The notes under the pieces were generated by a model that worked only from the letters and a program-made list of their open reading frames with translations, was not told the DNA's origin and made no database searches. From assembly GCA_026391215.1 (NCBI GenBank), contig JAPLDX010000068.1:16879-80878 (forward strand): a stretch of 64,000 nucleotides of DNA, given 5' to 3'. The position numbers and the translations under genes are program-made. Of the stretch, positions 1-64,000 are shown piece by piece. Position 1 is the stretch's first letter. Every line of letters starts with the position of its first letter. Source of the DNA: Bacteroidia bacterium (GTDB taxonomy: Bacteria > Bacteroidota > Bacteroidia > Bacteroidales > VadinHA17).

Positions 1-429
1 GAAATAATTATTCCTGCAATGAAGCAGGCTGAAAGGGAAGGGATCATGTCTTTCGGACCGTTCCCGGCTGATGGTTTTTTTGGTGCAGGATCATTTACAA
101 AATTTGATGGTATCCTGGCAATGTATCATGATCAGGGACTTGGACCATTCAAAGCGCTGTCATTTGATTCAGGAGTCAACTTCACAGCAGGACTGCCGTT
201 TGTCAGAACATCCCCTGTACATGGGACTGCCTTCCCTATTGCAGGAAAGGGAGAAGCCTCTGAAAATTCATTCCGGCATGCACTCTATCTGGCCTGCAGC
301 ATATATAAAAACAGGAAGGCCTATGCTGATCTTACCAAAGATCCGCTAAAGCATCAGGATATTGAAATACACACTGACAAGGTTGATGAGCTGCCTCCTG
401 ATATTATTAATTCCGAATCTCAGTTATGA
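1..429 (+). CDS. pdxA: 4-hydroxythreonine-4-phosphate dehydrogenase, C-terminal part (5' end outside window)
   Basis: Frame open from base 1; GPFPADGFF, AMYHDQGL, VNFTAGLPFVRTSPVHGTAF are PdxA signature motifs. Confidence 0.92.
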   Translation, partial: EIIIPAMKQAEREGIMSFGPFPADGFFGAGSFTKFDGILAMYHDQGLGPFKALSFDSGVNFTAGLPFVRTSPVHGTAFPIAGKGEASENSFRHALYLACSIYKNRKAYADLTKDPLKHQDIEIHTDKVDELPPDIINSESQL

Positions 430-1007
430 TCGATTACATTAAAGGTACAATAACCCAGATCACACCGGCATTCCTTACTGTCGAGACGGGAGGAATGGGA
501 TACTTCATTAATATCTCTCTTACGACCTTTTCAAAACTGGAAAGCAAAAATGAGTATAAGATCCTTGTGCATGAGGTGATCAGGGAGGATGCTCATCAGC
601 TCTATGGTTTTGCTGACCTGGAAGAACGTGAGATTTTCAGGTTCCTGATATCAGTTTCAGGAGTAGGTGCGGCTACCGCAAGGATGATGCTTTCATCGCT
701 CAGCCCGGCAGAAGTAGAAAGAGCAATAATAGGATCTGAAGTCAATGTTCTGAAAAGCGTCAAGGGGATAGGATTAAAAACTGCACAAAGGATCATTGTT
801 GACCTTAAAGACAAGCTTGGCAAACAGTCCGAAACCGATGAAATATTTGGCTTCCCGGACAATACAAGACGCGAAGAAGCGTTATCTGCTTTAGTGATGC
901 TTGGGTTTGCCAAAAGCGCTGTCTCAAAAGTTCTTGACAAGATTTTAAGGGAAGAAAAAAACCTTTCTGTCGAGGATATTATAAAGAGAGCGCTTAAGAA
1001 CTTGTAA
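426..1007 (+). CDS. ruvA: Holliday junction branch migration protein RuvA
   Basis: MIDYIKG start, REDAHQLYGF, HhH motifs SVSGVGA and KGIGLKTAQRI, C-terminal EALSALVMLGF; ATGA overlap with pdxA. Confidence 0.97.
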   Translation: MIDYIKGTITQITPAFLTVETGGMGYFINISLTTFSKLESKNEYKILVHEVIREDAHQLYGFADLEEREIFRFLISVSGVGAATARMMLSSLSPAEVERAIIGSEVNVLKSVKGIGLKTAQRIIVDLKDKLGKQSETDEIFGFPDNTRREEALSALVMLGFAKSAVSKVLDKILREEKNLSVEDIIKRALKNL

Positions 1008-1024
1008 TACTGAAAAAAGCCGGA

Positions 1025-4000
1025 TTGGGATCAGGGATATCACATAAGAATCTTCTGGTATTTTTATATCCTCTGCTGTTGGCTTCCTTGTTATTGAACT
1101 CGGAAAAAGCCGGCAGCCAGACCTCTGTTCAATACGGAGATACAACCCGGAAATCGATCCTCAAACTGGAGGATGTTTCAGGAATTCCCTGGGAATCAAA
1201 GCAAAAAGCCCCTCTGTATCTCGATAATCCTTCAAACATAAAATCAAATGTGATATATGACCCTGATAAGAATGAATATGTCATATATCAGAAGGTAGGA
1301 TCATTCGATTATCGCCCTCCGGTTTATATGAGCCCTGAGGAATTCAGGAAATATGAGTATACCAGGGCGATGAGAGACTACTGGCAATCGAGAATATCCG
1401 GCGATGAATCAGGCTTCAGGTCAACACTGATACCGCAGATCGAAGTAGGGGGCGCTGCATTCGATAAGATATTCGGCAGCAATACAATAAATATCATTCC
1501 CCAGGGATCGGCTGAACTGATCTTCGGGATAAATATTTCACGATCTCAGAATCCGGCACTTTCTGAAAAGCTGCAGACAATACCGACATTTGACTTTAAG
1601 GAAAAGATACAGATGAATGTCACCGGGACAATAGGTGACAAAATGGAGCTTGGTGTCAATTATAATACTGATGCGCTGTTTGAATTTGAGAACAGGACAA
1701 AGCTGCAGTATTCCGGGAAAGAAGATGAGATACTTAAAAAGGTCGAAGCAGGTGATGTCACTCTTCCTCTCACGGGGACTCTCATAACCGGTAGCTACAG
1801 CCTTTTCGGGCTTAAAACAGAAATGCAGTTTGGCAAACTGACAGTCACTACAGTTCTTTCACAGCAGAAAGGAGAATCATCGGTTGTTGAAGTGGAAGGA
1901 GGCGCTCAGCTTACCGATTTTGAGATTTTTGCAGATGAATATGAGGCAAACCGGCATTTCTTCCTGTCGCAGTTTTTCAGGGATATTTATGATGATGCGC
2001 TCAGGACCATGCCTGTCATAAGCTCGGGAGTAAATATTGAAAGGATTGAAGTATGGGTGACAAATAAAACGAGCCGCTTTGAGGAGGGAAGCAACAGGAA
2101 TATTGTCGCATTTATTGACCTTGCCGAAAACAAAAATCATATTTACAACAACATCCCTGAATTCCAGGAATCTACGGGAGCCTCTCTATATCCCGATAAC
2201 AGCACAAACCAGATGTATGATCAGCTGAATTCTGTGTACACGGGGGTGAGAAGCGTTGACCAGGTAACCAATGCGCTTGATCCTTTGTACCCCGGATTCC
2301 AGATAGGACGTGATTATGAAAAGATAGAGAATGCAAGAAAGCTGAATGACAGGGAGTACTCAGTCAATAAACAGCTTGGATATATTTCCCTTAATTCAGC
2401 ACTTAATACTGATGAGGTTCTGGCAGTCGCTTTTGAATATACCCTGAACGGGAAGATATATAAAGTAGGAGAGTTTTCAACTGACGGCATTACAGCCCCC
2501 CAGACTCTTCTTCTTAAACTTTTGAAGGGGACAACACTTACACCAAAGCTGCCAACCTGGAGCCTGATGATGAAAAACATCTACTCCCTTGGATCAGGCA
2601 CCCTTGAAAAGAAAGATTTTGAACTTAATGTACTGTACCAGGATGACAAAACAGGCAACTCCATAAACTACCTGCCTGAAGGGAAGCTTGAGGATCAGAT
2701 ACTTCTCCAGGTGATGGGTCTTGATGTGCTTAATTCACAGCTTGACCGTGAATCGGATGGTTATTTCGATTTCATTGAAAATGTGACTGTAATGGTCGAC
2801 AGGGGAAAGATCGTATTTCCTGTTCTCGAGCCTTTTGGGAGTCATCTTATTAAAGTAACTGCCGGAGGGGTGACTCTGACAGAAAATACAGATTATACTG
2901 TTGATTACAACATGGGGACTGTAAGAATTATCAATCCTGCACTTATTGAATCACAAACACCTATCCAGGTGTCGCTTGAAAGCAACCAGTTCTTTGGTTT
3001 TCAAACCAAGACACTTGTCGGAACACACCTGGATTACCGTTTCTCTGACAACTTTGATATCGGCGGTACAATCCTTCATCTTACTGAAAGGCCTTACACA
3101 CAAAAAGTTAACTTTGGAGAAGAACCAATTTCAAACACTATCTGGGGCCTGAATACATCTTATAAAACACAATCCCAGGTTCTCACTAATATTATTGACA
3201 AAATTCCTCTTCTGGAAACAAAAACTCCTTCATCAATATCATTTTTCGGTGAGTTTGCACACCTGATCCCCGGTCATTCAAAAGCAATCTCAAATGCCGG
3301 CAACTCATATATAGATGATTTTGAAGCAAGTGAAATACCCCTCGACCTGAAGTCATTTAATGCCTGGACAATAGCCAGCATTCCGCAGGGACAGGATCTT
3401 ATGTTCCCTGAAGCGAGACTTAATGATAACCTTGCAAGCGGTTTTAACAGGGCAAAGCTGGCCTGGTATGTCATCGATCCGATCTTCCTTCGCAACAGCA
3501 CATCAACACCCGAGCATATTAAAGATAATGCTGATTTACAGTCAAGCCATTTTGTAAGAGAGATCTTTGAGAATGAGATCTATCCATACCGTGAGAGCAC
3601 AACAGGAATACCTACCAACATTACAGTACTTAACCTGGCTTATTTCCCTGAAGAAAGAGGTCCATATAATTTTGACACTTATCCCGGCAGCTATTCTGAA
3701 GGAATGAACTCTAATGGCGGACTCAATGATCCGGGATCGCGATGGGGCGGTATCATGAGGGAGGTTCTTACAAGTGATTTCGAAACGGCAAATATTCAGT
3801 ATATAAAGTTCTGGCTCATGGATCCCTTTGTTGAGGATCCGGACCATGAAGGCGGCGATCTTTACATAAACCTTGGAAATATATCGGAAGATATCCTCAG
3901 GGATTCAAGGAAAAGTTTTGAGCATGGCCTGCCCGTAGGCCCTGAACAGATAAATGTGGATTCGACTTCCTGGGGAAGAATTCCCACAGTTCAGGCAGTT

Positions 4001-7000
4001 GTTAACGCTTTTGATAATGATCCCTTATCACGAACATACCAGGATGTAGGCTTTGACGGTCTCAGGAATCAGGATGAGCAGACATTTTTCTCAGATTATC
4101 TTCAGAAAGCAGGTGCAATTACCAGCCCTGAAGCATACCAGGATATCCTGGATGACCCGTCCGGTGATGATTTTCATTATTTCAGGGGAACGGATTACGA
4201 TCTGGATGAACTGGGAATTATTGACAGGTATAAAAAATATAACGGGCCGGATGGCAATTCAAAAACTGCAGAAATGTCACCCGAACAATATCCTACCTCA
4301 GGATCAACACTTCCTGACATGGAAGATATTAACCGAGATAACACCCTGAATGAAACGGAAAGTTATTATCAGTACAGAGTAAGCCTAAGACCGGGAGACC
4401 TGGTAGTGGGTTCGAATTATATAGTCGATGAAATTGAAAATAAGGAAGTTACATTTCCTAACGGCATCAAATCATCAGTAAAATGGTACCAGTTTAAAAT
4501 CCCGATTACTGATTATCAGAAGATAGTAGGCACAATCAGTGATTTTAAATCGATAAGGTTCATGAGAATTTTCCTCCGCAATTTCAAAGAACCTGTTATA
4601 ATGCGTTATGCTGACCTGGACCTCGTCAGGGCAGAATGGAGGAAATACAATATCTCATTCATGGAAGGCGGTGAAAGAGTTACCTTACCTGAGGCTTCTG
4701 ACGGGACATTTGAGATAAGCTCCGTGAGCATTGAGGAAAACTCGGGCAAGGAGCCTGTAAACTATGTTCTTCCCCCGGGATTTGACAGAGTTACGGATCC
4801 TTCCAATCCTCAGCTGAGGCAGCTTAATGAACAGTCAATGGTTCTTAAGGTTCAGAATCTTGAAGATGGTGATGCCCGGGCAGCTTTTAAAAATGTAAGT
4901 CTTGACATAAGGCAATACAGGCGCCTCAGGATGGAGGTTCATGCCGAAGCGCTCATTGGACAGCCTCTGCAGGATGGCGAACTTACAGCCTTCATAAGGA
5001 TAGGATCGGATTACAAAAGCAACTTCTATGAATATGAGATCCCTCTAAAGCTTACATCTCCACGACATTATGACAACAAGATCGATTCAGAAAGGGAGAT
5101 GGTATGGCCTGAGGAAAACAGCTTCAACATTGATCTGTCGGTATTCCAGGATGCCAAACAGGCACGAAACAGGAAGATGCAGGAGGCAGGATCATCCCTG
5201 AGCATATCAGATGTTTTTGTTTATGCATATCAAGGGCACAGGATATCAATTTCAGGTAACCCTAATCTGAGCAACGTAAAAGTCATAATGGTCGGGATCA
5301 GGAATCCCATTAAGACGAGGAATCCAGTGATTGATGACGGACAACCCAAGTGGGGAGAGGTCTGGGTCAATGAGCTTCGTCTTAATGATTTCGTTGAGAA
5401 CGGCGGCTGGGCAGCAAATGCACATTTACAGGCCCGCCTGGCTGACCTTGGTACCGTTGACGTGGTTGGACAGTCAAGCACTCCGGGTTGGGGAAGCATA
5501 GAAAAGAAAGTGAATGAGCGAAGCAAGGAACAGGTTATGAAATATGATCTTTCATCAACTCTTGAGCTTGGGAAATTCTTTTCTGATAAAGCAGGTATAA
5601 GGCTTCCTGTCTATGTTGGTTATTCCGAAACAAGAATCAGGCCCCAGTACAATCCCCTGGATCCTGACATACCTCTTGAAGATGCTTTACGGAATGCCGA
5701 GGACCAGACGGCAAGGGATTCAATAAAAGCCATTTCAGAAGATTTTGCGAGAAGAAAAACCATCACTATAAGCAATGCGGGAATTACGAAACGGGGAGAA
5801 AAGCCCCATGCCTGGGATCCTGCAAACCTGAGCGTCAACTATACCTATAATGAAATTTACAGCAGCAATATCAAAACTGAAATAGACCTTGAAAAGAATT
5901 ACAGGGGTGGGCTGAATTATGACTACCAGGCTCAACCTGAAAATATAGCTCCTTTTAAGAGTGTGAAATTCCTTAATGGATCCATTTTCCGGCTCATAAA
6001 GGATTTCAATTTCTATCTCTTCCCTAAAAGCATCTCTTTCAGAACAGATCTTTCACGTTATTATAACGAGGTGAAGGCCAGAAATATAAATAATCCTTAT
6101 CTGCGCATTACTCCAACGTATAGAAAGGATTTTGAATGGACAAGAATGTACGATTTCAAGTATGATATCACACGTCAGCTGAAGGTTGACTTCACTGCAA
6201 CAAATCTTGCAAGAATCGATGAACCAACAGGCGGGGTTGACAGAGAAAGATACGGCAATCAGTATGATTTCTGGCGTGATTCTGTAATGACAAACCTGTT
6301 GAATTTCGGAAGGACGACCTCCTATAATCATTTTATTAATGCAACGTATACCATCCCGGTCAATAAGCTGCCTCTTCTTTCCTGGATAAATGCGAATGCC
6401 CGTTTCGGTTCGGATTATACCTGGCTGGCAGGGCCGCTTTTCCCTGACAGCATGAATATAAACATCGGCAATTCAATAAAGAACCATAATGAGCTATCGT
6501 TCACTGCCATGGCAAACCTCTCGACACTCTATGGCAAATCGAAATTCCTTAAAAAGATTGAGAACAATACACGTCCGGATGCGGCGCAACGGATGAAACC
6601 TGAATACAAGACAGTGAACTACACGAGGAATAATGTCAATTTCAGGACAAATGCAGTCAAGGGGATTATTCATAACCTTGGCACTACCGACGTAAAAGTC
6701 AGGATCGTTAAAAAGACCGGAGAGGAAGTAAAGGGCAAAGTTGATATTGTGAACAGCGACAAGATAAACTTTGCAGCGGCAGAGCAGGTTGACGGTGCAC
6801 AGGTACTGATTGAGGGAAGGGTCCCGGTAAAACGGAATCCATTAAGTATAGCGGGTGAATATATGGTGAGAGCCCTTCTTGGGGTAAGATCTGTAAGCCT
6901 GACATTAACATCATCACAGGGACAATTCCTTCCGGGTTATATGCCTGAAACAAAATACCTGGGATTATCGAAAAACAATAGTATCCTGGCGCCGGGCTGG

Positions 7001-8278
7001 CCATTCATACTTGGTTACAACGACAAAAATTTCTTTGACAGGGCAGCATCCAATGGCTGGCTTTCAAAAGACACCCTTCTCAATACTCCGGCAAATTACA
7101 ATAACAAGTATGATCTTTCTGCCAGGAGCATGATTGAGCCCTTCCCCGGCATGAGGATTGATGTTAATGCCGACCGGAGATTCCTTGAAGGGGTGAGTGC
7201 ATATTATATTGCGGATATGAACGGCAATTTCCCGGACAGCACCCGCAACATGATAGTTAACGGGAATTTCTCTATTTCAGTTATTTCATGGGGTACTGCA
7301 TTTGAAAAGATATCGGCAAAGAATAATTATGTTTCTCCTACTTTTGAAGCTTTCAAGGAAAACCTGGTAATTATTTCCGGAAGAAGAGCTTCGGAAAGAT
7401 CCAAATCAGATCCGGGTTATAATCCTGATATTAACCCGTTTACAGGAGAGCCTATCGAAGGGCCCTATAAGAGCGGATATGGAAAAACCTCACGCGAGGT
7501 AATGATACCTGCATTCCTTGCAGCCTATACCAAAACTGATCCGAATAAGGTGACCATGGAAACCTTCCCTTCTGCGCTGCGGATGATGCCAAACTGGAGG
7601 CTGACATTTGACGGATTATCGAAATTTGAATTCATACAGAAGGTTTTCAGGTCAGTAAATCTCTCACATCAGTACAGAAGCACTTTCCAGATAGGGAGCT
7701 ATACCACGAACCTCAGCTATATGGAAGATATAAACGGTATTAACTCCATCAGAGACCTTCAGGACAACTTCATCCAGGAATACGAAATCAATGTTGTGAC
7801 GCTGAATGAACAGTTCAGCCCGCTGATAAATATCGACATGAACTGGATAAACAGCCTGACAACCCGGTTTGAATGGAAAAAATCACGTACCATCTCGCTC
7901 AACATGACAAGCAACCAGATAGCCGATGCACGTACCAATGAGCTTGTTTTCGGAGCCGGATACAGGTTTGACGAAGTGCAGATCGTGCTCAAAACCGGGG
8001 GCGGACAGAAGGTGCTGAAGAGCGACCTTAACCTGCGGTTTGATCTTTCAATCCGTGACAACAAGACTCTGGCAAGAAAGCTGGTTGAGGATGTAAATCA
8101 GCCTGTCGCAGGACAAAGGGTCTTTACTGCGGGGCTGACGGCAGATTATGTCTTAAGTGACAGGTTTAACCTTCAGATCTTTGCCGACCACACCATGAAT
8201 AATCCATTTGTGGCAAACACCTTCCCCACATCTAACACAAATTTCGGGTTTAGCCTTAAGTTTACCCTGGTCCAGTAA
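1025..8278 (+). CDS. sprA: Type IX secretion system outer-membrane translocon SprA/Sov
   Basis: 2417 aa; FDFKEKIQMNVTG, GKEDEILKKVEAG, YIDDFE, FNRAKLAWY, GEVWVNELRL; directly after ruvA as in other Bacteroidota; TTG start uncertain; apparent internal deletion (see findings). Confidence 0.95.
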   Translation: MGSGISHKNLLVFLYPLLLASLLLNSEKAGSQTSVQYGDTTRKSILKLEDVSGIPWESKQKAPLYLDNPSNIKSNVIYDPDKNEYVIYQKVGSFDYRPPVYMSPEEFRKYEYTRAMRDYWQSRISGDESGFRSTLIPQIEVGGAAFDKIFGSNTINIIPQGSAELIFGINISRSQNPALSEKLQTIPTFDFKEKIQMNVTGTIGDKMELGVNYNTDALFEFENRTKLQYSGKEDEILKKVEAGDVTLPLTGTLITGSYSLFGLKTEMQFGKLTVTTVLSQQKGESSVVEVEGGAQLTDFEIFADEYEANRHFFLSQFFRDIYDDALRTMPVISSGVNIERIEVWVTNKTSRFEEGSNRNIVAFIDLAENKNHIYNNIPEFQESTGASLYPDNSTNQMYDQLNSVYTGVRSVDQVTNALDPLYPGFQIGRDYEKIENARKLNDREYSVNKQLGYISLNSALNTDEVLAVAFEYTLNGKIYKVGEFSTDGITAPQTLLLKLLKGTTLTPKLPTWSLMMKNIYSLGSGTLEKKDFELNVLYQDDKTGNSINYLPEGKLEDQILLQVMGLDVLNSQLDRESDGYFDFIENVTVMVDRGKIVFPVLEPFGSHLIKVTAGGVTLTENTDYTVDYNMGTVRIINPALIESQTPIQVSLESNQFFGFQTKTLVGTHLDYRFSDNFDIGGTILHLTERPYTQKVNFGEEPISNTIWGLNTSYKTQSQVLTNIIDKIPLLETKTPSSISFFGEFAHLIPGHSKAISNAGNSYIDDFEASEIPLDLKSFNAWTIASIPQGQDLMFPEARLNDNLASGFNRAKLAWYVIDPIFLRNSTSTPEHIKDNADLQSSHFVREIFENEIYPYRESTTGIPTNITVLNLAYFPEERGPYNFDTYPGSYSEGMNSNGGLNDPGSRWGGIMREVLTSDFETANIQYIKFWLMDPFVEDPDHEGGDLYINLGNISEDILRDSRKSFEHGLPVGPEQINVDSTSWGRIPTVQAVVNAFDNDPLSRTYQDVGFDGLRNQDEQTFFSDYLQKAGAITSPEAYQDILDDPSGDDFHYFRGTDYDLDELGIIDRYKKYNGPDGNSKTAEMSPEQYPTSGSTLPDMEDINRDNTLNETESYYQYRVSLRPGDLVVGSNYIVDEIENKEVTFPNGIKSSVKWYQFKIPITDYQKIVGTISDFKSIRFMRIFLRNFKEPVIMRYADLDLVRAEWRKYNISFMEGGERVTLPEASDGTFEISSVSIEENSGKEPVNYVLPPGFDRVTDPSNPQLRQLNEQSMVLKVQNLEDGDARAAFKNVSLDIRQYRRLRMEVHAEALIGQPLQDGELTAFIRIGSDYKSNFYEYEIPLKLTSPRHYDNKIDSEREMVWPEENSFNIDLSVFQDAKQARNRKMQEAGSSLSISDVFVYAYQGHRISISGNPNLSNVKVIMVGIRNPIKTRNPVIDDGQPKWGEVWVNELRLNDFVENGGWAANAHLQARLADLGTVDVVGQSSTPGWGSIEKKVNERSKEQVMKYDLSSTLELGKFFSDKAGIRLPVYVGYSETRIRPQYNPLDPDIPLEDALRNAEDQTARDSIKAISEDFARRKTITISNAGITKRGEKPHAWDPANLSVNYTYNEIYSSNIKTEIDLEKNYRGGLNYDYQAQPENIAPFKSVKFLNGSIFRLIKDFNFYLFPKSISFRTDLSRYYNEVKARNINNPYLRITPTYRKDFEWTRMYDFKYDITRQLKVDFTATNLARIDEPTGGVDRERYGNQYDFWRDSVMTNLLNFGRTTSYNHFINATYTIPVNKLPLLSWINANARFGSDYTWLAGPLFPDSMNINIGNSIKNHNELSFTAMANLSTLYGKSKFLKKIENNTRPDAAQRMKPEYKTVNYTRNNVNFRTNAVKGIIHNLGTTDVKVRIVKKTGEEVKGKVDIVNSDKINFAAAEQVDGAQVLIEGRVPVKRNPLSIAGEYMVRALLGVRSVSLTLTSSQGQFLPGYMPETKYLGLSKNNSILAPGWPFILGYNDKNFFDRAASNGWLSKDTLLNTPANYNNKYDLSARSMIEPFPGMRIDVNADRRFLEGVSAYYIADMNGNFPDSTRNMIVNGNFSISVISWGTAFEKISAKNNYVSPTFEAFKENLVIISGRRASERSKSDPGYNPDINPFTGEPIEGPYKSGYGKTSREVMIPAFLAAYTKTDPNKVTMETFPSALRMMPNWRLTFDGLSKFEFIQKVFRSVNLSHQYRSTFQIGSYTTNLSYMEDINGINSIRDLQDNFIQEYEINVVTLNEQFSPLINIDMNWINSLTTRFEWKKSRTISLNMTSNQIADARTNELVFGAGYRFDEVQIVLKTGGGQKVLKSDLNLRFDLSIRDNKTLARKLVEDVNQPVAGQRVFTAGLTADYVLSDRFNLQIFADHTMNNPFVANTFPTSNTNFGFSLKFTLVQ

Positions 8279-8310
8279 ACATTTTTCAATCCCTGTTGAT
8301 TTTTTTATTT

Positions 8311-8329
8311 TTTCAGAAAACGTTTGAAA
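8311..8329. promoter_or_regulatory. Candidate LacI-family operator upstream of the maltose operon
   Basis: TTTCAGAAAACGTTTGAAA with palindromic core AAACGTTT; 15/16 identical to the site at 35684-35699. Confidence 0.7.
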
Positions 8330-8415
8330 CAAAGTCGTACTGATTTTTTACCCGAAAATCGGCGAATCTCAGTGAAAATAAATAACATACGCAGTTTTTT
8401 AACAATCATTTTTCC

Positions 8416-8423
8416 TATTTTTG
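8416..8423 (+). promoter_or_regulatory. Bacteroidota sigma-A -7 element (TAnnTTTG)
   Basis: TATTTTTG about 55 bp upstream of the MFS start codon. Confidence 0.45.
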
Positions 8424-8477
8424 AATAGGATTCTTATACTTTTTCGATAAATTTTCTGAAAAACATATTCATTATTT

Positions 8478-10019
8478 ATGAAAAGGACCAAACCAAAATT
8501 ATCCTTCTGGCAGATCTGGAACATGAGCTTCGGATTCTTAGGGATCCAGTTTGGCTTTGCTCTGCAGAATGCAAATGTAAGCCGCATCTTTGAAACTCTT
8601 GGAGCAAAGGTGGACGATATTCCGATACTCTGGGTTGCCGCACCTGTTACAGGGCTGATAATGCAGCCGATCATAGGCCATATGAGCGACAGGACATGGA
8701 ACCGTCTGGGCCGTCGCCGTCCATATTTTCTGACAGGGGCCATCCTGGCTTCACTTGCCCTGTTGCTAATGCCGAATTCACCTGCACTCTGGGTTGCCGC
8801 AGGAACCCTATGGATCATGGATGCTTCAATAAATATATCGATGGAACCGTTCAGGGCTTTCGTGGGTGACATGCTATCATCGGAACAAAGAACAAGAGGT
8901 TTTGCCATGCAAAGCTTTTTCATAGGCACAGGGGCAGTTGTAGCATCATTTCTACCATATATACTTACTAACTGGTTTAACGTACCGACAGAACCCTCCC
9001 CGGGGAAGCTGATCCCAATGAATGTCAAGCTCTCCTTTTACATTGGAGCGACAGTCTTCTTCCTTGCAGTTTTGTGGACAATCCTGAGAACAAAGGAATA
9101 CTCTCCGGAGGAGCTTGCTGAATTTGAAGAAGGTGAGCAGATTGCAAGGGGAGAAAAAGAGGACTCAGGGCTCACGACTCATGGCACAGGGCTGAAGACA
9201 GAAAGAAAAACTAATTTCTATGCTCCGGGTTTAATATGGCTGGGAGCTGGCCTGATCCTGACATTTATACTGTCAAAAACCAATCTGGAAAAGGAACTGT
9301 ATATCATTACCGGTGGCATATCTTTTTTCGGCCTTCTCCAGTTAATTGCAGGCATTCTGCAGACCTCAGGCAAAGGGGAAAACGGGCTTAATTCAATTCT
9401 TATTGATCTTAGAAACATGCCTTCCACAATGAGTCAGCTGGCACTGGTACAGTTCTTTACATGGTTCGCACTTTTTTCGATGTGGATTTATACTACATCC
9501 GCTGTAACATCAAATATTTACGATACTTCCGACACGACATCGCTGGAATATAATAAAGGTGCCAACTGGGTTGGTGTGCTCTTCGGAATTTATAACGGAG
9601 TAGCTGCTCTTGTCGCTTTTCTCCTGCCAGTACTGGCAAGGATAACAAGCAGGAAGATCACACACTCAATATGTCTTGTGGTCGGCGGTATCAGCCTTAT
9701 ATCAATAAGCCTTATCGGCAATCCCTGGCTGCTGATCCTTCCCATGGCAGGGATAGGAGTCGCATGGGCAAGCATTCTTTCTATGCCTTACGCCATGCTC
9801 ACCGGCGCTCTGCCGCAGAACAAGATGGGTATTTATATGGGCATTTTCAACTTCTTCATTGTAATACCCCAGATACTTGCCGCAAGCATTCTCGGCAGCA
9901 TGGTCAAACACCTTTTTGACGGGAATACCATGAATGCACTTATTACGGGCGGTATATCTATGATAGTTGCAGCCATAATGGTGAAATTTGTAAAAGACGT
10001 TGACGACAAGAGAAAATAA
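8478..10019 (+). CDS. MFS maltose/maltooligosaccharide transporter (SLC45/MalT-like)
   Basis: LSFWQIWNMSFGFLGIQFGFALQ, SDRTWNRLGRRRPY, GIYMGIFNFFIVIPQ; many TM segments; upstream of pgmB and GH65. Confidence 0.9.
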   Translation: MKRTKPKLSFWQIWNMSFGFLGIQFGFALQNANVSRIFETLGAKVDDIPILWVAAPVTGLIMQPIIGHMSDRTWNRLGRRRPYFLTGAILASLALLLMPNSPALWVAAGTLWIMDASINISMEPFRAFVGDMLSSEQRTRGFAMQSFFIGTGAVVASFLPYILTNWFNVPTEPSPGKLIPMNVKLSFYIGATVFFLAVLWTILRTKEYSPEELAEFEEGEQIARGEKEDSGLTTHGTGLKTERKTNFYAPGLIWLGAGLILTFILSKTNLEKELYIITGGISFFGLLQLIAGILQTSGKGENGLNSILIDLRNMPSTMSQLALVQFFTWFALFSMWIYTTSAVTSNIYDTSDTTSLEYNKGANWVGVLFGIYNGVAALVAFLLPVLARITSRKITHSICLVVGGISLISISLIGNPWLLILPMAGIGVAWASILSMPYAMLTGALPQNKMGIYMGIFNFFIVIPQILAASILGSMVKHLFDGNTMNALITGGISMIVAAIMVKFVKDVDDKRK

Positions 10020-10666
10020 TGGAAATAAAAGGCTGCATTTTTGATCTTGACGGGGTTATAGTTGATACAGCAAAATACCATTATCTGGCATGGAAAAGAC
10101 TTGCTGACCATCTGGATGTAAATTTCACTTTGGAGGATAACGAAAGGCTTAAGGGTGTCAGCCGTATGGATTCGCTTGAAATAATCCTTGCGATAGGCAA
10201 AAGAAAGCTGAATAAGGAATTGAAAGAAAAATATGCACGCCTGAAAAACGAATGGTATATAGATTATATAAGTAAAATGACTCCTGATGAGATACTCTCA
10301 GGAAGCATAAAATTCATTAATGAGCTGAAGGGAGCGGGAATAAAAACAGCATTGGGATCAGCAAGCAAAAACACGCCTCTGATACTTAAGAGAGTAGGTA
10401 TGGAGAAAATGTTTGATGCAGTAGTTGATGGTAATATTGTAAGCAGGGCGAAACCCAATCCCGAGGTTTTTATTGTTGCCGCCGGAATGATAAAAGTGAA
10501 ACCTGAACATTGTGTTGTTTTCGAAGATGCAGTGGCAGGGGTGCAGGCTGCAATTAACGCTGGGATGATATGTGTGGGTATCGGATCACGAAAAGTACTT
10601 GCCAAAGCTCATTATATAATTTCAGGATTAGATGAAATGAACCTGAAGAAACTCAAAGAAATTTAA
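10019..10666 (+). CDS. pgmB: Beta-phosphoglucomutase (HAD family)
   Basis: FDLDGVIVDTAKYHYLAWK, LKGVSRMDSL, GSASKN, KPNPEVF, FEDAVAG. Confidence 0.95.
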   Translation: MEIKGCIFDLDGVIVDTAKYHYLAWKRLADHLDVNFTLEDNERLKGVSRMDSLEIILAIGKRKLNKELKEKYARLKNEWYIDYISKMTPDEILSGSIKFINELKGAGIKTALGSASKNTPLILKRVGMEKMFDAVVDGNIVSRAKPNPEVFIVAAGMIKVKPEHCVVFEDAVAGVQAAINAGMICVGIGSRKVLAKAHYIISGLDEMNLKKLKEI

Positions 10667-10679
10667 AGAAAGGCCGGAC

Positions 10680-12998
10680 ATGAACAGCTGTTATAAAAAG
10701 GATGAATGGCTCATAATAGAGGAGGGATTCCACCCTGAATTCAACAGGGAATCGGAAAGCATATTTTCGATAGGGAATGGTTATATGGGACAGAGAGCAA
10801 ATTTTGAAGAGCAATATTCAGGTGACAGCCTCCAGGGAAGCTATATTGCCGGTGTTTATTATCCTGATAAAACCCGTGTCGGCTGGTGGAAAAACGGTTA
10901 TCCAGAATATTTTGCGAAAGTCCTGAATGCGCCAAAATGGATAGGTATAGATATCTCAGTTAACGGGAAACCCGTCGATCTTGCAACCTCAAAGCTCACC
11001 TCTTTCAGAAGAGTGCTCAACATGAAAGAAGGATATATTGACAGGATTTTCAGAATAGCTGTATCGGGAAACAAAACTCTTGAATTTAATTCCAGGAGGT
11101 TCGTCAGCATGTCAGAGCCCGATACCGGTGTTATCAGATATTCAGTAAGATCGGTTGATTTTGAAGGTATTGTAGGTTTTAATCTTTATATTAATTCCGA
11201 TGTAAGGAATGAAGATGCCAATTACGGCAAAAAATTCTGGAAAGAAGTTGGAAGGGAAGTAACAGAAGGAACGGGGATGATCATATCCAGAACGATGAAG
11301 ACCGATTTCCATGTTGCAACAGGAATGTGCTATCAAATCCTTAGAAACAAAAAAGTCCTTTCTGTAAAACCGATCCTTACTAACCGTGAAAAGTACGTAG
11401 CCAATTCTTTTAAGGAAAAGATCAAACCCGGTGATGACCTGACAGTTATCAAATATGTTTCAGTTCTTTCGTCCCTGAATAGTCCTAAGGGAGACCTGAT
11501 GAATGATGTGAAGAAGCGGCTTAAGGAATCATCATCGAAAGGTTATGAAAAACTGTTTGCGGATCACAAACATGAATGGGAAAGAATATGGTCAGCCTCG
11601 GATGTTGTGATTGAAGGAGATATTGCAGCCCAGCAGGCAATAAGATTCAATATTTTTCACCTGAACCAGACTTACACGGGAAAGGATGAAAGACTGAATA
11701 TAGGACCAAAAGGATTTACAGGCGAAAAATACGGCGGAAGCACATACTGGGATACTGAAGCTTTTGCGCTTCCTTTCTTCCTGAAGACTGCCGATCAGAA
11801 GGTTGTCAGGAATTTGCTGCTGTACAGGTATAAGCATTTACCACGCAGCATTGAAAATGCAAAGAAGCTTGGTTTTAAGAACGGAGCAGCCCTTTATCCG
11901 ATGGTTACAATGAACGGAGAAGAGTGTCATAATGAATGGGAAATAACTTTCGAGGAGATCCACCGTAACGGGGCAATCGCATATGCAATTCATAACTACA
12001 TCAGGCATACCGGTGACAAGAATTATATAGCTGATTACGGACTTGAAGTCCTGATTGCCATATCCCGTTTCTGGAGCCAGAGAGCAACATGGTCGGAGGA
12101 TAAAAAGAAATATGTGATCCTCGGAGTTACCGGACCGAATGAATATGAAAATAATGTCAACAACAACTGGTACACCAACACACTGGCTGTATGGACATTG
12201 TCATATACAATCAAAAACCTGGAACAAGTCAGGGAAGAAAATAAGGATAAGTATAATAAAGTAGTCAAAAAGGCAGATCTCAATTTCACAAAAGAAACAA
12301 GCCTCTGGCGGGATATAATAAAGAATATGCACCTGCCCTATGATGATGTACAGAAAGTCTTCCTACAGCAGGATGGATTCCTTGATAAGGAACTTATACC
12401 AGCAGAAAAATTACCTGCAGATGAGCGCCCGATAAATCAGCACTGGTCATGGGACAGAATACTACGTTCCTGCTACATCAAACAGGCTGATGTGCTCCAT
12501 GGCTTATATGTATTTGAAGACCAGTATGATACTAAAACAATAAAGCGAAATTTTGATTTCTATGAACCAATGACCGTTCATGAATCATCCCTGTCAGCCT
12601 GTATACATTCAATTCTTGCATCGAGGATCGGGAATATTAAAAAAGCGTATGAACTTTATCTCAGGACGGCCAGGCTTGACCTCGATGATTATAATAATGA
12701 GGTTGCTGACGGTCTGCATATAACAAGCATGGCCGGAACATGGCTGGCTATTGTCGAAGGATTTGCAGGAATGAGAATAACAGACAGCAAGATCGTTATC
12801 AATCCGCTTATACCGGACAAGTGGAAGTCATATTCATACCATGCAAGGTTCAGGGGAATCCTTTTTGAGATAAAGGTGAATCACAGGACAATAATTATAA
12901 GAAACCTGTCACCTGAAGCCCTTAAAATCATTAGTTTCGGAAATGAATATGAGGTTGCCGGCAGGGAAAAGAAAGAAGTCCAAATAGTAAAAAAATAA
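10680..12998 (+). CDS. GH65 glycoside phosphorylase, probably maltose phosphorylase
   Basis: ESIFSIGNG, IGPKGFTGEKYGG, YWDTE, GPNEYEN, IKQADV, HESSLS; next to pgmB. Confidence 0.92.
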   Translation: MNSCYKKDEWLIIEEGFHPEFNRESESIFSIGNGYMGQRANFEEQYSGDSLQGSYIAGVYYPDKTRVGWWKNGYPEYFAKVLNAPKWIGIDISVNGKPVDLATSKLTSFRRVLNMKEGYIDRIFRIAVSGNKTLEFNSRRFVSMSEPDTGVIRYSVRSVDFEGIVGFNLYINSDVRNEDANYGKKFWKEVGREVTEGTGMIISRTMKTDFHVATGMCYQILRNKKVLSVKPILTNREKYVANSFKEKIKPGDDLTVIKYVSVLSSLNSPKGDLMNDVKKRLKESSSKGYEKLFADHKHEWERIWSASDVVIEGDIAAQQAIRFNIFHLNQTYTGKDERLNIGPKGFTGEKYGGSTYWDTEAFALPFFLKTADQKVVRNLLLYRYKHLPRSIENAKKLGFKNGAALYPMVTMNGEECHNEWEITFEEIHRNGAIAYAIHNYIRHTGDKNYIADYGLEVLIAISRFWSQRATWSEDKKKYVILGVTGPNEYENNVNNNWYTNTLAVWTLSYTIKNLEQVREENKDKYNKVVKKADLNFTKETSLWRDIIKNMHLPYDDVQKVFLQQDGFLDKELIPAEKLPADERPINQHWSWDRILRSCYIKQADVLHGLYVFEDQYDTKTIKRNFDFYEPMTVHESSLSACIHSILASRIGNIKKAYELYLRTARLDLDDYNNEVADGLHITSMAGTWLAIVEGFAGMRITDSKIVINPLIPDKWKSYSYHARFRGILFEIKVNHRTIIIRNLSPEALKIISFGNEYEVAGREKKEVQIVKK

Positions 12999-13014
12999 TT
13001 CAATCATAAAGATC

Positions 13015-14394
13015 ATGGAAAAAGTAATTGTTGGCCTGTTAACTGTTTTTATGGTATTGGCACTCGGCATTGGCGGATGTTCGTTCTTTGGTAAGAAGAA
13101 GGAGCTCAAGCCATTCACCTCTGAAGTCGTTCACCCGGACTGGACCAAAGATATAGTGATGTATGAGGTAAATGTAAGACAATACACCAATGAAGGAACA
13201 TTTGCGGCATTTGCGGAACACCTCCCGAGACTTAAGTCCCTCGGAATTGATGTTCTCTGGTTTATGCCGACTTTCCCTATCGGAGTTGTAAACAGGAAAG
13301 GCGAGCTTGGCAGCTATTATTCAGTAAAGGATTTCATGGATGTTAACCCGGAATTTGGAACGGTTGACGATTTAAAGGATGTTATTGACAAGACCCACGA
13401 GCTGGGAATGTATGTACTGCTCGACTGGGTGCCCAATCATACTTCATGGGATAACCAGCTTACAATTGATCACCCTGATTGGTATGCAAAGGATTCAAAT
13501 GGTAAATTTACTCCTCCCATCGGCACCGACTGGACTGATGTAATTCAGCTTGACTGGTCACAGAAAGGGCTTCAGGATTATATGATTGATGCAATGAAGT
13601 TCTGGGTTAACCTGGGAGTTGACGGATTCCGAGTCGACCATCCGCATAATACCCCCAAAGAATTCTGGGAAAGGGCAAAAGCAGAGCTGAGTGCAATCAA
13701 GCCGGTATTGATGCTGGCCGAACACGAAGGTCCGGGTTTTTTCATGGAGAAGGGATTTGACATGAATTATGCATGGGAGCTTCATCACATGATGAACAGT
13801 GTGGCTCAGGGAAAAGACAGTGCAAATGCCATAATGAAATACTTTAAGAGGGAACAGGCTGTTTACCCGCAAAAAGTTTACCGGCTTATGTTCCTGACCA
13901 ATCATGACGAGAACTCATGGGCCGGAACAATTGATTCCCTGATGGGCGATGCACAGAAAGTTTTTGCAAACCTTATTTTTACGGCCCCGGGAGTGCCTCT
14001 CATCTACAGCGGCCAGGAGACCTGCCTTGATAAGAAGCTTAAATTCTTTGTAAGGGATACAATTGAATGGGATGCATGCGATCTAACTCCATTTTATACC
14101 AGCCTGATAAAGCTGAAAAAAAATAATAAAGCTCTCTGGAACGGAGAATCGGGAGGGCAAATGGTTACAATTAAAACCGACAATAAAAACAAGGTACTTG
14201 CTTTTTACAGGGAGAAGGATGAGAACAGAGTGGTAGTCTTTCTTAACCTTACAAAAAAGAGCGTCTCATTCAAGCCTGTGCTTAAAGGGATTGAAGGTGA
14301 ATACACGGATTATTATGCCGGGGAAAAAGTTTCCCTGCCATTAAGTGTAAAATATACACTTGATCCGTGGGGATATAGAGTTTATGTGAAATAA
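13015..14394 (+). CDS. GH13 alpha-amylase-family lipoprotein
   Basis: Lipobox IGGC; YEVNVRQYT, DWVPNH, DGFRVD (nucleophile), LAE (acid/base), NHDEN. Confidence 0.9.
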   Translation: MEKVIVGLLTVFMVLALGIGGCSFFGKKKELKPFTSEVVHPDWTKDIVMYEVNVRQYTNEGTFAAFAEHLPRLKSLGIDVLWFMPTFPIGVVNRKGELGSYYSVKDFMDVNPEFGTVDDLKDVIDKTHELGMYVLLDWVPNHTSWDNQLTIDHPDWYAKDSNGKFTPPIGTDWTDVIQLDWSQKGLQDYMIDAMKFWVNLGVDGFRVDHPHNTPKEFWERAKAELSAIKPVLMLAEHEGPGFFMEKGFDMNYAWELHHMMNSVAQGKDSANAIMKYFKREQAVYPQKVYRLMFLTNHDENSWAGTIDSLMGDAQKVFANLIFTAPGVPLIYSGQETCLDKKLKFFVRDTIEWDACDLTPFYTSLIKLKKNNKALWNGESGGQMVTIKTDNKNKVLAFYREKDENRVVVFLNLTKKSVSFKPVLKGIEGEYTDYYAGEKVSLPLSVKYTLDPWGYRVYVK

Positions 14395-14396
14395 CG

Positions 14397-14515
14397 GCAC
14401 GTACCCACCCCCTAGCCCCCTCCCTACTGCGTAAGGAGGGGGAATAAATTAATAATCAGCCACATAGCCCCCTTCCTTGCGTAGCAGGGAAGGGGGTTGG
14501 GGGATGGGTACATGC
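14397..14515. repeat. Inverted pair of GC-rich hairpin repeats (REPIN/MITE-like, no gene)
   Basis: Left arm GCACGTACCCACCCCCTAGCCCCCTCCCTACTGCGTAAGGAGGGGG (14397-14442); right arm 14468-14515 is its near reverse complement; 25-bp spacer. Confidence 0.85.
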
Positions 14516-14563
14516 AGTTCAGGGATGGGGGGTAGATTACTACGTTGTTCAAATATTATTATA

Positions 14564-16411
14564 ATGAAAAGAACTCAAAGATTCATCAGGCTAACCCTGG
14601 TCGCTGCAATGATCAGTACAGCATTGTCTGCTCAGAAGATTGAGCGTGTTGAACCTCCTTCATGGTTCACCGGAATGAAAGACACAGGTTTACAGTTGAT
14701 GGTCTATGGGAAGGAGATCGGCTCATTTGATGTGATTGCTGATTATCCCGGTGTTAAAGTCACTAAATTGGTCAAGACCGGAAATCCAAACTACCTTTTT
14801 GTCAACCTTGATATCAGCAGCAGTGCAGTTCCCGGAAGTGTTAAACTGACTTTCACACAGGGCAAACAGAAGCTGGTGCATAATTATCCTCTCCTGGGAC
14901 ATCCGGCGGAGCCGGCAAAAGGTTTCAACACATCAGATGTAATTTACCTGCTAATGCCCGATCGTTTTGCCAATGGTGATCCATCAAATGACAATGTCGA
15001 TGCCATGCTGGAAAAAGTCAGCAGGGCCAATCCCAACGGCCGCCACGGAGGAGACCTGAAAGGCATATCTGATCATCTTGATTATATTAAGGATCTTGGA
15101 GTTACCGGAATATGGCTTAATCCGTTCCTGGAGAATAATCAGACTGCTTACTCTTATCATGGATATTCAATAACTGACCTTTACTGCGTTGATCCGCGAT
15201 ACGGAAGCAATGAGGATTTTAAAAATCTGGTATCAAAAGCACATGATACGGATATGAAACTGATTATGGATATGATATGTAACCATATAGGATCAGGACA
15301 CTGGTGGATGAAAGATCTGCCCTCGGAAGACTGGATCCATCAGTTCAGCACATTCACCCGCACCAATTACAGGGTGTCGACCAACATGGATCCTTATGCA
15401 GCAAAGAGCGATGCTGACCTGTCGGAGAAAGGGTGGTTTGACAATACCATGCCCGACCTTAACCAAAGCAATCCGCTTGTTGAAACCTACCTTATCCAGA
15501 ACAGCCTCTGGTGGATCGCTTACTTCGGTATTGACGGTATAAGGATGGATACCTATCCTTATCCTGAAAAGAACATGATGTCAAGATGGGCCAAAAGTAT
15601 CACTGACGAGTTCCCGGGATTCTTTATCGTTGGAGAGGTATGGTACCAGCAGGAAGCAATGACTGCTTACTGGGCACTTGACAAAGTAAACAGTGATGGT
15701 TACCAGTCTAACCTTCCGTCTGTAACCGATTTCCCTCTGTCACTGGCTACCCATAGAGCATTTAATGAGCCTGATAACTGGACGGACGGATTAGCCAGAT
15801 TGTACAATATACTTTCACAGGATTTCCTCTATCCAGATCCTTTCCGCAATGTGATCTTCCTGGATAACCACGATATGACAAGATTCTTTACCGAAACCGG
15901 TATGAGGCTTGATATTTACAAAATGGCCCTTTCATTTATCCTGACCACCAGGGGGATTCCTCAGTTTTACTATGGCACAGAGATAGTTATGGAAGGCGAT
16001 AAAAATCGCGGTGATGGATATCTGAGAGGGGATTTCCCTGGCGGATGGCCGGGTGATAATAAGAATGCGTTTACCGGAAACGGGCTGACAACGACCGAGA
16101 AAGATGCTTTCGATTTTACTGGTAAGCTGCTCAAATGGAGAAAAGACAAAGAGGTTATCCATACAGGTAAGCTGAAGCATTACATTCCTGAGAACGGGCT
16201 TTATGTATATTTCAGGTATAATAAAAATGAAAGTGTGATGGTTATTCTGAATAACAATGAAAAGAATTCAGTTACCATAAACAAAGACAGATATGCCGAG
16301 GCCATGGCAGGCTTCACAAAAGGTTATGATGTTATCACAGGCAAAACTGTGGATGACCTCACATCATTCAGGGTAGGTCCAAAGACAGCAATGATCCTGG
16401 AACTGAAATGA
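14564..16411 (+). CDS. GH13 neopullulanase/cyclomaltodextrinase (SusA-like)
   Basis: Signal peptide from MKRTQ (ATG 14564); RVEPPSW N-domain, YLLMPDRFANGD, YHGY, DGIRMDTYPY, VGEVW, FLDNHD. Confidence 0.9.
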   Translation: MKRTQRFIRLTLVAAMISTALSAQKIERVEPPSWFTGMKDTGLQLMVYGKEIGSFDVIADYPGVKVTKLVKTGNPNYLFVNLDISSSAVPGSVKLTFTQGKQKLVHNYPLLGHPAEPAKGFNTSDVIYLLMPDRFANGDPSNDNVDAMLEKVSRANPNGRHGGDLKGISDHLDYIKDLGVTGIWLNPFLENNQTAYSYHGYSITDLYCVDPRYGSNEDFKNLVSKAHDTDMKLIMDMICNHIGSGHWWMKDLPSEDWIHQFSTFTRTNYRVSTNMDPYAAKSDADLSEKGWFDNTMPDLNQSNPLVETYLIQNSLWWIAYFGIDGIRMDTYPYPEKNMMSRWAKSITDEFPGFFIVGEVWYQQEAMTAYWALDKVNSDGYQSNLPSVTDFPLSLATHRAFNEPDNWTDGLARLYNILSQDFLYPDPFRNVIFLDNHDMTRFFTETGMRLDIYKMALSFILTTRGIPQFYYGTEIVMEGDKNRGDGYLRGDFPGGWPGDNKNAFTGNGLTTTEKDAFDFTGKLLKWRKDKEVIHTGKLKHYIPENGLYVYFRYNKNESVMVILNNNEKNSVTINKDRYAEAMAGFTKGYDVITGKTVDDLTSFRVGPKTAMILELK

Positions 16412-16591
16412 GATCAGCAGGAAGAAATATTATTTCTGTCTCTATCATTTTATATTCTTTGTAACTTAAATTTATTCTAAAACCACACCTTAAATTTGTA
16501 CCTTTACTTATAGACTATTCACTTTCAATTTACACACCGAGGTTATACAGGGATGGAACCTTGAATCATTTACAGACAAAAAAATATAACT

Positions 16592-17683
16592 ATGAAAAAA
16601 ATATCGTATTTCATGATTTTCCTAATTTTTATCGGATGTCAATCAATACCATCGGAGGAATGGAATTTCAGATCATTTTATAAACCCAAAGAAAATCCGA
16701 TAATCCAGGCAGATTCATCTTTCAGTTTTGTCGATCCGGTTAAGAAAGAGGTGGTGAAATGGCAAAAAGCTGATGTTTTTAATCCTGCCGCCATTGTCAG
16801 GGACAATAAAGTATATTTGCTTATACGATGTGAGGATAATCCTATTGCCAATCTGGGCGGACGAACTTCCAGAATTGGTTTGGCGTATAGCGATGATGGG
16901 ATACATTTCACCAAATACCCTACGCCTGTTTTATATCCGGATTCCAGTGAATATATGATATACGATTTTCCGGGAGGATGTGAAGATCCCAGAATTGTTC
17001 AAACCAGCGATTCCTTATATGTTTTAACTTATACCTCCTGGAATTATAAGATTGCCCGTCTAAGTGTAGCATTTTCAAAGGATCTGATTGTCTGGGAAAA
17101 GAAAGGACCTGCATTTGCAAAAGCATACAATGGAAAATTTTTAGACACATGGTCAAAATCGGGCTCTATAGTTACTAAAATGGAAAATGGCCGACAGGTT
17201 GTTGCACAAATAAATGGAAAATACTGGATGTATTGGGGAGAGCGTTTTATCAACCTTGCTTGGTCAGATAACTTCATTGACTGGACCCCTTTACTGGATG
17301 AAAAGGGAGAGCTTAAGAAACTAATTGAACCGCGAACAAGAAAATTTGATAGTGATCTTGTAGAATGCGGCCCTCCGGCATTAATAACCAATGAAGGGGT
17401 TGTATTATTTTATAATGGTAAAAATACCGAAGGAGAAAATGCCGATAAGTCTCTGCCTGAATCTACGTATTCAGTGGGGAAAGTTGTTTTTAATACTAAT
17501 AATCTTGAAAAAGTAATCTATCGTACCGATACTTGTTTGTTAAAACCTACCTTACCCCATGAGGTTTCCGGACAATATTCGGCGGGAACTACTTTTGCTG
17601 AAGGGCTTGTGTATTTTAAATCAAAATGGTTTCTTTATTATGGTACGGCAGATTCCTATGTTGGTGTTGCAATTTCAAAATAA
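16592..17683 (+). CDS. GH130 family lipoprotein (beta-mannoside hydrolase/phosphorylase)
   Basis: Lipobox FIGC; VFNPAA, TSRIGLAYSDDG, GCEDPR, ECGPP, FAEGLV, LYYGTAD. Confidence 0.85.
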   Translation: MKKISYFMIFLIFIGCQSIPSEEWNFRSFYKPKENPIIQADSSFSFVDPVKKEVVKWQKADVFNPAAIVRDNKVYLLIRCEDNPIANLGGRTSRIGLAYSDDGIHFTKYPTPVLYPDSSEYMIYDFPGGCEDPRIVQTSDSLYVLTYTSWNYKIARLSVAFSKDLIVWEKKGPAFAKAYNGKFLDTWSKSGSIVTKMENGRQVVAQINGKYWMYWGERFINLAWSDNFIDWTPLLDEKGELKKLIEPRTRKFDSDLVECGPPALITNEGVVLFYNGKNTEGENADKSLPESTYSVGKVVFNTNNLEKVIYRTDTCLLKPTLPHEVSGQYSAGTTFAEGLVYFKSKWFLYYGTADSYVGVAISK

Positions 17684-17699
17684 TCAAAACATAAGTACT

Positions 17700-18446
17700 A
17701 TGAAAAAAATAAAAACTGCACTGAAAAGAAGTATTTCGGAGATAACATCCAGGAAAGCTTTATTGATTAAAAATCTTGTTGGAGGCATATTGTTTCTTAT
17801 GATTTTAAGCCTGTCAGCATTTGTTTCAGATCGTTCAGAATGGCGGCAGCTGTTTAACGGGAAGGATCTGACCGGCTGGAAACACGCTGGCCCGGGAGAG
17901 CAATATGTGGAAGATGGCTTGATAAAGTCACACGGTGGTATGGGCCTGATATACTGGCCCGGAGAGAAATTCGGGAATTGTATGATCCGGGTGGTTTTCA
18001 GGATGCGTGATGAAAACAGTAATTCAGGAGTTTTTATACGGATGCCTATCGAACCCCGTGAGGAATGGATGCCTGTTCATTACGGCTTTGAAGTTCAGAT
18101 TGACAATAAACCTGAACTATCTGACGAAGATGAATATCACTACACAGGCACTCTCTATTCACTGACAAAGCCATTAGCTAAAACCGGAAAACCAGGGCCT
18201 GAATGGAATACCATGGAGATTACCCTCGCTGGTTCCCGTACCATTGTTTATCTGAACGGTACAAAAGTGACTGACTTTAAGGAAGGGGATCCGGTACCTG
18301 ATCGTAAATTTGATTTTGAACCTTTCCGTGGTCCACGACCGGATTCTGGATTTATAGGTATTCAAAATCATGGTGATAAAGATGTTGTCTTCTTTAAAGA
18401 AATTGCTGTGAAGCCTCTCTCAAAAAAAGAACTAAATAGCTTATAA
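17700..18446 (+). CDS. DUF1080 (3-keto-glycoside processing) family protein
   Basis: LFNGKDLTGW, NSGVFIR, FEVQID, GTLY, EWNTMEI, GFIGIQNHG; likely start ATG 17700 rather than 17559. Confidence 0.88.
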   Translation: MKKIKTALKRSISEITSRKALLIKNLVGGILFLMILSLSAFVSDRSEWRQLFNGKDLTGWKHAGPGEQYVEDGLIKSHGGMGLIYWPGEKFGNCMIRVVFRMRDENSNSGVFIRMPIEPREEWMPVHYGFEVQIDNKPELSDEDEYHYTGTLYSLTKPLAKTGKPGPEWNTMEITLAGSRTIVYLNGTKVTDFKEGDPVPDRKFDFEPFRGPRPDSGFIGIQNHGDKDVVFFKEIAVKPLSKKELNSL

Positions 18447-18479
18447 TTCATTATTGTCTGACATAATAAGAATAATAAA

Positions 18480-20006
18480 ATGAAAACGATTAAAAAAGAG
18501 TCAAAGAATCCGGGAGAAATCTCCAGACGAAAGTTTGTTATAACAGCAGCATCTGGAGCAGCAGCCATTACAATAGTCCCGAGCTTCGTGGTAAGCGGAT
18601 GCGGGCATGTCGCGCCAAGCGATAAATTGCTTATAGCAGCAGTTGGATGCGGAGGGGAAGGGAGCGATGACATCCGTCATTACGCAATTGCACCTAAAAA
18701 AAATGCAGAAATTGCTTTCCTCTGCGATGTTGATGATAGGCAGGCTGCTTCTAAAAGAAAAGAGTTTCCGAAAGCTAAGTTTTATTATGACTGGAGGGAA
18801 ATGTTCGACAAGGAAAGCAAGAACTTTGATGCAGTGTCAGTAGCTATTCCAGATCATAATCATGCCATTGTAGGTCTTGGCGCCATGCAGCTGAAAAAAC
18901 ATCTGTACCTTCAAAAGCCATTGACTCACGATATCTATGAGGCTCGTATCCTGACAGAAGCATCTGAAAAATATAAGGTTGTTACTCAAATGGGGGACCA
19001 GGGGGCTTCATGTGAGGGAATGCGCACTTTAAGGGAATGGATTGAAGCCGATGTCCTTGGAGAGATTGAAAAAGTCTATTGCTGGACTGACCGGCCGGTG
19101 TGGCCGCAGGGAATTCCCTGGCCTGATGCCCGCCCTGCAGTTCCGTCTGAATTAAAATGGGATCTCTGGCTGGGTACTGCTGAAGAAACGGAATATATTG
19201 ATAATCTGGTTCCTTTCAACTGGCGTGGCTGGTGGCGGTTTGGTACCGGAGCGCTTGGCGATATGGGATGTCATATTATGGGACCACCGTTTAAATTGCT
19301 GGGTCTTGGGTATCCAACCGAAGTATCCTGCAGCGCAAGCACTGTTTACAGTGGCATTTTCATTGAAGGCATATATCCCGAAAGCGGACCAGTATCAAGT
19401 TCTGTACGCTTCAGATACCGGTTAAAAAATGGTAAAGACCTTGATCTCTACTGGATGGACGGCGGGATAACCCCGGAACGCCCATATGAAATAGAACCGG
19501 ATCTTAATATGAATAATGTAATGGCAGATTGGCCGGGACTTAATGATTATGAAGGGGGTACTCTTTTTATCGGGACCAAGGGAAAAGTGGCCTGTGGCTG
19601 GGGTGGTCGTAATCCGGTTTTGCTTCCACTTTCAAGAAATAAAGAGATCAATGTTCCGAAAAAATATCCAAGGGTAGAGGGAGACATGGATGGTCACTGG
19701 TGGCAGTGGATTGATGCCTGTATTGCAGGTTATGGAAACGCTGAGGTTGATTCTCCGTTTGTCGGCTATGCCGGTCCTCTGACTGAAACCGTTCTGATGG
19801 GCAACCTGCTCCTGAGAAGTTTCAATATCCGTGAAAAGATAAAACGCACAGATCCTGTTTATGGCAATATGGAAGGATACATTTTCCCTGGCCGTTACAT
19901 CAGTTATAAATGGGATGGGGAGAATATGAGAATAACCAATTTTGAACAAGCCAATCAATTTGTCAGAAGAGAGTACAGAAAAGGATGGGGTGACATGAAG
20001 ATCTGA
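18480..20006 (+). CDS. Tat-exported Gfo/Idh/MocA oxidoreductase (putative glycoside 3-dehydrogenase)
   Basis: SRRKF Tat motif, VGCGGEG, PDHNHA, QKPLTH, WRGWWRFGTGALGDMGCH. Confidence 0.9.
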   Translation: MKTIKKESKNPGEISRRKFVITAASGAAAITIVPSFVVSGCGHVAPSDKLLIAAVGCGGEGSDDIRHYAIAPKKNAEIAFLCDVDDRQAASKRKEFPKAKFYYDWREMFDKESKNFDAVSVAIPDHNHAIVGLGAMQLKKHLYLQKPLTHDIYEARILTEASEKYKVVTQMGDQGASCEGMRTLREWIEADVLGEIEKVYCWTDRPVWPQGIPWPDARPAVPSELKWDLWLGTAEETEYIDNLVPFNWRGWWRFGTGALGDMGCHIMGPPFKLLGLGYPTEVSCSASTVYSGIFIEGIYPESGPVSSSVRFRYRLKNGKDLDLYWMDGGITPERPYEIEPDLNMNNVMADWPGLNDYEGGTLFIGTKGKVACGWGGRNPVLLPLSRNKEINVPKKYPRVEGDMDGHWWQWIDACIAGYGNAEVDSPFVGYAGPLTETVLMGNLLLRSFNIREKIKRTDPVYGNMEGYIFPGRYISYKWDGENMRITNFEQANQFVRREYRKGWGDMKI

Positions 20007-20021
20007 TTGACCTGATACAAT

Positions 20022-23000
20022 TTATTGTTGAGCAAAAGATTTGAATACTTGCAGATCTCCATTATTTACTGCAGCTACCAGATACTGTTCACCCAATACC
20101 TCAATTGAAAGGATTCTTCTTGCATCTCCTTTAAGTGTGAAACCACTTTTCACAGGCATTATGGTTTTATAACTATTGTTTGGTTCCCCTGCTAAGAACC
20201 AGCCGTAACTTGCATCATACCTGCCATAAGAAGGCCTGACCAGATAATTGTTACCGACAAAAAGAAGGTCATTAATGCCGTCGTGGTTAAAATCCTGAAC
20301 CATTAAATCACGAACAGGGGAGAACTGTGCTTCTATCGGAAGTTTACTGGTTTTGAAAGTTCCATCTCCATTATTCAGGAAAATACAACTTTCAAATAAT
20401 ACTGCTTTTTTTAAGATAGATTTTTCCAATGTATTCTTATCAAATATGTCTTTTACAGTATTACCTCCAAAATCAGAATAATTGGGATATTTTTTATTAA
20501 AACCGGTTATCTGACTGGCCAGCTCATCCAGAGAGGCAATGGGGTAACTGATACCGTTTTGATAGGAACAGATCAATTGGTCAAGCAATCCATTGTTATC
20601 AAAATCATTCAGGTACATTTCAACAGGCTCTTTAATTGAAGCTTTTAGCAACGAATTAAGACCCAGATTTCCAACTATTAAATCATCGTCTCCGTCCTGA
20701 TCAACATCGGCAGCATGGATGCAGTACCACCATCCGGAGGTTTCATCAAGACCGGCAGTAGAAGTTACATCAATAAAATGGCCCTCATCATTCCTGTATA
20801 TACTTACCTTCATCCATTCTCCGGCTACAACCAGATCCAGGTCACCATCCTGGTCATAATCCATCCAACAGGCGTCGGTAACCATCCCGGCATTTCTTAC
20901 GGCGCTCATTCTGCTTTCTGTTACATCCTTAAAATGACCTGTTCCATCATTTTCAAGAAGATACTGATCAGGTGACAATCCATAGGCGCCAGGAACAGAT
21001 CTCGAACCCACAAAAAGATCTATATCACCATCACCGTCAAAGTCACCCGGCCTTACGCAGGAGCCATTATGAGACATAAAAGGCAGAGATCCTTTTTCGC
21101 TCTTATTAAATCCTCCTTTTCCATCGTTTATGAGCAACAGGTCAATCAGCAAAGGATTTCCGACAGGCACTTCATTGCCTCCCCTTACAATATAAAGATC
21201 CATATCGCCATCTCCATCAGCATCAAAAAAAGCTGCATCCACATCATCTGTATAATGTAGCTCTTTAAAAAGTGGTACATCTGAAGATTTGAAATTACCA
21301 TCATTTTGCTGAATGAAGATTTCAGATTTCTGCCCTTTAGCTCCACCTGCAAACAAATCTTCCAATCCGTCACCGTTTATATCACCAACAGCAAGTGGAG
21401 GACCCTCTGCGGTCAGACTATGAGGAATCAAGCGTTCACGGTAAAAGTCAACATAACTGTCTTCTCTGTGCCTGAACTCAAGACCCGGGATAGAAGCCCG
21501 GGAAAAAAACTTCGGTTTTTCTCCATTATCTATATTTGTTCTAACTGGTTTTGAGGCACTTATCATTTCAAGTGTGATAAACTTATCAGCTTCAACATTT
21601 CTTATGGTTTGTTCAGAAAGGTCAGGCCAGCGTACTACTATTGAATCAATCAGTTTTACAGCTCCTGTCCCAAAATGCAACACTTCGGATGTTGAAGATA
21701 AAAATCCCCTGGTAAGAAATTGCTCGGCAACCTGTTCTTGACCATTATAGAATAATGTAACTCTGGCACCTATACCTCTGGTATTCAATCCTTGTCCTTT
21801 AAGTATCACGGATAGGAAATGGTTTTTTGACTTTGATGAAGAATTATTTCTGAAAATAAATGCGTTATCGTTTATATTATTTACAATAAGATCCAGATCT
21901 CCGTCATTATCAAGATCAGCATAAGTTGATCCATTAGAAAAAGATCGATCTTTAAAGCCCCATTCATAGGCCATATTAGAAAACGTAAGATCGCCATTGT
22001 TTTTAAAGAGATAATTGACATTCGGATACAGAGGCATCTTCTCGTACAGGACCCTGTCCGGAACATCACTATTATCCTGCGAAGGAACGTACCTATTCCC
22101 CCCTGTCAGAAATTTAACATAATCCAGGTCATTGGCCCTCCGGTATATTCCGTTGGTAATGAAAAGATCTTTCCAGCCATCATTATCCACATCACAAAAC
22201 AGCGGTGACCAGCTCCAGTCAGTGGCATAAACTCCGGCCAGCAATCCTATTTCACTGAACAATCCTCCTCCCAGATTAAGCTGCAGAGTATTACGTACAA
22301 ACTGGTTATTGTAGCCATATTGCCGTTTTAAATCAAAGAGCTCATAGTCATCTTCTCCTCCTGATTGTTTTCTTATTTTTTCCTCATCCGGCATCATATC
22401 CAGAACCATCACATCCAAAAGGCCGTCATTGTTGATATCTCCTACATCATTACCCATCGATGATCTGCTTGTATGAGCAATAAACTCTGTCAGCCGTTCA
22501 GAAAAAGTTCCATTACCGTTGTTGATATACAAATAATCATTTTCATGGAAATCATTCGATACATAAATATCCGGAAATCCATCATTGTTTATGTCACAGA
22601 TATTTACTCCCAGGCCATACCCGATCTGACTACTATATATCCCGGCCTGGCGGGTAATATCCCGGAAGAAGCATTTTCCATCGGCCTCATCATTTCTGAA
22701 TAATCTGTCGCCAGCCAGAGAATCCTGTTCAAAGCGTAACGAAGCATAACCATAACTGCGTGAAGTATGTACGGAATGGTTAAGAAGGTACATATCAAGA
22801 TCGCCATCCATATCGAAGTCAAAGAAGGCTGCCTGTGTCGAAAAACCCTTAAAATCAAGTCCGTAATCGTCGGCAGCTTCTTTGAAAGTCAGGTTCCCCT
22901 GATTAATGAATAATTGGTTTCTCCCATGATAGCTCTTATAATTTCCGACCTGGCAAACATAAATATCAAGAAACCCATCTCCATTCACATCTGCCATTGT

Positions 23001-23342
23001 TACACCGGTTTTCCAGTCACCAGTTCCTGCAACTCCTGCTGTATCAGTGATGTCCTCGAATCTTAGATTTCCCTTGTTCAGGTATAATTTATTGGATTGT
23101 TGATTTGAAGTGAAATAAAGATCAATCAGTCCATCGTTATTGATATCTCCTGCAGCAACACCTGCTCCGTTGTTGAAATAAAGATATTCTATGATATTTG
23201 ATTGCTCTGTTTCTGTCAGCTCGTTTATAAAGTCGACATGTGTGGATGAAGGAGGCATCAGAGAAAACAAATGATCTTTTTCCCCGGATTTACAGGAAAA
23301 AACCAATAAAGATACAAGCAAAATTAAGCCTGATTTTTTCAT
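20022..23342 (-). CDS. FG-GAP/VCBS-repeat + ASPIC/UnbV (CRTAC1-like) lipoprotein, paralogue 3
   Basis: Lipobox VFSC; many DxNxDGxxD loops; central GIGARV...RGFLSS...LHFG..VRWPD ASPIC/UnbV domain; GRYDASYG. Confidence 0.88.
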   Translation of the reverse strand: MKKSGLILLVSLLVFSCKSGEKDHLFSLMPPSSTHVDFINELTETEQSNIIEYLYFNNGAGVAAGDINNDGLIDLYFTSNQQSNKLYLNKGNLRFEDITDTAGVAGTGDWKTGVTMADVNGDGFLDIYVCQVGNYKSYHGRNQLFINQGNLTFKEAADDYGLDFKGFSTQAAFFDFDMDGDLDMYLLNHSVHTSRSYGYASLRFEQDSLAGDRLFRNDEADGKCFFRDITRQAGIYSSQIGYGLGVNICDINNDGFPDIYVSNDFHENDYLYINNGNGTFSERLTEFIAHTSRSSMGNDVGDINNDGLLDVMVLDMMPDEEKIRKQSGGEDDYELFDLKRQYGYNNQFVRNTLQLNLGGGLFSEIGLLAGVYATDWSWSPLFCDVDNDGWKDLFITNGIYRRANDLDYVKFLTGGNRYVPSQDNSDVPDRVLYEKMPLYPNVNYLFKNNGDLTFSNMAYEWGFKDRSFSNGSTYADLDNDGDLDLIVNNINDNAFIFRNNSSSKSKNHFLSVILKGQGLNTRGIGARVTLFYNGQEQVAEQFLTRGFLSSTSEVLHFGTGAVKLIDSIVVRWPDLSEQTIRNVEADKFITLEMISASKPVRTNIDNGEKPKFFSRASIPGLEFRHREDSYVDFYRERLIPHSLTAEGPPLAVGDINGDGLEDLFAGGAKGQKSEIFIQQNDGNFKSSDVPLFKELHYTDDVDAAFFDADGDGDMDLYIVRGGNEVPVGNPLLIDLLLINDGKGGFNKSEKGSLPFMSHNGSCVRPGDFDGDGDIDLFVGSRSVPGAYGLSPDQYLLENDGTGHFKDVTESRMSAVRNAGMVTDACWMDYDQDGDLDLVVAGEWMKVSIYRNDEGHFIDVTSTAGLDETSGWWYCIHAADVDQDGDDDLIVGNLGLNSLLKASIKEPVEMYLNDFDNNGLLDQLICSYQNGISYPIASLDELASQITGFNKKYPNYSDFGGNTVKDIFDKNTLEKSILKKAVLFESCIFLNNGDGTFKTSKLPIEAQFSPVRDLMVQDFNHDGINDLLFVGNNYLVRPSYGRYDASYGWFLAGEPNNSYKTIMPVKSGFTLKGDARRILSIEVLGEQYLVAAVNNGDLQVFKSFAQQ

Positions 23343-23351
23343 TATGGTGAT

Positions 23352-26300
23352 TCACCGGTTTGAAATTTTAAAGACCTGTAACGCATCGTTACTGCGTGCA
23401 ACAACCAGCAATTTACCGTCTGAAGTACTCACCTCCTTGAAATCTCTGATCTCTCCGTCGAGACGAAATCCAGATGATTTTACCGGGATGTTTTTAAACC
23501 CTCCTCTTCCGTCACCCATTAAGAATGATCCATAACTGGCATCATAACGGCCCACCTCCGGTTTCACATTGTAAAGATTACCACCCAGGAGGATATCGGG
23601 TTTGCCATCAGCGTTATAATCTCCGGTTTCAGCAGCATAAACCGGTGAAAACTGCACTTCGACAGGCAGAGGTTTTCTTGTGAAATTTCCGGAACCGTCA
23701 TTTAGAAAAAGGGAGGTTTCCAGAAGATATGCATCAAGATGGATAGAATTCTGTAACTGCTCCGGTGGAAATATATCTGTAATCTGCTGATCCTTATACA
23801 TCTCATATTTTGGGTATTTTTTCCCCAGAGCAGGTATTTGTCTTGTCAGATCATGTTTCAGCGCAATAGGGTATGATTTATCACCATCATAAGCACATAT
23901 TATTTGCTCTACCGTACCATTCAGGTCAAAATCATTCACATACATACTCACAGGTTTTTCGGATGTTGGTTTAAATCTGGAGTTTAATCCATGATTTCCG
24001 GCTATAAAATCAATATCACCATCAGAGTCAAAATCCGCGGGAGCCAGGCAGTTCCACCAGCCTTCAGTTTTATCGGAGCCAAAAGCATCATTTTTTTCTT
24101 TGAACCTGCCATTTTCATTAATGAACACCTTTATCGGCATCCAGTCTCCTGCCAGGATCATGTCTTCATCTTTATCACCGTCAACGTCTGCCCATAACAT
24201 ATCGCGGATCATGCCAACATTCATTAGTCCCGGTGCAATCTCAGACGTAACATTGGTAAAATTTCCTTTGCCGTCATTATCAAGCAAATATCCGTTAACC
24301 GGCACTCCATACAAAAATGGCTTTAGCCGGATGCCTGCAAATAACTCAATATCCCCATCGTTATCAAAGTCCATAGGTCTGACGCAGGAAGTACTTTCAT
24401 ATTTGCCTGCAGGCAGAACCTGCGGTGATTTAATGAAATGGCCTTTCCCATCGTTTAAATATAACCGGTCAATCAAAGCAGATGAGCTCTCCGGAAATTC
24501 ATTTCCTCCGCTGGCTACATATAAATCAAGATCACCATCACCATCTGCATCGAACATTGCGCAATCAGTGTCTTCGGATATCTTGTCAGCTTCAAACAGC
24601 TGTTCTTCAACAGAAACAAATGTGCCATTCTTTCGCTGAATCATCAATGAGCCTGGCTGGCCTTTGGCTCCACCAATATATATATCATCCAGTCCGTCTC
24701 CGTTTACATCGCCTTTGCACACATGAGGACCTTCGGTTGACATCATTTGATATATCAATGGTTCCTGTTCAAAATCATTAAAATCATTCTCCTTATGAAC
24801 GAAATTTATTCTGTTTTCCTTACTTATATTTTGAAAATAAGCATTTTTAGAGCTTACGGTATCTATTAAGCTTATGGACTTTATTATGCCGTCTTTCTGA
24901 TATAAAGTTAAAATCTGATCTGTTTTTACATCTGTCATAACTGTAACCCTGTCATCCGGCCATTCAACTACCAGTGAATCCACTATGGTTAAAGGACCTA
25001 ATCCCAGATTAGGACGGGAATCGACTGTTGACAGATAGCCACGCATTGGCATTTGCTCAAGATATACCAGCTTACCTTTATGTTTAACCGTCACTTTGGC
25101 ACCTATGGCTGCTGTATTTCCGGGTTCACCTTTCAGAATTATTTTCAAATAGTGATTGTCCGGCAACTGATGATCTGTTTCATTCCTGTAAATGAACATA
25201 GGCATATTAACATTGTTTACAACCAGATCCAAATCCCCATCGTTATCAAGATCACCATAAGCAGCGCCATTTGAGAAACTTGGTGCATCCAGGCCCCATT
25301 CAGGTGCAACATTTTGAAATTTGTAATTTCCCATGTTTTTAAAGGCATAATTGGGAATTCTAACAGATGGAATAGCATCAATAAGGGTTTTATAGTCCAC
25401 ATCGTTGCCTGACACAATAGATAAGACCATATCACGGTTAGAAAAATACTGAATATAGTCCTGATCGGTCAGGTCCTTGTAAATGCCATTTGCTTCATAA
25501 ATATCCTTCAAACCATCATTATCGAGATCCATGATCAGAGCGCCCCAGGACCAATCAGTGGCGGACACGCCTGCCAGCCTTCCGATTTCGCTGAAAGTCC
25601 CATTGGCGTTGTTTAATTGAAGCACATTACGAGTATACTGAGAGTGGTAACCATTATCAAGGCTGAATTTGTAATTTTCCCAATTATCAAAAGTTGTTTT
25701 TGTTTTTAAGCGGTCGTTATGTTCAGGTAGCATATCGGTAGCAAATATCTCCGGATAATGATCATTATTTAGATCGGCCATATCGCCTCCCATGGATGCT
25801 GCAGAAATGGATCTCATCATATCCACCAATGTTTCCTTAAATGTTCCATCCTGATTATTAATGTAAATATAATCCCGTTCAAAAAAATCATTTGCAACAT
25901 AGATATCCATCCAGCCATCCTGATCAATATCCCCGACTGTAACGCCCAATCCAAATGCTATAGTGCTCCCATAAATACCAGCCTCTGCACTGACATCGGT
26001 AAATTTATTGCCATTGTTATTGAAGAGCTTAGAACCACCTACGGAATCGCGGACAAGGCGCTGATTTTCCTTAAGATTAAAACTGCTAATCGCTTTTGGA
26101 AAATTCTTTAATAAAAACAGGTCAAGATCACCGTCCTTGTCGTAATCAAAAAACACTCCCTGGGTTGAATTGCCGTTTTCATCTAAGCCATATTCTTTTG
26201 CTTTTTCTGTAAATGTCAGATCACCATTGTTGATGTAAAACTCATTCCGGCTTTGAACGCCTTCTGCATTTCCTGATTTACATACATAGATATCTAACCA

Positions 26301-26711
26301 ACCATCGCCATTGACGTCAGCAAAGCTGACACCTGTCGACCATCCTTTTCCTTCAATACCCGTCTGACGGGAAATATCTTCGAACCTGAAATTTCCATTA
26401 TTCAAATACAGCTTATTATTGCCCATATTTGATGTCATAAATATATCTGGGAGACCATCATTATTCACATCCCCTATGGCTACACCTCCGCCGTTGTAAA
26501 AATTACGGAAAGTGTAAATGTTGAATTTGCTCTCAATTTGTCTATCGTAGTCCAATTGGTTGATAAAATCAGCATGAGTAACAGAAACTGGCATAAGTGT
26601 AAACAGATTATTTCCGGACTGTTTGCCACAAGCGCAAATAAACAATGGCAAAAGAAGCCATATATATCTTAGCGTTAGCGTGCGCCTGTTTGATTGAACT
26701 GTTCTGAACAT
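23352..26711 (-). CDS. FG-GAP/VCBS-repeat + ASPIC/UnbV lipoprotein, paralogue 2
   Basis: Lipobox ICAC; same architecture (NFYNGGGVAIGD, TDWSWG, AIGAKV, VEWPD). Confidence 0.88.
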   Translation of the reverse strand: MFRTVQSNRRTLTLRYIWLLLPLFICACGKQSGNNLFTLMPVSVTHADFINQLDYDRQIESKFNIYTFRNFYNGGGVAIGDVNNDGLPDIFMTSNMGNNKLYLNNGNFRFEDISRQTGIEGKGWSTGVSFADVNGDGWLDIYVCKSGNAEGVQSRNEFYINNGDLTFTEKAKEYGLDENGNSTQGVFFDYDKDGDLDLFLLKNFPKAISSFNLKENQRLVRDSVGGSKLFNNNGNKFTDVSAEAGIYGSTIAFGLGVTVGDIDQDGWMDIYVANDFFERDYIYINNQDGTFKETLVDMMRSISAASMGGDMADLNNDHYPEIFATDMLPEHNDRLKTKTTFDNWENYKFSLDNGYHSQYTRNVLQLNNANGTFSEIGRLAGVSATDWSWGALIMDLDNDGLKDIYEANGIYKDLTDQDYIQYFSNRDMVLSIVSGNDVDYKTLIDAIPSVRIPNYAFKNMGNYKFQNVAPEWGLDAPSFSNGAAYGDLDNDGDLDLVVNNVNMPMFIYRNETDHQLPDNHYLKIILKGEPGNTAAIGAKVTVKHKGKLVYLEQMPMRGYLSTVDSRPNLGLGPLTIVDSLVVEWPDDRVTVMTDVKTDQILTLYQKDGIIKSISLIDTVSSKNAYFQNISKENRINFVHKENDFNDFEQEPLIYQMMSTEGPHVCKGDVNGDGLDDIYIGGAKGQPGSLMIQRKNGTFVSVEEQLFEADKISEDTDCAMFDADGDGDLDLYVASGGNEFPESSSALIDRLYLNDGKGHFIKSPQVLPAGKYESTSCVRPMDFDNDGDIELFAGIRLKPFLYGVPVNGYLLDNDGKGNFTNVTSEIAPGLMNVGMIRDMLWADVDGDKDEDMILAGDWMPIKVFINENGRFKEKNDAFGSDKTEGWWNCLAPADFDSDGDIDFIAGNHGLNSRFKPTSEKPVSMYVNDFDLNGTVEQIICAYDGDKSYPIALKHDLTRQIPALGKKYPKYEMYKDQQITDIFPPEQLQNSIHLDAYLLETSLFLNDGSGNFTRKPLPVEVQFSPVYAAETGDYNADGKPDILLGGNLYNVKPEVGRYDASYGSFLMGDGRGGFKNIPVKSSGFRLDGEIRDFKEVSTSDGKLLVVARSNDALQVFKISNR

Positions 26712-26712
26712 T

Positions 26713-27339
26713 CTATTTCTTCAGACTATTCGTAGTGTCGTTCTGAATTATTCCCGGATTTGAAGCAGAATCATTCCACTCTTTTTTTACAGTCAGGTCA
26801 GTAAAAACGACCCACACATTCAATTCATTTTCAATAAAAACTGTAATACGACGATTCCCGTCTATCTTTACAAATGCTGTCCCCCTTTCAGGATGCTTCA
26901 CTTCTATAAAATCCTCACCGTAAATCTTTTCATACCATTTTAATATATCAATTTCGAGGTTATCTGAAGATAGTGTTTTATTCCAGGGTGCCCATCCTTT
27001 ATATGTAAACCGAACAGGCATTTCATAAATTTTACCTTGAACAAATTTCGGATAGAAATTCATAGCGGCCGGATATTTCAGCTCATCTTTCAATTCATAC
27101 AGAACGGTTGTATTATTTTCACCCTGCCTGATTAATCCTTTCTTGTTAAGATTCCAACAATGAACATAGTAATCTTTTTCAGGCATTCCAAAGTAGAATC
27201 CCATAAATAACGAATCATATCTAACCCCGCTGGCCAGTTCATGCTTCAACTTACGCTCATATTTTGCTCTTGGTGAACATCCGGAAATAATAGAACCTGA
27301 AATAAGGATCATCACGAGCCACATAATTCTTGTCTTCAT
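26713..27339 (-). CDS. Hypothetical lipoprotein
   Basis: 208 aa, lipobox ISGC, 1-9 bp from flanking genes in the operon. Confidence 0.75.
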   Translation of the reverse strand: MKTRIMWLVMILISGSIISGCSPRAKYERKLKHELASGVRYDSLFMGFYFGMPEKDYYVHCWNLNKKGLIRQGENNTTVLYELKDELKYPAAMNFYPKFVQGKIYEMPVRFTYKGWAPWNKTLSSDNLEIDILKWYEKIYGEDFIEVKHPERGTAFVKIDGNRRITVFIENELNVWVVFTDLTVKKEWNDSASNPGIIQNDTTNSLKK

Positions 27340-27348
27340 AGTTTTCTA

Positions 27349-30300
27349 TCAATATTTATAAAACTGTAAATTATCATTATTTTTTGCAACTACGATGATC
27401 GGGCTTCCATTTATGTTCATAATCTCAAGATCGCGTATCTCCCCTTTGGTAAAAAAACCAGATGTCAAAGAGGAAACAGACTGCCATGTTCCTCCAGAAT
27501 TCCCTTTCAGGAAAAGGCCATAACTCGCATCGTAAATTCCTGTCTCCGGTTTGCCCCTGTACTGGTTCCCTCCGATAAGGATATCACAATTTCCATCATT
27601 ATCAAAATCTTCGGCAGCTATAGCATAAACCGGTGAGAACTGTGCTTCTACAGGAAGGGGAGTCAACTGAAAAGATCCCTTGCCGGTATTGATCATCAGG
27701 CAACTCTCCATGATTCGTGCATTTAATTTAATTGACCGCTTCAAAACTTCATCAGGAAAAATATCTTCAATGGTTGCCTCCTTATAATCATCAAACTTCA
27801 TGAATTTTTGCTTAAGGGAAGGAATTTGCTTTACCAGATCATCCTTCATTGCTAAAGGATATGATTTATCCCCGTTGTAAGTACAGATGATCTGTTCAAT
27901 CGTACCATTCAGATCAAAATCATTTATGAACATGGTAACAGGCTTCTTTTCTGAAGCTTTAAACCGTGAATTCAATCCATGATTACCCAATATTAAGTCC
28001 ACATTTCCGTCTCTGTTCAAATCTTTGGCAACAATCGTATGCCACCAGCCTTCCGTATTTGATAAACCAAACTTTTCGGACTGATCTGTAAAGATCCCAT
28101 GATCATTAATAAATATCTTTACAGGCATCCAGTCACCCACTATCACAATGTCCAGATCTCCATCACTATCCACATCAGCCCATGTCATATCTGTTATCAT
28201 GCCGATGCCTGTCAATCCGGGTGCTAACTTCCCTGTTTCATTTAAAAAATTACCATGACCGTCATTTTCCAGCAGGTAGCCATTTGCCGGTAAACCATAA
28301 CCGAACGGACGTAATCGAATACCTACAAACATGTCAATATCTCCATCACCGTCAAAGTCTGCTGGCTGTACACAGGATGTACTCTCATATTTACCTGCTG
28401 GCAAAATTTGCCCGGATTTTACAAAGCGTCCTTTGCCATCGTTAAAGTACAAACGATCCACCAGGGCCGATGAACTCTCCGGAAATTCATTTCCCCCACT
28501 TGCCACATATAGATCCTTATCTCCATCGCCGTCTGCATCAAAAAAAGCACAATCAGTATCTTCCGATATTCTGTCCGACGCAAACAATGTCTCATTTGTT
28601 TTTTTGAAACGTCCCTGTCCATCCTGTACAAATAAGGCTCCCTGAGAATCCTTTGCACCACAAATATAGATATCATCAAGCCCATCGCTGTTCACATCGC
28701 CAACAGCTATATGAGGACCTTCATTAGATAACATCTGAAACAGCAGCCTGTCGCGTTCAAAATCATTAAAATCATTCTCACTATGAATATAATTAAGATC
28801 ATTGATCTTTTCTACCTTAAGGAATAGAGTCGGATTTACATAACCATGAATGTGAGAACATTCTTCAGACTTATCATTTTCATCAATAGTAAGAAACTGA
28901 TTCACTCCAATATTATGCAGAACGCTGTACCTGCCATCCGGCCAGTTCACGATCAGAGAATCAACAAAATTGCATTCCCCAAGGCCGAAATGGAGCCTGT
29001 TATCGACACTGGATTGAAATCCCCTTGCAGGTATTAGTTCAGAATAATTCGTTTTTCCATCAATGTAAAGAATTACGGAAGCTCCGATAGCATCTTTGTT
29101 TTTCCCTGCTCCTTTTAGTTTTATTGAAAGATAATTTGTTCGGATGGATGTTTCTGTTTCATTTTTGTAAACAAATGACGGCATATTGACATTATTTACT
29201 ACCAGGTCAAGATCACCGTCGTTATCAAGGTCGCCATAAGCAGCGCCATTAGAAAAGGAAGGTGTACTCAGTCCCCATTTTTCTGATAGATTGGTGAATG
29301 TCAGATCAGCGTTATTATGAAAAGCGTAGTTGGGAATTTTAACTGAAGGCATCATATCGATCAGGCTCAGGATTGCCGATTCTTCAGTCTTTATCATTGA
29401 CCGCATGATGGAAGGATTAGAATAGATGTTAAGATAATCGAGATCAAGCAGATCCTTGTATATCCCATTTGCTATAAAAATGTCTTTCCATCCGTCATTA
29501 TCAAGATCCATTATCAAAGCCCCCCAGCTCCAGTCGGTTGCACTAACTCCGCTCAGCCTTCCTATTTCACTGAAAGATCCGTTCCTGTTATTCAGCTGAA
29601 GCACATTCCTGGCAAACTGATGATAATAGCCACTGGTAACTTTCTTAGAGTATGCTTCCCAGCTCTCAAACAGTGCTTTTGTCTTTAGGCGTGCATTCCC
29701 TTCGGGAGTCATCTCTGTGGCAAAGATCTCAGGCCACGTATCATTGTTTATATCAGCAATATCTGCTCCCATAGCGCCAGCACTTATCTCGCGAATCTGG
29801 TCTTCAAGCGATTCTGTAAATGTGCCGTTCTTATTATTAATGTAAAGATAATCACGTTCAAAGAAATCATTTGAAACATAAATATCAGGCCACCCGTCAC
29901 GGTTTATGTCTCCGACAGTGACGCCAAGTCCAAAACCGATTTTACTGCAATATATGCCAGCTTCGAGGGTGATGTCAACAAAATGGCCATTATCATTCCG
30001 GTACAATTTATTACCTCCCAGAGTATCGGGTATTTGCCGCTGATAAGGTTTCATATCAAAATCAGTGACTGACTGAAATGAGTTGTTAAGAAGATAGCAA
30101 TCGAGATCTCCGTCCCGGTCATAATCGAAAAAGGATGCGTGGTTTGAAAGTCCTGAATTGCCAAGGCCATATTCATCTGCTTTTTCTGAAAAGGTAAGAT
30201 CACCATTATTAATGAATAGCTCATTGGAACGATGGGGAGTGTCAGGTTTTCCCGATTTGCATACGTATATATCAAGCCATCCATCGCCATTGACATCTGC

Positions 30301-30681
30301 AATGCTCACTCCTGTTGACCATGAACCAGAACATGACACTCCTGCTCCTTGAGTGACATCCTCGAAAACAAAACTGCCCTTATTTATATAAAGCCTGTTT
30401 TCTGCCTGGTTCCCGCAGAAATATATGTCGGGAAGGCCATCATTATTAAAGTCACCCAGGCCCACACCAGCGCCATTATAGTAATTCCTGTATGTATATG
30501 TATTAAACTTCTCAGTATATTCCAGCTGATTTATGAAATCGATCCTAGTTTGTTTTTGGTTGAGAAGCGAGAACAGCGGTTTCTGAACCAGATCAGACCG
30601 TTTTGTCCGGCATGAGCTGAATAAAACGAAAATTATCATCAGCACTGCTACAAATAAACTTCTTAACCTCATAAAATCCAT
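27349..30681 (-). CDS. FG-GAP/VCBS-repeat + ASPIC/UnbV lipoprotein, paralogue 1
   Basis: Lipobox FSSC; same architecture (RGFQSSVDNRLHFGLG, VNWPDG). Confidence 0.88.
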   Translation of the reverse strand: MDFMRLRSLFVAVLMIIFVLFSSCRTKRSDLVQKPLFSLLNQKQTRIDFINQLEYTEKFNTYTYRNYYNGAGVGLGDFNNDGLPDIYFCGNQAENRLYINKGSFVFEDVTQGAGVSCSGSWSTGVSIADVNGDGWLDIYVCKSGKPDTPHRSNELFINNGDLTFSEKADEYGLGNSGLSNHASFFDYDRDGDLDCYLLNNSFQSVTDFDMKPYQRQIPDTLGGNKLYRNDNGHFVDITLEAGIYCSKIGFGLGVTVGDINRDGWPDIYVSNDFFERDYLYINNKNGTFTESLEDQIREISAGAMGADIADINNDTWPEIFATEMTPEGNARLKTKALFESWEAYSKKVTSGYYHQFARNVLQLNNRNGSFSEIGRLSGVSATDWSWGALIMDLDNDGWKDIFIANGIYKDLLDLDYLNIYSNPSIMRSMIKTEESAILSLIDMMPSVKIPNYAFHNNADLTFTNLSEKWGLSTPSFSNGAAYGDLDNDGDLDLVVNNVNMPSFVYKNETETSIRTNYLSIKLKGAGKNKDAIGASVILYIDGKTNYSELIPARGFQSSVDNRLHFGLGECNFVDSLIVNWPDGRYSVLHNIGVNQFLTIDENDKSEECSHIHGYVNPTLFLKVEKINDLNYIHSENDFNDFERDRLLFQMLSNEGPHIAVGDVNSDGLDDIYICGAKDSQGALFVQDGQGRFKKTNETLFASDRISEDTDCAFFDADGDGDKDLYVASGGNEFPESSSALVDRLYFNDGKGRFVKSGQILPAGKYESTSCVQPADFDGDGDIDMFVGIRLRPFGYGLPANGYLLENDGHGNFLNETGKLAPGLTGIGMITDMTWADVDSDGDLDIVIVGDWMPVKIFINDHGIFTDQSEKFGLSNTEGWWHTIVAKDLNRDGNVDLILGNHGLNSRFKASEKKPVTMFINDFDLNGTIEQIICTYNGDKSYPLAMKDDLVKQIPSLKQKFMKFDDYKEATIEDIFPDEVLKRSIKLNARIMESCLMINTGKGSFQLTPLPVEAQFSPVYAIAAEDFDNDGNCDILIGGNQYRGKPETGIYDASYGLFLKGNSGGTWQSVSSLTSGFFTKGEIRDLEIMNINGSPIIVVAKNNDNLQFYKY

Positions 30682-30685
30682 ATCA

Positions 30686-30727
30686 TAAAAAGAGAGAGCA
30701 GGTAAATGTAATAATTACCTGCTCTCT
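30686..30727 (-). terminator. Intrinsic terminator / stabilising hairpin after susD
   Basis: Perfect 13-bp stem AGAGAGCAGGTAA/TTACCTGCTCTCT followed on the minus strand by CTTTTT. Confidence 0.8.
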
Positions 30728-30752
30728 AAAAGAAATTACTTAAATATTGTTG

Positions 30753-32444
30753 CTAATAACCCGTATTTTGAACCAGGTTAGGATTAGCTGCCAATTTAGA
30801 TTTGTTAATTGGGAACAAAGAACGATAAGCATCTGATTTCATTACATCTCCAACATTATTAAAGGGGAGTGTCCATTTTGAATTACTGGTCCATAATCCC
30901 CAGCGGATCAGATCCTGACGTCTGTTGTGTTCTGCAAACATTTCACGTCCCATTTCATTGAATAATTCACCTCCGGCAATGGCTGCACTTCCCATATCAA
31001 AACTCAGCTGTCCATCTAACGAAGTAAGATCAACCAAACCGGCCCGTTTTCTGATCTGGTTTACCAATGCCAATGCAGCGGCATCTGTGGGGCTATTGCT
31101 CTTACGCCAGAGCGCTTCTGCTTTCATCAGCATGACATCGGCATAACGGAATACTGCAAGATCATTGCTCATATTACCCGGATCGGATCCTACAGCAAAT
31201 TCCCACTTGCCTATTCTGACTCCAGACTGTCGCCAGCACTGGGGGCCCAGTTCATTTATCTGACCTGCAGTTGAACCTATATTCCCAAAATTAAGAGGTT
31301 TTCCATCAGGATCTCCGGCATCAGCTCCGTCATCAACTACTTTTACTCCTCCGTTCGTGTATTGATAACCTGCAAGGAAATTGCCTCTTTTTCCAGCCGG
31401 AGCTGTAATTGTACCTACATCGCCTCTGCGAAGATCTGTAGCATCGTAGGATTTATAAAATTCCTCAAGCGTACAGAAACCATTCCACGGCTGCTGTGTA
31501 AGATTATAGGTATACTGGCTGCCATAATGCAATGTCTGGCATGCAATGTTGAATCCCTGGAAGAAAATCTGGTCGTAGGGTATAGCAAAGATAAATTCTT
31601 TGGACCCCGAATTGTTCACATTAAAATTTGTAAAATAGTTACTTTCCAGTGAATATTTACCTGAGTTTATAATCTCATCACAAGCTGTGATCACTTTATC
31701 CCACTGTGCAGTGCCAGTATATACTGCTGCATTAAGGTATAATTTAGCCAGCAACATCTGTCCTGCATAATAATTCATACGTCCGTAAGTTGTTCCGTCG
31801 ACGGCTTTTGACAGCTTGGGAACAGCTGTTTCCAGATCGCCAACAACAAAAGTGTACACCTCTGATCTTGACTTGGTTGCAGGTGCAGCTTCTCCGCTTG
31901 CGAAATCAGTAACAAGCGGGACATTACCATACATATCAATCAATTGCCAATAAAAGAAACCACGAACAGTCTCGAGTTCCGAAATATAAGCATCTGCTGC
32001 GGCCTGTTCTACCTGTCCGCTCTCAACAAGAGACTGAAACTGGTACATTAACCTGTTTGCAGTATTTACGCCGCTGAAGCAAAAGTCCCATGCACCACCT
32101 GTTGCGCTAACTTCATAATCCCATGAATGTAAATGAAGCTTTCTCCAGTTACCTCCATCATCCCAGTCCGATCCTCTGGTAGGAACAGCCATCTCATCAG
32201 TAGTGACCTCCTGTAAACTAAACATATCACCAGAAGCATAACCTCCAAACTGAGTATAAGCAGCGCCTAACGCTGAAACAAATTCTTTCTCTGATTTGAA
32301 GAAATTGTCGGGTGTTACCTCGCTGTAAAGAGTTTCATCCAATTTGGTGCACGACTGACTAAAAGCAATTACTATAATTGCAGTTAATGTTACTTTTATC
32401 AGAAGTATTGATTTTTTCATCATATTTCTTACTATTGTTTTCAT
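30753..32444 (-). CDS. susD: SusD/RagB family glycan-binding lipoprotein
   Basis: Lipobox SQSC; TTDE..VPTRGSDWDDGG, YGNVPL, LAKLYLNA, FRYADV, RRQDLIRWG, NPNLVQN. Confidence 0.93.
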   Translation of the reverse strand: MKTIVRNMMKKSILLIKVTLTAIIVIAFSQSCTKLDETLYSEVTPDNFFKSEKEFVSALGAAYTQFGGYASGDMFSLQEVTTDEMAVPTRGSDWDDGGNWRKLHLHSWDYEVSATGGAWDFCFSGVNTANRLMYQFQSLVESGQVEQAAADAYISELETVRGFFYWQLIDMYGNVPLVTDFASGEAAPATKSRSEVYTFVVGDLETAVPKLSKAVDGTTYGRMNYYAGQMLLAKLYLNAAVYTGTAQWDKVITACDEIINSGKYSLESNYFTNFNVNNSGSKEFIFAIPYDQIFFQGFNIACQTLHYGSQYTYNLTQQPWNGFCTLEEFYKSYDATDLRRGDVGTITAPAGKRGNFLAGYQYTNGGVKVVDDGADAGDPDGKPLNFGNIGSTAGQINELGPQCWRQSGVRIGKWEFAVGSDPGNMSNDLAVFRYADVMLMKAEALWRKSNSPTDAAALALVNQIRKRAGLVDLTSLDGQLSFDMGSAAIAGGELFNEMGREMFAEHNRRQDLIRWGLWTSNSKWTLPFNNVGDVMKSDAYRSLFPINKSKLAANPNLVQNTGY

Positions 32445-32462
32445 GTCTTTAAATTTTCAGGA

Positions 32463-35400
32463 TTAAAAAACAAAGTTTGCACCAAAAGTTACAGATCTGG
32501 TTCTGAACCATTCACTCCTTCTGTCGACACCAGGTACGAGCGTACTGCCATATGTTCCAAGATCTGTGGCACTATCTGTGTATCTCGGGTTAGGATCCAC
32601 ACCTTTATACTTGGTGATATAGAATAAATTATTACCGCCAAGGTAAACCCTTATTTTACTGAACTGGCCGCTCTTTGGTAAATTGAAATTATACCCTACA
32701 CTCATGTTATCGAGAGAAACAAAGTCAGCATTTTCAACATCTTTGCTTGACAAAGTACCTGAAGAGACGTTCAGAAGTTTTCCTGTCGAACTTCTCATAT
32801 CAGTAGTTGAATTTGGCAGGTTATATGATGTGATATAATTCGGCACTTCAAAGAATCCACGGAAAGAGTTAATAAGATCATGTCCGAATACGCCACGGAA
32901 GAATACATTCAGATCCCAGTTTTTATAATTAAGTGTATTGCCAAATCCAGTCTGGAACTTGGGCAAACCGTTTCCAGTCACCGTCCTGTCAGATGCACCG
33001 ATACTTCCATCTCCGTCTACATCTTTAAATATAAATTTACCATCGTCATCAATTCCCTCGTATACATATGTAAGTATCTGACCTAAAGGTTTACCTTCTT
33101 CCACTCTTGTTAATGGTGTCTGATTTTGTCCTGGCGAACCCATATCACCCAGATCCTGTACTCCATAACTCAAATCAGCACCATTGAAAGTGCCTGAAAG
33201 TGATACCAGTGTGTTCCCAAGACTGTATGATGGAGTAACTGTTACGCTGTAGGAAAAATCTTGTTTTTCAACAGCATGCCAGGTCAGTGTCAATTCCAAG
33301 CCGCTGCTTTTTAATTTTCCAAGGTTCATCCATGCCTGATTATAAAGGTTTGGTGGAACCGGCACTCCATATTGCCACAACAGGTCAGTAGTCGTTCTGG
33401 TATAAAAGTCAAATGCACCGGAAACCCTTGATTTGAACAATGCGAAATCAAATCCGGCATCTATTTCACCTTTCTTTTCCCATTTAAGATCAGTATTTGC
33501 ATTACTTACAGGTGAATAGCCAGGGACGAATGCTCCGTTATAGAAGAAATTACCCGAAGGGCCCATGCGAAGCAATGATAAATAACTGCTTGGCGGCTCG
33601 GCTCCTGTAACACCATAACTGGCTCTCAATTTAAGGTTGTCAACAAAACTGAGGTTTACTAATCTGGATAGATCCACTCCTCCTCCAATTGATGGGAATA
33701 TACCCCACTTACTATCAGCACCGAACCTTGAGGAGCCTTCATACCTTGCGCTGGCGGTCAAAAACCATGTACTGTTAATATTCAGGTTGACACGTCCAAA
33801 GAATGCAATCAGTTTATGGTCGTTCTTATAACTGGTTATTGTTCCTTTACCATTTTTGAAATCGAGGGCAGCATTAAGATTATTATATGTGAAATTGTCG
33901 GTAAGAAAATCACCTCCCTCAGCATAAAAACCTTCATAAGTAAAATCCTGATATGAATAACCACCAAGGACTGTCAGGTTTGTACCTGCTGTCACATCAC
34001 CTGTCCAATGTGCTGTTGATTCAAAAAGCCGGCTGAAAGAAGAATTTGCACTCCTTGAAGCTAAGCCAGTCCTGTTCATCCCTCCCCAGTAATCATTTTT
34101 ATCATAATATGTACCCCCGAGATCATCAGAACTCTGGATAGCATAAAAAGCATCAAGAGTCAATCCTTTGATGATTTCATAGGCACCTTTTAATGAAAGA
34201 TTCATCATTCTGGATTGTCCGTCATTTTTATTTAACTCTAGGATTGCAACAGGGTTATAGTAATCAAACAGCACCTGTTGAAAATATCCATCGTATTTAT
34301 CATAAAGTGCATCATCACTTTTTACAGGAGCAGTCGGATTATATTGTGTGGCATATCTGAATGCAGCAGGAAAACCATATTGTGATTCCCTTTGCGTAGC
34401 CCCCAGATTCACATCAAAGGTAAGCTTATCATTCAATGCTTTTTGTGTAAGATTGATCCTTCCGTTTAACTGTTTGAATCCAGTCGTACGCATAACACCT
34501 TCACCATTATGATAATTGATTGAAGCCCGGTAATTTGATTTATCAGTTCCTCCCGATAACGAAAGATTATGTACCTGTGTCAGGGCTGTCTGTTCAATCT
34601 CCTTGAACCAGTCAGTACTTTCGCCAAAGTCTGTTCCAATAGTGTTCGAGTACTCCTGATTAATTTCAGTCTTCAATGCCCTCCATTCTGTAGCAGTCAT
34701 CACAGGGTAATTCTTTGCAACCATTTCAGCAGTACCATAAACATTGTACTCGATGACGGATGTACCTTTTTTGCCCTGCTTGGTAGTAACCAGAATTACG
34801 CCGCTGGAACCCCTTGTTCCATAAATAGATGCAGCAGAACCATCCTTTAAAACGCTCATGGATTCAATATCATTCGGATCCACATTTTCAAGAGAACCCC
34901 CGACAACGCCATCAATAACAACAAGAGGCTGGGTATTTGCACCAATGGTACTCAAACCCCTCAGGCGTATAGTATACCCTCCATTCGGGTCCCCGCCAGC
35001 TTTACTGACGGACAAACCTGCCACCTTACCAACTATAAGCTGTTCAGGTGTGTTGAGGTTACCCTTGTTAAACTCATCAGATTTTACACTGGAAATGGCA
35101 CTCGTAATCTCTTTCTTCTTCTGTGTGCCATATCCTGTAACCACAACTTCTCCAAGTGTACTTGTCTCAGGAACCAGTACCACATTGAATGTAGACTGAC
35201 TACCTACAGCCACCTGCTGAGAAGTATAGCCGATAAATGAAAAAACCAGGACTGCTTCCGATCCCGGAACCGGAATACTGAAATTACCTTCAGCATCACT
35301 TATCGCCCCGGTCATTGTTCCCTGAACAACAATGTTCACTCCGGCTAGCGCACCCTCTGTCTCAGAAGTTACTTTACCTGTAACTGTTCTTTGTTGAGCG

Positions 35401-35486
35401 CTGGCTAAGCTAACCGCGAAGTATAAAAGGAAAATAGATAATATCCATTTCCTCCATGAGAATAAATAATTTTTAAAAGTTCCCAT
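32463..35486 (-). CDS. susC: SusC/RagA TonB-dependent transporter
   Basis: N-terminal CarboxypepD-like domain, EVVVTGYGTQKK, VLKDGSAASIYGTRG, NTDLKWE, C-terminal F. Confidence 0.95.
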   Translation of the reverse strand: MGTFKNYLFSWRKWILSIFLLYFAVSLASAQQRTVTGKVTSETEGALAGVNIVVQGTMTGAISDAEGNFSIPVPGSEAVLVFSFIGYTSQQVAVGSQSTFNVVLVPETSTLGEVVVTGYGTQKKKEITSAISSVKSDEFNKGNLNTPEQLIVGKVAGLSVSKAGGDPNGGYTIRLRGLSTIGANTQPLVVIDGVVGGSLENVDPNDIESMSVLKDGSAASIYGTRGSSGVILVTTKQGKKGTSVIEYNVYGTAEMVAKNYPVMTATEWRALKTEINQEYSNTIGTDFGESTDWFKEIEQTALTQVHNLSLSGGTDKSNYRASINYHNGEGVMRTTGFKQLNGRINLTQKALNDKLTFDVNLGATQRESQYGFPAAFRYATQYNPTAPVKSDDALYDKYDGYFQQVLFDYYNPVAILELNKNDGQSRMMNLSLKGAYEIIKGLTLDAFYAIQSSDDLGGTYYDKNDYWGGMNRTGLASRSANSSFSRLFESTAHWTGDVTAGTNLTVLGGYSYQDFTYEGFYAEGGDFLTDNFTYNNLNAALDFKNGKGTITSYKNDHKLIAFFGRVNLNINSTWFLTASARYEGSSRFGADSKWGIFPSIGGGVDLSRLVNLSFVDNLKLRASYGVTGAEPPSSYLSLLRMGPSGNFFYNGAFVPGYSPVSNANTDLKWEKKGEIDAGFDFALFKSRVSGAFDFYTRTTTDLLWQYGVPVPPNLYNQAWMNLGKLKSSGLELTLTWHAVEKQDFSYSVTVTPSYSLGNTLVSLSGTFNGADLSYGVQDLGDMGSPGQNQTPLTRVEEGKPLGQILTYVYEGIDDDGKFIFKDVDGDGSIGASDRTVTGNGLPKFQTGFGNTLNYKNWDLNVFFRGVFGHDLINSFRGFFEVPNYITSYNLPNSTTDMRSSTGKLLNVSSGTLSSKDVENADFVSLDNMSVGYNFNLPKSGQFSKIRVYLGGNNLFYITKYKGVDPNPRYTDSATDLGTYGSTLVPGVDRRSEWFRTRSVTFGANFVF

Positions 35487-35613
35487 CGTAAAAATATTAA
35501 GGTTAGTTATTTATAGGTTTAAGAAAAAATACTTTGTCAAAAAAATGTGCTATTCTGTGCATGATAACTTCAAAGGATTTAAGACAGGTTCAAGGTTTCA
35601 TAATTAGGTTAAT

Positions 35614-35621
35614 CAAATATA
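35614..35621 (-). promoter_or_regulatory. Sigma-A -7 element for susC
   Basis: TATATTTG on the minus strand about 130 bp upstream of the susC start. Confidence 0.55.
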
Positions 35622-35680
35622 GAATTAATTCTGAGATTAAAAACAGATTAAAAAGAAATATTCACGGAATCTGAAACACA

Positions 35681-35699
35681 TTACAGCAAACGTTTGAAA
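35681..35699. promoter_or_regulatory. Candidate LacI-family operator between susC and lacI
   Basis: TTACAGCAAACGTTTGAAA; matches the site at 8311-8329. Confidence 0.7.
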
Positions 35700-35833
35700 T
35701 ACTAATAATAAAAAAAACCTCATTATCCTCCGATTATTCTGTTTAATCTTTACTGAATATTGATTAACAGAATTTTGCTTTGAGGATCATTTTTATTCCT
35801 TTTAGGAAAATATATTTATTTCAACTAACTTGG

Positions 35834-35841
35834 TATTTTTG
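35834..35841 (+). promoter_or_regulatory. Sigma-A -7 element for the LacI gene
   Basis: TATTTTTG 16 bp before the ATG. Confidence 0.55.
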
Positions 35842-35857
35842 AACCTCCGGGAAGATT

Positions 35858-36877
35858 ATGGGAAAGGGACGGGTAACAATTAAGGACATAGCCAGAGAGC
35901 TCGGGATTTCTCCTTCAACGGTATCAAAAGCTTTGAAAGGACATCCTGATATCAGCTCTGCTACAAAAAAGGCAGTAAAGGAGCTTGTTGAAAAATGGAA
36001 TTATAAACCCGATCCTATAGCCCTGAGCCTTAAAGTCGGCCAGAGCAGGACCATAGGTGTGATAGTACCGGAAATAGTTCATTATTTCTTCTCCACAGTG
36101 ATAAGCGGGATTGAAGATATTGCTTATGATTCAGGATATAATGTCCTCTTCTGCCAGTCAAATGAATTATATGAAAGAGAAGTAAAGGCAGTTGAAACTC
36201 TTCTCTCCGGACGGGCTGACGGGATACTTGTCTCTCTGAGCAAAGTGACAGAGAATTTTGATCATTTCAGGAAGATAATGAAAGCAGGGATACCGCTCGT
36301 ATTTTTTGACAGGGTATGTGATGAACTTGAAACAGACAGGGTAATAGTCGATGATGAAAAGGGTGCATATGATGCTACAAATCATCTTATACACACCGGA
36401 TGTTCCAATATCATCCATCTGTCCGGACCACCAAACCTGATAATCGGGAAAAACAGGAAAGCAGGATTTATAAGAGCATTGAAGGAGCATAGAATTCCAA
36501 TCCGGGCCGAAAATATTATTAAGTGTGATACAGCCCCCGAAGCCCGGATCATAGTTCCTGAGATTCTAAAAAGAACCAAGAAACCTGACGGCATTTTTGC
36601 AGTCAATGACCTCACTGCTGCAGAGACCATGAAAATTGTAAAGCTCAATGGGTATAAAGTGCCTGATGATATTTCGATAATCGGATTTACCAGCGGCATG
36701 ATATCTGATCTTACCGATCCTCCTCTTACCTCAGTTCAGCAGCATGGGTACATCGTCGGACAGGAAGCAGTAAACTTACTCATAAAGAATATTGAAAACA
36801 GAAACGAGATACCTTTTCAGACAAAGGTGATCAAAACAGAACTTGTCATTAAAGGATCAACCAGAAAGGTGCTGTAA
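35858..36877 (+). CDS. LacI/GalR family transcriptional regulator
   Basis: VTIKDIARELGISPSTVSKAL HTH, IGVIVP, PLVFFDR, VPDDISIIGF, PPLTSV. Confidence 0.96.
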   Translation: MGKGRVTIKDIARELGISPSTVSKALKGHPDISSATKKAVKELVEKWNYKPDPIALSLKVGQSRTIGVIVPEIVHYFFSTVISGIEDIAYDSGYNVLFCQSNELYEREVKAVETLLSGRADGILVSLSKVTENFDHFRKIMKAGIPLVFFDRVCDELETDRVIVDDEKGAYDATNHLIHTGCSNIIHLSGPPNLIIGKNRKAGFIRALKEHRIPIRAENIIKCDTAPEARIIVPEILKRTKKPDGIFAVNDLTAAETMKIVKLNGYKVPDDISIIGFTSGMISDLTDPPLTSVQQHGYIVGQEAVNLLIKNIENRNEIPFQTKVIKTELVIKGSTRKVL

Positions 36878-36893
36878 AAAAGAAAAAAAACCT

Positions 36894-36901
36894 TATTTTT
36901 G
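36894..36901 (+). promoter_or_regulatory. Sigma-A -7 element for gcvH
   Basis: TATTTTTG about 30 bp before the ATG. Confidence 0.5.
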
Positions 36902-36930
36902 GCTCAATAGTAATTTTAAAACTGATCATT

Positions 36931-37305
36931 ATGAACATACCGGCAGATCTTTTGTATACCAAGGACCATGAATGGCTTCGCGTTGAAGGAGATATGGGCT
37001 ACGTGGGAATAACCGACTTTGCCCAGGGAGAACTGGGAGATGTTGTTTTCGTAGAGATAGAAACTCTAGGAGAAACCCTTAAGAAAGAGGAGGTCTTTGG
37101 AACCATCGAAGCAGTAAAAACAGTTTCGGATATGTTTATGCCGGTGGGAGGAGAGATACTTGAAGTAAATCCTTCTATTGAAGAATCACCTGTCGTAGTA
37201 AACAAGGATCCTTACGGGAAAGGCTGGATGGTAAAAATTAAAATAACAGATCCTGCTGAAATCAGTACACTGCTCTCAGCAGATAAGTACAAAACACTTT
37301 TATAA
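36931..37305 (+). CDS. gcvH: Glycine cleavage system H protein
   Basis: [23 protein letters not shown], lipoyl motif [16 protein letters not shown]. Confidence 0.97.
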
Positions 37306-40206
37306 GGTTTTCTTGATCTCGAATTCCTGGTAGCCTTCAACGATATCACCTGCTTTTATGTCGTTGAAATTCTGAATGTTAAGCCCGCATTCATACCCGC
37401 CAACGACTTCCTTGACATCATCCTTGAATCGTTTGAGCGAACCGAGTTCCCCTGTATATATAACAATACCATCGCGTATTAAACGCACTCTGGTATTTCG
37501 TGTGATCTTTCCTTCCTTGACATAACATCCGGCAACCGTGCCAACTTTAGTGACCTTAAAGATCTCGCGTATTTCCAGGGTGGCGACAATCTCTTCTTTG
37601 ACCTCCGGAGAGAGCATCCCTTCCATAGCTGCCCTGATCTCCTCAATGGCATTGTATATAATTGAATAGAGACGGACATCAATCTCCTCCTTCTCGGCAA
37701 GCTTGCGTGCTGCCATTGATGGGCGAACCTGGAATCCTACTATAATTGCGTTGGATGCTGCAGCGAGCAGAATATCCGATTCTGAGATCTGGCCAACAGC
37801 TTTATGAATAATATTCAGCTGTATTTCAGGTGTTGACAGCTTGATAAGCGAATCGCTCAGAGCTTCAATTGATCCGTCAACGTCACCTTTTACGATAATA
37901 TTAAGTTCCTGGAAATTGCCAATGGCAATCCTTCTTCCTATTTCGTCAAGGGTAATATGCTTCTGCGTACGCAGTCCCTGTTCTCTCTGTAGCTGTGATC
38001 TCTTTGTGGCTATATCCTTTGCTTCCCTGTCGCTGTCCATTACATTGAATTTGTCACCGGCCTGGGGAGCGCCGTTGAGTCCTAGAACAAGAGCGGGTGT
38101 TGCCGGGCCGACTTCGTCAACCTTATTGCCTCTTTCATTGTACATAGCCTTTATATGTCCGAAGCTGGCTCCTGCCAGAAGTACATCACCAACCCTCAGC
38201 GTCCCGGCTTTTACGAGAATGGTTGCTGTGAATCCGCGGCCTTTATCAAGGGATGATTCCACAACTGTGCCAATTGCAGGCTTGTCGGGATTAGCCTTTA
38301 GATCAAGCATCTCAGCTTCGAGCAGTACTTTTTCAAGCAGAAGCTCAATATTGAGCCCGGTTTTTGCAGATATCTCCTGTGACTGGTATTTGCCTCCCCA
38401 GTCCTCAACCAGGTAATTCATATTTGCAAGAGCCTCCTTTATTTTCTCAGGATTTGAGGTAGGCTTATCAATCTTGTTGATCGCGAATACAATAGGTACT
38501 CCAGCGGCTGAAGCATGGTTGATGGCTTCTATTGTCTGCGGCATTACACCGTCATCAGCGGCCACAACAATAATAGCTATGTCGGTGATCTGTGCTCCGC
38601 GGGCACGCATTGCAGTGAAGGCCTCATGTCCGGGTGTATCCAGGAATGTTATCTGACGGCCGTCATCAAGCTTCACAGCGTAGGCTCCTATATGCTGTGT
38701 AATTCCGCCTGCCTCACCCGCGATCACATTTGTACGGCGTATATAGTCGAGCAATTTTGTTTTGCCATGATCGACATGTCCCATGACTGTTACTATCGGT
38801 GGCCTGGGCTTAAGATCTTCGTCTTCATCATCTGACTCCCTCACAGCTTCCTGAAGCTCAGCACTTACAAATTCTACCTTATAACCGAATTCATCGGCAA
38901 GAAGTGCCATTGTTTCTGCATCAAGACGCTGATTTATTGAAACGAAAAGCCCGAGGTTCATACATGTAGAGATAATGTCTGTAACCGGGGTATTCATCAT
39001 AATCGCCAGCTCATTTACCGACACGAATTCCGTAACCTTGAGGATATTCTTTTCCAATTCAATTCTGTCCTCGTCCTCGCGATGCTTCTGACTTATTGCT
39101 TCTCTCTTTTCCCTGCGGTATCTTGAACCCTTTGATTTGCCTTTTGTAGTAAGCCTCGCAAGCGTTTCCTTTATCTGCTTCTGTACTTCCTCTTCATCTA
39201 CCTCAACCCTTACAGGTCTTTTCTTCAGGATTTTCTTGCCGCCTTTTTCTTTTTTATCGCCCAGGTCAGGCTTGACTGCTGAAACCTGGTCTTTTTCCTT
39301 GGTGATCCTTTTCCTTCTTTTCTTCCTTCTGAAATCGCTCTCACTATTCACCTTTACCGGCTGGTATGGAGCAGGTTTCCTCTTTTCCTCCACAGGGAGG
39401 TTTATTCTCCCCACGACTGTAGGTCCGGTAATTTTCTGATAACCTGGCCTGAAAACTTCTATTATTTCCTCCTGTTCGGGGATTAAATCTGCTTCCGGGA
39501 TTTCCAGATCTGGTGCAGCTTGTGATACAGGCTCTTCTACAGTCTCCCTCTCTTTTTTTGATGGAGCTTTCTTTTCTTCTTCAACGACAGGTTCTTTTTC
39601 CTTGGTCTTCTCTTTTTTGGCAGGCTTAGCATCTTTGGTTACTGTACCAGGTTCAGCTTCACCTTTAGTATCTGAAGCTGAACGGCTCTTCTTTTCTTCA
39701 GCTGCACCTGTCTTTTCCGCAGCGGCCTTCTTCTGTTCATCCTTTTCAGGTTCAGCACTTTTTGCTGCTTCCTGTTTTGATGGTGCCGGTTTTTCTGTTT
39801 TGGGTATCTTTTCCAGATCAATCTTTCCGACAAGCTTTATGTCAGGCTTTTTGATCTCTGTTTTGATATCGACACCTTTCTTTATTCCTGAAGAATCTAT
39901 AACAAGCATCTCTTCTTCACGGTCAGTATCTTCAGACTGGGCTTTTTCCGGTACATCATCAATTGAAACGGTTTCTTTCTTCCGATGCAGATCTTTGAGG
40001 GCAAGCTTTTCAGATTCTTTCTTGACGCTTAAATCAGAGCTGTATTCTTTCAACAGCATAAGGTATGCTTCATGAGGAAGCTTTGTATTGGGATTTGGAT
40101 CGATTTCAATACCTTTCTTATGGAGGAATTCGATCATTGTGGAAATCCCTACATTGAACTCCTTGGCAGCTTTACTTAACCGTGTCGCCTTTACGTCCTC
40201 TGTCAT
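37300..40206 (-). CDS. infB: Translation initiation factor IF-2
   Basis: [41 protein letters not shown]; stop codons abut gcvH in a shared TTATAA. Confidence 0.98.
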
Positions 40207-40255
40207 AGATATGCCCTGTCTTTATAATGACTTCAATAACAAAACTTTAATAATA

Positions 40256-41494
40256 TCATTCAAATTCAGCTTTAAGGATGTTTACAACTTCCTTAACGGT
40301 TTCCTCTTCAAGATCGGTTCTCTTAACAAGATCGCTTATAGAAAGGTTGAGAACGCTTCTGGCTGTGTCGCATCCGATAGCTTTAAGCTCATCGATGATC
40401 CATTCTTCAATCTCATCACTGAATTCCTCGAGTTTGACATCTTCCTCATCCTCACCTCCCGGCTCCCTGTACACATCAATCTCATAACCGGTCAGCTGAC
40501 TTGCAAGCTTAATATTAAGACCTCCTTTTCCTATAGCGAGGGATACTTCACTCGGTTTAAGATAGATCTCGGCTCTTTTCGTATCTTCAATGAGCTTTAT
40601 TGATGTGATTTTTGCCGGACTGAGAGCTCTCTGTATAAAGAGCTGGTTATTGGCGGTATAGTTTATGACATCAATATTTTCATTACGGAGTTCCCTTACA
40701 ATGCCATGTATTCTTGATCCTTTCATACCAACACAGGCGCCTACCGGGTCGATCCTTTCATCATATGATTCCACTGCAACTTTGGCCCGTTCACCCGGAA
40801 CCCTGACAATCTTCTTTATAGTGATAAGCCCATCGAATATCTCAGGTACTTCAAGCTCGAAAAGCCTTTCAAGGAATACAGGTGAAGTACGGCTGAGAAT
40901 TATGAAAGGTGTGTTATTCCTCATTTCAACCTTAATGACAACAGCTCTTATGGAGTCGCCTTTCCTGAAATGATCGGAAGGTATCTGTTCGCTTTTGGGT
41001 ATAATAAGCTCATTCCCGTCATCATCAAGAACTAGGATCTCTCTTTTCCAGACCTGGTAAACCTCACCGGTGACGATCTCGCCGATCCGATCCTTGTACT
41101 TCATGTAGATGTTGTTCTTTTCAAGATCCAGGATACGCGCTGTAAGATTTTGTCGCAGCGACAAAATTGCCCTTCTTCCGAAATCGAGGAACTTAACCTC
41201 ATCCGAGACCTCTTCGCCTACTTCATAGTCATCATCAATTTTCTTGGCTTCTGAAAGCGGTATCTGAGTTATGGGGTCGGTAATCTCATCGTCATTGACA
41301 ACAGTTCTGTTACGCCATATTTCGAAGTCGCCTTTATCGATATTGACAATAATGTCGAAATTATCTGCCGATCCGTACCTTTTGGCAAGCATACCTCTGA
41401 AAACATCCTCCAGAACGCTCATCATTGTCGGGCGATCAATATTTTTCAGCTCTTTAAATTCCGAAAAAGTGTCGATCAAATTAATATTTTCCAT
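40256..41494 (-). CDS. nusA: Transcription termination/antitermination factor NusA
   Basis: FELEVPEI, PGERAKVAV, DPVGACVGMKGSRI, AIGKGGLNIKLAS. Confidence 0.98.
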   Translation of the reverse strand: MENINLIDTFSEFKELKNIDRPTMMSVLEDVFRGMLAKRYGSADNFDIIVNIDKGDFEIWRNRTVVNDDEITDPITQIPLSEAKKIDDDYEVGEEVSDEVKFLDFGRRAILSLRQNLTARILDLEKNNIYMKYKDRIGEIVTGEVYQVWKREILVLDDDGNELIIPKSEQIPSDHFRKGDSIRAVVIKVEMRNNTPFIILSRTSPVFLERLFELEVPEIFDGLITIKKIVRVPGERAKVAVESYDERIDPVGACVGMKGSRIHGIVRELRNENIDVINYTANNQLFIQRALSPAKITSIKLIEDTKRAEIYLKPSEVSLAIGKGGLNIKLASQLTGYEIDVYREPGGEDEEDVKLEEFSDEIEEWIIDELKAIGCDTARSVLNLSISDLVKRTDLEEETVKEVVNILKAEFE

Positions 41495-41511
41495 CTGGTA
41501 TTAACCTATTT

Positions 41512-41964
41512 TTATTTAATCACTAAAACCTCTTTTGTCGATTTTACCTGGTCAAAGTTGAACGAAATATCCTTCAGCTCCTTACCCTTGCCTTTTACTC
41601 TGACTTCAGTTTCCAGTTCAAATCCTCCCTTTGTCACATTTTTAAGATTACCTGTAAACTTTTCGCCATCCGTATCAACAACCTCAACTTTCTTTCCTTC
41701 ATTTTTATAGTACTGTTCAGGCACTCCGAAAGGCATATCAAGTCCCGGAGAAGAAACCTGCAGCTCAAAGTCCTCAGTGCTGCGGTCAAAGTGTTTTTCA
41801 ACATAGCGGTGAATGGCAGCACATTCATCAATGGTTATGCCTGTCATTGTATCTGCCAGTACAGTTATTTTGTTTGAACTGCTCACTCTGATTGTGACAA
41901 GAAAAATACCTGTTCCCTTAATGAACTCACTTACAAGCTTTTCTATTTTATTTTTATCTACCAT
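41512..41964 (-). CDS. rimP: Ribosome maturation factor RimP
   Basis: GITIDECA, FELQVSSPGLD; first gene before nusA-infB. Confidence 0.93.
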   Translation of the reverse strand: MVDKNKIEKLVSEFIKGTGIFLVTIRVSSSNKITVLADTMTGITIDECAAIHRYVEKHFDRSTEDFELQVSSPGLDMPFGVPEQYYKNEGKKVEVVDTDGEKFTGNLKNVTKGGFELETEVRVKGKGKELKDISFNFDQVKSTKEVLVIK

Positions 41965-41977
41965 ACTTTAAATTAAG

Positions 41978-42004
41978 AAATAAAATAGGGGACTCTGGTC
42001 CCCT
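41978..42004 (-). terminator. rimP leader hairpin/attenuator
   Basis: Minus strand AGGGGAC-CAGA-GTCCCCT followed by ATTTTATTT, between the promoter and the rimP start. Confidence 0.65.
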
Positions 42005-42031
42005 TGTCTCAACTACCCCTCAAATCGGTTG

Positions 42032-42039
42032 CAAAGATA
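42032..42039 (-). promoter_or_regulatory. Sigma-A -7 element for rimP-nusA-infB
   Basis: TATCTTTG(C) on the minus strand. Confidence 0.7.
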
Positions 42040-42109
42040 AATAATGTTTTGTAATTAGCAATAAGAAAGATAATTATTAGTAATATTTTGATTTGAAATA
42101 TAACGGAAA

Positions 42110-42145
42110 GGCACAACGGCGTAGCGGCATAAAGGCGCAAAGGTG
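42110..42145. repeat. Degenerate 8-bp tandem array (GGYRCAAN type)
   Basis: ggcacaac ggcgtagc ggcataaa ggcgcaaa ggtg; followed by four CCTTTGTG units at about 42165-42205. Confidence 0.7.
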
Positions 42146-43165
42146 TTTCGATCATTTACATTTTCCTTTGTGTACCTTTGTGATCTACCTTTGTGCCCCT
42201 TTGTGTTTAAAAAAGAAATAATAAGTTATTATGAAATCTATGATAGCAGTGAGCATGATCTGCTGTCTCACTGCACTTTATGCCCGCGGGAATGCGGGGT
42301 GAACAGGTTTAATAGCGGTGATGGATATTGTGGAATGGATGCAGGGATGAATATTGCATCAATATGCATCCACAGGGGAGAAGAACCCCCGATAAGCGGT
42401 CCCGATGGCATCTGTAATATATTTTTTGCCGGCTGCAATCTTCACTGCATCTATTGTCAGAACTATGACATAAGCAGATCTGATGGAAAAAACAGGAAAA
42501 CTTCATTGACATTAGCGGAGGTTCTCGATCAGATTGAAAACATCCTTTCTGCAGGCATCAGGGCTGTCGGATTTGTCTCCCCTTCACATGTCGTTCCTCA
42601 AGTAAGGGCAATTATACGAGGACTGAATGCAAGAGGTCTTAAGCCAATAACGGTATATAATACAAATAGTTACGACAAACCGGAGGTGATAGACGCTCTT
42701 GATGGCATGATTGATGTCTGGCTCCCTGACTACAAATATGTCACACCTGGAACAGCGAAAGAGTATTCCGATGCTTCTGATTATCCTGAGGTGTCACTGA
42801 AGGCAATAAAGCGAATGTATTACCAGAAGGGTTCCGTACTTCAGATGGATGAGAAGGGAAGGGCAGAGAGCGGCATGCTGTTACGGCATCTAGTATTGCC
42901 GGGTCATGCTGAGGAGAGCAAACAGGTAATGAGAAAGATCGCCGGTGAATTGTCAGCAGGAGTTCATATTTCGCTAATGTCGCAGTATCATCCGACATAC
43001 GAGGTAAAAAACCATCCTGTGATTAACAGACCCCTTTACATTAAAGAGTACAACGAAGTGACTGCAGAAATGGAGAAGCTGGGGTTCCGTAATGGCTGGC
43101 TTCAGGAGATGAACAGTTACCGGAATTACAGGCCGGATTTCAGAAAAAAGAATCCTTTTGAATAA
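42143..43165 (+). CDS. Radical SAM protein, PflX-like (start uncertain)
   Basis: CTLCPRECGVNR, HRGEEPPISG, GCNLHCIYCQN (CxxxCxxC), LRHLVLPG, SLMSQY. Confidence 0.88.
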   Translation: MFRSFTFSFVYLCDLPLCPFVFKKEIISYYEIYDSSEHDLLSHCTLCPRECGVNRFNSGDGYCGMDAGMNIASICIHRGEEPPISGPDGICNIFFAGCNLHCIYCQNYDISRSDGKNRKTSLTLAEVLDQIENILSAGIRAVGFVSPSHVVPQVRAIIRGLNARGLKPITVYNTNSYDKPEVIDALDGMIDVWLPDYKYVTPGTAKEYSDASDYPEVSLKAIKRMYYQKGSVLQMDEKGRAESGMLLRHLVLPGHAEESKQVMRKIAGELSAGVHISLMSQYHPTYEVKNHPVINRPLYIKEYNEVTAEMEKLGFRNGWLQEMNSYRNYRPDFRKKNPFE

Positions 43166-43242
43166 TTGATTTAGTGCAATTATTTTAATATATTTTCGCC
43201 GGTTTTCAATTAATGGAAACCCTTAACGGAAAGGAGCAAAAA

Positions 43243-43953
43243 ATGTGTTTCTCGGCAGGAGCAAGCTTTACGGCAGGAGCAGTCATTTCAGCTATTGGTA
43301 TTGCGACGGTTAAAGAGGTTCAAAAACCGTCTCAGTGGGTATTTGCCAGCATACCTTTGATTTTTGGAATTCAGCAAATTGCAGAAGGTTGTCTGTGGAT
43401 GACATTACAGAATGGTGATTATGCTGTCATTCAGAAAATCAGTACATATATTTTTCTACTGACGGCAGATGCTCTCTGGCCGGTAATAATTCCTCTTTCT
43501 GTCCTGTTATTGGAAGAAGATAGTAAAAGGCGCAAAATATTGCGGATTCTGCTATTTACGGGCATAATCTTAGCATTGTATTATGCATATTTCATAGTGT
43601 TTTTCAAAGTGACACCTCAGATTCTGAATTGTCATATTTATTATGACACTTTTACCCCGGAATCTCTCATGATACCTGCTTTCTTGATTTACTTATTCGT
43701 AACCATCACATCCTTGTTTGTCTCAAGCACTAAAAATATGCATCTACTGGGTATTTTAATGTTTCTGTCATGTGTGGTTTCAGTTATTTTCTATACAATA
43801 AATACTACTTCGGTCTGGTGCTTTTTTGCGGCGGTTATCAGCGGTGTGATATATTGGATCATCCGGGTACCGCAGGAGGAGAACAGTCCGATCAGCCTCA
43901 GATTAATGAAGATTATATCTGATAACAATCCCTGGAAAAGAAGATCAAACTAA
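43243..43953 (+). CDS. Multi-pass membrane protein (DUF6629-like)
   Basis: MCFSAGASF start, FGIQQIAEG, SVWCFFAA; about 7 hydrophobic segments; alternative start 43213. Confidence 0.7.
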   Translation: MCFSAGASFTAGAVISAIGIATVKEVQKPSQWVFASIPLIFGIQQIAEGCLWMTLQNGDYAVIQKISTYIFLLTADALWPVIIPLSVLLLEEDSKRRKILRILLFTGIILALYYAYFIVFFKVTPQILNCHIYYDTFTPESLMIPAFLIYLFVTITSLFVSSTKNMHLLGILMFLSCVVSVIFYTINTTSVWCFFAAVISGVIYWIIRVPQEENSPISLRLMKIISDNNPWKRRSN

Positions 43954-43960
43954 TCCTCAT

Positions 43961-45334
43961 TTAAAATCCGGTCACCTTCCATCCTTTCCGGTAATCTCGG
44001 CGAAGGTATTTATTAGCTTCAGGATAGTTTGTCACAGCCATTTTCCCGGCATTCCATTCCAGCAATGTATCCGGGACGCGGATTGCCACCGTACCAAGGA
44101 GAATTGCCTCTGTCATCGGTCCCGTCTGTGCGAAATGAGATTCAGTCTTAGGGCCGCCCAGGCAGGCAACTACAAAGCTGTGATAATGATTACCGGCTTC
44201 GAATTCAGGTATTTTATAATTTGCGAATTTACTTTCGGGTAACAATACAGGAAATTCATCATGCGGATTAAGCAGGGCTCCTTCAGTACCAATAAGCATT
44301 GCGGATTCAGCGGGATATTCTTTTCCCGCATATAAGTCACGTACTTCCGTGGGAGGATAAAACTCTCCATCGAACCATTCCAATGGAAGAACGTCAGAAT
44401 CCGTTTTATCGTTTCCCGGAAACATCCATGTTATATGATCACCCTGGGGCCAGTTATCAGTTCTTCTTTCAGGTGAATCCTTCCATGACTTCTGAACTTC
44501 GGCTATAACAGATATAGGTGGTTTCAATCCAATACCTTTCCAGACAGCATCAAATATATGGCATCCGATGTCGCCTGACCAGCCAGTTCCAAAGTCCTGC
44601 CATGCTCTCCATTTTGTCTGATGATATATTTCGGGAGCATAAGGACGCATAGGTGCAGTGCCGATCCAGATGTCCCAGTTCAGATTTGCCGGAGCTGCCT
44701 GTCCCTGTGGAGGACGTGGTCCAAAAAGGCGGTAATTTTCTACGGCACCAGGGCGATTGGAACAGAGATATGCATGCTTTATCTTGCCAATGGCACCGTC
44801 TTTAATTAGCTGGACCGCTGTCAGGTCACCTTTTCTCGAGGCAATCTGAGTGCCAAGCTGGGTTATCACTCCATTCTTCACTGTTGCTTCTGTAAGGGCT
44901 CGAACCTCTGCCACATCATGACACATTGGTTTCTGGCAATAGACATGCTTTCCCATCCTGATAGCCATCATGGCAATCGGGAAGTGATTATGATCCGGTA
45001 CAGTAACATTGACAGAATCAATATTATTCTCTTCTTTCCTGAGAAGCTCGCGCCAGTCGGAATAAGTACGGGCATCAGGAAGAATTTCAGAGGCCTTCTT
45101 CAGATTGTCAGCATCCACATCGCATATTGCGACGATCTGTACATTCGGATCCTCTTTGAATTTATTAAGGTCTGACCATCCCATCCCCCCGACTCCTATG
45201 CAGGCATGATTAAGCTTGCCGTTTGATGATGGGGCATTCCCTGAGCATCTGATTATGAGCGGTGCGCCAATTGCGGCAGTTGCAGCCGTTTGTATAAACT
45301 TCCTTCGTGATAATGAATTGTTATGGTTTGTCAT
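43961..45334 (-). CDS. Tat-exported Gfo/Idh/MocA oxidoreductase
   Basis: SRRKFI, IGVGGMG, PDHNH, CQKPM, WRAWQDFGTGWSGDIGCH; likely start ATG 45334. Confidence 0.9.
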   Translation of the reverse strand: MTNHNNSLSRRKFIQTAATAAIGAPLIIRCSGNAPSSNGKLNHACIGVGGMGWSDLNKFKEDPNVQIVAICDVDADNLKKASEILPDARTYSDWRELLRKEENNIDSVNVTVPDHNHFPIAMMAIRMGKHVYCQKPMCHDVAEVRALTEATVKNGVITQLGTQIASRKGDLTAVQLIKDGAIGKIKHAYLCSNRPGAVENYRLFGPRPPQGQAAPANLNWDIWIGTAPMRPYAPEIYHQTKWRAWQDFGTGWSGDIGCHIFDAVWKGIGLKPPISVIAEVQKSWKDSPERRTDNWPQGDHITWMFPGNDKTDSDVLPLEWFDGEFYPPTEVRDLYAGKEYPAESAMLIGTEGALLNPHDEFPVLLPESKFANYKIPEFEAGNHYHSFVVACLGGPKTESHFAQTGPMTEAILLGTVAIRVPDTLLEWNAGKMAVTNYPEANKYLRRDYRKGWKVTGF

Positions 45335-45400
45335 GGCCTGATGGATAATATTAAATGCTACATAAAATGCAAGTAATGCAAGATAAGAAATTTTGCAATT

Positions 45401-45987
45401 CATGTACTCACCCCCTTCCTTCGCTACGCTCAGGTTTTCCCCCTCTCTGCTGAAGCAAAGAGGGAGAAGGATTCACCTAATAATGTCGTAGATTTTGTAT
45501 TTTTATATTGTGTTAAAAAAATATGTCTCAATCTAAGAAATTTGATATTAAAGGAATTAAGAAGCATGCTCAAGACCTGAGAAATAATATGACTGAATCT
45601 GAAAAACTATTGTGGAGAGAGCTTAAGGGAAGGAAACTATCAGGTTCTAAGTTTTTACGTCAGCACTATATACTTTATAAAGGCAATTTAACGAGATACA
45701 ATTATTTTATTGCTGATTTTTATTGTTATGCCCGGAAAGCTGTGATTGAACTTGATGGCCCGATTCATGATACTTCAGTCGAATATGATCAATTCAGAGA
45801 TTCGGAATTGCAGGAACTGGGTTTTCATATTTTACATATCAAAAATGAAGAGCTATCAAATATAAAAGAAGTTCTTTGTAAAATCATTTTATTTCTTAAT
45901 CGAATAAGCAAATAATCAACTAATTACACGAACTTACTCCCCCCTCTTTGCTTCAGCAGAGAGGGGGGCTGAGGGGGTGAGTACGTG
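45401..45987. mobile_element. Putative mobile cassette: DUF559 nuclease gene between inverted CAyGTAC-tagged hairpin repeats
   Basis: Left CATGTACTCACCCCCT...CCCCCTCTCTGCTGAAGCAAAGAGGG (45401-45464); right CCCTCTTTGCTTCAGCAGAGAGGGGG...AGGGGGTGAGTACGTG (45942-45987) is its reverse complement; mobility is inferred. Confidence 0.6.
45523..45915 (+). CDS. DUF559 / Vsr-like PD-(D/E)xK endonuclease-domain protein
   Basis: AQDLRNNMTESEKLLW, FLRQH, IADFYC, IELDGPIH, DQFRDSELQELG; visibly AT-rich. Confidence 0.88.
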   Translation: MSQSKKFDIKGIKKHAQDLRNNMTESEKLLWRELKGRKLSGSKFLRQHYILYKGNLTRYNYFIADFYCYARKAVIELDGPIHDTSVEYDQFRDSELQELGFHILHIKNEELSNIKEVLCKIILFLNRISK

Positions 45988-45994
45988 TTGTACA

Positions 45995-46022
45995 AAACAA
46001 AAACCCCGCTTTTGGCGGGGTT
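45995..46022 (-). terminator. Intrinsic terminator of the 46074-47546 gene
   Basis: Minus strand AACCCCGC-CAAAA-GCGGGGTT followed by TTTGTTTT. Confidence 0.8.
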
Positions 46023-46073
46023 GCGAGTCTCAAAGACTCCTGGCACACATTATCTTATCTGCTATATGTTGCC

Positions 46074-47546
46074 TTATCTTATTCTATCATTTTCTTCAGG
46101 TTTTTCAGGTTTATCAGCTCGTCTGGTAACAGTTTCGGTTTTGGTCTCAGCCGGAGCACTTTTGCGTTCCGGCTGGCTTTCTGCAGGTCTGGAAACCTTG
46201 GGAGCTTCCTCTCTCTGAGCTGGTTCAGGTCTGCTGACGACTCTTTCAGCCGGCTCCGGCCTGGAGATCACCCTTTCCTGAACTGGTTCAGGTTCCCTTC
46301 TGGTCTCAACAGCCTTTTCAGACGGTTCAGGCCTTGAAGCTGGTCTCTCATAACCGGTGTCAGCCGGTCTGCGAACCGGGGCAGAAGCTTCATCTGAAGA
46401 GGACTTCGTCACGGGCCTTTCCTCAACAGTGGTTGTTGACCTTCTTACATCTCCTGTATTCTGATCAGATGATGATTTTATTACAGGTCTATCATCAACA
46501 GTTGTGGTTGATCTGCGTGAGGTACCTGTGCTCTGACGGTTGGAGGGATCAGTAGCGCTCCTGCTGTTTGTAACATTATCTGAACGTCTGGTGCTGCCTG
46601 TGGTGTTACTCGTAGTTGCCTGGTCACGGGTTGACTGAGAGACTGACCTTCTGGTCTGGCTGATAACGGGAGTATTCTCCTGTGTCCTTTTTTCCTGATC
46701 AGGATGAGTTGAGGTGAAAAGAACCTCGCCATCACGCCTCTGTTCAGGGTGTGAATAAGTGGATTTATATTTACCGTCATTGATGTTATGGTCAATTTGC
46801 GGTGAATGTGAACGTATCCCTGAGTAATAAAAGTCATTATATCCATGGTAGCGGGGATGATCCCAATGATGGTAATGATTGTAGTAATGATGGCACCAGT
46901 TATAATGATAACCGTAGTAGTAGTGCCAGTAGTATGGCTGCCATGGATCCCAGTAAGGAGGGTAATAACCCCAGTACCATGAAGAATGCCACATGACATA
47001 ATCAGGGTAATACATGAATCTTATCATCGGCCAGTCGGCTATTTCATAAAAATCAGTATAAACAATGGTTACATTGCTCTTACTGTTCTTCTTACCCAGG
47101 TAGCCGGGATTAGGAGTCTCCTTGTAATAGGGCTCAATTATATAATTCTGTCCATACAGAGCTTCGTCGCCAATAAGCTGTATCTGAACGGAACCATCGC
47201 GGAACTTCTGAACTGTAAATACTGCAACATCCTGGAATTCATTTTTAGCCAGGGCAACACGCAGTACTATGGTATGTACATCACCATCGACATAGTCAGA
47301 AACCATTATATAATCAACATAATTGTCGCTGTTAAGGTCGAGGTTGTTGATCTTTGAATTCTGATCATTCAGGCTTCTTTCAAAACCTTCAAGCGTTTCT
47401 GACTCCTGGAACAGTTTCATAACTGCATACAGGTTAAGATTATCACCAGGCAGTCCCAGGTACTCGTCAGGATATTCCTGAGCCATAACTGTGGTCCCGA
47501 AAGCGACCAGGACTGCGAGAATCGATGTGATTATGAACTTTTTCAT
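46074..47546 (-). CDS. Secreted hypothetical protein with EF-hand-like DLNSDNYVDY motif, Y/W/H-rich middle and repetitive disordered tail
   Basis: Signal peptide; GDNLNLYAV, INNLDLNSDNYVDYI, IGDEALYG; about 24-aa RRS repeats in the tail. Confidence 0.8.
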   Translation of the reverse strand: MKKFIITSILAVLVAFGTTVMAQEYPDEYLGLPGDNLNLYAVMKLFQESETLEGFERSLNDQNSKINNLDLNSDNYVDYIMVSDYVDGDVHTIVLRVALAKNEFQDVAVFTVQKFRDGSVQIQLIGDEALYGQNYIIEPYYKETPNPGYLGKKNSKSNVTIVYTDFYEIADWPMIRFMYYPDYVMWHSSWYWGYYPPYWDPWQPYYWHYYYGYHYNWCHHYYNHYHHWDHPRYHGYNDFYYSGIRSHSPQIDHNINDGKYKSTYSHPEQRRDGEVLFTSTHPDQEKRTQENTPVISQTRRSVSQSTRDQATTSNTTGSTRRSDNVTNSRSATDPSNRQSTGTSRRSTTTVDDRPVIKSSSDQNTGDVRRSTTTVEERPVTKSSSDEASAPVRRPADTGYERPASRPEPSEKAVETRREPEPVQERVISRPEPAERVVSRPEPAQREEAPKVSRPAESQPERKSAPAETKTETVTRRADKPEKPEENDRIR

Positions 47547-47589
47547 TTTCTTAAGTTTTAGAAGAACTGTCTCTTCAATACTATAAATA

Positions 47590-47604
47590 TCAAAACGCGT
47601 ACCA
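47590..47604 (-). promoter_or_regulatory. Sigma-54-type -24/-12 promoter
   Basis: Minus strand TGGTACG-CGTT-TTGA, exact TGGCACG-N4-TTGC spacing, about 44 bp upstream of the 47546 start. Confidence 0.6.
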
Positions 47605-47632
47605 ATCTCTGAAAACGGCTACAGGCCACAAG

Positions 47633-47680
47633 AGGAGAAAGGGAGAAAGGGAGAGGGGGAGAGGGGGAGAAAGAAACAAG
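47633..47680. repeat. Purine-rich 8-bp tandem array (GGGAGARR)
   Basis: aggagaaa gggagaaa gggagagg gggagagg gggagaaa gaaacaag; similar tracts at about 50058-50105 and 54181-54233. Confidence 0.75.
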
Positions 47681-47714
47681 AATTGAATAATCAGCAAGAG
47701 CTATTCCTGTTGAA

Positions 47715-47750
47715 CCGTCGTTCCAATGCACCATCGTACCGTCACACCGT
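47715..47750. repeat. Degenerate 8-bp tandem array
   Basis: ccgtcgtt ccaatgca ccatcgta ccgtcaca ccgt. Confidence 0.6.
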
Positions 47751-48187
47751 TACATATATCTGATCCTGATGGTTATAGTCCGTTTCTGGTTTGGTACTAT
47801 CCTGAATTTAAAGGAATCGAATTTCGGTTTAGTGAATCCTTTATGATAGTAATCTGAGAATCCGAAGCCTTCTTTTGGTATTCCCAGGAAATTGTATTCC
47901 ATAAGTCCGTCTGAGTTCTCATCATCAAGCAGGGCAAAGCCGTAAATACCGGGTTCAAGGCTGAACCGGACTTCCATTTCCCTGTTTGAAATTCCGCTTT
48001 TGACAAAAATCTTATTCAGCAATGGCTCTTCCTTCTGAAAGGTGGGATCGTCTTTAAAAACACCTATCCCAATATGTCCCTTATCTGACCTTATACCTTT
48101 TATAATGACCTCCACATTTTGTGCATTCAGGTCTGTGAAAATCAGCAGAAGGAGGATTTGTACAGACAGAACTTTCTTAATCATCAT
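47750..48187 (-). CDS. DUF2141 family exported protein
   Basis: Signal peptide; IRSDKGHI, LEPGIYGFALLDDENSDG, LGIPKEGFGFS, PKFD; likely start MMIKK at 48187. Confidence 0.85.
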   Translation of the reverse strand: MMIKKVLSVQILLLLIFTDLNAQNVEVIIKGIRSDKGHIGIGVFKDDPTFQKEEPLLNKIFVKSGISNREMEVRFSLEPGIYGFALLDDENSDGLMEYNFLGIPKEGFGFSDYYHKGFTKPKFDSFKFRIVPNQKRTITIRIRYM

Positions 48188-48188
48188 T

Positions 48189-48230
48189 CCGTTGCGCCGT
48201 TGCCCCTTTGAGCCGTTGAGCCATTGAGCC
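48189..48230. repeat. Degenerate 8-bp tandem array
   Basis: ccgttgcg ccgttgcc cctttgag ccgttgag ccattgag cc. Confidence 0.8.
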
Positions 48231-48233
48231 TTT

Positions 48234-49364
48234 TTATATTCCCATTTTCTTCGCAATTGCCTCCGGTATTGCGTTTTTATTAACCATAATATTGGTTGTC
48301 TTCAACATAATAAATGGTCTTGATACAAAAATGAAGCCATCATATTTACCGGTTATGCCCCATGAATTCTTCACTTTGTAGAAGGTCTTTCCCGTCTGGT
48401 CGGCAGCAAGACCTGTAATCTGCATTCCGTGATCGTCGGTGGTTAAATAATTGTCAAATTCCTTCTGTCTGATCTCCTGGGTGATCACCTTTTCGGAATG
48501 AAGTCCATCAAAGACTTTTAATGCTTCTTCCTGTGTCATCTCATTCCAGTTTTTTTCGGGAATAATTGCCACACCCTCTTTCATAGAGAAACCCTTATCG
48601 CTGATATCGCTTGCCCAGCCGACTGTATACCCGTTCGTCACTGCATTATCGATAATCTGCATTAATTCATCAAGAGGCAGGTTATAGAATAATCCGGCAG
48701 CCCAGTTGTCTGGCAGCTCCAGCATAAAAGGCTGATAAAAGGGATGATGATTAAATGATGTGAGCGTGATATAATCATCAGGATTTATACCCAGCTCCTT
48801 CCTGAAGCTTACCGGGGTATAGGTTTTTCCCTCAAAGGTAAAGGTCTCCGGAACTTCCCCGAGGTATGCATCAAGAATGCCATTAAGTCCCGCGAGCCAT
48901 GCGGTTGTCAGCTTTGAGCTTTTCAGCACGCCATCCATATATCCCTTAAGAGCGGCATCCATCTCGCCATGATTATGCTTGACCTCCCCATAATTAAGAC
49001 CGGGATATGCTGCATCCGGAAGCAATCCGACTTCGTCGCTTCCGCTTATCACATCTCCGTATTCACCGCCTCCGGCAAAGCTTGAGTTCCCATGCATCCT
49101 GGCGTACATCTCAGCTTTTTTCTCATAAGTGTGCCTGACAATATACATTTCCGAAAGGTCATAAGGTTTCTTTCCCATCCTTAATAGTTCTGATTCATAA
49201 AGGGCGATTCCCGAGAAACACCAGCATGTGGATGTGGAACTCTGGTTTTTCACCGGAGTGCATGCAAGCTCTTTTTTCATGGTGAAAGTGTATCCTGTTG
49301 TCTGACCGCCTGCATAAGCAGTGACCAGCAGGAACAGCAAAGAAATTCTGATGATCTTATTCAT
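48234..49364 (-). CDS. Secreted C1-family cysteine aminopeptidase (PepC/bleomycin hydrolase-like)
   Basis: NQSSTSTCWCFS (Cys), DDHGM (His), KNSWG (Asn); signal peptide. Confidence 0.92.
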   Translation of the reverse strand: MNKIIRISLLFLLVTAYAGGQTTGYTFTMKKELACTPVKNQSSTSTCWCFSGIALYESELLRMGKKPYDLSEMYIVRHTYEKKAEMYARMHGNSSFAGGGEYGDVISGSDEVGLLPDAAYPGLNYGEVKHNHGEMDAALKGYMDGVLKSSKLTTAWLAGLNGILDAYLGEVPETFTFEGKTYTPVSFRKELGINPDDYITLTSFNHHPFYQPFMLELPDNWAAGLFYNLPLDELMQIIDNAVTNGYTVGWASDISDKGFSMKEGVAIIPEKNWNEMTQEEALKVFDGLHSEKVITQEIRQKEFDNYLTTDDHGMQITGLAADQTGKTFYKVKNSWGITGKYDGFIFVSRPFIMLKTTNIMVNKNAIPEAIAKKMGI

Positions 49365-49457
49365 GATTTTTAAGTATTTGTTTTCAGTAGCAATTAAACG
49401 ATAAACAAAAATAGCAAATAAGTCCTATCTTTAAAATATCATTTAAACAGTAATCGT

Positions 49458-50018
49458 ATGGATGATATTTCTTTGATATTGAAGGCTTTGGAATTTGCTG
49501 CCGGGAGACACAAGTCTCAGTTTCGTAAAGGTTCCGACAGGTCTCCCTATATAAATCATCCGATTCAGGTAGCCAACCTGCTGGCAAATGAAGCAAAAGA
49601 AAAGGATACTGCGCTTATCGCTGCTGCAATTCTTCATGATGTCATTGAGGATACTGTCAATACAAAGAAGCAAAAGAAAGAGCTTATTGAACAGATAAGG
49701 GAGACCTTCGGAGATGAAGTTCTGTCAATTACCCTTGAGGTGACCGATGATAAAAGCCTGAGCAAGAAGGAAAGGAAGCGAATGCAGATAGTTCATGCAC
49801 CAAAGTTGTCAGAGAAAGCGAAGAAATTGAAGTTGGCAGATAAAACCATGAATGTCAATGATATAACTGCCCATCCTCCGGTAACATGGCCATTAAGAAG
49901 AATAAAGAAATATCTCGATTGGTCCGAAAAGGTTGTTGCAGGTCTGAGAGGTGTGAATAAAAAGCTTGAAGACAATTTTGATGAAAGCCTGAAGGCTGGA
50001 AGGGAAAAGTATAAATAA
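49458..50018 (+). CDS. Stand-alone HD-domain (p)ppGpp hydrolase, Mesh1-like
   Basis: HKSQFRK, PYINHP, LHDVIEDT, EVTDDK, KLADKTMN. Confidence 0.88.
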   Translation: MDDISLILKALEFAAGRHKSQFRKGSDRSPYINHPIQVANLLANEAKEKDTALIAAAILHDVIEDTVNTKKQKKELIEQIRETFGDEVLSITLEVTDDKSLSKKERKRMQIVHAPKLSEKAKKLKLADKTMNVNDITAHPPVTWPLRRIKKYLDWSEKVVAGLRGVNKKLEDNFDESLKAGREKYK

Positions 50019-50125
50019 TGGTACAGAGATAGTATTCAGGGTATAATGTAAAAACTAGGGTGAGGGCGAGAAGGGGAGAGGGGGAGAAAAGGGGAAAAGA
50101 TAAAAGAGTATTAAAATTCAGGATA

Positions 50126-50995
50126 GTGAGAATAACTGTAAATAAGTCAATTACTCTGATAGAATTTCTGGCAGAACAGTATCCTGATTCTCCGCGGACC
50201 AGGATAAAAAAATTACTGCAGAGCGGTACCATCAGGATAAATGATAAGCCGGTAACGATGCATTCCTATAAGCTTAATCCGGGTGATGTTGTTGAGATAA
50301 ATAAGCAGGGCGGCAATGCGGCAAGGGCAGGATTTCCCTTTCCTGTATTGTTTGAAGACGAGGATGTTATAGTTGTTGATAAGCCTGCGGGCAAACCGAC
50401 ATCCAGCACAGATGGGAGTGTAAATATCCAGGAGATCATATCGGAATTCCTGAAACGGCAGCGCAAGGGTAAATACCGGGCATTCGTTGTTCACCGTCTC
50501 GATAAGGAAGTATCGGGAGTGCTGCTATTCGCAAAGACACGTGAAGCCATGGAGACTATCAAAGATAAATGGCAGGAGACCGAGAAACATTATTATGCTC
50601 TTGTAGAGGGAATTCCAAAGAAGACTGAAGACACAATAAAGAGCTGGCTTATTGAAGATAAGTCACAGAAGGTACATTCCACACACGAAAGTCCTGATGC
50701 GAAATTTTCAATTACAAACTACAGGACAATAAAACAGGTTGATAAAAACACGCTTATTGATGTGAAAACAGATACTGGCAGAAAGAACCAGATAAGGGTA
50801 CACCTCTCAGATATCGGCTGTCCGATTGTAGGCGACAGGAAATATGGTGCATCTGATGAATTCAAACGCCGTGTAAGGCTTCATGCTTATTCATTATCAT
50901 TTCCGCACCCGTCAGCAGGAAAGATGATAACTGTTAAATCTCCCATGCCTGATGGATTCCTGTCACTTAAACAGCGGGATGAGCATTATAAATAA
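50126..50995 (+). CDS. RluA/RluD family pseudouridine synthase with S4 domain
   Basis: VDKPAG, VHRLDKEVSG, TGRKNQIRVH, PIVGDRKYG, LHAYSL; likely GTG start 50126 (upstream extension is repeat-derived). Confidence 0.92.
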   Translation: MRITVNKSITLIEFLAEQYPDSPRTRIKKLLQSGTIRINDKPVTMHSYKLNPGDVVEINKQGGNAARAGFPFPVLFEDEDVIVVDKPAGKPTSSTDGSVNIQEIISEFLKRQRKGKYRAFVVHRLDKEVSGVLLFAKTREAMETIKDKWQETEKHYYALVEGIPKKTEDTIKSWLIEDKSQKVHSTHESPDAKFSITNYRTIKQVDKNTLIDVKTDTGRKNQIRVHLSDIGCPIVGDRKYGASDEFKRRVRLHAYSLSFPHPSAGKMITVKSPMPDGFLSLKQRDEHYK

Positions 50996-51055
50996 TAGTA
51001 CAGGGTTTGTGATGGAACGCTATAGAGGTATACGGATTACGATCTAATAGATGTC

Positions 51056-52609
51056 TTATAAAGATTTCTGAATAAGTTCAATACCCTCATCTTTGCCAAG
51101 ATCCCTGCTGTATTTCTTTTCCATGACATTGTTCCAATGTTCCATCACCCCAAGACTTGAGGCTGCTACACCTTTCCGTTGAGGATCATATTTCACCTTT
51201 GACGGAGGATTATCCGCCATTGCAGCTTCAAAAAGGTACATATCGCTGAAAGCCATATCCGGTGCATCTGGCCATTCACTCCTCAGAAAATCGAGTCCGA
51301 CGGCATCAATTGCAACTGGATCCTGTGATGCCAGCAAGCTGCATCCCCAGCTGTCATTGAAAGGCTCCATTTTCCATTTCGGACCAGGAGCACCATTGAC
51401 AAGCTTTGAACCGTAAATACCATCAATAAGGAAAAGCATGGTTTTACCGCCAAGATCCTTATGAGCAAGAAAATCAACAAATGTAAGGTACTGAGGAGTG
51501 CCTTCCCTGCCGGGATTAAAATTGTCATGAGCGTTTTTGCGCCAGTCATTGTAAATGCTTGTGACTCCGTAATAGTTTTTTGCGCATAGAGTAACACCCT
51601 GTCCCACATGTCCTTTCAGCAACGCCATGTTTATCAGGTAATCTGCCTCTGTGGCGCAGGTTGCCAGTCCTGTGGCCAGCTTGCCGTTGTCAACCGAATA
51701 AGGTATTGTATTGTCGGCATAGGTGGATTTTATTCTCCCGTCACCTCCGACATTATCAATAAAAACAACATCCGGGAAAACTACATGGCATTTATTGAAG
51801 ATATTATCAGTGATGAACCTGCTGGCATCGAATACCGTGATATTTCCCTGCAATACGCCGGCCTCATTCACAAGGCTTGTCAGCAGAGCAAGCACCAACT
51901 GCGGAGTCGCATTTATCTCCGGAGAATTCTGGTGGCTGTAAGTATTATTGACATTTATTTTAATGGCAATTTTCTCGCCTGACTGATAATCCTGACCAGC
52001 CTTGTCATGATTTGTGTTGAAATATCTGAAAAGAGCTGACCATGAATCTTTTTCTGTACTTGCGCCTGTCAGCGATGTAAGGGATTCTTTCAGCATCCTG
52101 ACGGTTTCTGTTTGCGAGGTGACATTTTCATCCCACCAGTTGCCCGTGGTTCCATCCCAGCTTGCTACAGCCGGATCATGGATCCATACTACCCTGCCGG
52201 GGAAAATCCCTTGTGCTGATCCGACAGGCTGATTTGGCACAATGACCCATTCCACACTATCTGCCGGTGCAGCATTCCCCTTTTCCCTGCAGTCAACAAA
52301 TATTGAACCAGCAAAAGCTATCAGCATAAATACAACACCGTACACATAATTTGATTTCAGGAAATGCAACTTTACTTTTCTGAAAGCAACTACCGATCCT
52401 ATCAGTGTCAGGAGCCATACTACAAATCCTGACATGACAGGTGCCGCCACACGCATACAGGGATATGTTGCTCTCTGAGGTTTTGGAATGACGCGAACCA
52501 GGAACCATATCGTTGATGCAATTCCTGCAGCAATGAATGTGATTTTAAACCAGGTGCTCTTTTTAACCAGGCTAATCCGGTTAAGTATTCTGCAGGCAAT
52601 ATTCTTCAT
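51056..52609 (-). CDS. DUF362-domain membrane-anchored protein
   Basis: N-terminal TM segments with RVIPKPQRATYPC; GEKIAIKIN, LLKGH..GVTLCAKN, SQDPVAIDAV. Confidence 0.75.
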   Translation of the reverse strand: MKNIACRILNRISLVKKSTWFKITFIAAGIASTIWFLVRVIPKPQRATYPCMRVAAPVMSGFVVWLLTLIGSVVAFRKVKLHFLKSNYVYGVVFMLIAFAGSIFVDCREKGNAAPADSVEWVIVPNQPVGSAQGIFPGRVVWIHDPAVASWDGTTGNWWDENVTSQTETVRMLKESLTSLTGASTEKDSWSALFRYFNTNHDKAGQDYQSGEKIAIKINVNNTYSHQNSPEINATPQLVLALLTSLVNEAGVLQGNITVFDASRFITDNIFNKCHVVFPDVVFIDNVGGDGRIKSTYADNTIPYSVDNGKLATGLATCATEADYLINMALLKGHVGQGVTLCAKNYYGVTSIYNDWRKNAHDNFNPGREGTPQYLTFVDFLAHKDLGGKTMLFLIDGIYGSKLVNGAPGPKWKMEPFNDSWGCSLLASQDPVAIDAVGLDFLRSEWPDAPDMAFSDMYLFEAAMADNPPSKVKYDPQRKGVAASSLGVMEHWNNVMEKKYSRDLGKDEGIELIQKSL

Positions 52610-52614
52610 ATGTA

Positions 52615-53487
52615 TCAGGTATTAAGCAGGTAAGCAGCGCTATCTTTAAATGTATTCTCTTCCATTTCAACAAAGATGTTTTTTACTCCTCCTTTTTTAA
52701 TAGAAGCAAAAAACTCTTTCCAGTCCACAATACCCTGTCCGACAGGAGCTTCTGTTGTTTTATCCGTGGAAAAGTCAGCCAGGTGGGCAGAAATGAATCT
52801 TCCAGGGTATTTGTTAAAATAATCGCTGGCTTTATATCCGATGGTTATGACTGCTACCTGGAATTGCATTTTTATGTATTCCGGATCAAACTGGTTTAAA
52901 AGGACATCATAGATAAGTGTCCCGTCGATCTGCGCGAATTCCATATGATGATTGTGGAAGCCCATCTGGATCCCGCCATTTTTTGCTTTCAAACCAATTT
53001 CGTTCAGTTCATCTGCCGCTTTTTTCCAGTCATCCATGGTTGCTTTTCCGGGTAATCCAAAACTGGAAAGGATCATCTGTGTCTGGCCAACTTCCAGCGC
53101 AAATGCTACCCGTTCATCCAGGTTCTTCCTGAGTTCGTCCATTCCATAATGACAGCTTGAGCATATAAGGCCGGCATCATTAATGATCTGTTTCATCTCT
53201 TTGGCTGTCAGGTTCATAAGAGGGCCAAAACCCGCAAACTGATAACCGGGAGGAGAGCACATCTCAATGCTTTTATATCCCATACCTGCTATATTTTTCA
53301 ATGTTCCCGGAAAATCTTTTACCAGGGAGTTCCTCACGGTCCAAGCCTGGAAGCCTAAAGGCATTTTTTTGGGTTTAAGCGATTTCTCTGCTTCTCCGGG
53401 GGAAAGCGGAAACTGCGATGCAAGAACTACTGAGCCCATTCCGAGGGCACTTCTATTCAGAAAGTCTCGTCTTGTTATTTTTTTCAT
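52615..53487 (-). CDS. Tat-exported sugar-phosphate isomerase/epimerase (xylose isomerase-like TIM barrel)
   Basis: TRRDFL Tat motif, GYKSIE, FHNHHMEF, HLAD, GQGIVDW, FVE; likely start 53487. Confidence 0.85.
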   Translation of the reverse strand: MKKITRRDFLNRSALGMGSVVLASQFPLSPGEAEKSLKPKKMPLGFQAWTVRNSLVKDFPGTLKNIAGMGYKSIEMCSPPGYQFAGFGPLMNLTAKEMKQIINDAGLICSSCHYGMDELRKNLDERVAFALEVGQTQMILSSFGLPGKATMDDWKKAADELNEIGLKAKNGGIQMGFHNHHMEFAQIDGTLIYDVLLNQFDPEYIKMQFQVAVITIGYKASDYFNKYPGRFISAHLADFSTDKTTEAPVGQGIVDWKEFFASIKKGGVKNIFVEMEENTFKDSAAYLLNT

Positions 53488-53522
53488 ACGGCGTGATTTA
53501 TACCTGCTAATATATATAAAAA

Positions 53523-53562
53523 GGTACAATGGTGCAAAGGTTCAAAGGCGCAATGGCATACA
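53523..53562. repeat. Degenerate 8-bp tandem array (GGYRCAAN type)
   Basis: ggtacaat ggtgcaaa ggttcaaa ggcgcaat ggcataca. Confidence 0.75.
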
Positions 53563-53613
53563 ATAAATAAAAAGTATTAATAAACTATATTTGAATACAA
53601 ATTATATGGGAGT

Positions 53614-54180
53614 ATGAACAAGATAGATCGTCCTTATGTCTGTCCGGCAGAATTAGCAGGCACTCTTGACAATTTCTTCAGGAGAATAATCCACAAGCCA
53701 CGAAAGATACTGAAACCGTACATCAGCAGCGGAATGACTGTACTTGATCTTGGTTGCGGCCCAGGTTACTTTACAGCAGAGCTTGCAAGGCTGGTCGGTG
53801 AAGATGGGACGGTTATTGCCGCTGATCTTCAGCAGAAAATGCTGGAAAAAATGGCCGGGAGGATCAGGGGAGCAGGTCTGGAACAGAGAGTTGAAGCCCA
53901 TATTTGCCCCGCTGACAGAATAGGCATTTCAACAAAGATTGATTTCGTTCTGGCTTTCTGGATGGTCCATGAAGTTACTGATAAGCAGAAGATGTTTGAG
54001 GAGCTGAAATCCTTACTGAATCCCGGAGGCAGGATCCTGATAGTCGAGCCGAAAATTCATGTAACAGGGAAATCGTTTAATAAAATGATTGACATACTTG
54101 AGGTGGCCGGGCTGCAGATTATTGAAAGGCCGGAAGTATCTATCAGCAGAGCAGTCCTGGTACAGATCAGGAACAGTTGA
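53614..54180 (+). CDS. Class I SAM-dependent methyltransferase
   Basis: VLDLGCGPG, AADLQ, LLNPGGRILIVEP. Confidence 0.9.
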   Translation: MNKIDRPYVCPAELAGTLDNFFRRIIHKPRKILKPYISSGMTVLDLGCGPGYFTAELARLVGEDGTVIAADLQQKMLEKMAGRIRGAGLEQRVEAHICPADRIGISTKIDFVLAFWMVHEVTDKQKMFEELKSLLNPGGRILIVEPKIHVTGKSFNKMIDILEVAGLQIIERPEVSISRAVLVQIRNS

Positions 54181-54234
54181 AGAAAGAAGGGGGGAAAGGG
54201 AGAATAGGTGAAAGGGAGAAAACAAGAAACAAGG

Positions 54235-54354
54235 ATGGGAAAGACGTTTAGTTCAATGTTGGAAGTATCGGGGACCATGCTGATAACTCTTTATGCGAGG
54301 GCTCGTGAAACCCAAAGCCGTAATCCTATCATCAACGATTCAATCTTAAATTAG
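54235..54354 (+). pseudogene. Truncated N-terminus of an LCM/TcmP-like O-methyltransferase
   Basis: 39 codons MGKTFSSMLEVSGTMLITLYARARETQSRNPIINDSILN*; TMLITLYARA.E....PII.D matches the start of that family, remainder absent. Confidence 0.65.
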
Positions 54355-54428
54355 GGATCTCTGACAGCCGCCCGGATTCGATGATAGTCGGGTATTCCTA
54401 CTATTATTGATATTGACCTGAAAATTTA

Positions 54429-54460
54429 TTTGACTTTTATTTTTGTGTGGCATAACTTTG
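54429..54460 (+). promoter_or_regulatory. Consensus Bacteroidota sigma-A promoter
   Basis: TTTG (54429-32), 20-nt spacer, TAACTTTG (54453-60). Confidence 0.7.
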
Positions 54461-54556
54461 ATATGCAATACAATTTTACAGGATTCAATTACCATTAAAA
54501 AACAATGAAACCAATACACTTTAATCTTTTTACTTTTTACTTTTAACTTATTTACT

Positions 54557-55060
54557 ATGATCCGTCAGCAGATATGGACTAACCTTGTCAATGTAAAATT
54601 CAAGACCATCTACCTCGGGCATCTGATAAGCAGGAATCAGAAGATCAGCCTGTGGATAAACATCTTCCTGGCAGTAGTTTCGCTGTCAAGCTTCTCTGCC
54701 TGGACAATCTGGAAAATACTGCCGGGACTTTTTACAACCCTGATAGCAGTTTCTAACATCCTTATGGTTGTAAAGCCGCTGCTCTCTTTTGACAGGCGGA
54801 TAAAGGAGCTGAACGAAAAGCTTGCCAGGCTTGAGGATGTGCAGTTTGAGTATGAAAAGCTGTGGTATCATTTCGAGACAAAAGCGATAAATGAAAAAGA
54901 TGCCGGGAAAATGTTTTTCGAGATCTATGAGAAACAGAAAAACAGTCTGAGGACATCATCTGAGATCATCCTGAGCAGCAATAAAAAGATCACTGGCAAA
55001 AGCAATATTGAGACAGACAATTACATAAGGAATCACTACGGATATAATTTTAAGAAATGA
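54557..55060 (+). CDS. Two-TM + coiled-coil protein, SLATT-like effector fold suspected
   Basis: 167 aa; N-terminal helix, two adjacent TM segments, then amphipathic helix ending EYEKLW. Confidence 0.6.
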   Translation: MIRQQIWTNLVNVKFKTIYLGHLISRNQKISLWINIFLAVVSLSSFSAWTIWKILPGLFTTLIAVSNILMVVKPLLSFDRRIKELNEKLARLEDVQFEYEKLWYHFETKAINEKDAGKMFFEIYEKQKNSLRTSSEIILSSNKKITGKSNIETDNYIRNHYGYNFKK

Positions 55061-55227
55061 AAGATAAGATCTATACCAGCACTGAAGAAGTAAAACCGGC
55101 ACCTCCGGCGCCTCCTCCTCCGCCCCCGGAGAGGTACGGCTCTGACAGTCCGGAGATCAAAGGGATCCCGGATAAGCCTTATATTCCGCCTCCGCCTCCG
55201 GCGACAACGTCAGAAAATCAAGTCTGA
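55057..55227 (+). CDS. Unannotated 56-aa proline-rich microprotein
   Basis: MKDKIYTSTEEVKPAPPAPPPPPPERYGSDSPEIKGIPDKPYIPPPPPATTSENQV; ATGA overlap with the upstream stop; Pro codons vary (ccg/cct/ccc). Confidence 0.7.
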   Translation: MKDKIYTSTEEVKPAPPAPPPPPPERYGSDSPEIKGIPDKPYIPPPPPATTSENQV

Positions 55228-55338
55228 CCTTCGATCGTCTGTCCAGACTATAATAATTTGTATTATAAATATATAGGGGGAAACCAATTTCTCCGGTCAT
55301 TAACAAGACAACCAATACCTTTATTAATATAAACTGAT

Positions 55339-55830
55339 ATGAAAAACGAATTTAAACGCCGGGATTTCATTTCAACATGCTTTAAAGCAGGTGCAGCATG
55401 CTGTGCAGTAGCTTACTGTCCCGTTATTGCAGCACAGGATCCTGCAAAGAAACAGGATGTTAAGATTGATCCAAAGGACTTTGAATATTGCGGTTATAAA
55501 TGTCCAGCTGATTGTCCTCTGAAGAAAGGCACCCTGGAGAATAACCTGGAGCTGAAGAAGAAAGCTTATGCAGATTTCAAGTTTAAGGAAAAGTACGGTA
55601 TTGACTTCGATGCTGAGAAAGTCTTTTGTTACGGATGCAAGGTAAAAGAGGGTACTCCGTTAAGTCTTCCTGTCAAATCATGCACTGTACGTACATGTGT
55701 GATTGACAAAGGATATGAATGCTGCATTCAATGTGACGGACTGGCTAAATGCGATAAAGAACTCTGGACAAATTTCCCCAAATTCAAGGAAACTGTCATT
55801 GAGATGCAGAAGAAGTATAAAGCAGTCTGA
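55339..55830 (+). CDS. Tat-exported cysteine-rich protein (DUF3795-like)
   Basis: KRRDFI Tat motif; CGYKC...CP, CYGCK, CTVRTC, CCIQC...C. Confidence 0.7.
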   Translation: MKNEFKRRDFISTCFKAGAACCAVAYCPVIAAQDPAKKQDVKIDPKDFEYCGYKCPADCPLKKGTLENNLELKKKAYADFKFKEKYGIDFDAEKVFCYGCKVKEGTPLSLPVKSCTVRTCVIDKGYECCIQCDGLAKCDKELWTNFPKFKETVIEMQKKYKAV

Positions 55831-56827
55831 CCTGGAGTTTCACAATATCAGTGAGAAACTTATCCGTTTCTCTTTCAACTCCCTGCCAGTCTTTTGACCT
55901 TATATATGATGCAATCACATGTTCCCCGGCTTCCGGGAAAGCCATTTTTTGTTTTAATGCGACAGGAGTGCCAAGCTCATCGAACATTTTTAACATAGCG
56001 GGGACTGACACGGTTTTATCCTGTTCATCTTCATTTTTATAGTAATAGGCAAGTAAGGCAGGGCATTTGATTTCTGAGAAAACTTCAGGCTTCATTGTAT
56101 TTGAAATAAGATTTTGCAGGGCAACCAGCGCCTCAATCCGGTATTTCATCACCCAGTACTTTGCATGATCTTCGCTCTCCGGATTAAATTTCATCATAGG
56201 TCCCTTCTGTACCTTCCTGGCGATCTGTAAGCCCCAGTTATTATCTATTATACCGGCTGTTTTATCATAGAGTTTCACGCAAGGGGAATACAAAACAATT
56301 GCTTTGATTTCGGGATGCCTGGAAGCCAAAATAAGAGTCAGTGATCCGCCAGCAGATGTTCCCATTACAATAACTTCATCACCTAATTTTTCAGCAATAG
56401 CGAGTGCCTTTTCGGCTGAGGCAACATATTCGTCGGCAGTGAGATTGATCATTGTACTGTCACCGTTGTCAATGCCATGTTCGGCAAGTCTGGCAAGATA
56501 CAGATTAGCATTATATTTTTTTGCAAGGTCCCTGTGCACCGGGTCACCTTCTGCCTGGCTTGCCGAAAAGCCATGAAGATAGAGGAAGGCAGTTGCTGTC
56601 TTTTCCTTCTTCGTTGAATCAGCCCAGACAATCCTGGCTTCATTATCAGGACGGATCCCTTTTACAGATAGTTCGCTTTCATTTATTTGTTTTTCAAGCT
56701 CTGCAAGCGACGCCGGAAGAGTGATTGAAGCTGTTTCTAATACTGGTTTTGAGGGCTTCGGGCCAATGAAGTAACCAATTAATATAATCAGTATTATTCC
56801 GGATAACCACCTGATAAAAGTTTTCAT
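55796..56827 (-). CDS. Membrane-anchored alpha/beta hydrolase (esterase/lipase)
   Basis: YLHGFSAS, nucleophile elbow GTSAGG, QDKTVS, GEHVI. Confidence 0.85.
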   Translation of the reverse strand: MKTFIRWLSGIILIILIGYFIGPKPSKPVLETASITLPASLAELEKQINESELSVKGIRPDNEARIVWADSTKKEKTATAFLYLHGFSASQAEGDPVHRDLAKKYNANLYLARLAEHGIDNGDSTMINLTADEYVASAEKALAIAEKLGDEVIVMGTSAGGSLTLILASRHPEIKAIVLYSPCVKLYDKTAGIIDNNWGLQIARKVQKGPMMKFNPESEDHAKYWVMKYRIEALVALQNLISNTMKPEVFSEIKCPALLAYYYKNEDEQDKTVSVPAMLKMFDELGTPVALKQKMAFPEAGEHVIASYIRSKDWQGVERETDKFLTDIVKLQVRLLYTSSASQ

Positions 56828-56942
56828 AGCATATTAGTAATTGATGATAAAAATAGTAAAGTACAACGATTCGGGCAAATATACTTGTCGTCTGAGGCAG
56901 AAAGACATTCCGCAAAAGCGAAATAGACGAATTCCTGCATTG

Positions 56943-58007
56943 TTATTTTGTACTATTTAGTTTGGTAAGCATCCTGTTCTTACTGTTCAATATCTCATCC
57001 TGCCCGGGTTTACCCGCCACATACTTTTCGAGGAAAGCAATTGAGTACCTATTGATTACCTCAAATTGTTTTTCAGTGCCACTCAGAGCTCTGGTGCCTG
57101 CACCATCTGACAGTCGTATGTTGAAGGAGAAGTGAGTGGCTCCCCGGACCTCAAGGAAATATTTCGGGACCGGCATATTGCGGTAGATGGTTTCGGAAAG
57201 CTCTTTCATGGTTTTGTCTCCCCGTTTCTTGTTTCTCTCACGGCTTCCGAGGTAAAGCATTGTAGGCATTTTGACCGAGGCGAGCTCTTCCTCCGTGAAA
57301 AGGTACGACGCAGCGCCTGTCGAGAACATTAGCGCTGCCTTGATCCGGTGATCGAAATATTCCGGCATCGTACCGCAAAGCGCCAGTGATGTGAATCCTC
57401 CGAATGAATGTCCGCCGACAGCAATGCGGGTAGTGTCAATCAGCCTGGCAAAGGGTGTTGCTGTTGACATGATCTCGATTACTGTCTGAAGCTCCTCCGG
57501 ACGAAACATGTATTTTTCCCTGTCCTCAGGCGTTGAAGCCCCGATTTCTTTAGCAGCTTCAACTGTTCCTTTTACATCCGGCTTTTCAACTCTTCCTCCC
57601 TCTATCCGGCCTATGGAATGGGAGTCATTATGATCGGGACAGGCAACGATCCATCCGTGTGAAGCAAGGGCTTCAGTAAAGAATTGTGATCCGAGTCCGG
57701 TGCCTCCGAAACCATGGGAAAAAGCCATGAACGGGAATGTTCCGGCATTTGTCAGCAATTTTCCATTCAGCGCCACGTTGCCCCAGGTAGGGCCACCATA
57801 CTGGAATTTTTTTGGAATCTCGGATGTCGGATACCAGACTGCAACTGCGAGCTTCTTCTGCAGACCGTTTTGCATGTATTGAAAATCAATAACCATATAC
57901 CCGACATTATATTTTGTTTCTGCAGGTGCAGATGAAACTGATTGATTTGCATTACAGCAGAGCATTGCTATCGGCAGCATAAGGATCGCAGGAAATGGTT
58001 TTTTCAT
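56943..58007 (-). CDS. Alpha/beta hydrolase (dienelactone hydrolase/PAF-AH-like), probable lipoprotein
   Basis: VWYP, FSHGFGG, LASHGWIV, GHSFGG, GATHFSF; likely start MKKPF at 58007. Confidence 0.85.
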   Translation of the reverse strand: MKKPFPAILMLPIAMLCCNANQSVSSAPAETKYNVGYMVIDFQYMQNGLQKKLAVAVWYPTSEIPKKFQYGGPTWGNVALNGKLLTNAGTFPFMAFSHGFGGTGLGSQFFTEALASHGWIVACPDHNDSHSIGRIEGGRVEKPDVKGTVEAAKEIGASTPEDREKYMFRPEELQTVIEIMSTATPFARLIDTTRIAVGGHSFGGFTSLALCGTMPEYFDHRIKAALMFSTGAASYLFTEEELASVKMPTMLYLGSRERNKKRGDKTMKELSETIYRNMPVPKYFLEVRGATHFSFNIRLSDGAGTRALSGTEKQFEVINRYSIAFLEKYVAGKPGQDEILNSKNRMLTKLNSTK

Positions 58008-58143
58008 TATGACTTGAAATAAAATATAAATATAATAAACCCAGTAGTTTTTGGTCACGCCGTACACTAAACACTTAACATTGAACGTTTAATGATTAAG
58101 GAAATATAGTTACTTTACGGGGGATACATTAAATATCAGGGAT

Positions 58144-59580
58144 ATGAACAAAAAAAAATTCCTTCTTCTTTTTACAGGATTACTTTTCACTTTAGTCCTG
58201 AGCGCCCAATACACCGACTTTGATTTATCGAAGTATAAACTTCCCGATATCAGGCTCAACAGACTTGATGCCACTTTTGATTTTAACAATGATGTGAACA
58301 GATATGTTGATCAGGAACTGTGGGACACCACCGAATCAAAATTTAATGACCTGGCCGGATCGCTGAATCTTAACTACCATTTTTACCGCAACACTGAAAA
58401 GTACCAGGGGAAACTGGATGTCGGCACATATTTACATCCGACTATTTATAAGTATGATATAGATAATAATAAGACAGAGAATAAATATATGGATGGTGGT
58501 TTTGTGATAAGCAGCACCAACAGGTTTTATAATCAGAGAATGTTCTTCGTTGAGGTGGATCCGGGTTTTTCTTTCAGTTCAACTAAATACTATGAGCTTC
58601 ATGAAAACAGCAACACTACAGAAACTGACAGCCGTGAGGCTGATACACGGTTGTCGGCGCCTGTTTCGGTTGGATATGGCAGGATTGAACCTGTGGAAGA
58701 TCTGCGATTAGCCCTGTACATACTTGAGGAGCTGCAAAAAGCCGGCAGGATAAAAGCTGTTCCGCCTGAGGATGTTATTATTGATATGGCCAGGGAGATT
58801 TCGAAGATCAGGAAGAAAAGATTTTTTGATACCAGACTCAGGAAGATTGAGGAGCTTCATGTTATAGATTCTTTCCTTGTTACTAAAAATATTGTCTCTT
58901 CAAATGATATAACCTGTTTTGCAGTCCTGAACGACCAGTGGGACTATGCTTCCGGTCCGGCAAGAGAGGCAGGTTTTGCAGTCAACGCCGGGATTGGCAA
59001 CGATATCCTTTTAAACAGGTACAGTGAGAAATACACTGTTAACAACACAATCCAGACAGACGACAAGGATTACAGCAATGTTTATAAGGTGGGCGGATTT
59101 ATTAATGCCAGGTATGCAAAACCGCTGAATCTTTACTGGCAGACAGGCGCAGGTGTAAATGCATCTTATGGAATAGAATTAAAAGGAGATCCCCGGGACA
59201 GGGATGGCGAGGCGGGCAACTACACAACAAATATTTTCAGGACCAGCATCAACGGCTTGATCCAGTATCTTCCAAATTCAAGGACATCAATCGGCCTTGA
59301 CATAACCGGATCGTATCAGCATTCACAGGGCGACAGAACAATTCTGATACTTATTCCGACAGACTATCAAATGACGAGCAGGCAGTTTTCTGTTGTTTCA
59401 TCATTCAATATGTACTACTATATTTCTCCGCGTTTCAGGGTTCAGTTCTTAGCATCAATAAATGGTAATAATTCACTCATAAAAAATATCTATGGAGTTC
59501 CGCCATTGCCTGAAGAGGAAGATATGACGAAGTCGTACCACCACAATCTATCACTGACACTTACCTATAGTTTCTTTTAG
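58144..59580 (+). CDS. Hypothetical outer-membrane beta-barrel protein
   Basis: Signal peptide, alternating beta-strand pattern, C-terminal LSLTLTYSFF; central helical insert after GYGRIE. Confidence 0.65.
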   Translation: MNKKKFLLLFTGLLFTLVLSAQYTDFDLSKYKLPDIRLNRLDATFDFNNDVNRYVDQELWDTTESKFNDLAGSLNLNYHFYRNTEKYQGKLDVGTYLHPTIYKYDIDNNKTENKYMDGGFVISSTNRFYNQRMFFVEVDPGFSFSSTKYYELHENSNTTETDSREADTRLSAPVSVGYGRIEPVEDLRLALYILEELQKAGRIKAVPPEDVIIDMAREISKIRKKRFFDTRLRKIEELHVIDSFLVTKNIVSSNDITCFAVLNDQWDYASGPAREAGFAVNAGIGNDILLNRYSEKYTVNNTIQTDDKDYSNVYKVGGFINARYAKPLNLYWQTGAGVNASYGIELKGDPRDRDGEAGNYTTNIFRTSINGLIQYLPNSRTSIGLDITGSYQHSQGDRTILILIPTDYQMTSRQFSVVSSFNMYYYISPRFRVQFLASINGNNSLIKNIYGVPPLPEEEDMTKSYHHNLSLTLTYSFF

Positions 59581-59600
59581 AGCATAAAACAAAACATTTG

Positions 59601-59648
59601 ATCATGCAATCCGGCAATCGTACGATCGTATGATTGTATGAACGTACT
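59601..59648. repeat. Degenerate 8-bp tandem array (ATCRTRCR type)
   Basis: atcatgca atccggca atcgtacg atcgtatg attgtatg aacgtact; related array at 61676-61731. Confidence 0.7.
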
Positions 59649-59722
59649 TCGTTCTGGGATGAGTAACTCTATTATATGTTTCACCGTATTTTATACCTTT
59701 GACCGATTAGAAATGAGAAATT

Positions 59723-60604
59723 ATGTCTGTTAGAAAAAGTATTAAGGTTGTGAGAGGGCAGCATGCTGTTGACGGAGCTGGTGTTAAATTGCGCAGAGTA
59801 TTGGGACTGAATACAGTTAAAGATTTTGATCCTTTCTTAATGCTGGATGGTTTCGATTCTATAAATCCCAGGGATTACATCAGGGGATTCCCATGGCATC
59901 CTCACCGTGGAATTGAAACAGTCACCTATCTGCTGAAGGGAGAAATAGAGCATGGCGACAGCCTGAGTAACCAGGGGACCATACGGGATCATCAATGTCA
60001 ATGGATGACGGCAGGATCAGGGATTATTCACCAGGAGATGCCTATCGCCTCAGAAAGATTATTAGGCTGTCAGCTCTGGGTCAATCTTCCTAAAAAGGAC
60101 AAGATGACACAACCGGCCTATCGGGATATTAAGCCTGAGGATGTTTCAGCGGTTAAGGAAAAAAACACGACTGTCAGAGTCTTATCCGGCGACTATCATG
60201 ACCATCACGGAGCGGTAAAAGGTGAATATGTGAAAGTTCAGTACCTGGATGTAGCATTGGAATCCAATAGTGTATGGCTTTATAAAGAAACCCCCAACGA
60301 TCAAACCCTGTTCCTCTACCTGATTGCAGGGACTTTAGCCGCGGATGAAGCACTGTCTGATTTTGAAGAAGATGCCTGTGCAATCCTGATGGCAGCTTCA
60401 TCGGCAAACAACTCTGATTATGATGAATTGGTGGTTAAAGCAGGAACTCATGGAGCAAGATTTTTCCTCATAGCAGCTAAACCGCTTAAAGAACCGGTTG
60501 CCTGGGGAGGACCTATTGTTATGAATACGGAAGAAGAATTAAATGAAGCCTTCAGAGAGCTTAATAATAAGACCTTTATAAAACACGACAAGACAACAAG
60601 TTGA
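59723..60604 (+). CDS. Pirin family protein
   Basis: DPFLMLD, HPHRGIETVTY, WMTAGSGIIHQE, QLWVNLP, GPIVMN. Confidence 0.95.
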   Translation: MSVRKSIKVVRGQHAVDGAGVKLRRVLGLNTVKDFDPFLMLDGFDSINPRDYIRGFPWHPHRGIETVTYLLKGEIEHGDSLSNQGTIRDHQCQWMTAGSGIIHQEMPIASERLLGCQLWVNLPKKDKMTQPAYRDIKPEDVSAVKEKNTTVRVLSGDYHDHHGAVKGEYVKVQYLDVALESNSVWLYKETPNDQTLFLYLIAGTLAADEALSDFEEDACAILMAASSANNSDYDELVVKAGTHGARFFLIAAKPLKEPVAWGGPIVMNTEEELNEAFRELNNKTFIKHDKTTS

Positions 60605-60651
60605 GTCCCGCGCAGCGACTCGGGAACTGCATGTCCTCCCTGGGAGCCATT

Positions 60652-61281
60652 TTACCGGATAAAAATTGTCATTAATACCTGCAAAAAGATCACAGTAACA
60701 ACACTATTAATTATCACCTGCCACCACCGCGGGTTTTCCACAATCTTTAATGCCACTGCCACAAGAAAAAACAGCCATAACAGAGAGACAAGCGGATAGC
60801 TATATGTAAATGCCTGCCATGTACCTCCACGGGCTATCATTTCAGACCATTTCTGAGGTGTCAGGATATGAAAAAGATATAGGATTGCAATAACGGTGTC
60901 TGCAAGCCAGGTAATGTACCAGGGAATATTCAGAGCAAATCCTAATACCGCGAGATGTGCCTTGTAGGTGCCGCTCCTTTTGAATAATATATTAATCAAC
61001 AAAGCGAGAGCTGAGGCTGACAACCAGCCAAAAACAAACAGTGGCACAAGGAAAAATGTCTCCCAGAAATAATACTCCTGAGCTGGGATACCTATAACCG
61101 GCGGCATAAGCGGGGAAGCTCTGATGACTGCATATCCTATAGTTGTAATTGTATAGAAAATGCCCATTAACAGGACGGATTTAAATCCATGTGATAGTTG
61201 CCGGGGATCAGATAGCAATCTGGTAAAAGTGCTGCGAGGGCTATGAAATGTTCCAAAGAAATATGACCAGAATGAATTCAT
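60652..61281 (-). CDS. Yip1-like multi-pass membrane protein
   Basis: SPRSTF N-terminal motif and about 5 TM segments. Confidence 0.6.
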   Translation of the reverse strand: MNSFWSYFFGTFHSPRSTFTRLLSDPRQLSHGFKSVLLMGIFYTITTIGYAVIRASPLMPPVIGIPAQEYYFWETFFLVPLFVFGWLSASALALLINILFKRSGTYKAHLAVLGFALNIPWYITWLADTVIAILYLFHILTPQKWSEMIARGGTWQAFTYSYPLVSLLWLFFLVAVALKIVENPRWWQVIINSVVTVIFLQVLMTIFIR

Positions 61282-61291
61282 ATTTCCTTTA

Positions 61292-61609
61292 TTATGATAT
61301 GATCATTTCATCACAGTTGTCGAATTCACAAGTCCCTTTCTTATTTTTAAAAAGTACTTTTCTGTGAGCTACTGATAGACACTGTATATATTCTTTAATG
61401 TTCAATACTTTTGCAGGATTTCTGACAACAAGCGGGATTACTCCAATCATTAAAGGAGACGTTTGCTGTTTGGATTTCTGTTCGCAAACAAAGTATAATT
61501 CTTTATTAATTTCAAGGGGATCACCTTCAGTTGGGATCTTTTCAACTTCAATCTCAGGCAGCTCCGCCTGAGAAACAACATCATAAGGCTTTATGACTTT
61601 TTTATTCAT
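61292..61609 (-). CDS. Hypothetical protein
   Basis: 105-aa ATG ORF, co-oriented and 10 bp from the next gene. Confidence 0.6.
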   Translation of the reverse strand: MNKKVIKPYDVVSQAELPEIEVEKIPTEGDPLEINKELYFVCEQKSKQQTSPLMIGVIPLVVRNPAKVLNIKEYIQCLSVAHRKVLFKNKKGTCEFDNCDEMIIS

Positions 61610-61770
61610 AAAGACAGATAGAATATTTTCAGGTTAAAGTTATGAAATATTGCTCAATTCGGGAGTAAATGTATTATCATGCAATCGTGCATTCCTGAAT
61701 TCCGGTAACCTTGTACCATGAACTATGCACCTTTTCATTCTTTTTACTTGACTTTCATTTCCAGGTGATG

Positions 61771-61778
61771 TAAATTTG
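61771..61778 (+). promoter_or_regulatory. Sigma-A -7 element for the ABC operon leader
   Basis: TAAATTTG with CTTG 20 nt upstream. Confidence 0.6.
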
Positions 61779-61789
61779 GTCTGCAATGC

Positions 61790-61861
61790 AATTTCGGAGG
61801 GAATCTAATCAGTTGAGCATCGCGTAACATCCGGCACTCATCCTGTTGGCAGTCCGAAATT
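61790..61861 (+). ncRNA. Candidate structured RNA/5' leader, family not recognised
   Basis: AATTTCGGA/TCCGAAATT 9-bp closing stem with inner stems CTAATCAG/CTGTTGG and TGAG/CTCA. Confidence 0.4.
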
Positions 61862-61936
61862 ATTGGGACTGAAGGAAAGAAAGAATGGAGAAGAAACAAG
61901 ACAAAAGTAAAAAAGCGAAAGTATGAGGATTAGTTT

Positions 61937-62802
61937 ATGAATTCACCAATTATTGATATAAGAGATCTTTCAAAATTCTACGGGAAGGCCAGGGGAATTG
62001 AACATGTTAACCTGGAAATCGAAGAGGGAGAGATTTTTGGTTTTATCGGACCTAATGGAGCCGGCAAATCGACTACGATCAGGATATTGATGAACCTGAT
62101 CTTCCCGACCAGCGGCAGTGCAAGGATAATGGGAATGGATGTTATCAGGGAAACAAAGAAGATTAAAAGCCAGGTCGGGTATATCCCTTCAGATGCCAGC
62201 GCATATTCTTCCATGGATGCCCATGAATTTCTGAGCTACTGTATACGTTTTTACAAGGCACAAAACGGTGAGCAGAGGATTGCAGAACTCTCGGAAATGT
62301 TTGAGCTGGACCTTAAACGGAAAATTGCGGACCTCTCAATGGGAAACCGGAAGAAAGTATCGATTGTCCAGAGCTTGCTGCACAGACCCAGGATTCTAAT
62401 CCTGGATGAGCCGACAACCGGGCTTGACAGCTGCTGCGTTCGGAGAACCGGAAAGGAATGACTATCTTTTTTTCTTCACATGTACTCAGCGAGGTTCAGA
62501 TACTTTGTAAAAGAGTCGCCATCATTAAAGAAGGGAAAATTATAAAGATGGAGGACATAGAAAACCTGAGAAAAAAACAATTGAAAAAGGTGTATATAGA
62601 ATTTTGGGATCAGAGGAAAAAAGAAAGCTTCAGCATCGCCGGTATTGAAAAAGTGATCAGCAGCGCTGATAATATACTATCCTTTATGTACTCGGGTAAT
62701 ATCAATGAGCTTGTCAGCCGGCTCTCGGGGGAAAAGATAATTAACCTCATGATCGAGGAGCCGTCGCTTGACGAAATATTTATGCACTATTATAAACAAT
62801 AA
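61937..62802 (+). pseudogene. ABC transporter ATP-binding protein split by a frameshifting deletion
   Basis: GPNGAGKST, LSMGN, LILDEPTTGLD then frame shift; the other frame resumes LLRSENRKGMTIFFSSH (ORFs 61937-62461 and 62458-62802). Confidence 0.8.
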
Positions 62803-62814
62803 TGTACAGGATAA

Positions 62815-63624
62815 ATGAACAGTAATCTGTTTTTCAAGGAGTTAAGAAGAAACGCATTCAGTCTCATAATATGGATGGTCGTAATAACCCTTTTTATTTC
62901 GGGTACCATGGCTTTCTACCGTACATTTCTGGAAAACCAGTCAAAGATACTGGGGATGATGAGCATTATTCCTAAAGAACTCCTTCAGTTCAAGGGTGTT
63001 TCGAATTTCGACGATATGCTTTCAGCGCTTGGTTTTTATTCTATCAACAATATCATCTACATGATGGTGCTCGGGAGTATTTTCTCCATTGTGCTTTCTT
63101 CGAATATCCTGCTTAAGGAAGAATACAGCAAAACCGCAGAATATCTTTTGACACGTCCTCTAACCCGCAGCGAGATCTTTATCAGCAAACTGACTGTTGT
63201 TTCACTTAATATATTAATACTGAATCTTGTCACTGCCCTGGCTGGATTTATTAGCCTGGAGCTGGTCAAAACAGGCCCCTTCAGCATAAAGGCATTTTTA
63301 ATTCTTTCCTTCTACACCCTGCTGCTGAATATCCTTTTCGGGGCGATTGGACTTTTTATGTCGACCCTTGTTAAAAGGGCAAAGCCAATTACCACCTTCA
63401 GCATAGGATTGGTTCTGATCCTGTATTTTATTTACACTCTTTCAAAGATCACAGCAGGAGCAGCAAAAATAGGGTATCTGAGCCCTTTCAGATTTGCTGA
63501 TACAGATGCAATAAATCCGGCTTATGCAATAAATCTATGGAACCTGGCATATTTTATCGGCATATCTTTGTTGCTGACTACGATCTCGTACCGGCTCTAT
63601 CTCAGGAAGGACATTTATACATAA
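62815..63624 (+). CDS. ABC-2 type transporter permease
   Basis: KEEYSKTAEYLLTRPLTRSEIFISK, YLSPF, RKDI end; about 6 TM segments. Confidence 0.9.
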   Translation: MNSNLFFKELRRNAFSLIIWMVVITLFISGTMAFYRTFLENQSKILGMMSIIPKELLQFKGVSNFDDMLSALGFYSINNIIYMMVLGSIFSIVLSSNILLKEEYSKTAEYLLTRPLTRSEIFISKLTVVSLNILILNLVTALAGFISLELVKTGPFSIKAFLILSFYTLLLNILFGAIGLFMSTLVKRAKPITTFSIGLVLILYFIYTLSKITAGAAKIGYLSPFRFADTDAINPAYAINLWNLAYFIGISLLLTTISYRLYLRKDIYT

Positions 63625-63788
63625 ACTGAATTTATCAGGGAGAGATGTACAAGACATCACGCAGTGACAGACTGAATGACTATCACTGACAGTGATAATA
63701 AAGCAAATAAAGTTGACTCGTATTATTATAAGGCGTACATTGTGTGAGTACAGAATTTCTGATAGTTATAGAATTAATACTAAAATCG

Positions 63789-64000
63789 ATGAAAAGCAGA
63801 TCAAGAATTTTATTTATGGTTGTTACAACAATGATTTCAGTAAGCTTGTTTGCCCAAATGAAAACAGATGTTGAAAACAGTAAAGACTACCCTTTAATAG
63901 GCCGATTCGAAGGTGCTGTGATAGAATTTTACAAAGAAACAAAATGGGGAACATATAAAATACCCGTTGATGAAAATGGCAAAATTAATTTTGATAAGCC
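63789..64000 (+). CDS. Exported protein, DUF4892/OmpA-family-like N-terminus (runs off window)
   Basis: MKSRSRILFMVVTTMISVSLFAQ signal then DVENSKDYPLIGRFEGAVIEFY; no stop before the window end. Confidence 0.6.
   Translation, partial: MKSRSRILFMVVTTMISVSLFAQMKTDVENSKDYPLIGRFEGAVIEFYKETKWGTYKIPVDENGKINFDK

Follow-up and report, generated by a model that had tools for sequence, protein, structure and literature searches.

REP/RAYT systems consist of a gene for a HUH Y1 transposase (PF01797) that lies between inverted REPs carrying the tag GTAG or CGTC. In these systems, a short tag stands beside an imperfect palindrome, two such units flank one gene in inverted orientation, gene-less inverted doublets (REPINs) number in the dozens and each fold as one long hairpin, the repeat family is specific to an enzyme lineage, and no target duplication is left. 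The element described here shares all of these features, and the REP-RAYT-like layout that an earlier note on this DNA had recognized, with tagged palindromes inverted around one gene, is confirmed. It differs in its enzyme, which is a Vsr-like PD-(D/E)xK protein and not a HUH Y1 transposase, in its tag, which reads (CAY)GTACYCAYCCCC, of the form GTAC-YCAYCCCC, instead of GTAG or CGTC, and in that the true RAYT-like genes of the same genome have other REPs. The main text of PMC3733652 does not contain the string GTAC.

Bacterial MITEs that accompany an autonomous IS (e.g., Correia and Nezha) are comparable in that short copies with terminal inverted repeats and fewer long, gene-bearing copies share their ends, and one short copy of the present family is a deletion derivative; unlike a DDE-type IS or a classical MITE, the element contains no DDE or other transposase and has no fixed-length target-site duplication. 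In IS200/IS605 (IS608), by comparison, single-stranded DNA is moved by "peel and paste", and the two ends are not inverted repeats of each other. This family resembles the element in its lack of target duplication, its subterminal irregular hairpins and its association with hairpins, whereas the element holds neither TnpA (Y1) nor TnpB, has mutually inverted ends and shows no 4-5-nt target motif.

With respect to the enzyme, DUF559 is a very large and widespread family with a solved structure (3hrl) but, to our knowledge, no assigned function; we know of no route from PD-(D/E)xK nucleases to strand transfer, and therefore any mobility must rely on host functions. Vsr, whose type of substrate is the T·G mismatch, belongs to the same superfamily, and the element's hairpins offer such a mismatch; by analogy, we hypothesize that the DUF559 nuclease may recognize T·G. 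Unlike Vsr or VsrA, the element is multi-copy, patchy and pseudogenising, with no cytosine methyltransferase gene linked at the window locus, and Vsr is longer than the aligned PDB relatives 3hrl and 3r3p. VSR, DUF559 and 3r3p have been placed in one clade (PMC3424549), and the Caulobacter DUF559 protein VsrA leads to DNA damage in vivo (PMC12907096). The EDxHD homing endonuclease I-Bth0305I (3r3p) shares its nuclease fold and motif with the element's DUF559, which by analogy would likewise be a selfish gene whose product is expected to spread it by cutting DNA. [quoted passage not shown] None of the papers searched on DUF559, I-Bth0305I and the REPIN/RAYT repeats of Bacteroidetes describes DUF559 genes with tagged hairpins and gene-less copies.

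Layout of the element and its nuclease

The element is a discrete insertion of 597 nt with a G+C content of 35.3%, located in the window, that is, the whole 64,000-nucleotide stretch of DNA that was analysed. Its parts (Table 1) follow one another as terminal tag, imperfect hairpin, AT-rich 130-aa DUF559 ORF, inverted hairpin and inverted tag. The earlier note had described the DUF559 ORF as lying between inverted tagged hairpin arms, and the letters are as it gave them; its span of 45401..45987 proved slightly too small, as empty sites place the ends at ~45396-45992, about 8 nt past each GTAC.

Table 1. Positions of the element's parts, and of one gene-less relative, in the window
Feature	Position	Strand	Remark
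Whole inserted element	45396..45992	.	X5 contig joins 45395 to 45993; L124/L125 and L127 spacers
Left terminal extension CAATTCAT	45396..45403	+	CAY preceding GTAC conserved across the family
Left outer tag GTACTCACCCCCT	45404..45416	+	
Linker module of 22 nt TCCTTCGCTACGCTCAGGTTTT, long T-type, tag to hairpin	45417..45438	+	
Left imperfect hairpin arm CCCTCTcTGCT-GA-AGCAaAGAGGG	45439..45469	+	C·A mismatch on +, equal to T·G on -
AT-rich leader (20.8% G+C) upstream of the ORF; presumed promoter	45470..45522	+	
DUF559 ORF, 130 aa, intact	45523..45915	+	
Right imperfect hairpin arm, reverse complement of the left arm	45937..45967	+	T·G mismatch on +
Right outer tag GTACTCACCCCCT with short C-type linker TCAG	45972..45984	-	
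Right terminal extension GTGTTGTA	45985..45992	+	
Gene-less 111-nt member: tag, hairpin, 25-nt AT spacer, hairpin, tag	14401..14511	.	Just past the stop of ORF 13015-14394

The left outer tag in its longer form, CATGTACTCACCCCCT (45401-45416), recurs as a reverse complement at 45972-45987 that is exact except at the Y position (CAC). The inner arms, of 31 nt each, are 94% complementary, and the pairing of the outer arms extends to 26 nt at 81%. When folded as DNA, the right arm reaches a dG of -13.1 kcal/mol with a z of -2.8 (+ strand), and the left arm a z of -1.3. Within the window, the 24-nt inner core is present in 2 copies against 0.00 expected, and the 13-nt tag with at most 2 mismatches in 6 copies against 0.64 expected, a number that 0 of 100 shuffles reach. 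The G+C content is 30.8% in the ORF, compared with 41.8% for the window as a whole and 55-65% for the arms.

The arms are asymmetric in that the 22-nt linker separates tag and hairpin in the left arm and is missing from the right one; modules resembling it occupy the equivalent position at C128:9213, C74:34494, C133:58125 and C101:29936. Across tag pairs (n=56), the base before GTAC is Y in 46, preceded by A at -2 in 49 and by C at -3 in 43, and nested copies, both in this genome and in G215, begin about 8 nt before GTAC as judged by eye. The cis parts of the element are two inverted ends, each composed of CAY-GTACYCAYCCCC, a linker that is T-rich at one end of the element and 2-3 nt long at the other, and an imperfect G+C-rich hairpin with one conserved C·A/T·G mismatch. 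A scan for sigma-70-type promoters, which does not model Bacteroidetes-type promoters, gave nothing above shuffles in the leader; a terminator scan at the locus returned only the host terminator at 46002-46022, with no T-runs after the element's hairpins, and the 3 matches of an Rfam scan (mir-885, RsaJ and sR14) all fell far under the gathering score.

DUF559 is the only ORF of at least 60 aa inside the element, and the gene is free-standing and intergenic. Its product matches the Pfam profile DUF559 (PF04480) with an E of 1.2e-26 and 93.2 bits (cut-off 20.6) over profile positions 3-108 of 109. Residues D65, E76, D78, H82 and D89 are invariant in the 23 sequences of the relatives' alignment, so that the active-site motif is intact, and E76, D78 and H82 fall within ELDGPIHD; the catalytic roles of these conserved acidic and histidine residues (D...ExD...H) are assigned after PMC3239194. 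A profile search of the PDB returned 3hrl (E 7.7e-26) and 3r3p (E 6e-5). An AF2 model of the nuclease (pLDDT 86, pTM 0.78), compared by Foldseek, matched 3hrl (E 1.9e-6, TM 0.81), 3r3p (TM 0.70) and 1vsr (TM 0.45), and the predicted fold is of the restriction-endonuclease-like alpha/beta type. By sequence profile and fold, the nuclease is a Vsr-like PD-(D/E)xK enzyme of the EDxHD type related to I-Bth0305I and Vsr. It is under purifying selection, with a median pN/pS of 0.31.

Empty sites and flanking sequence

The same site is found without the element in a near strain from another study, in which a metagenome contig of run X5 skips 597 nt and shares a 9-nt deletion at 45366 with a contig of run X4 that carries the left arm; this empty-site contig is a single one, flagged "between: not known", with a depth of 7.6 and a shorter side of 46 nt. 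Among 80 metagenome loci encoding the neighbouring oxidoreductase, none has a DUF559 gene at the spacer, and the upstream gene is kept in 3 (L124, L125 and L127), all 3 of which have a 110-145-nt spacer without the element. The spacers of L124/L125 and L127 are homologous to the window as far as 45373-45389 and again from 45995 on, and the homologous blocks found by blastn lie 11 nt apart in L124 compared with 621 nt in the window, these cross-species empty sites coming from taxa with oxidoreductases only 82-84% identical in protein. In the same genus, the oxidoreductase upstream region is without the element in 5 of the 5 genomes examined; in the absence of synteny these regions do not count as true empty sites, of which none was found among the same-genus genomes (at most 79% nucleotide identity). 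The X5 contig and the syntenic relatives thereby bear out the prediction that the oxidoreductase upstream region would be found joined to the terminator at ~45995.

The absence of a target duplication, which had likewise been claimed, holds over the family: in 48 copies examined for direct repeats of 2-6 nt at offsets of 0-12, none exceeds chance, and at the window locus at most the 3 nt CAA fit both sides of the joint (X5). The flanks of the 48 copies have no common target sequence beyond the element ends, and no conserved 4-5-nt target motif is seen beside one end. A palindromic target, as in the empty site TTTTG/CAAAA, was dropped as a general rule, because the left flanks and the reverse-complemented right flanks of the 48 copies agree with each other like unrelated pairs.

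The repeat family and the nuclease clades

The motif GTACYCAYCCCC occurs in the genome 47 times on the + strand and 39 times on the - strand, and 0 times when read backwards, giving 86 tags in 54 clusters. About 48 complete units of the type tag-hairpin...hairpin-tag are present, 45 of them gene-less doublets of 111-262 nt, and gene-less copies occupy about 50 unrelated intergenic sites. Gene-bearing copies are found on C111 (the window copy), C16, C29 (which contains an in-frame TGA) and C3 (truncated where the contig ends). Window-type arms bracket 4 of the 9 DUF559 genes in the genome and the other 5 belong to other tagged-hairpin families, such that every one of the 9 is enclosed by tagged G+C-rich hairpins, which belong to at least 4 families in all. 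Elsewhere in the genome, arms of the C109/C64, C88 and C125 types match 7-12 other loci each, some of the C125-type matches being FtsX paralogues; the C38-type arm has 3 matches, and the C88 upstream flank matches only itself. Between convergent tags at most 1500 nt apart, nothing besides DUF559 or short spacers was found, and no second gene type. Other small genes of this genome are bracketed by other inverted repeats, namely PDDEXK_3 at C101:36595 and 23S_rRNA_IVP at C36:24638 and C107:6297.

Among the hairpins that follow a tag, 80 of 97 have the C·A mismatch at a fixed place, and their stems co-vary. The gene-less copy at 14401 in the window folds into a single long hairpin (dG -33.8, z -5.8); the spacer orthologous to its site is free of the element in G202 and G022 and contains a copy in inverted orientation in G227. 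The copy at C128:9213-9474 is an internal-deletion derivative, because it retains the left linker (90% identity) and the 3' end of the gene (72%). Spacer homology to the interior of the gene-bearing copies is confined to 2 of the 45 gene-less copies, namely this one and 24 nt of the 14401 copy, and the other 43 give no such signal; therefore, descent of most short copies from long ones cannot be shown.

A link of the repeats to a RAYT, which the earlier note had named as a refuting finding, did not emerge: none of the 7 Y1/RAYT-like genes (Y1_Tnp, PF01797) of the genome is flanked by them, each of these 7 loci having its own, different REP, and no rival mobiliser of window-type repeats was found in the genome.

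Beyond this genome, an orthologous nuclease with 54-71% identity and the same arms is present in 18 other Bacteroidales genomes, and at all 18 loci both flanks (36 of 36) align to the window arm at 73-96%. Synonymous sites are saturated (pS 0.59-0.96), whereas arm identity remains at 73-96%; this conservation exceeds that of synonymous sites and shows that the arms are constrained. The proposal that arms and protein tree co-vary is upheld by a tree of 88 proteins, in which all 24 arm-bearing rows group together as a single clade (SH-aLRT 93) and the arms are found in none of the 64 others. So is the expected enrichment of flanking inverted repeats at DUF559 homologues, where a score of at least 16 is reached at 44 of 74 loci compared with 0 of 66 displaced controls; a direct-repeat score of at least 16 is reached at 43 of the 74, and in other DUF559 clades many loci have a whole double-hairpin element on each side of the gene, the two pointing the same way. 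Other clades, including those of Patescibacteria and Fraserbacteria, carry tag+hairpin inverted repeats of their own. In G186, the GTAC tags enclose a gene from a different DUF559 clade, with inner hairpins of its own, and therefore tag and clade are not strictly one-to-one. Viral contigs yielded 22 loci, all with at most 40% identity and none of clade A. Among programmed inversions predicted from inverted repeats, the description "DUF559 domain-containing protein" shows a 14.3-fold enrichment (PMC9881135), which fits flanking inverted repeats as a general trait of DUF559, and the hairpins probably underlie the "programmed inversion" signal reported there.

At the level of whole genomes, the link between the repeats and the nuclease gene is a loose one. 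The exact-tag count is not significantly related to the presence of the clade-A gene in 80 same-genus genomes (rho 0.11, p 0.35), the gene being present in 8 of 19 genomes with at least 7 tags compared with 18 of 61 with fewer (Fisher p 0.40); for this reason a mismatch-hairpin pattern was used instead, chosen after seeing the data, which gives 0 control matches in 81 genomes. Within the genus, 23 of the 26 genomes that have the clade-A gene contain extra mismatch hairpins, compared with 24 of the 54 in which it was not found, and the Spearman rho between mismatch hairpins and the gene is 0.40 after removal of each gene's own two arms, with p-values that overstate the relation because related genomes are not independent. 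Gene-less genomes of the genus have up to 20 mismatch hairpins. The number of tags per genome is patchy within the genus, ranging from 0 to 159, and in an order-level scan of 150 genomes, about one per family, the tag stays at background except in G066 (12) and G149 (4).

Origin of the element and alternative explanations

The unit has the appearance of a type of mobile DNA not described before, with a nuclease and not a transposase as its sole protein. We give a probability of roughly one half to the reading that the family is a mobile, REP/RAYT-like selfish element of Bacteroidales with a Vsr/EDxHD-type PD-(D/E)xK nuclease as its cognate enzyme, the gene-less doublets being its non-autonomous, REPIN- or MITE-like members. 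Mobility of the unit and co-variation of its arms with the nuclease clade are established, whereas cleavage of the arms by the nuclease, its position and its part in driving mobility, a role that the earlier note had proposed for the nuclease, are inferred. In such a cycle, the nuclease would bind its own arm family and, once an arm is extruded or in single-stranded form, would nick or cut at or near its hairpin loop or mismatch; replication and repair by the host would then copy or move the element without target duplication. New copies would often land beside or inside other hairpins, and the inverted arms may also let the interior flip.

The history could also have run the other way, with an independent REP-like repeat, spread by other means, being parasitized by a homing-type DUF559 gene whose product cuts gene-less copies, the gene then being placed between the hairpins or between adjacent repeats as the break is mended from a gene-bearing copy; we consider this unlikely, albeit a serious contender. 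The nearest characterised relative, I-Bth0305I, is a true homing endonuclease (PMC3239194), the gene is always central in its doublet, and its orientation relative to the polarity of T-type and C-type arms is split 8 versus 7 over 15 classifiable loci (read by eye). Moreover, many genomes have the repeats without the gene, and the look of a deletion derivative is limited to the two short copies mentioned above. In other clades, whole direct repeats flank the gene or the 3' end of the host FtsX is duplicated (C125, L089), both being the trace expected of cassette recombination at a repeated target, and such direct-orientation flanks fit the insertion of a cassette at existing repeats at least as well as they fit the reading of a self-contained mobile element. 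The co-variation of arms and clade over the 88 rows does not discriminate, because homing predicts it too. Set against these points, arms and gene are jointly absent from the near-strain contig and the syntenic relatives, so that homing would need a two-step history, and no other mobiliser of the repeats was found.

It is also conceivable, but improbable, that the arms are moved in trans by an unseen transposase, either of the Y1 IS200/IS605 type or lost in assembly gaps, with DUF559 carried along as repair or defence cargo. Subterminal imperfect hairpins together with a lack of target duplication are hallmarks of Y1/HUH single-strand transposition, and both are present here; the genome has 7 Y1_Tnp loci, and its assembly consists of 135 contigs with family members at the ends of C3, C123 and C133. 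Nevertheless, window-type arms are found at 0 of the 7 Y1 loci, and no second gene type lies between arms. The cargo is one gene clade in 18 of 18 other genomes, with other arms around other clades, unlike what random cargo would give.

A role in RNA or housekeeping, with the arms forming a transcript stem (for RNase III-type processing, insulation or termination, cf. rRNA intervening sequences) or acting as REP-like terminators and the nuclease serving as a host repair enzyme without the arms as its DNA substrate, would accommodate the bracketing of PDDEXK_3 and 23S_rRNA_IVP genes by other inverted repeats, the G·U wobble into which the T·G position turns in the RNA of one strand, and short copies just past stop codons such as that at 14401, but it has little probability in view of the insertion/absence polymorphism, the multiple and pseudogenised copies and the patchiness, which are traits of selfish DNA, and of hairpins that lack following T-runs and match no Rfam family at threshold. 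An RNA-level role could exist alongside mobility at the DNA level.

If the reading of a mobile element with a cognate nuclease is true, DUF559, a family with a structure but without an assigned function, would gain a role, and genome-resident repeats of the REP/RAYT type would have a second class of enzyme, a PD-(D/E)xK nuclease of ~130 aa being able to sustain a repeat family without a transposase; this would bear on the kinship of homing endonucleases, MITEs and REPs. A broader proposal, which we advance tentatively and with less than even confidence, is that DUF559 proteins are in good part the enzymes of an unrecognised class of prokaryotic mobile elements, in which a Vsr-like nuclease would replace the transposase, clade-specific ends and doublets would occur in Bacteroidota and at least Patescibacteria and Fraserbacteria, and the T·G/C·A mismatch of the folded arm would be read and nicked. 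Host replication and repair would complete the cycle, with copying that leaves no target duplication, nesting in other hairpins and inversion of the interior. A small nickase with sequence or structure specificity and a well-defined hairpin as its substrate could also be useful as a reagent.

The hairpins also matter for annotation, in that they extend neighbouring ORFs and break assemblies. At the window locus, the CAT of the left tag also supplies the start codon (ATG) of the longest ORF called for the oxidoreductase (43961-45403, minus strand), which is overextended by 23 codons into the tag; this overlap is an artefact of ORF calling, because orthologues start at the ATG at 45334-45332.

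The element and its empty sites

The element is flanked on one side by the start of a minus-strand GFO/IDH/MocA oxidoreductase gene and on the other by a bidirectional terminator at 46002-46022, and each of its ends is an arm made of a tag, a linker and an imperfect hairpin, termed T-type where the linker is long and T-rich and C-type where it is short. The inner arms (31 nt) are 94% complementary and the outer arms match exactly over 13 nt, neither match being expected by chance, and the ORF encodes a clear DUF559 protein (Pfam E 1.2e-26); the earlier note's description of a DUF559 gene between inverted tagged hairpins therefore holds in layout and gene, with small corrections to its borders.

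Features of the element, gene copies of the same DUF559 clade (clade A) and Y1_Tnp loci, with contigs of the source genome numbered C
Feature	Position	Size, sequence or remark
Left terminal extension		CAATTCAT; outermost left part of element
Left outer tag	45404-45416	GTACTCACCCCCT
Left linker	between tag and left hairpin	22 nt
Left imperfect hairpin	45439-45469	
Leader ahead of ORF		53 nt; 20.8% G+C
DUF559 ORF	45523-45915	130 aa; 30.8% G+C
Right hairpin	45937-45967	inverted relative to left
Right linker	between right hairpin and right tag	4 nt
Right tag	45972-45984	inverted
Right terminal extension		GTGTTGTA; outermost right part of element
Clade-A gene copy	C111	window's own copy
Clade-A gene copy	C16	
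Clade-A gene copy	C29	in-frame TGA
Clade-A gene copy	C3	cut off by contig end
Seven Y1_Tnp loci	C31:312, C101:10667, C119:58523, C100:45544, C93:6, C57:21299, C62:7196	

The empty sites sought by the earlier note were found in one near-strain contig and in related metagenomes. Among the assembled contigs of public sequencing runs, to which the near-strain comparison was confined, one from another study (X5, depth 7.6) joins 45395 straight to 45993, skipping 597 nt, with three letters (CAA) fitting either side and the joint flagged 'between: not known'; it shares a 9-nt deletion at 45366 with a contig of a second run (X4) that carries the left arm. In 80 metagenome loci encoding the oxidoreductase (65-85% protein identity), no DUF559 gene was present at this position, and the upstream neighbour was kept in three, the near-identical L124 and L125 (84%) and L127 (82%), all of which have spacers of 110-145 nt with the terminator and without the element. 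By blastn, homology to element-free loci ends at 45373-45389 and restarts at 45995, the homologous blocks being 11 nt apart in L124 vs 621 nt in the window. Together, the X5 joint, the syntenic spacers and the blastn blocks therefore place the insert at about 45396-45992, reaching about 8 nt past GTAC on each side.

The longest ORF of the oxidoreductase (43961-45403, minus strand) takes its start from the CAT in the left tag; both the orthologues and a twin-arginine signal (SRRKFIQ) indicate that the true start is ATG 45334-45332, and the element thus adds a spurious 23-codon N-terminal extension. The upstream neighbour (46074-47546, minus strand) encodes 490 aa with no Pfam match, rich in His/Tyr/Trp in the middle and in Ser/Thr/Arg/Pro over a long tail, and is 65-68% identical in three related metagenome contigs.

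The repeat family in the source genome

In the source assembly (3.39 Mb, 135 contigs, of which the window is C111), 54 clusters together contain 47 + 39 copies of the motif GTACYCAYCCCC, whereas its backward reading is absent. The clusters are mostly convergent pairs spaced 111-262 nt apart, in the order CAY-tag, linker, hairpin, AT-rich spacer of about 25 nt, hairpin, linker and tag-RTG. Complete units number 48, and 45 of them are gene-less; 35 of the 48 have a T-rich linker of at least 4 nt on one half and a linker of at most 3 nt on the other, so the element has polarity. The earlier note saw no convincing target-site duplication, and the wider survey agrees: none was present at the element beyond the ambiguous CAA, none at any offset or length tested among 48 copies, and no general palindromic target was found across them.

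A single C·A mismatch lies on the tag strand, 4-5 nt from the loop, in 80 of 97 tag-associated hairpins (only 7 of the 97 are perfect), corresponding to T·G on the opposite strand, and the stems around it co-vary (CTCTcTGC/GCAaAGAG, CTCCcTGC/GCAaGGAG, CTTCCcTGC...). The mismatch exists solely when an arm folds on itself and disappears when two arms pair together. The gene-less copy at 14401-14511, as single-stranded DNA, forms one long hairpin (dG -33.8 kcal/mol, z -5.8); its orthologous spacer lacks the element in genomes G202 and G022, and in G176 holds a double hairpin of another family. The spacer at 14393-14519, directly after a stop codon, and its counterpart in G227:C122 (L205) carry GTAC-type doublets in opposite orientation, and closer relatives have none there, which means either that this hot spot took two separate insertions or that the doublet was inverted in place. 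At four loci (C80:13743-13916, C38:81761, C118:30788-30958 and C132:5365-5538), a mini-insert of about 50 nt with its own perfect hairpin (AAATAGCCCaccGGGCTATTT) sits within the loop or arm of a GTAC-family hairpin, a smaller repeat nested in a larger one.

Nine DUF559 loci are present in the genome, four of which form clade A and lie between GTAC-tagged arms. In a 262-nt copy (C128:9213-9474), the unusual left linker is retained at 90% identity and the gene's 3' end at 72%, and this copy is an internal-deletion derivative. The remaining five genes likewise lie between tagged G+C-rich hairpins of other families, most of whose arms recur, the C109/C64-, C88- and C125-types at 7-12 loci apiece and the C38-type at 3; the C109/C64-type also occurs as gene-less doublets. 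Other small genes are also bracketed by inverted repeats, though these differ widely in kind: a PDDEXK_3 'GxxExxY' gene (C101:36595-36945) by CGCAAAG-type inverted repeats, and 23S_rRNA_IVP four-helix-bundle genes (C36:24638-24952, C107:6297-6446) by tandem 7-8-mers; small hairpin-bracketed genes may thus be a wider phenomenon in this genome.

The nuclease and its arms across genomes

A profile of the local DUF559 proteins matched 3hrl, a Neisseria structural-genomics protein (E 7.7e-26), and the catalytic domain of homing endonuclease I-Bth0305I (3r3p; E 6e-5); the AlphaFold model of the element's protein (pLDDT 86) superposed best on 3hrl (TM 0.81), then on 3r3p (0.70), PvuRts1I and Vsr. No variation was seen at D65, E76, D78 or H82 among 23 sequences. 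I-Bth0305I is described as a dimeric Vsr-like 'EDxHD' enzyme that cleaves a pseudopalindromic site with 2-nt 5' overhangs (PMC3239194), and VsrA, a Caulobacter DUF559 protein, as required by a methylase mutant for its DNA-damage response, VsrA action at T:G mismatches being a proposal (PMC12907096).

Both patterns that the earlier note proposed to look for at homologues, enrichment of flanking inverted repeats and their co-variation with the protein tree, are present. Species-representative genomes yielded 80 DUF559 loci on scanning, of which 74 had enough flank for scoring. The best inverted-repeat score between flanks was at least 16 in 44 of these 74, whereas no control window, shifted by 700 nt, reached that score (0 of 66). 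The window's DUF559 protein shares 54-71% identity with those of 18 loci, which come from different Bacteroidales/Rikenellaceae MAGs according to record titles; every one of these loci carries the CAYGTACYCACCCCC tag and a mismatch hairpin on both sides (span 444-712 nt), and each of the 36 flanks can be aligned, at 73-96%, with the arm found in the window. When 88 DUF559 proteins were placed on a quick maximum-likelihood tree, the 24 arm-bearing rows (arms on both sides in 21 and on a single side in 3, at least two of the latter at a contig end) formed exactly one clade (SH-aLRT 93), and arms occur in none of the other 64 rows. Synonymous sites of the ORF are saturated, so the non-coding arms are better conserved than silent sites, and the median pN/pS of 0.31 (136 pairs) shows that the protein is maintained. 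One clade-A row with a GTAC-type arm (L048, 60% identity) is labelled a Chloroflexota MAG, reflecting either horizontal transfer or a binning error; all other members are Bacteroidota.

Other DUF559 clades, Patescibacteria and Fraserbacteria included, have different tag and hairpin pairs, and in G186 the gene between GTAC tags is a DUF559 of another clade that has inner hairpins of its own. In some loci of other clades (C125:18653-19114 and C38:110804-111166 in the source genome; L089, L091, L107, L057 and L088), the gene is enclosed by a directly oriented pair of complete double-hairpin elements (115-160-nt repeats, >90% identity) or sits behind a duplicated last ~55 nt of an FtsX-type permease gene, which looks like a gene-plus-repeat cassette recombining at a repeated target.

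The repeat family is patchily distributed. The tag is at background in an order-level set of 150 genomes (roughly one for each family), except G066 (12 hits) and G149 (4 hits), and numbers 0 to 159 in 80 same-genus genomes, of which 26 hold a clade-A gene (E 1e-33 or better); about 6 of 34 clade-A matches, the source genome's own counted, have internal stops. Exact tag count did not follow gene presence in these 80 genomes (rho 0.11; Fisher p 0.40, 8/19 vs 18/61), p-values here being overstated by the relatedness of the genomes; among gene-bearing genomes, it rises with protein identity to the window's DUF559 (rho 0.50), as expected if the tag drifts together with the protein. The mismatch-hairpin pattern, picked after the exact-tag outcome was seen, tracks the gene better (rho 0.54; 0.40 with two hairpins per gene subtracted), with no control hits in 81 genomes and extra hairpins in 23 of 26 gene-bearing vs 24 of 54 gene-less same-genus genomes. 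Orphan repeats are common (20 in G184, 18 in G195, 14 in G185), where incomplete assemblies may hide genes.

Mode of movement and competing explanations

Truncated outer copies occur at five source-genome loci (C8, C3, C29, C87 and C16), and in G215 they form 3-5-fold 'onion' or tandem terminal units, the terminal 29-42 nt being stacked 3-5 times at one or both element ends (L198-L201; contigs C26, C168, C78 and C243 of that genome). Read by eye, each truncated unit consists of tag, linker, 5' arm and loop, and the following copy begins some 8 nt ahead of its GTAC. This puts the breaks at the loop of the hairpin and one or two bases away from the mismatch, which could mean insertion into loops of own-type hairpins or template switching at the hairpin. 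Gene orientation relative to T-type and C-type arms is 8 vs 7 (15 loci classed by eye), which, with the flipped G227 copy, indicates that the interior or the whole element inverts or re-inserts.

The reading favoured here, at a probability of about one half, is a selfish element of REP/RAYT-like type with DUF559 as its cognate nuclease. The insertion, the repeat family, the co-variation of arms with nuclease and the constraint are established; beyond these, the enzyme would act on the self-folded arm, presumably cleaving it near the loop and so contributing to mobility, and host replication and repair would finish the move. Such an element would work like REP/RAYT but without a HUH enzyme, and looks like an IS with its MITEs but without a DDE enzyme or target duplication; its enzyme is a member of the DUF559/Vsr-like superfamily.

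The main rival, a homing-type gene whose target is a repeat that moves independently, is appreciably less probable. It draws on the orphan repeats, the other-clade genes between two whole direct repeats (direct-repeat score of at least 16 in 43 of 74 loci) and the duplicated FtsX 3' ends (C125, L089); the enzyme is akin to EDxHD homing endonucleases, but their intron or intein setting and single conserved target are both absent here. That the element is a passenger moved by an unseen transposase is improbable: between convergent tags in the genome only short spacers or DUF559 were seen, no other mobiliser was found, and GTAC-tagged arms flank none of the seven Y1_Tnp (IS200/RAYT-like) loci, each of which has its own, different palindromic repeats, so the repeats do not map to any of these seven genes, a link to a RAYT/IS200-type gene being what the earlier note had considered as a refutation. 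An RNA-level or housekeeping role is likewise improbable.

Several Y1_Tnp loci lie between their own palindromic REP-like repeats in the classical REPtron layout, and both systems therefore exist side by side in the genome. The papers searched gave no description of DUF559 genes within tagged hairpins; what comes closest is a table entry in which DUF559 genes are 14.3-fold enriched in inverted-repeat-based programmed-inversion predictions (PMC9881135).
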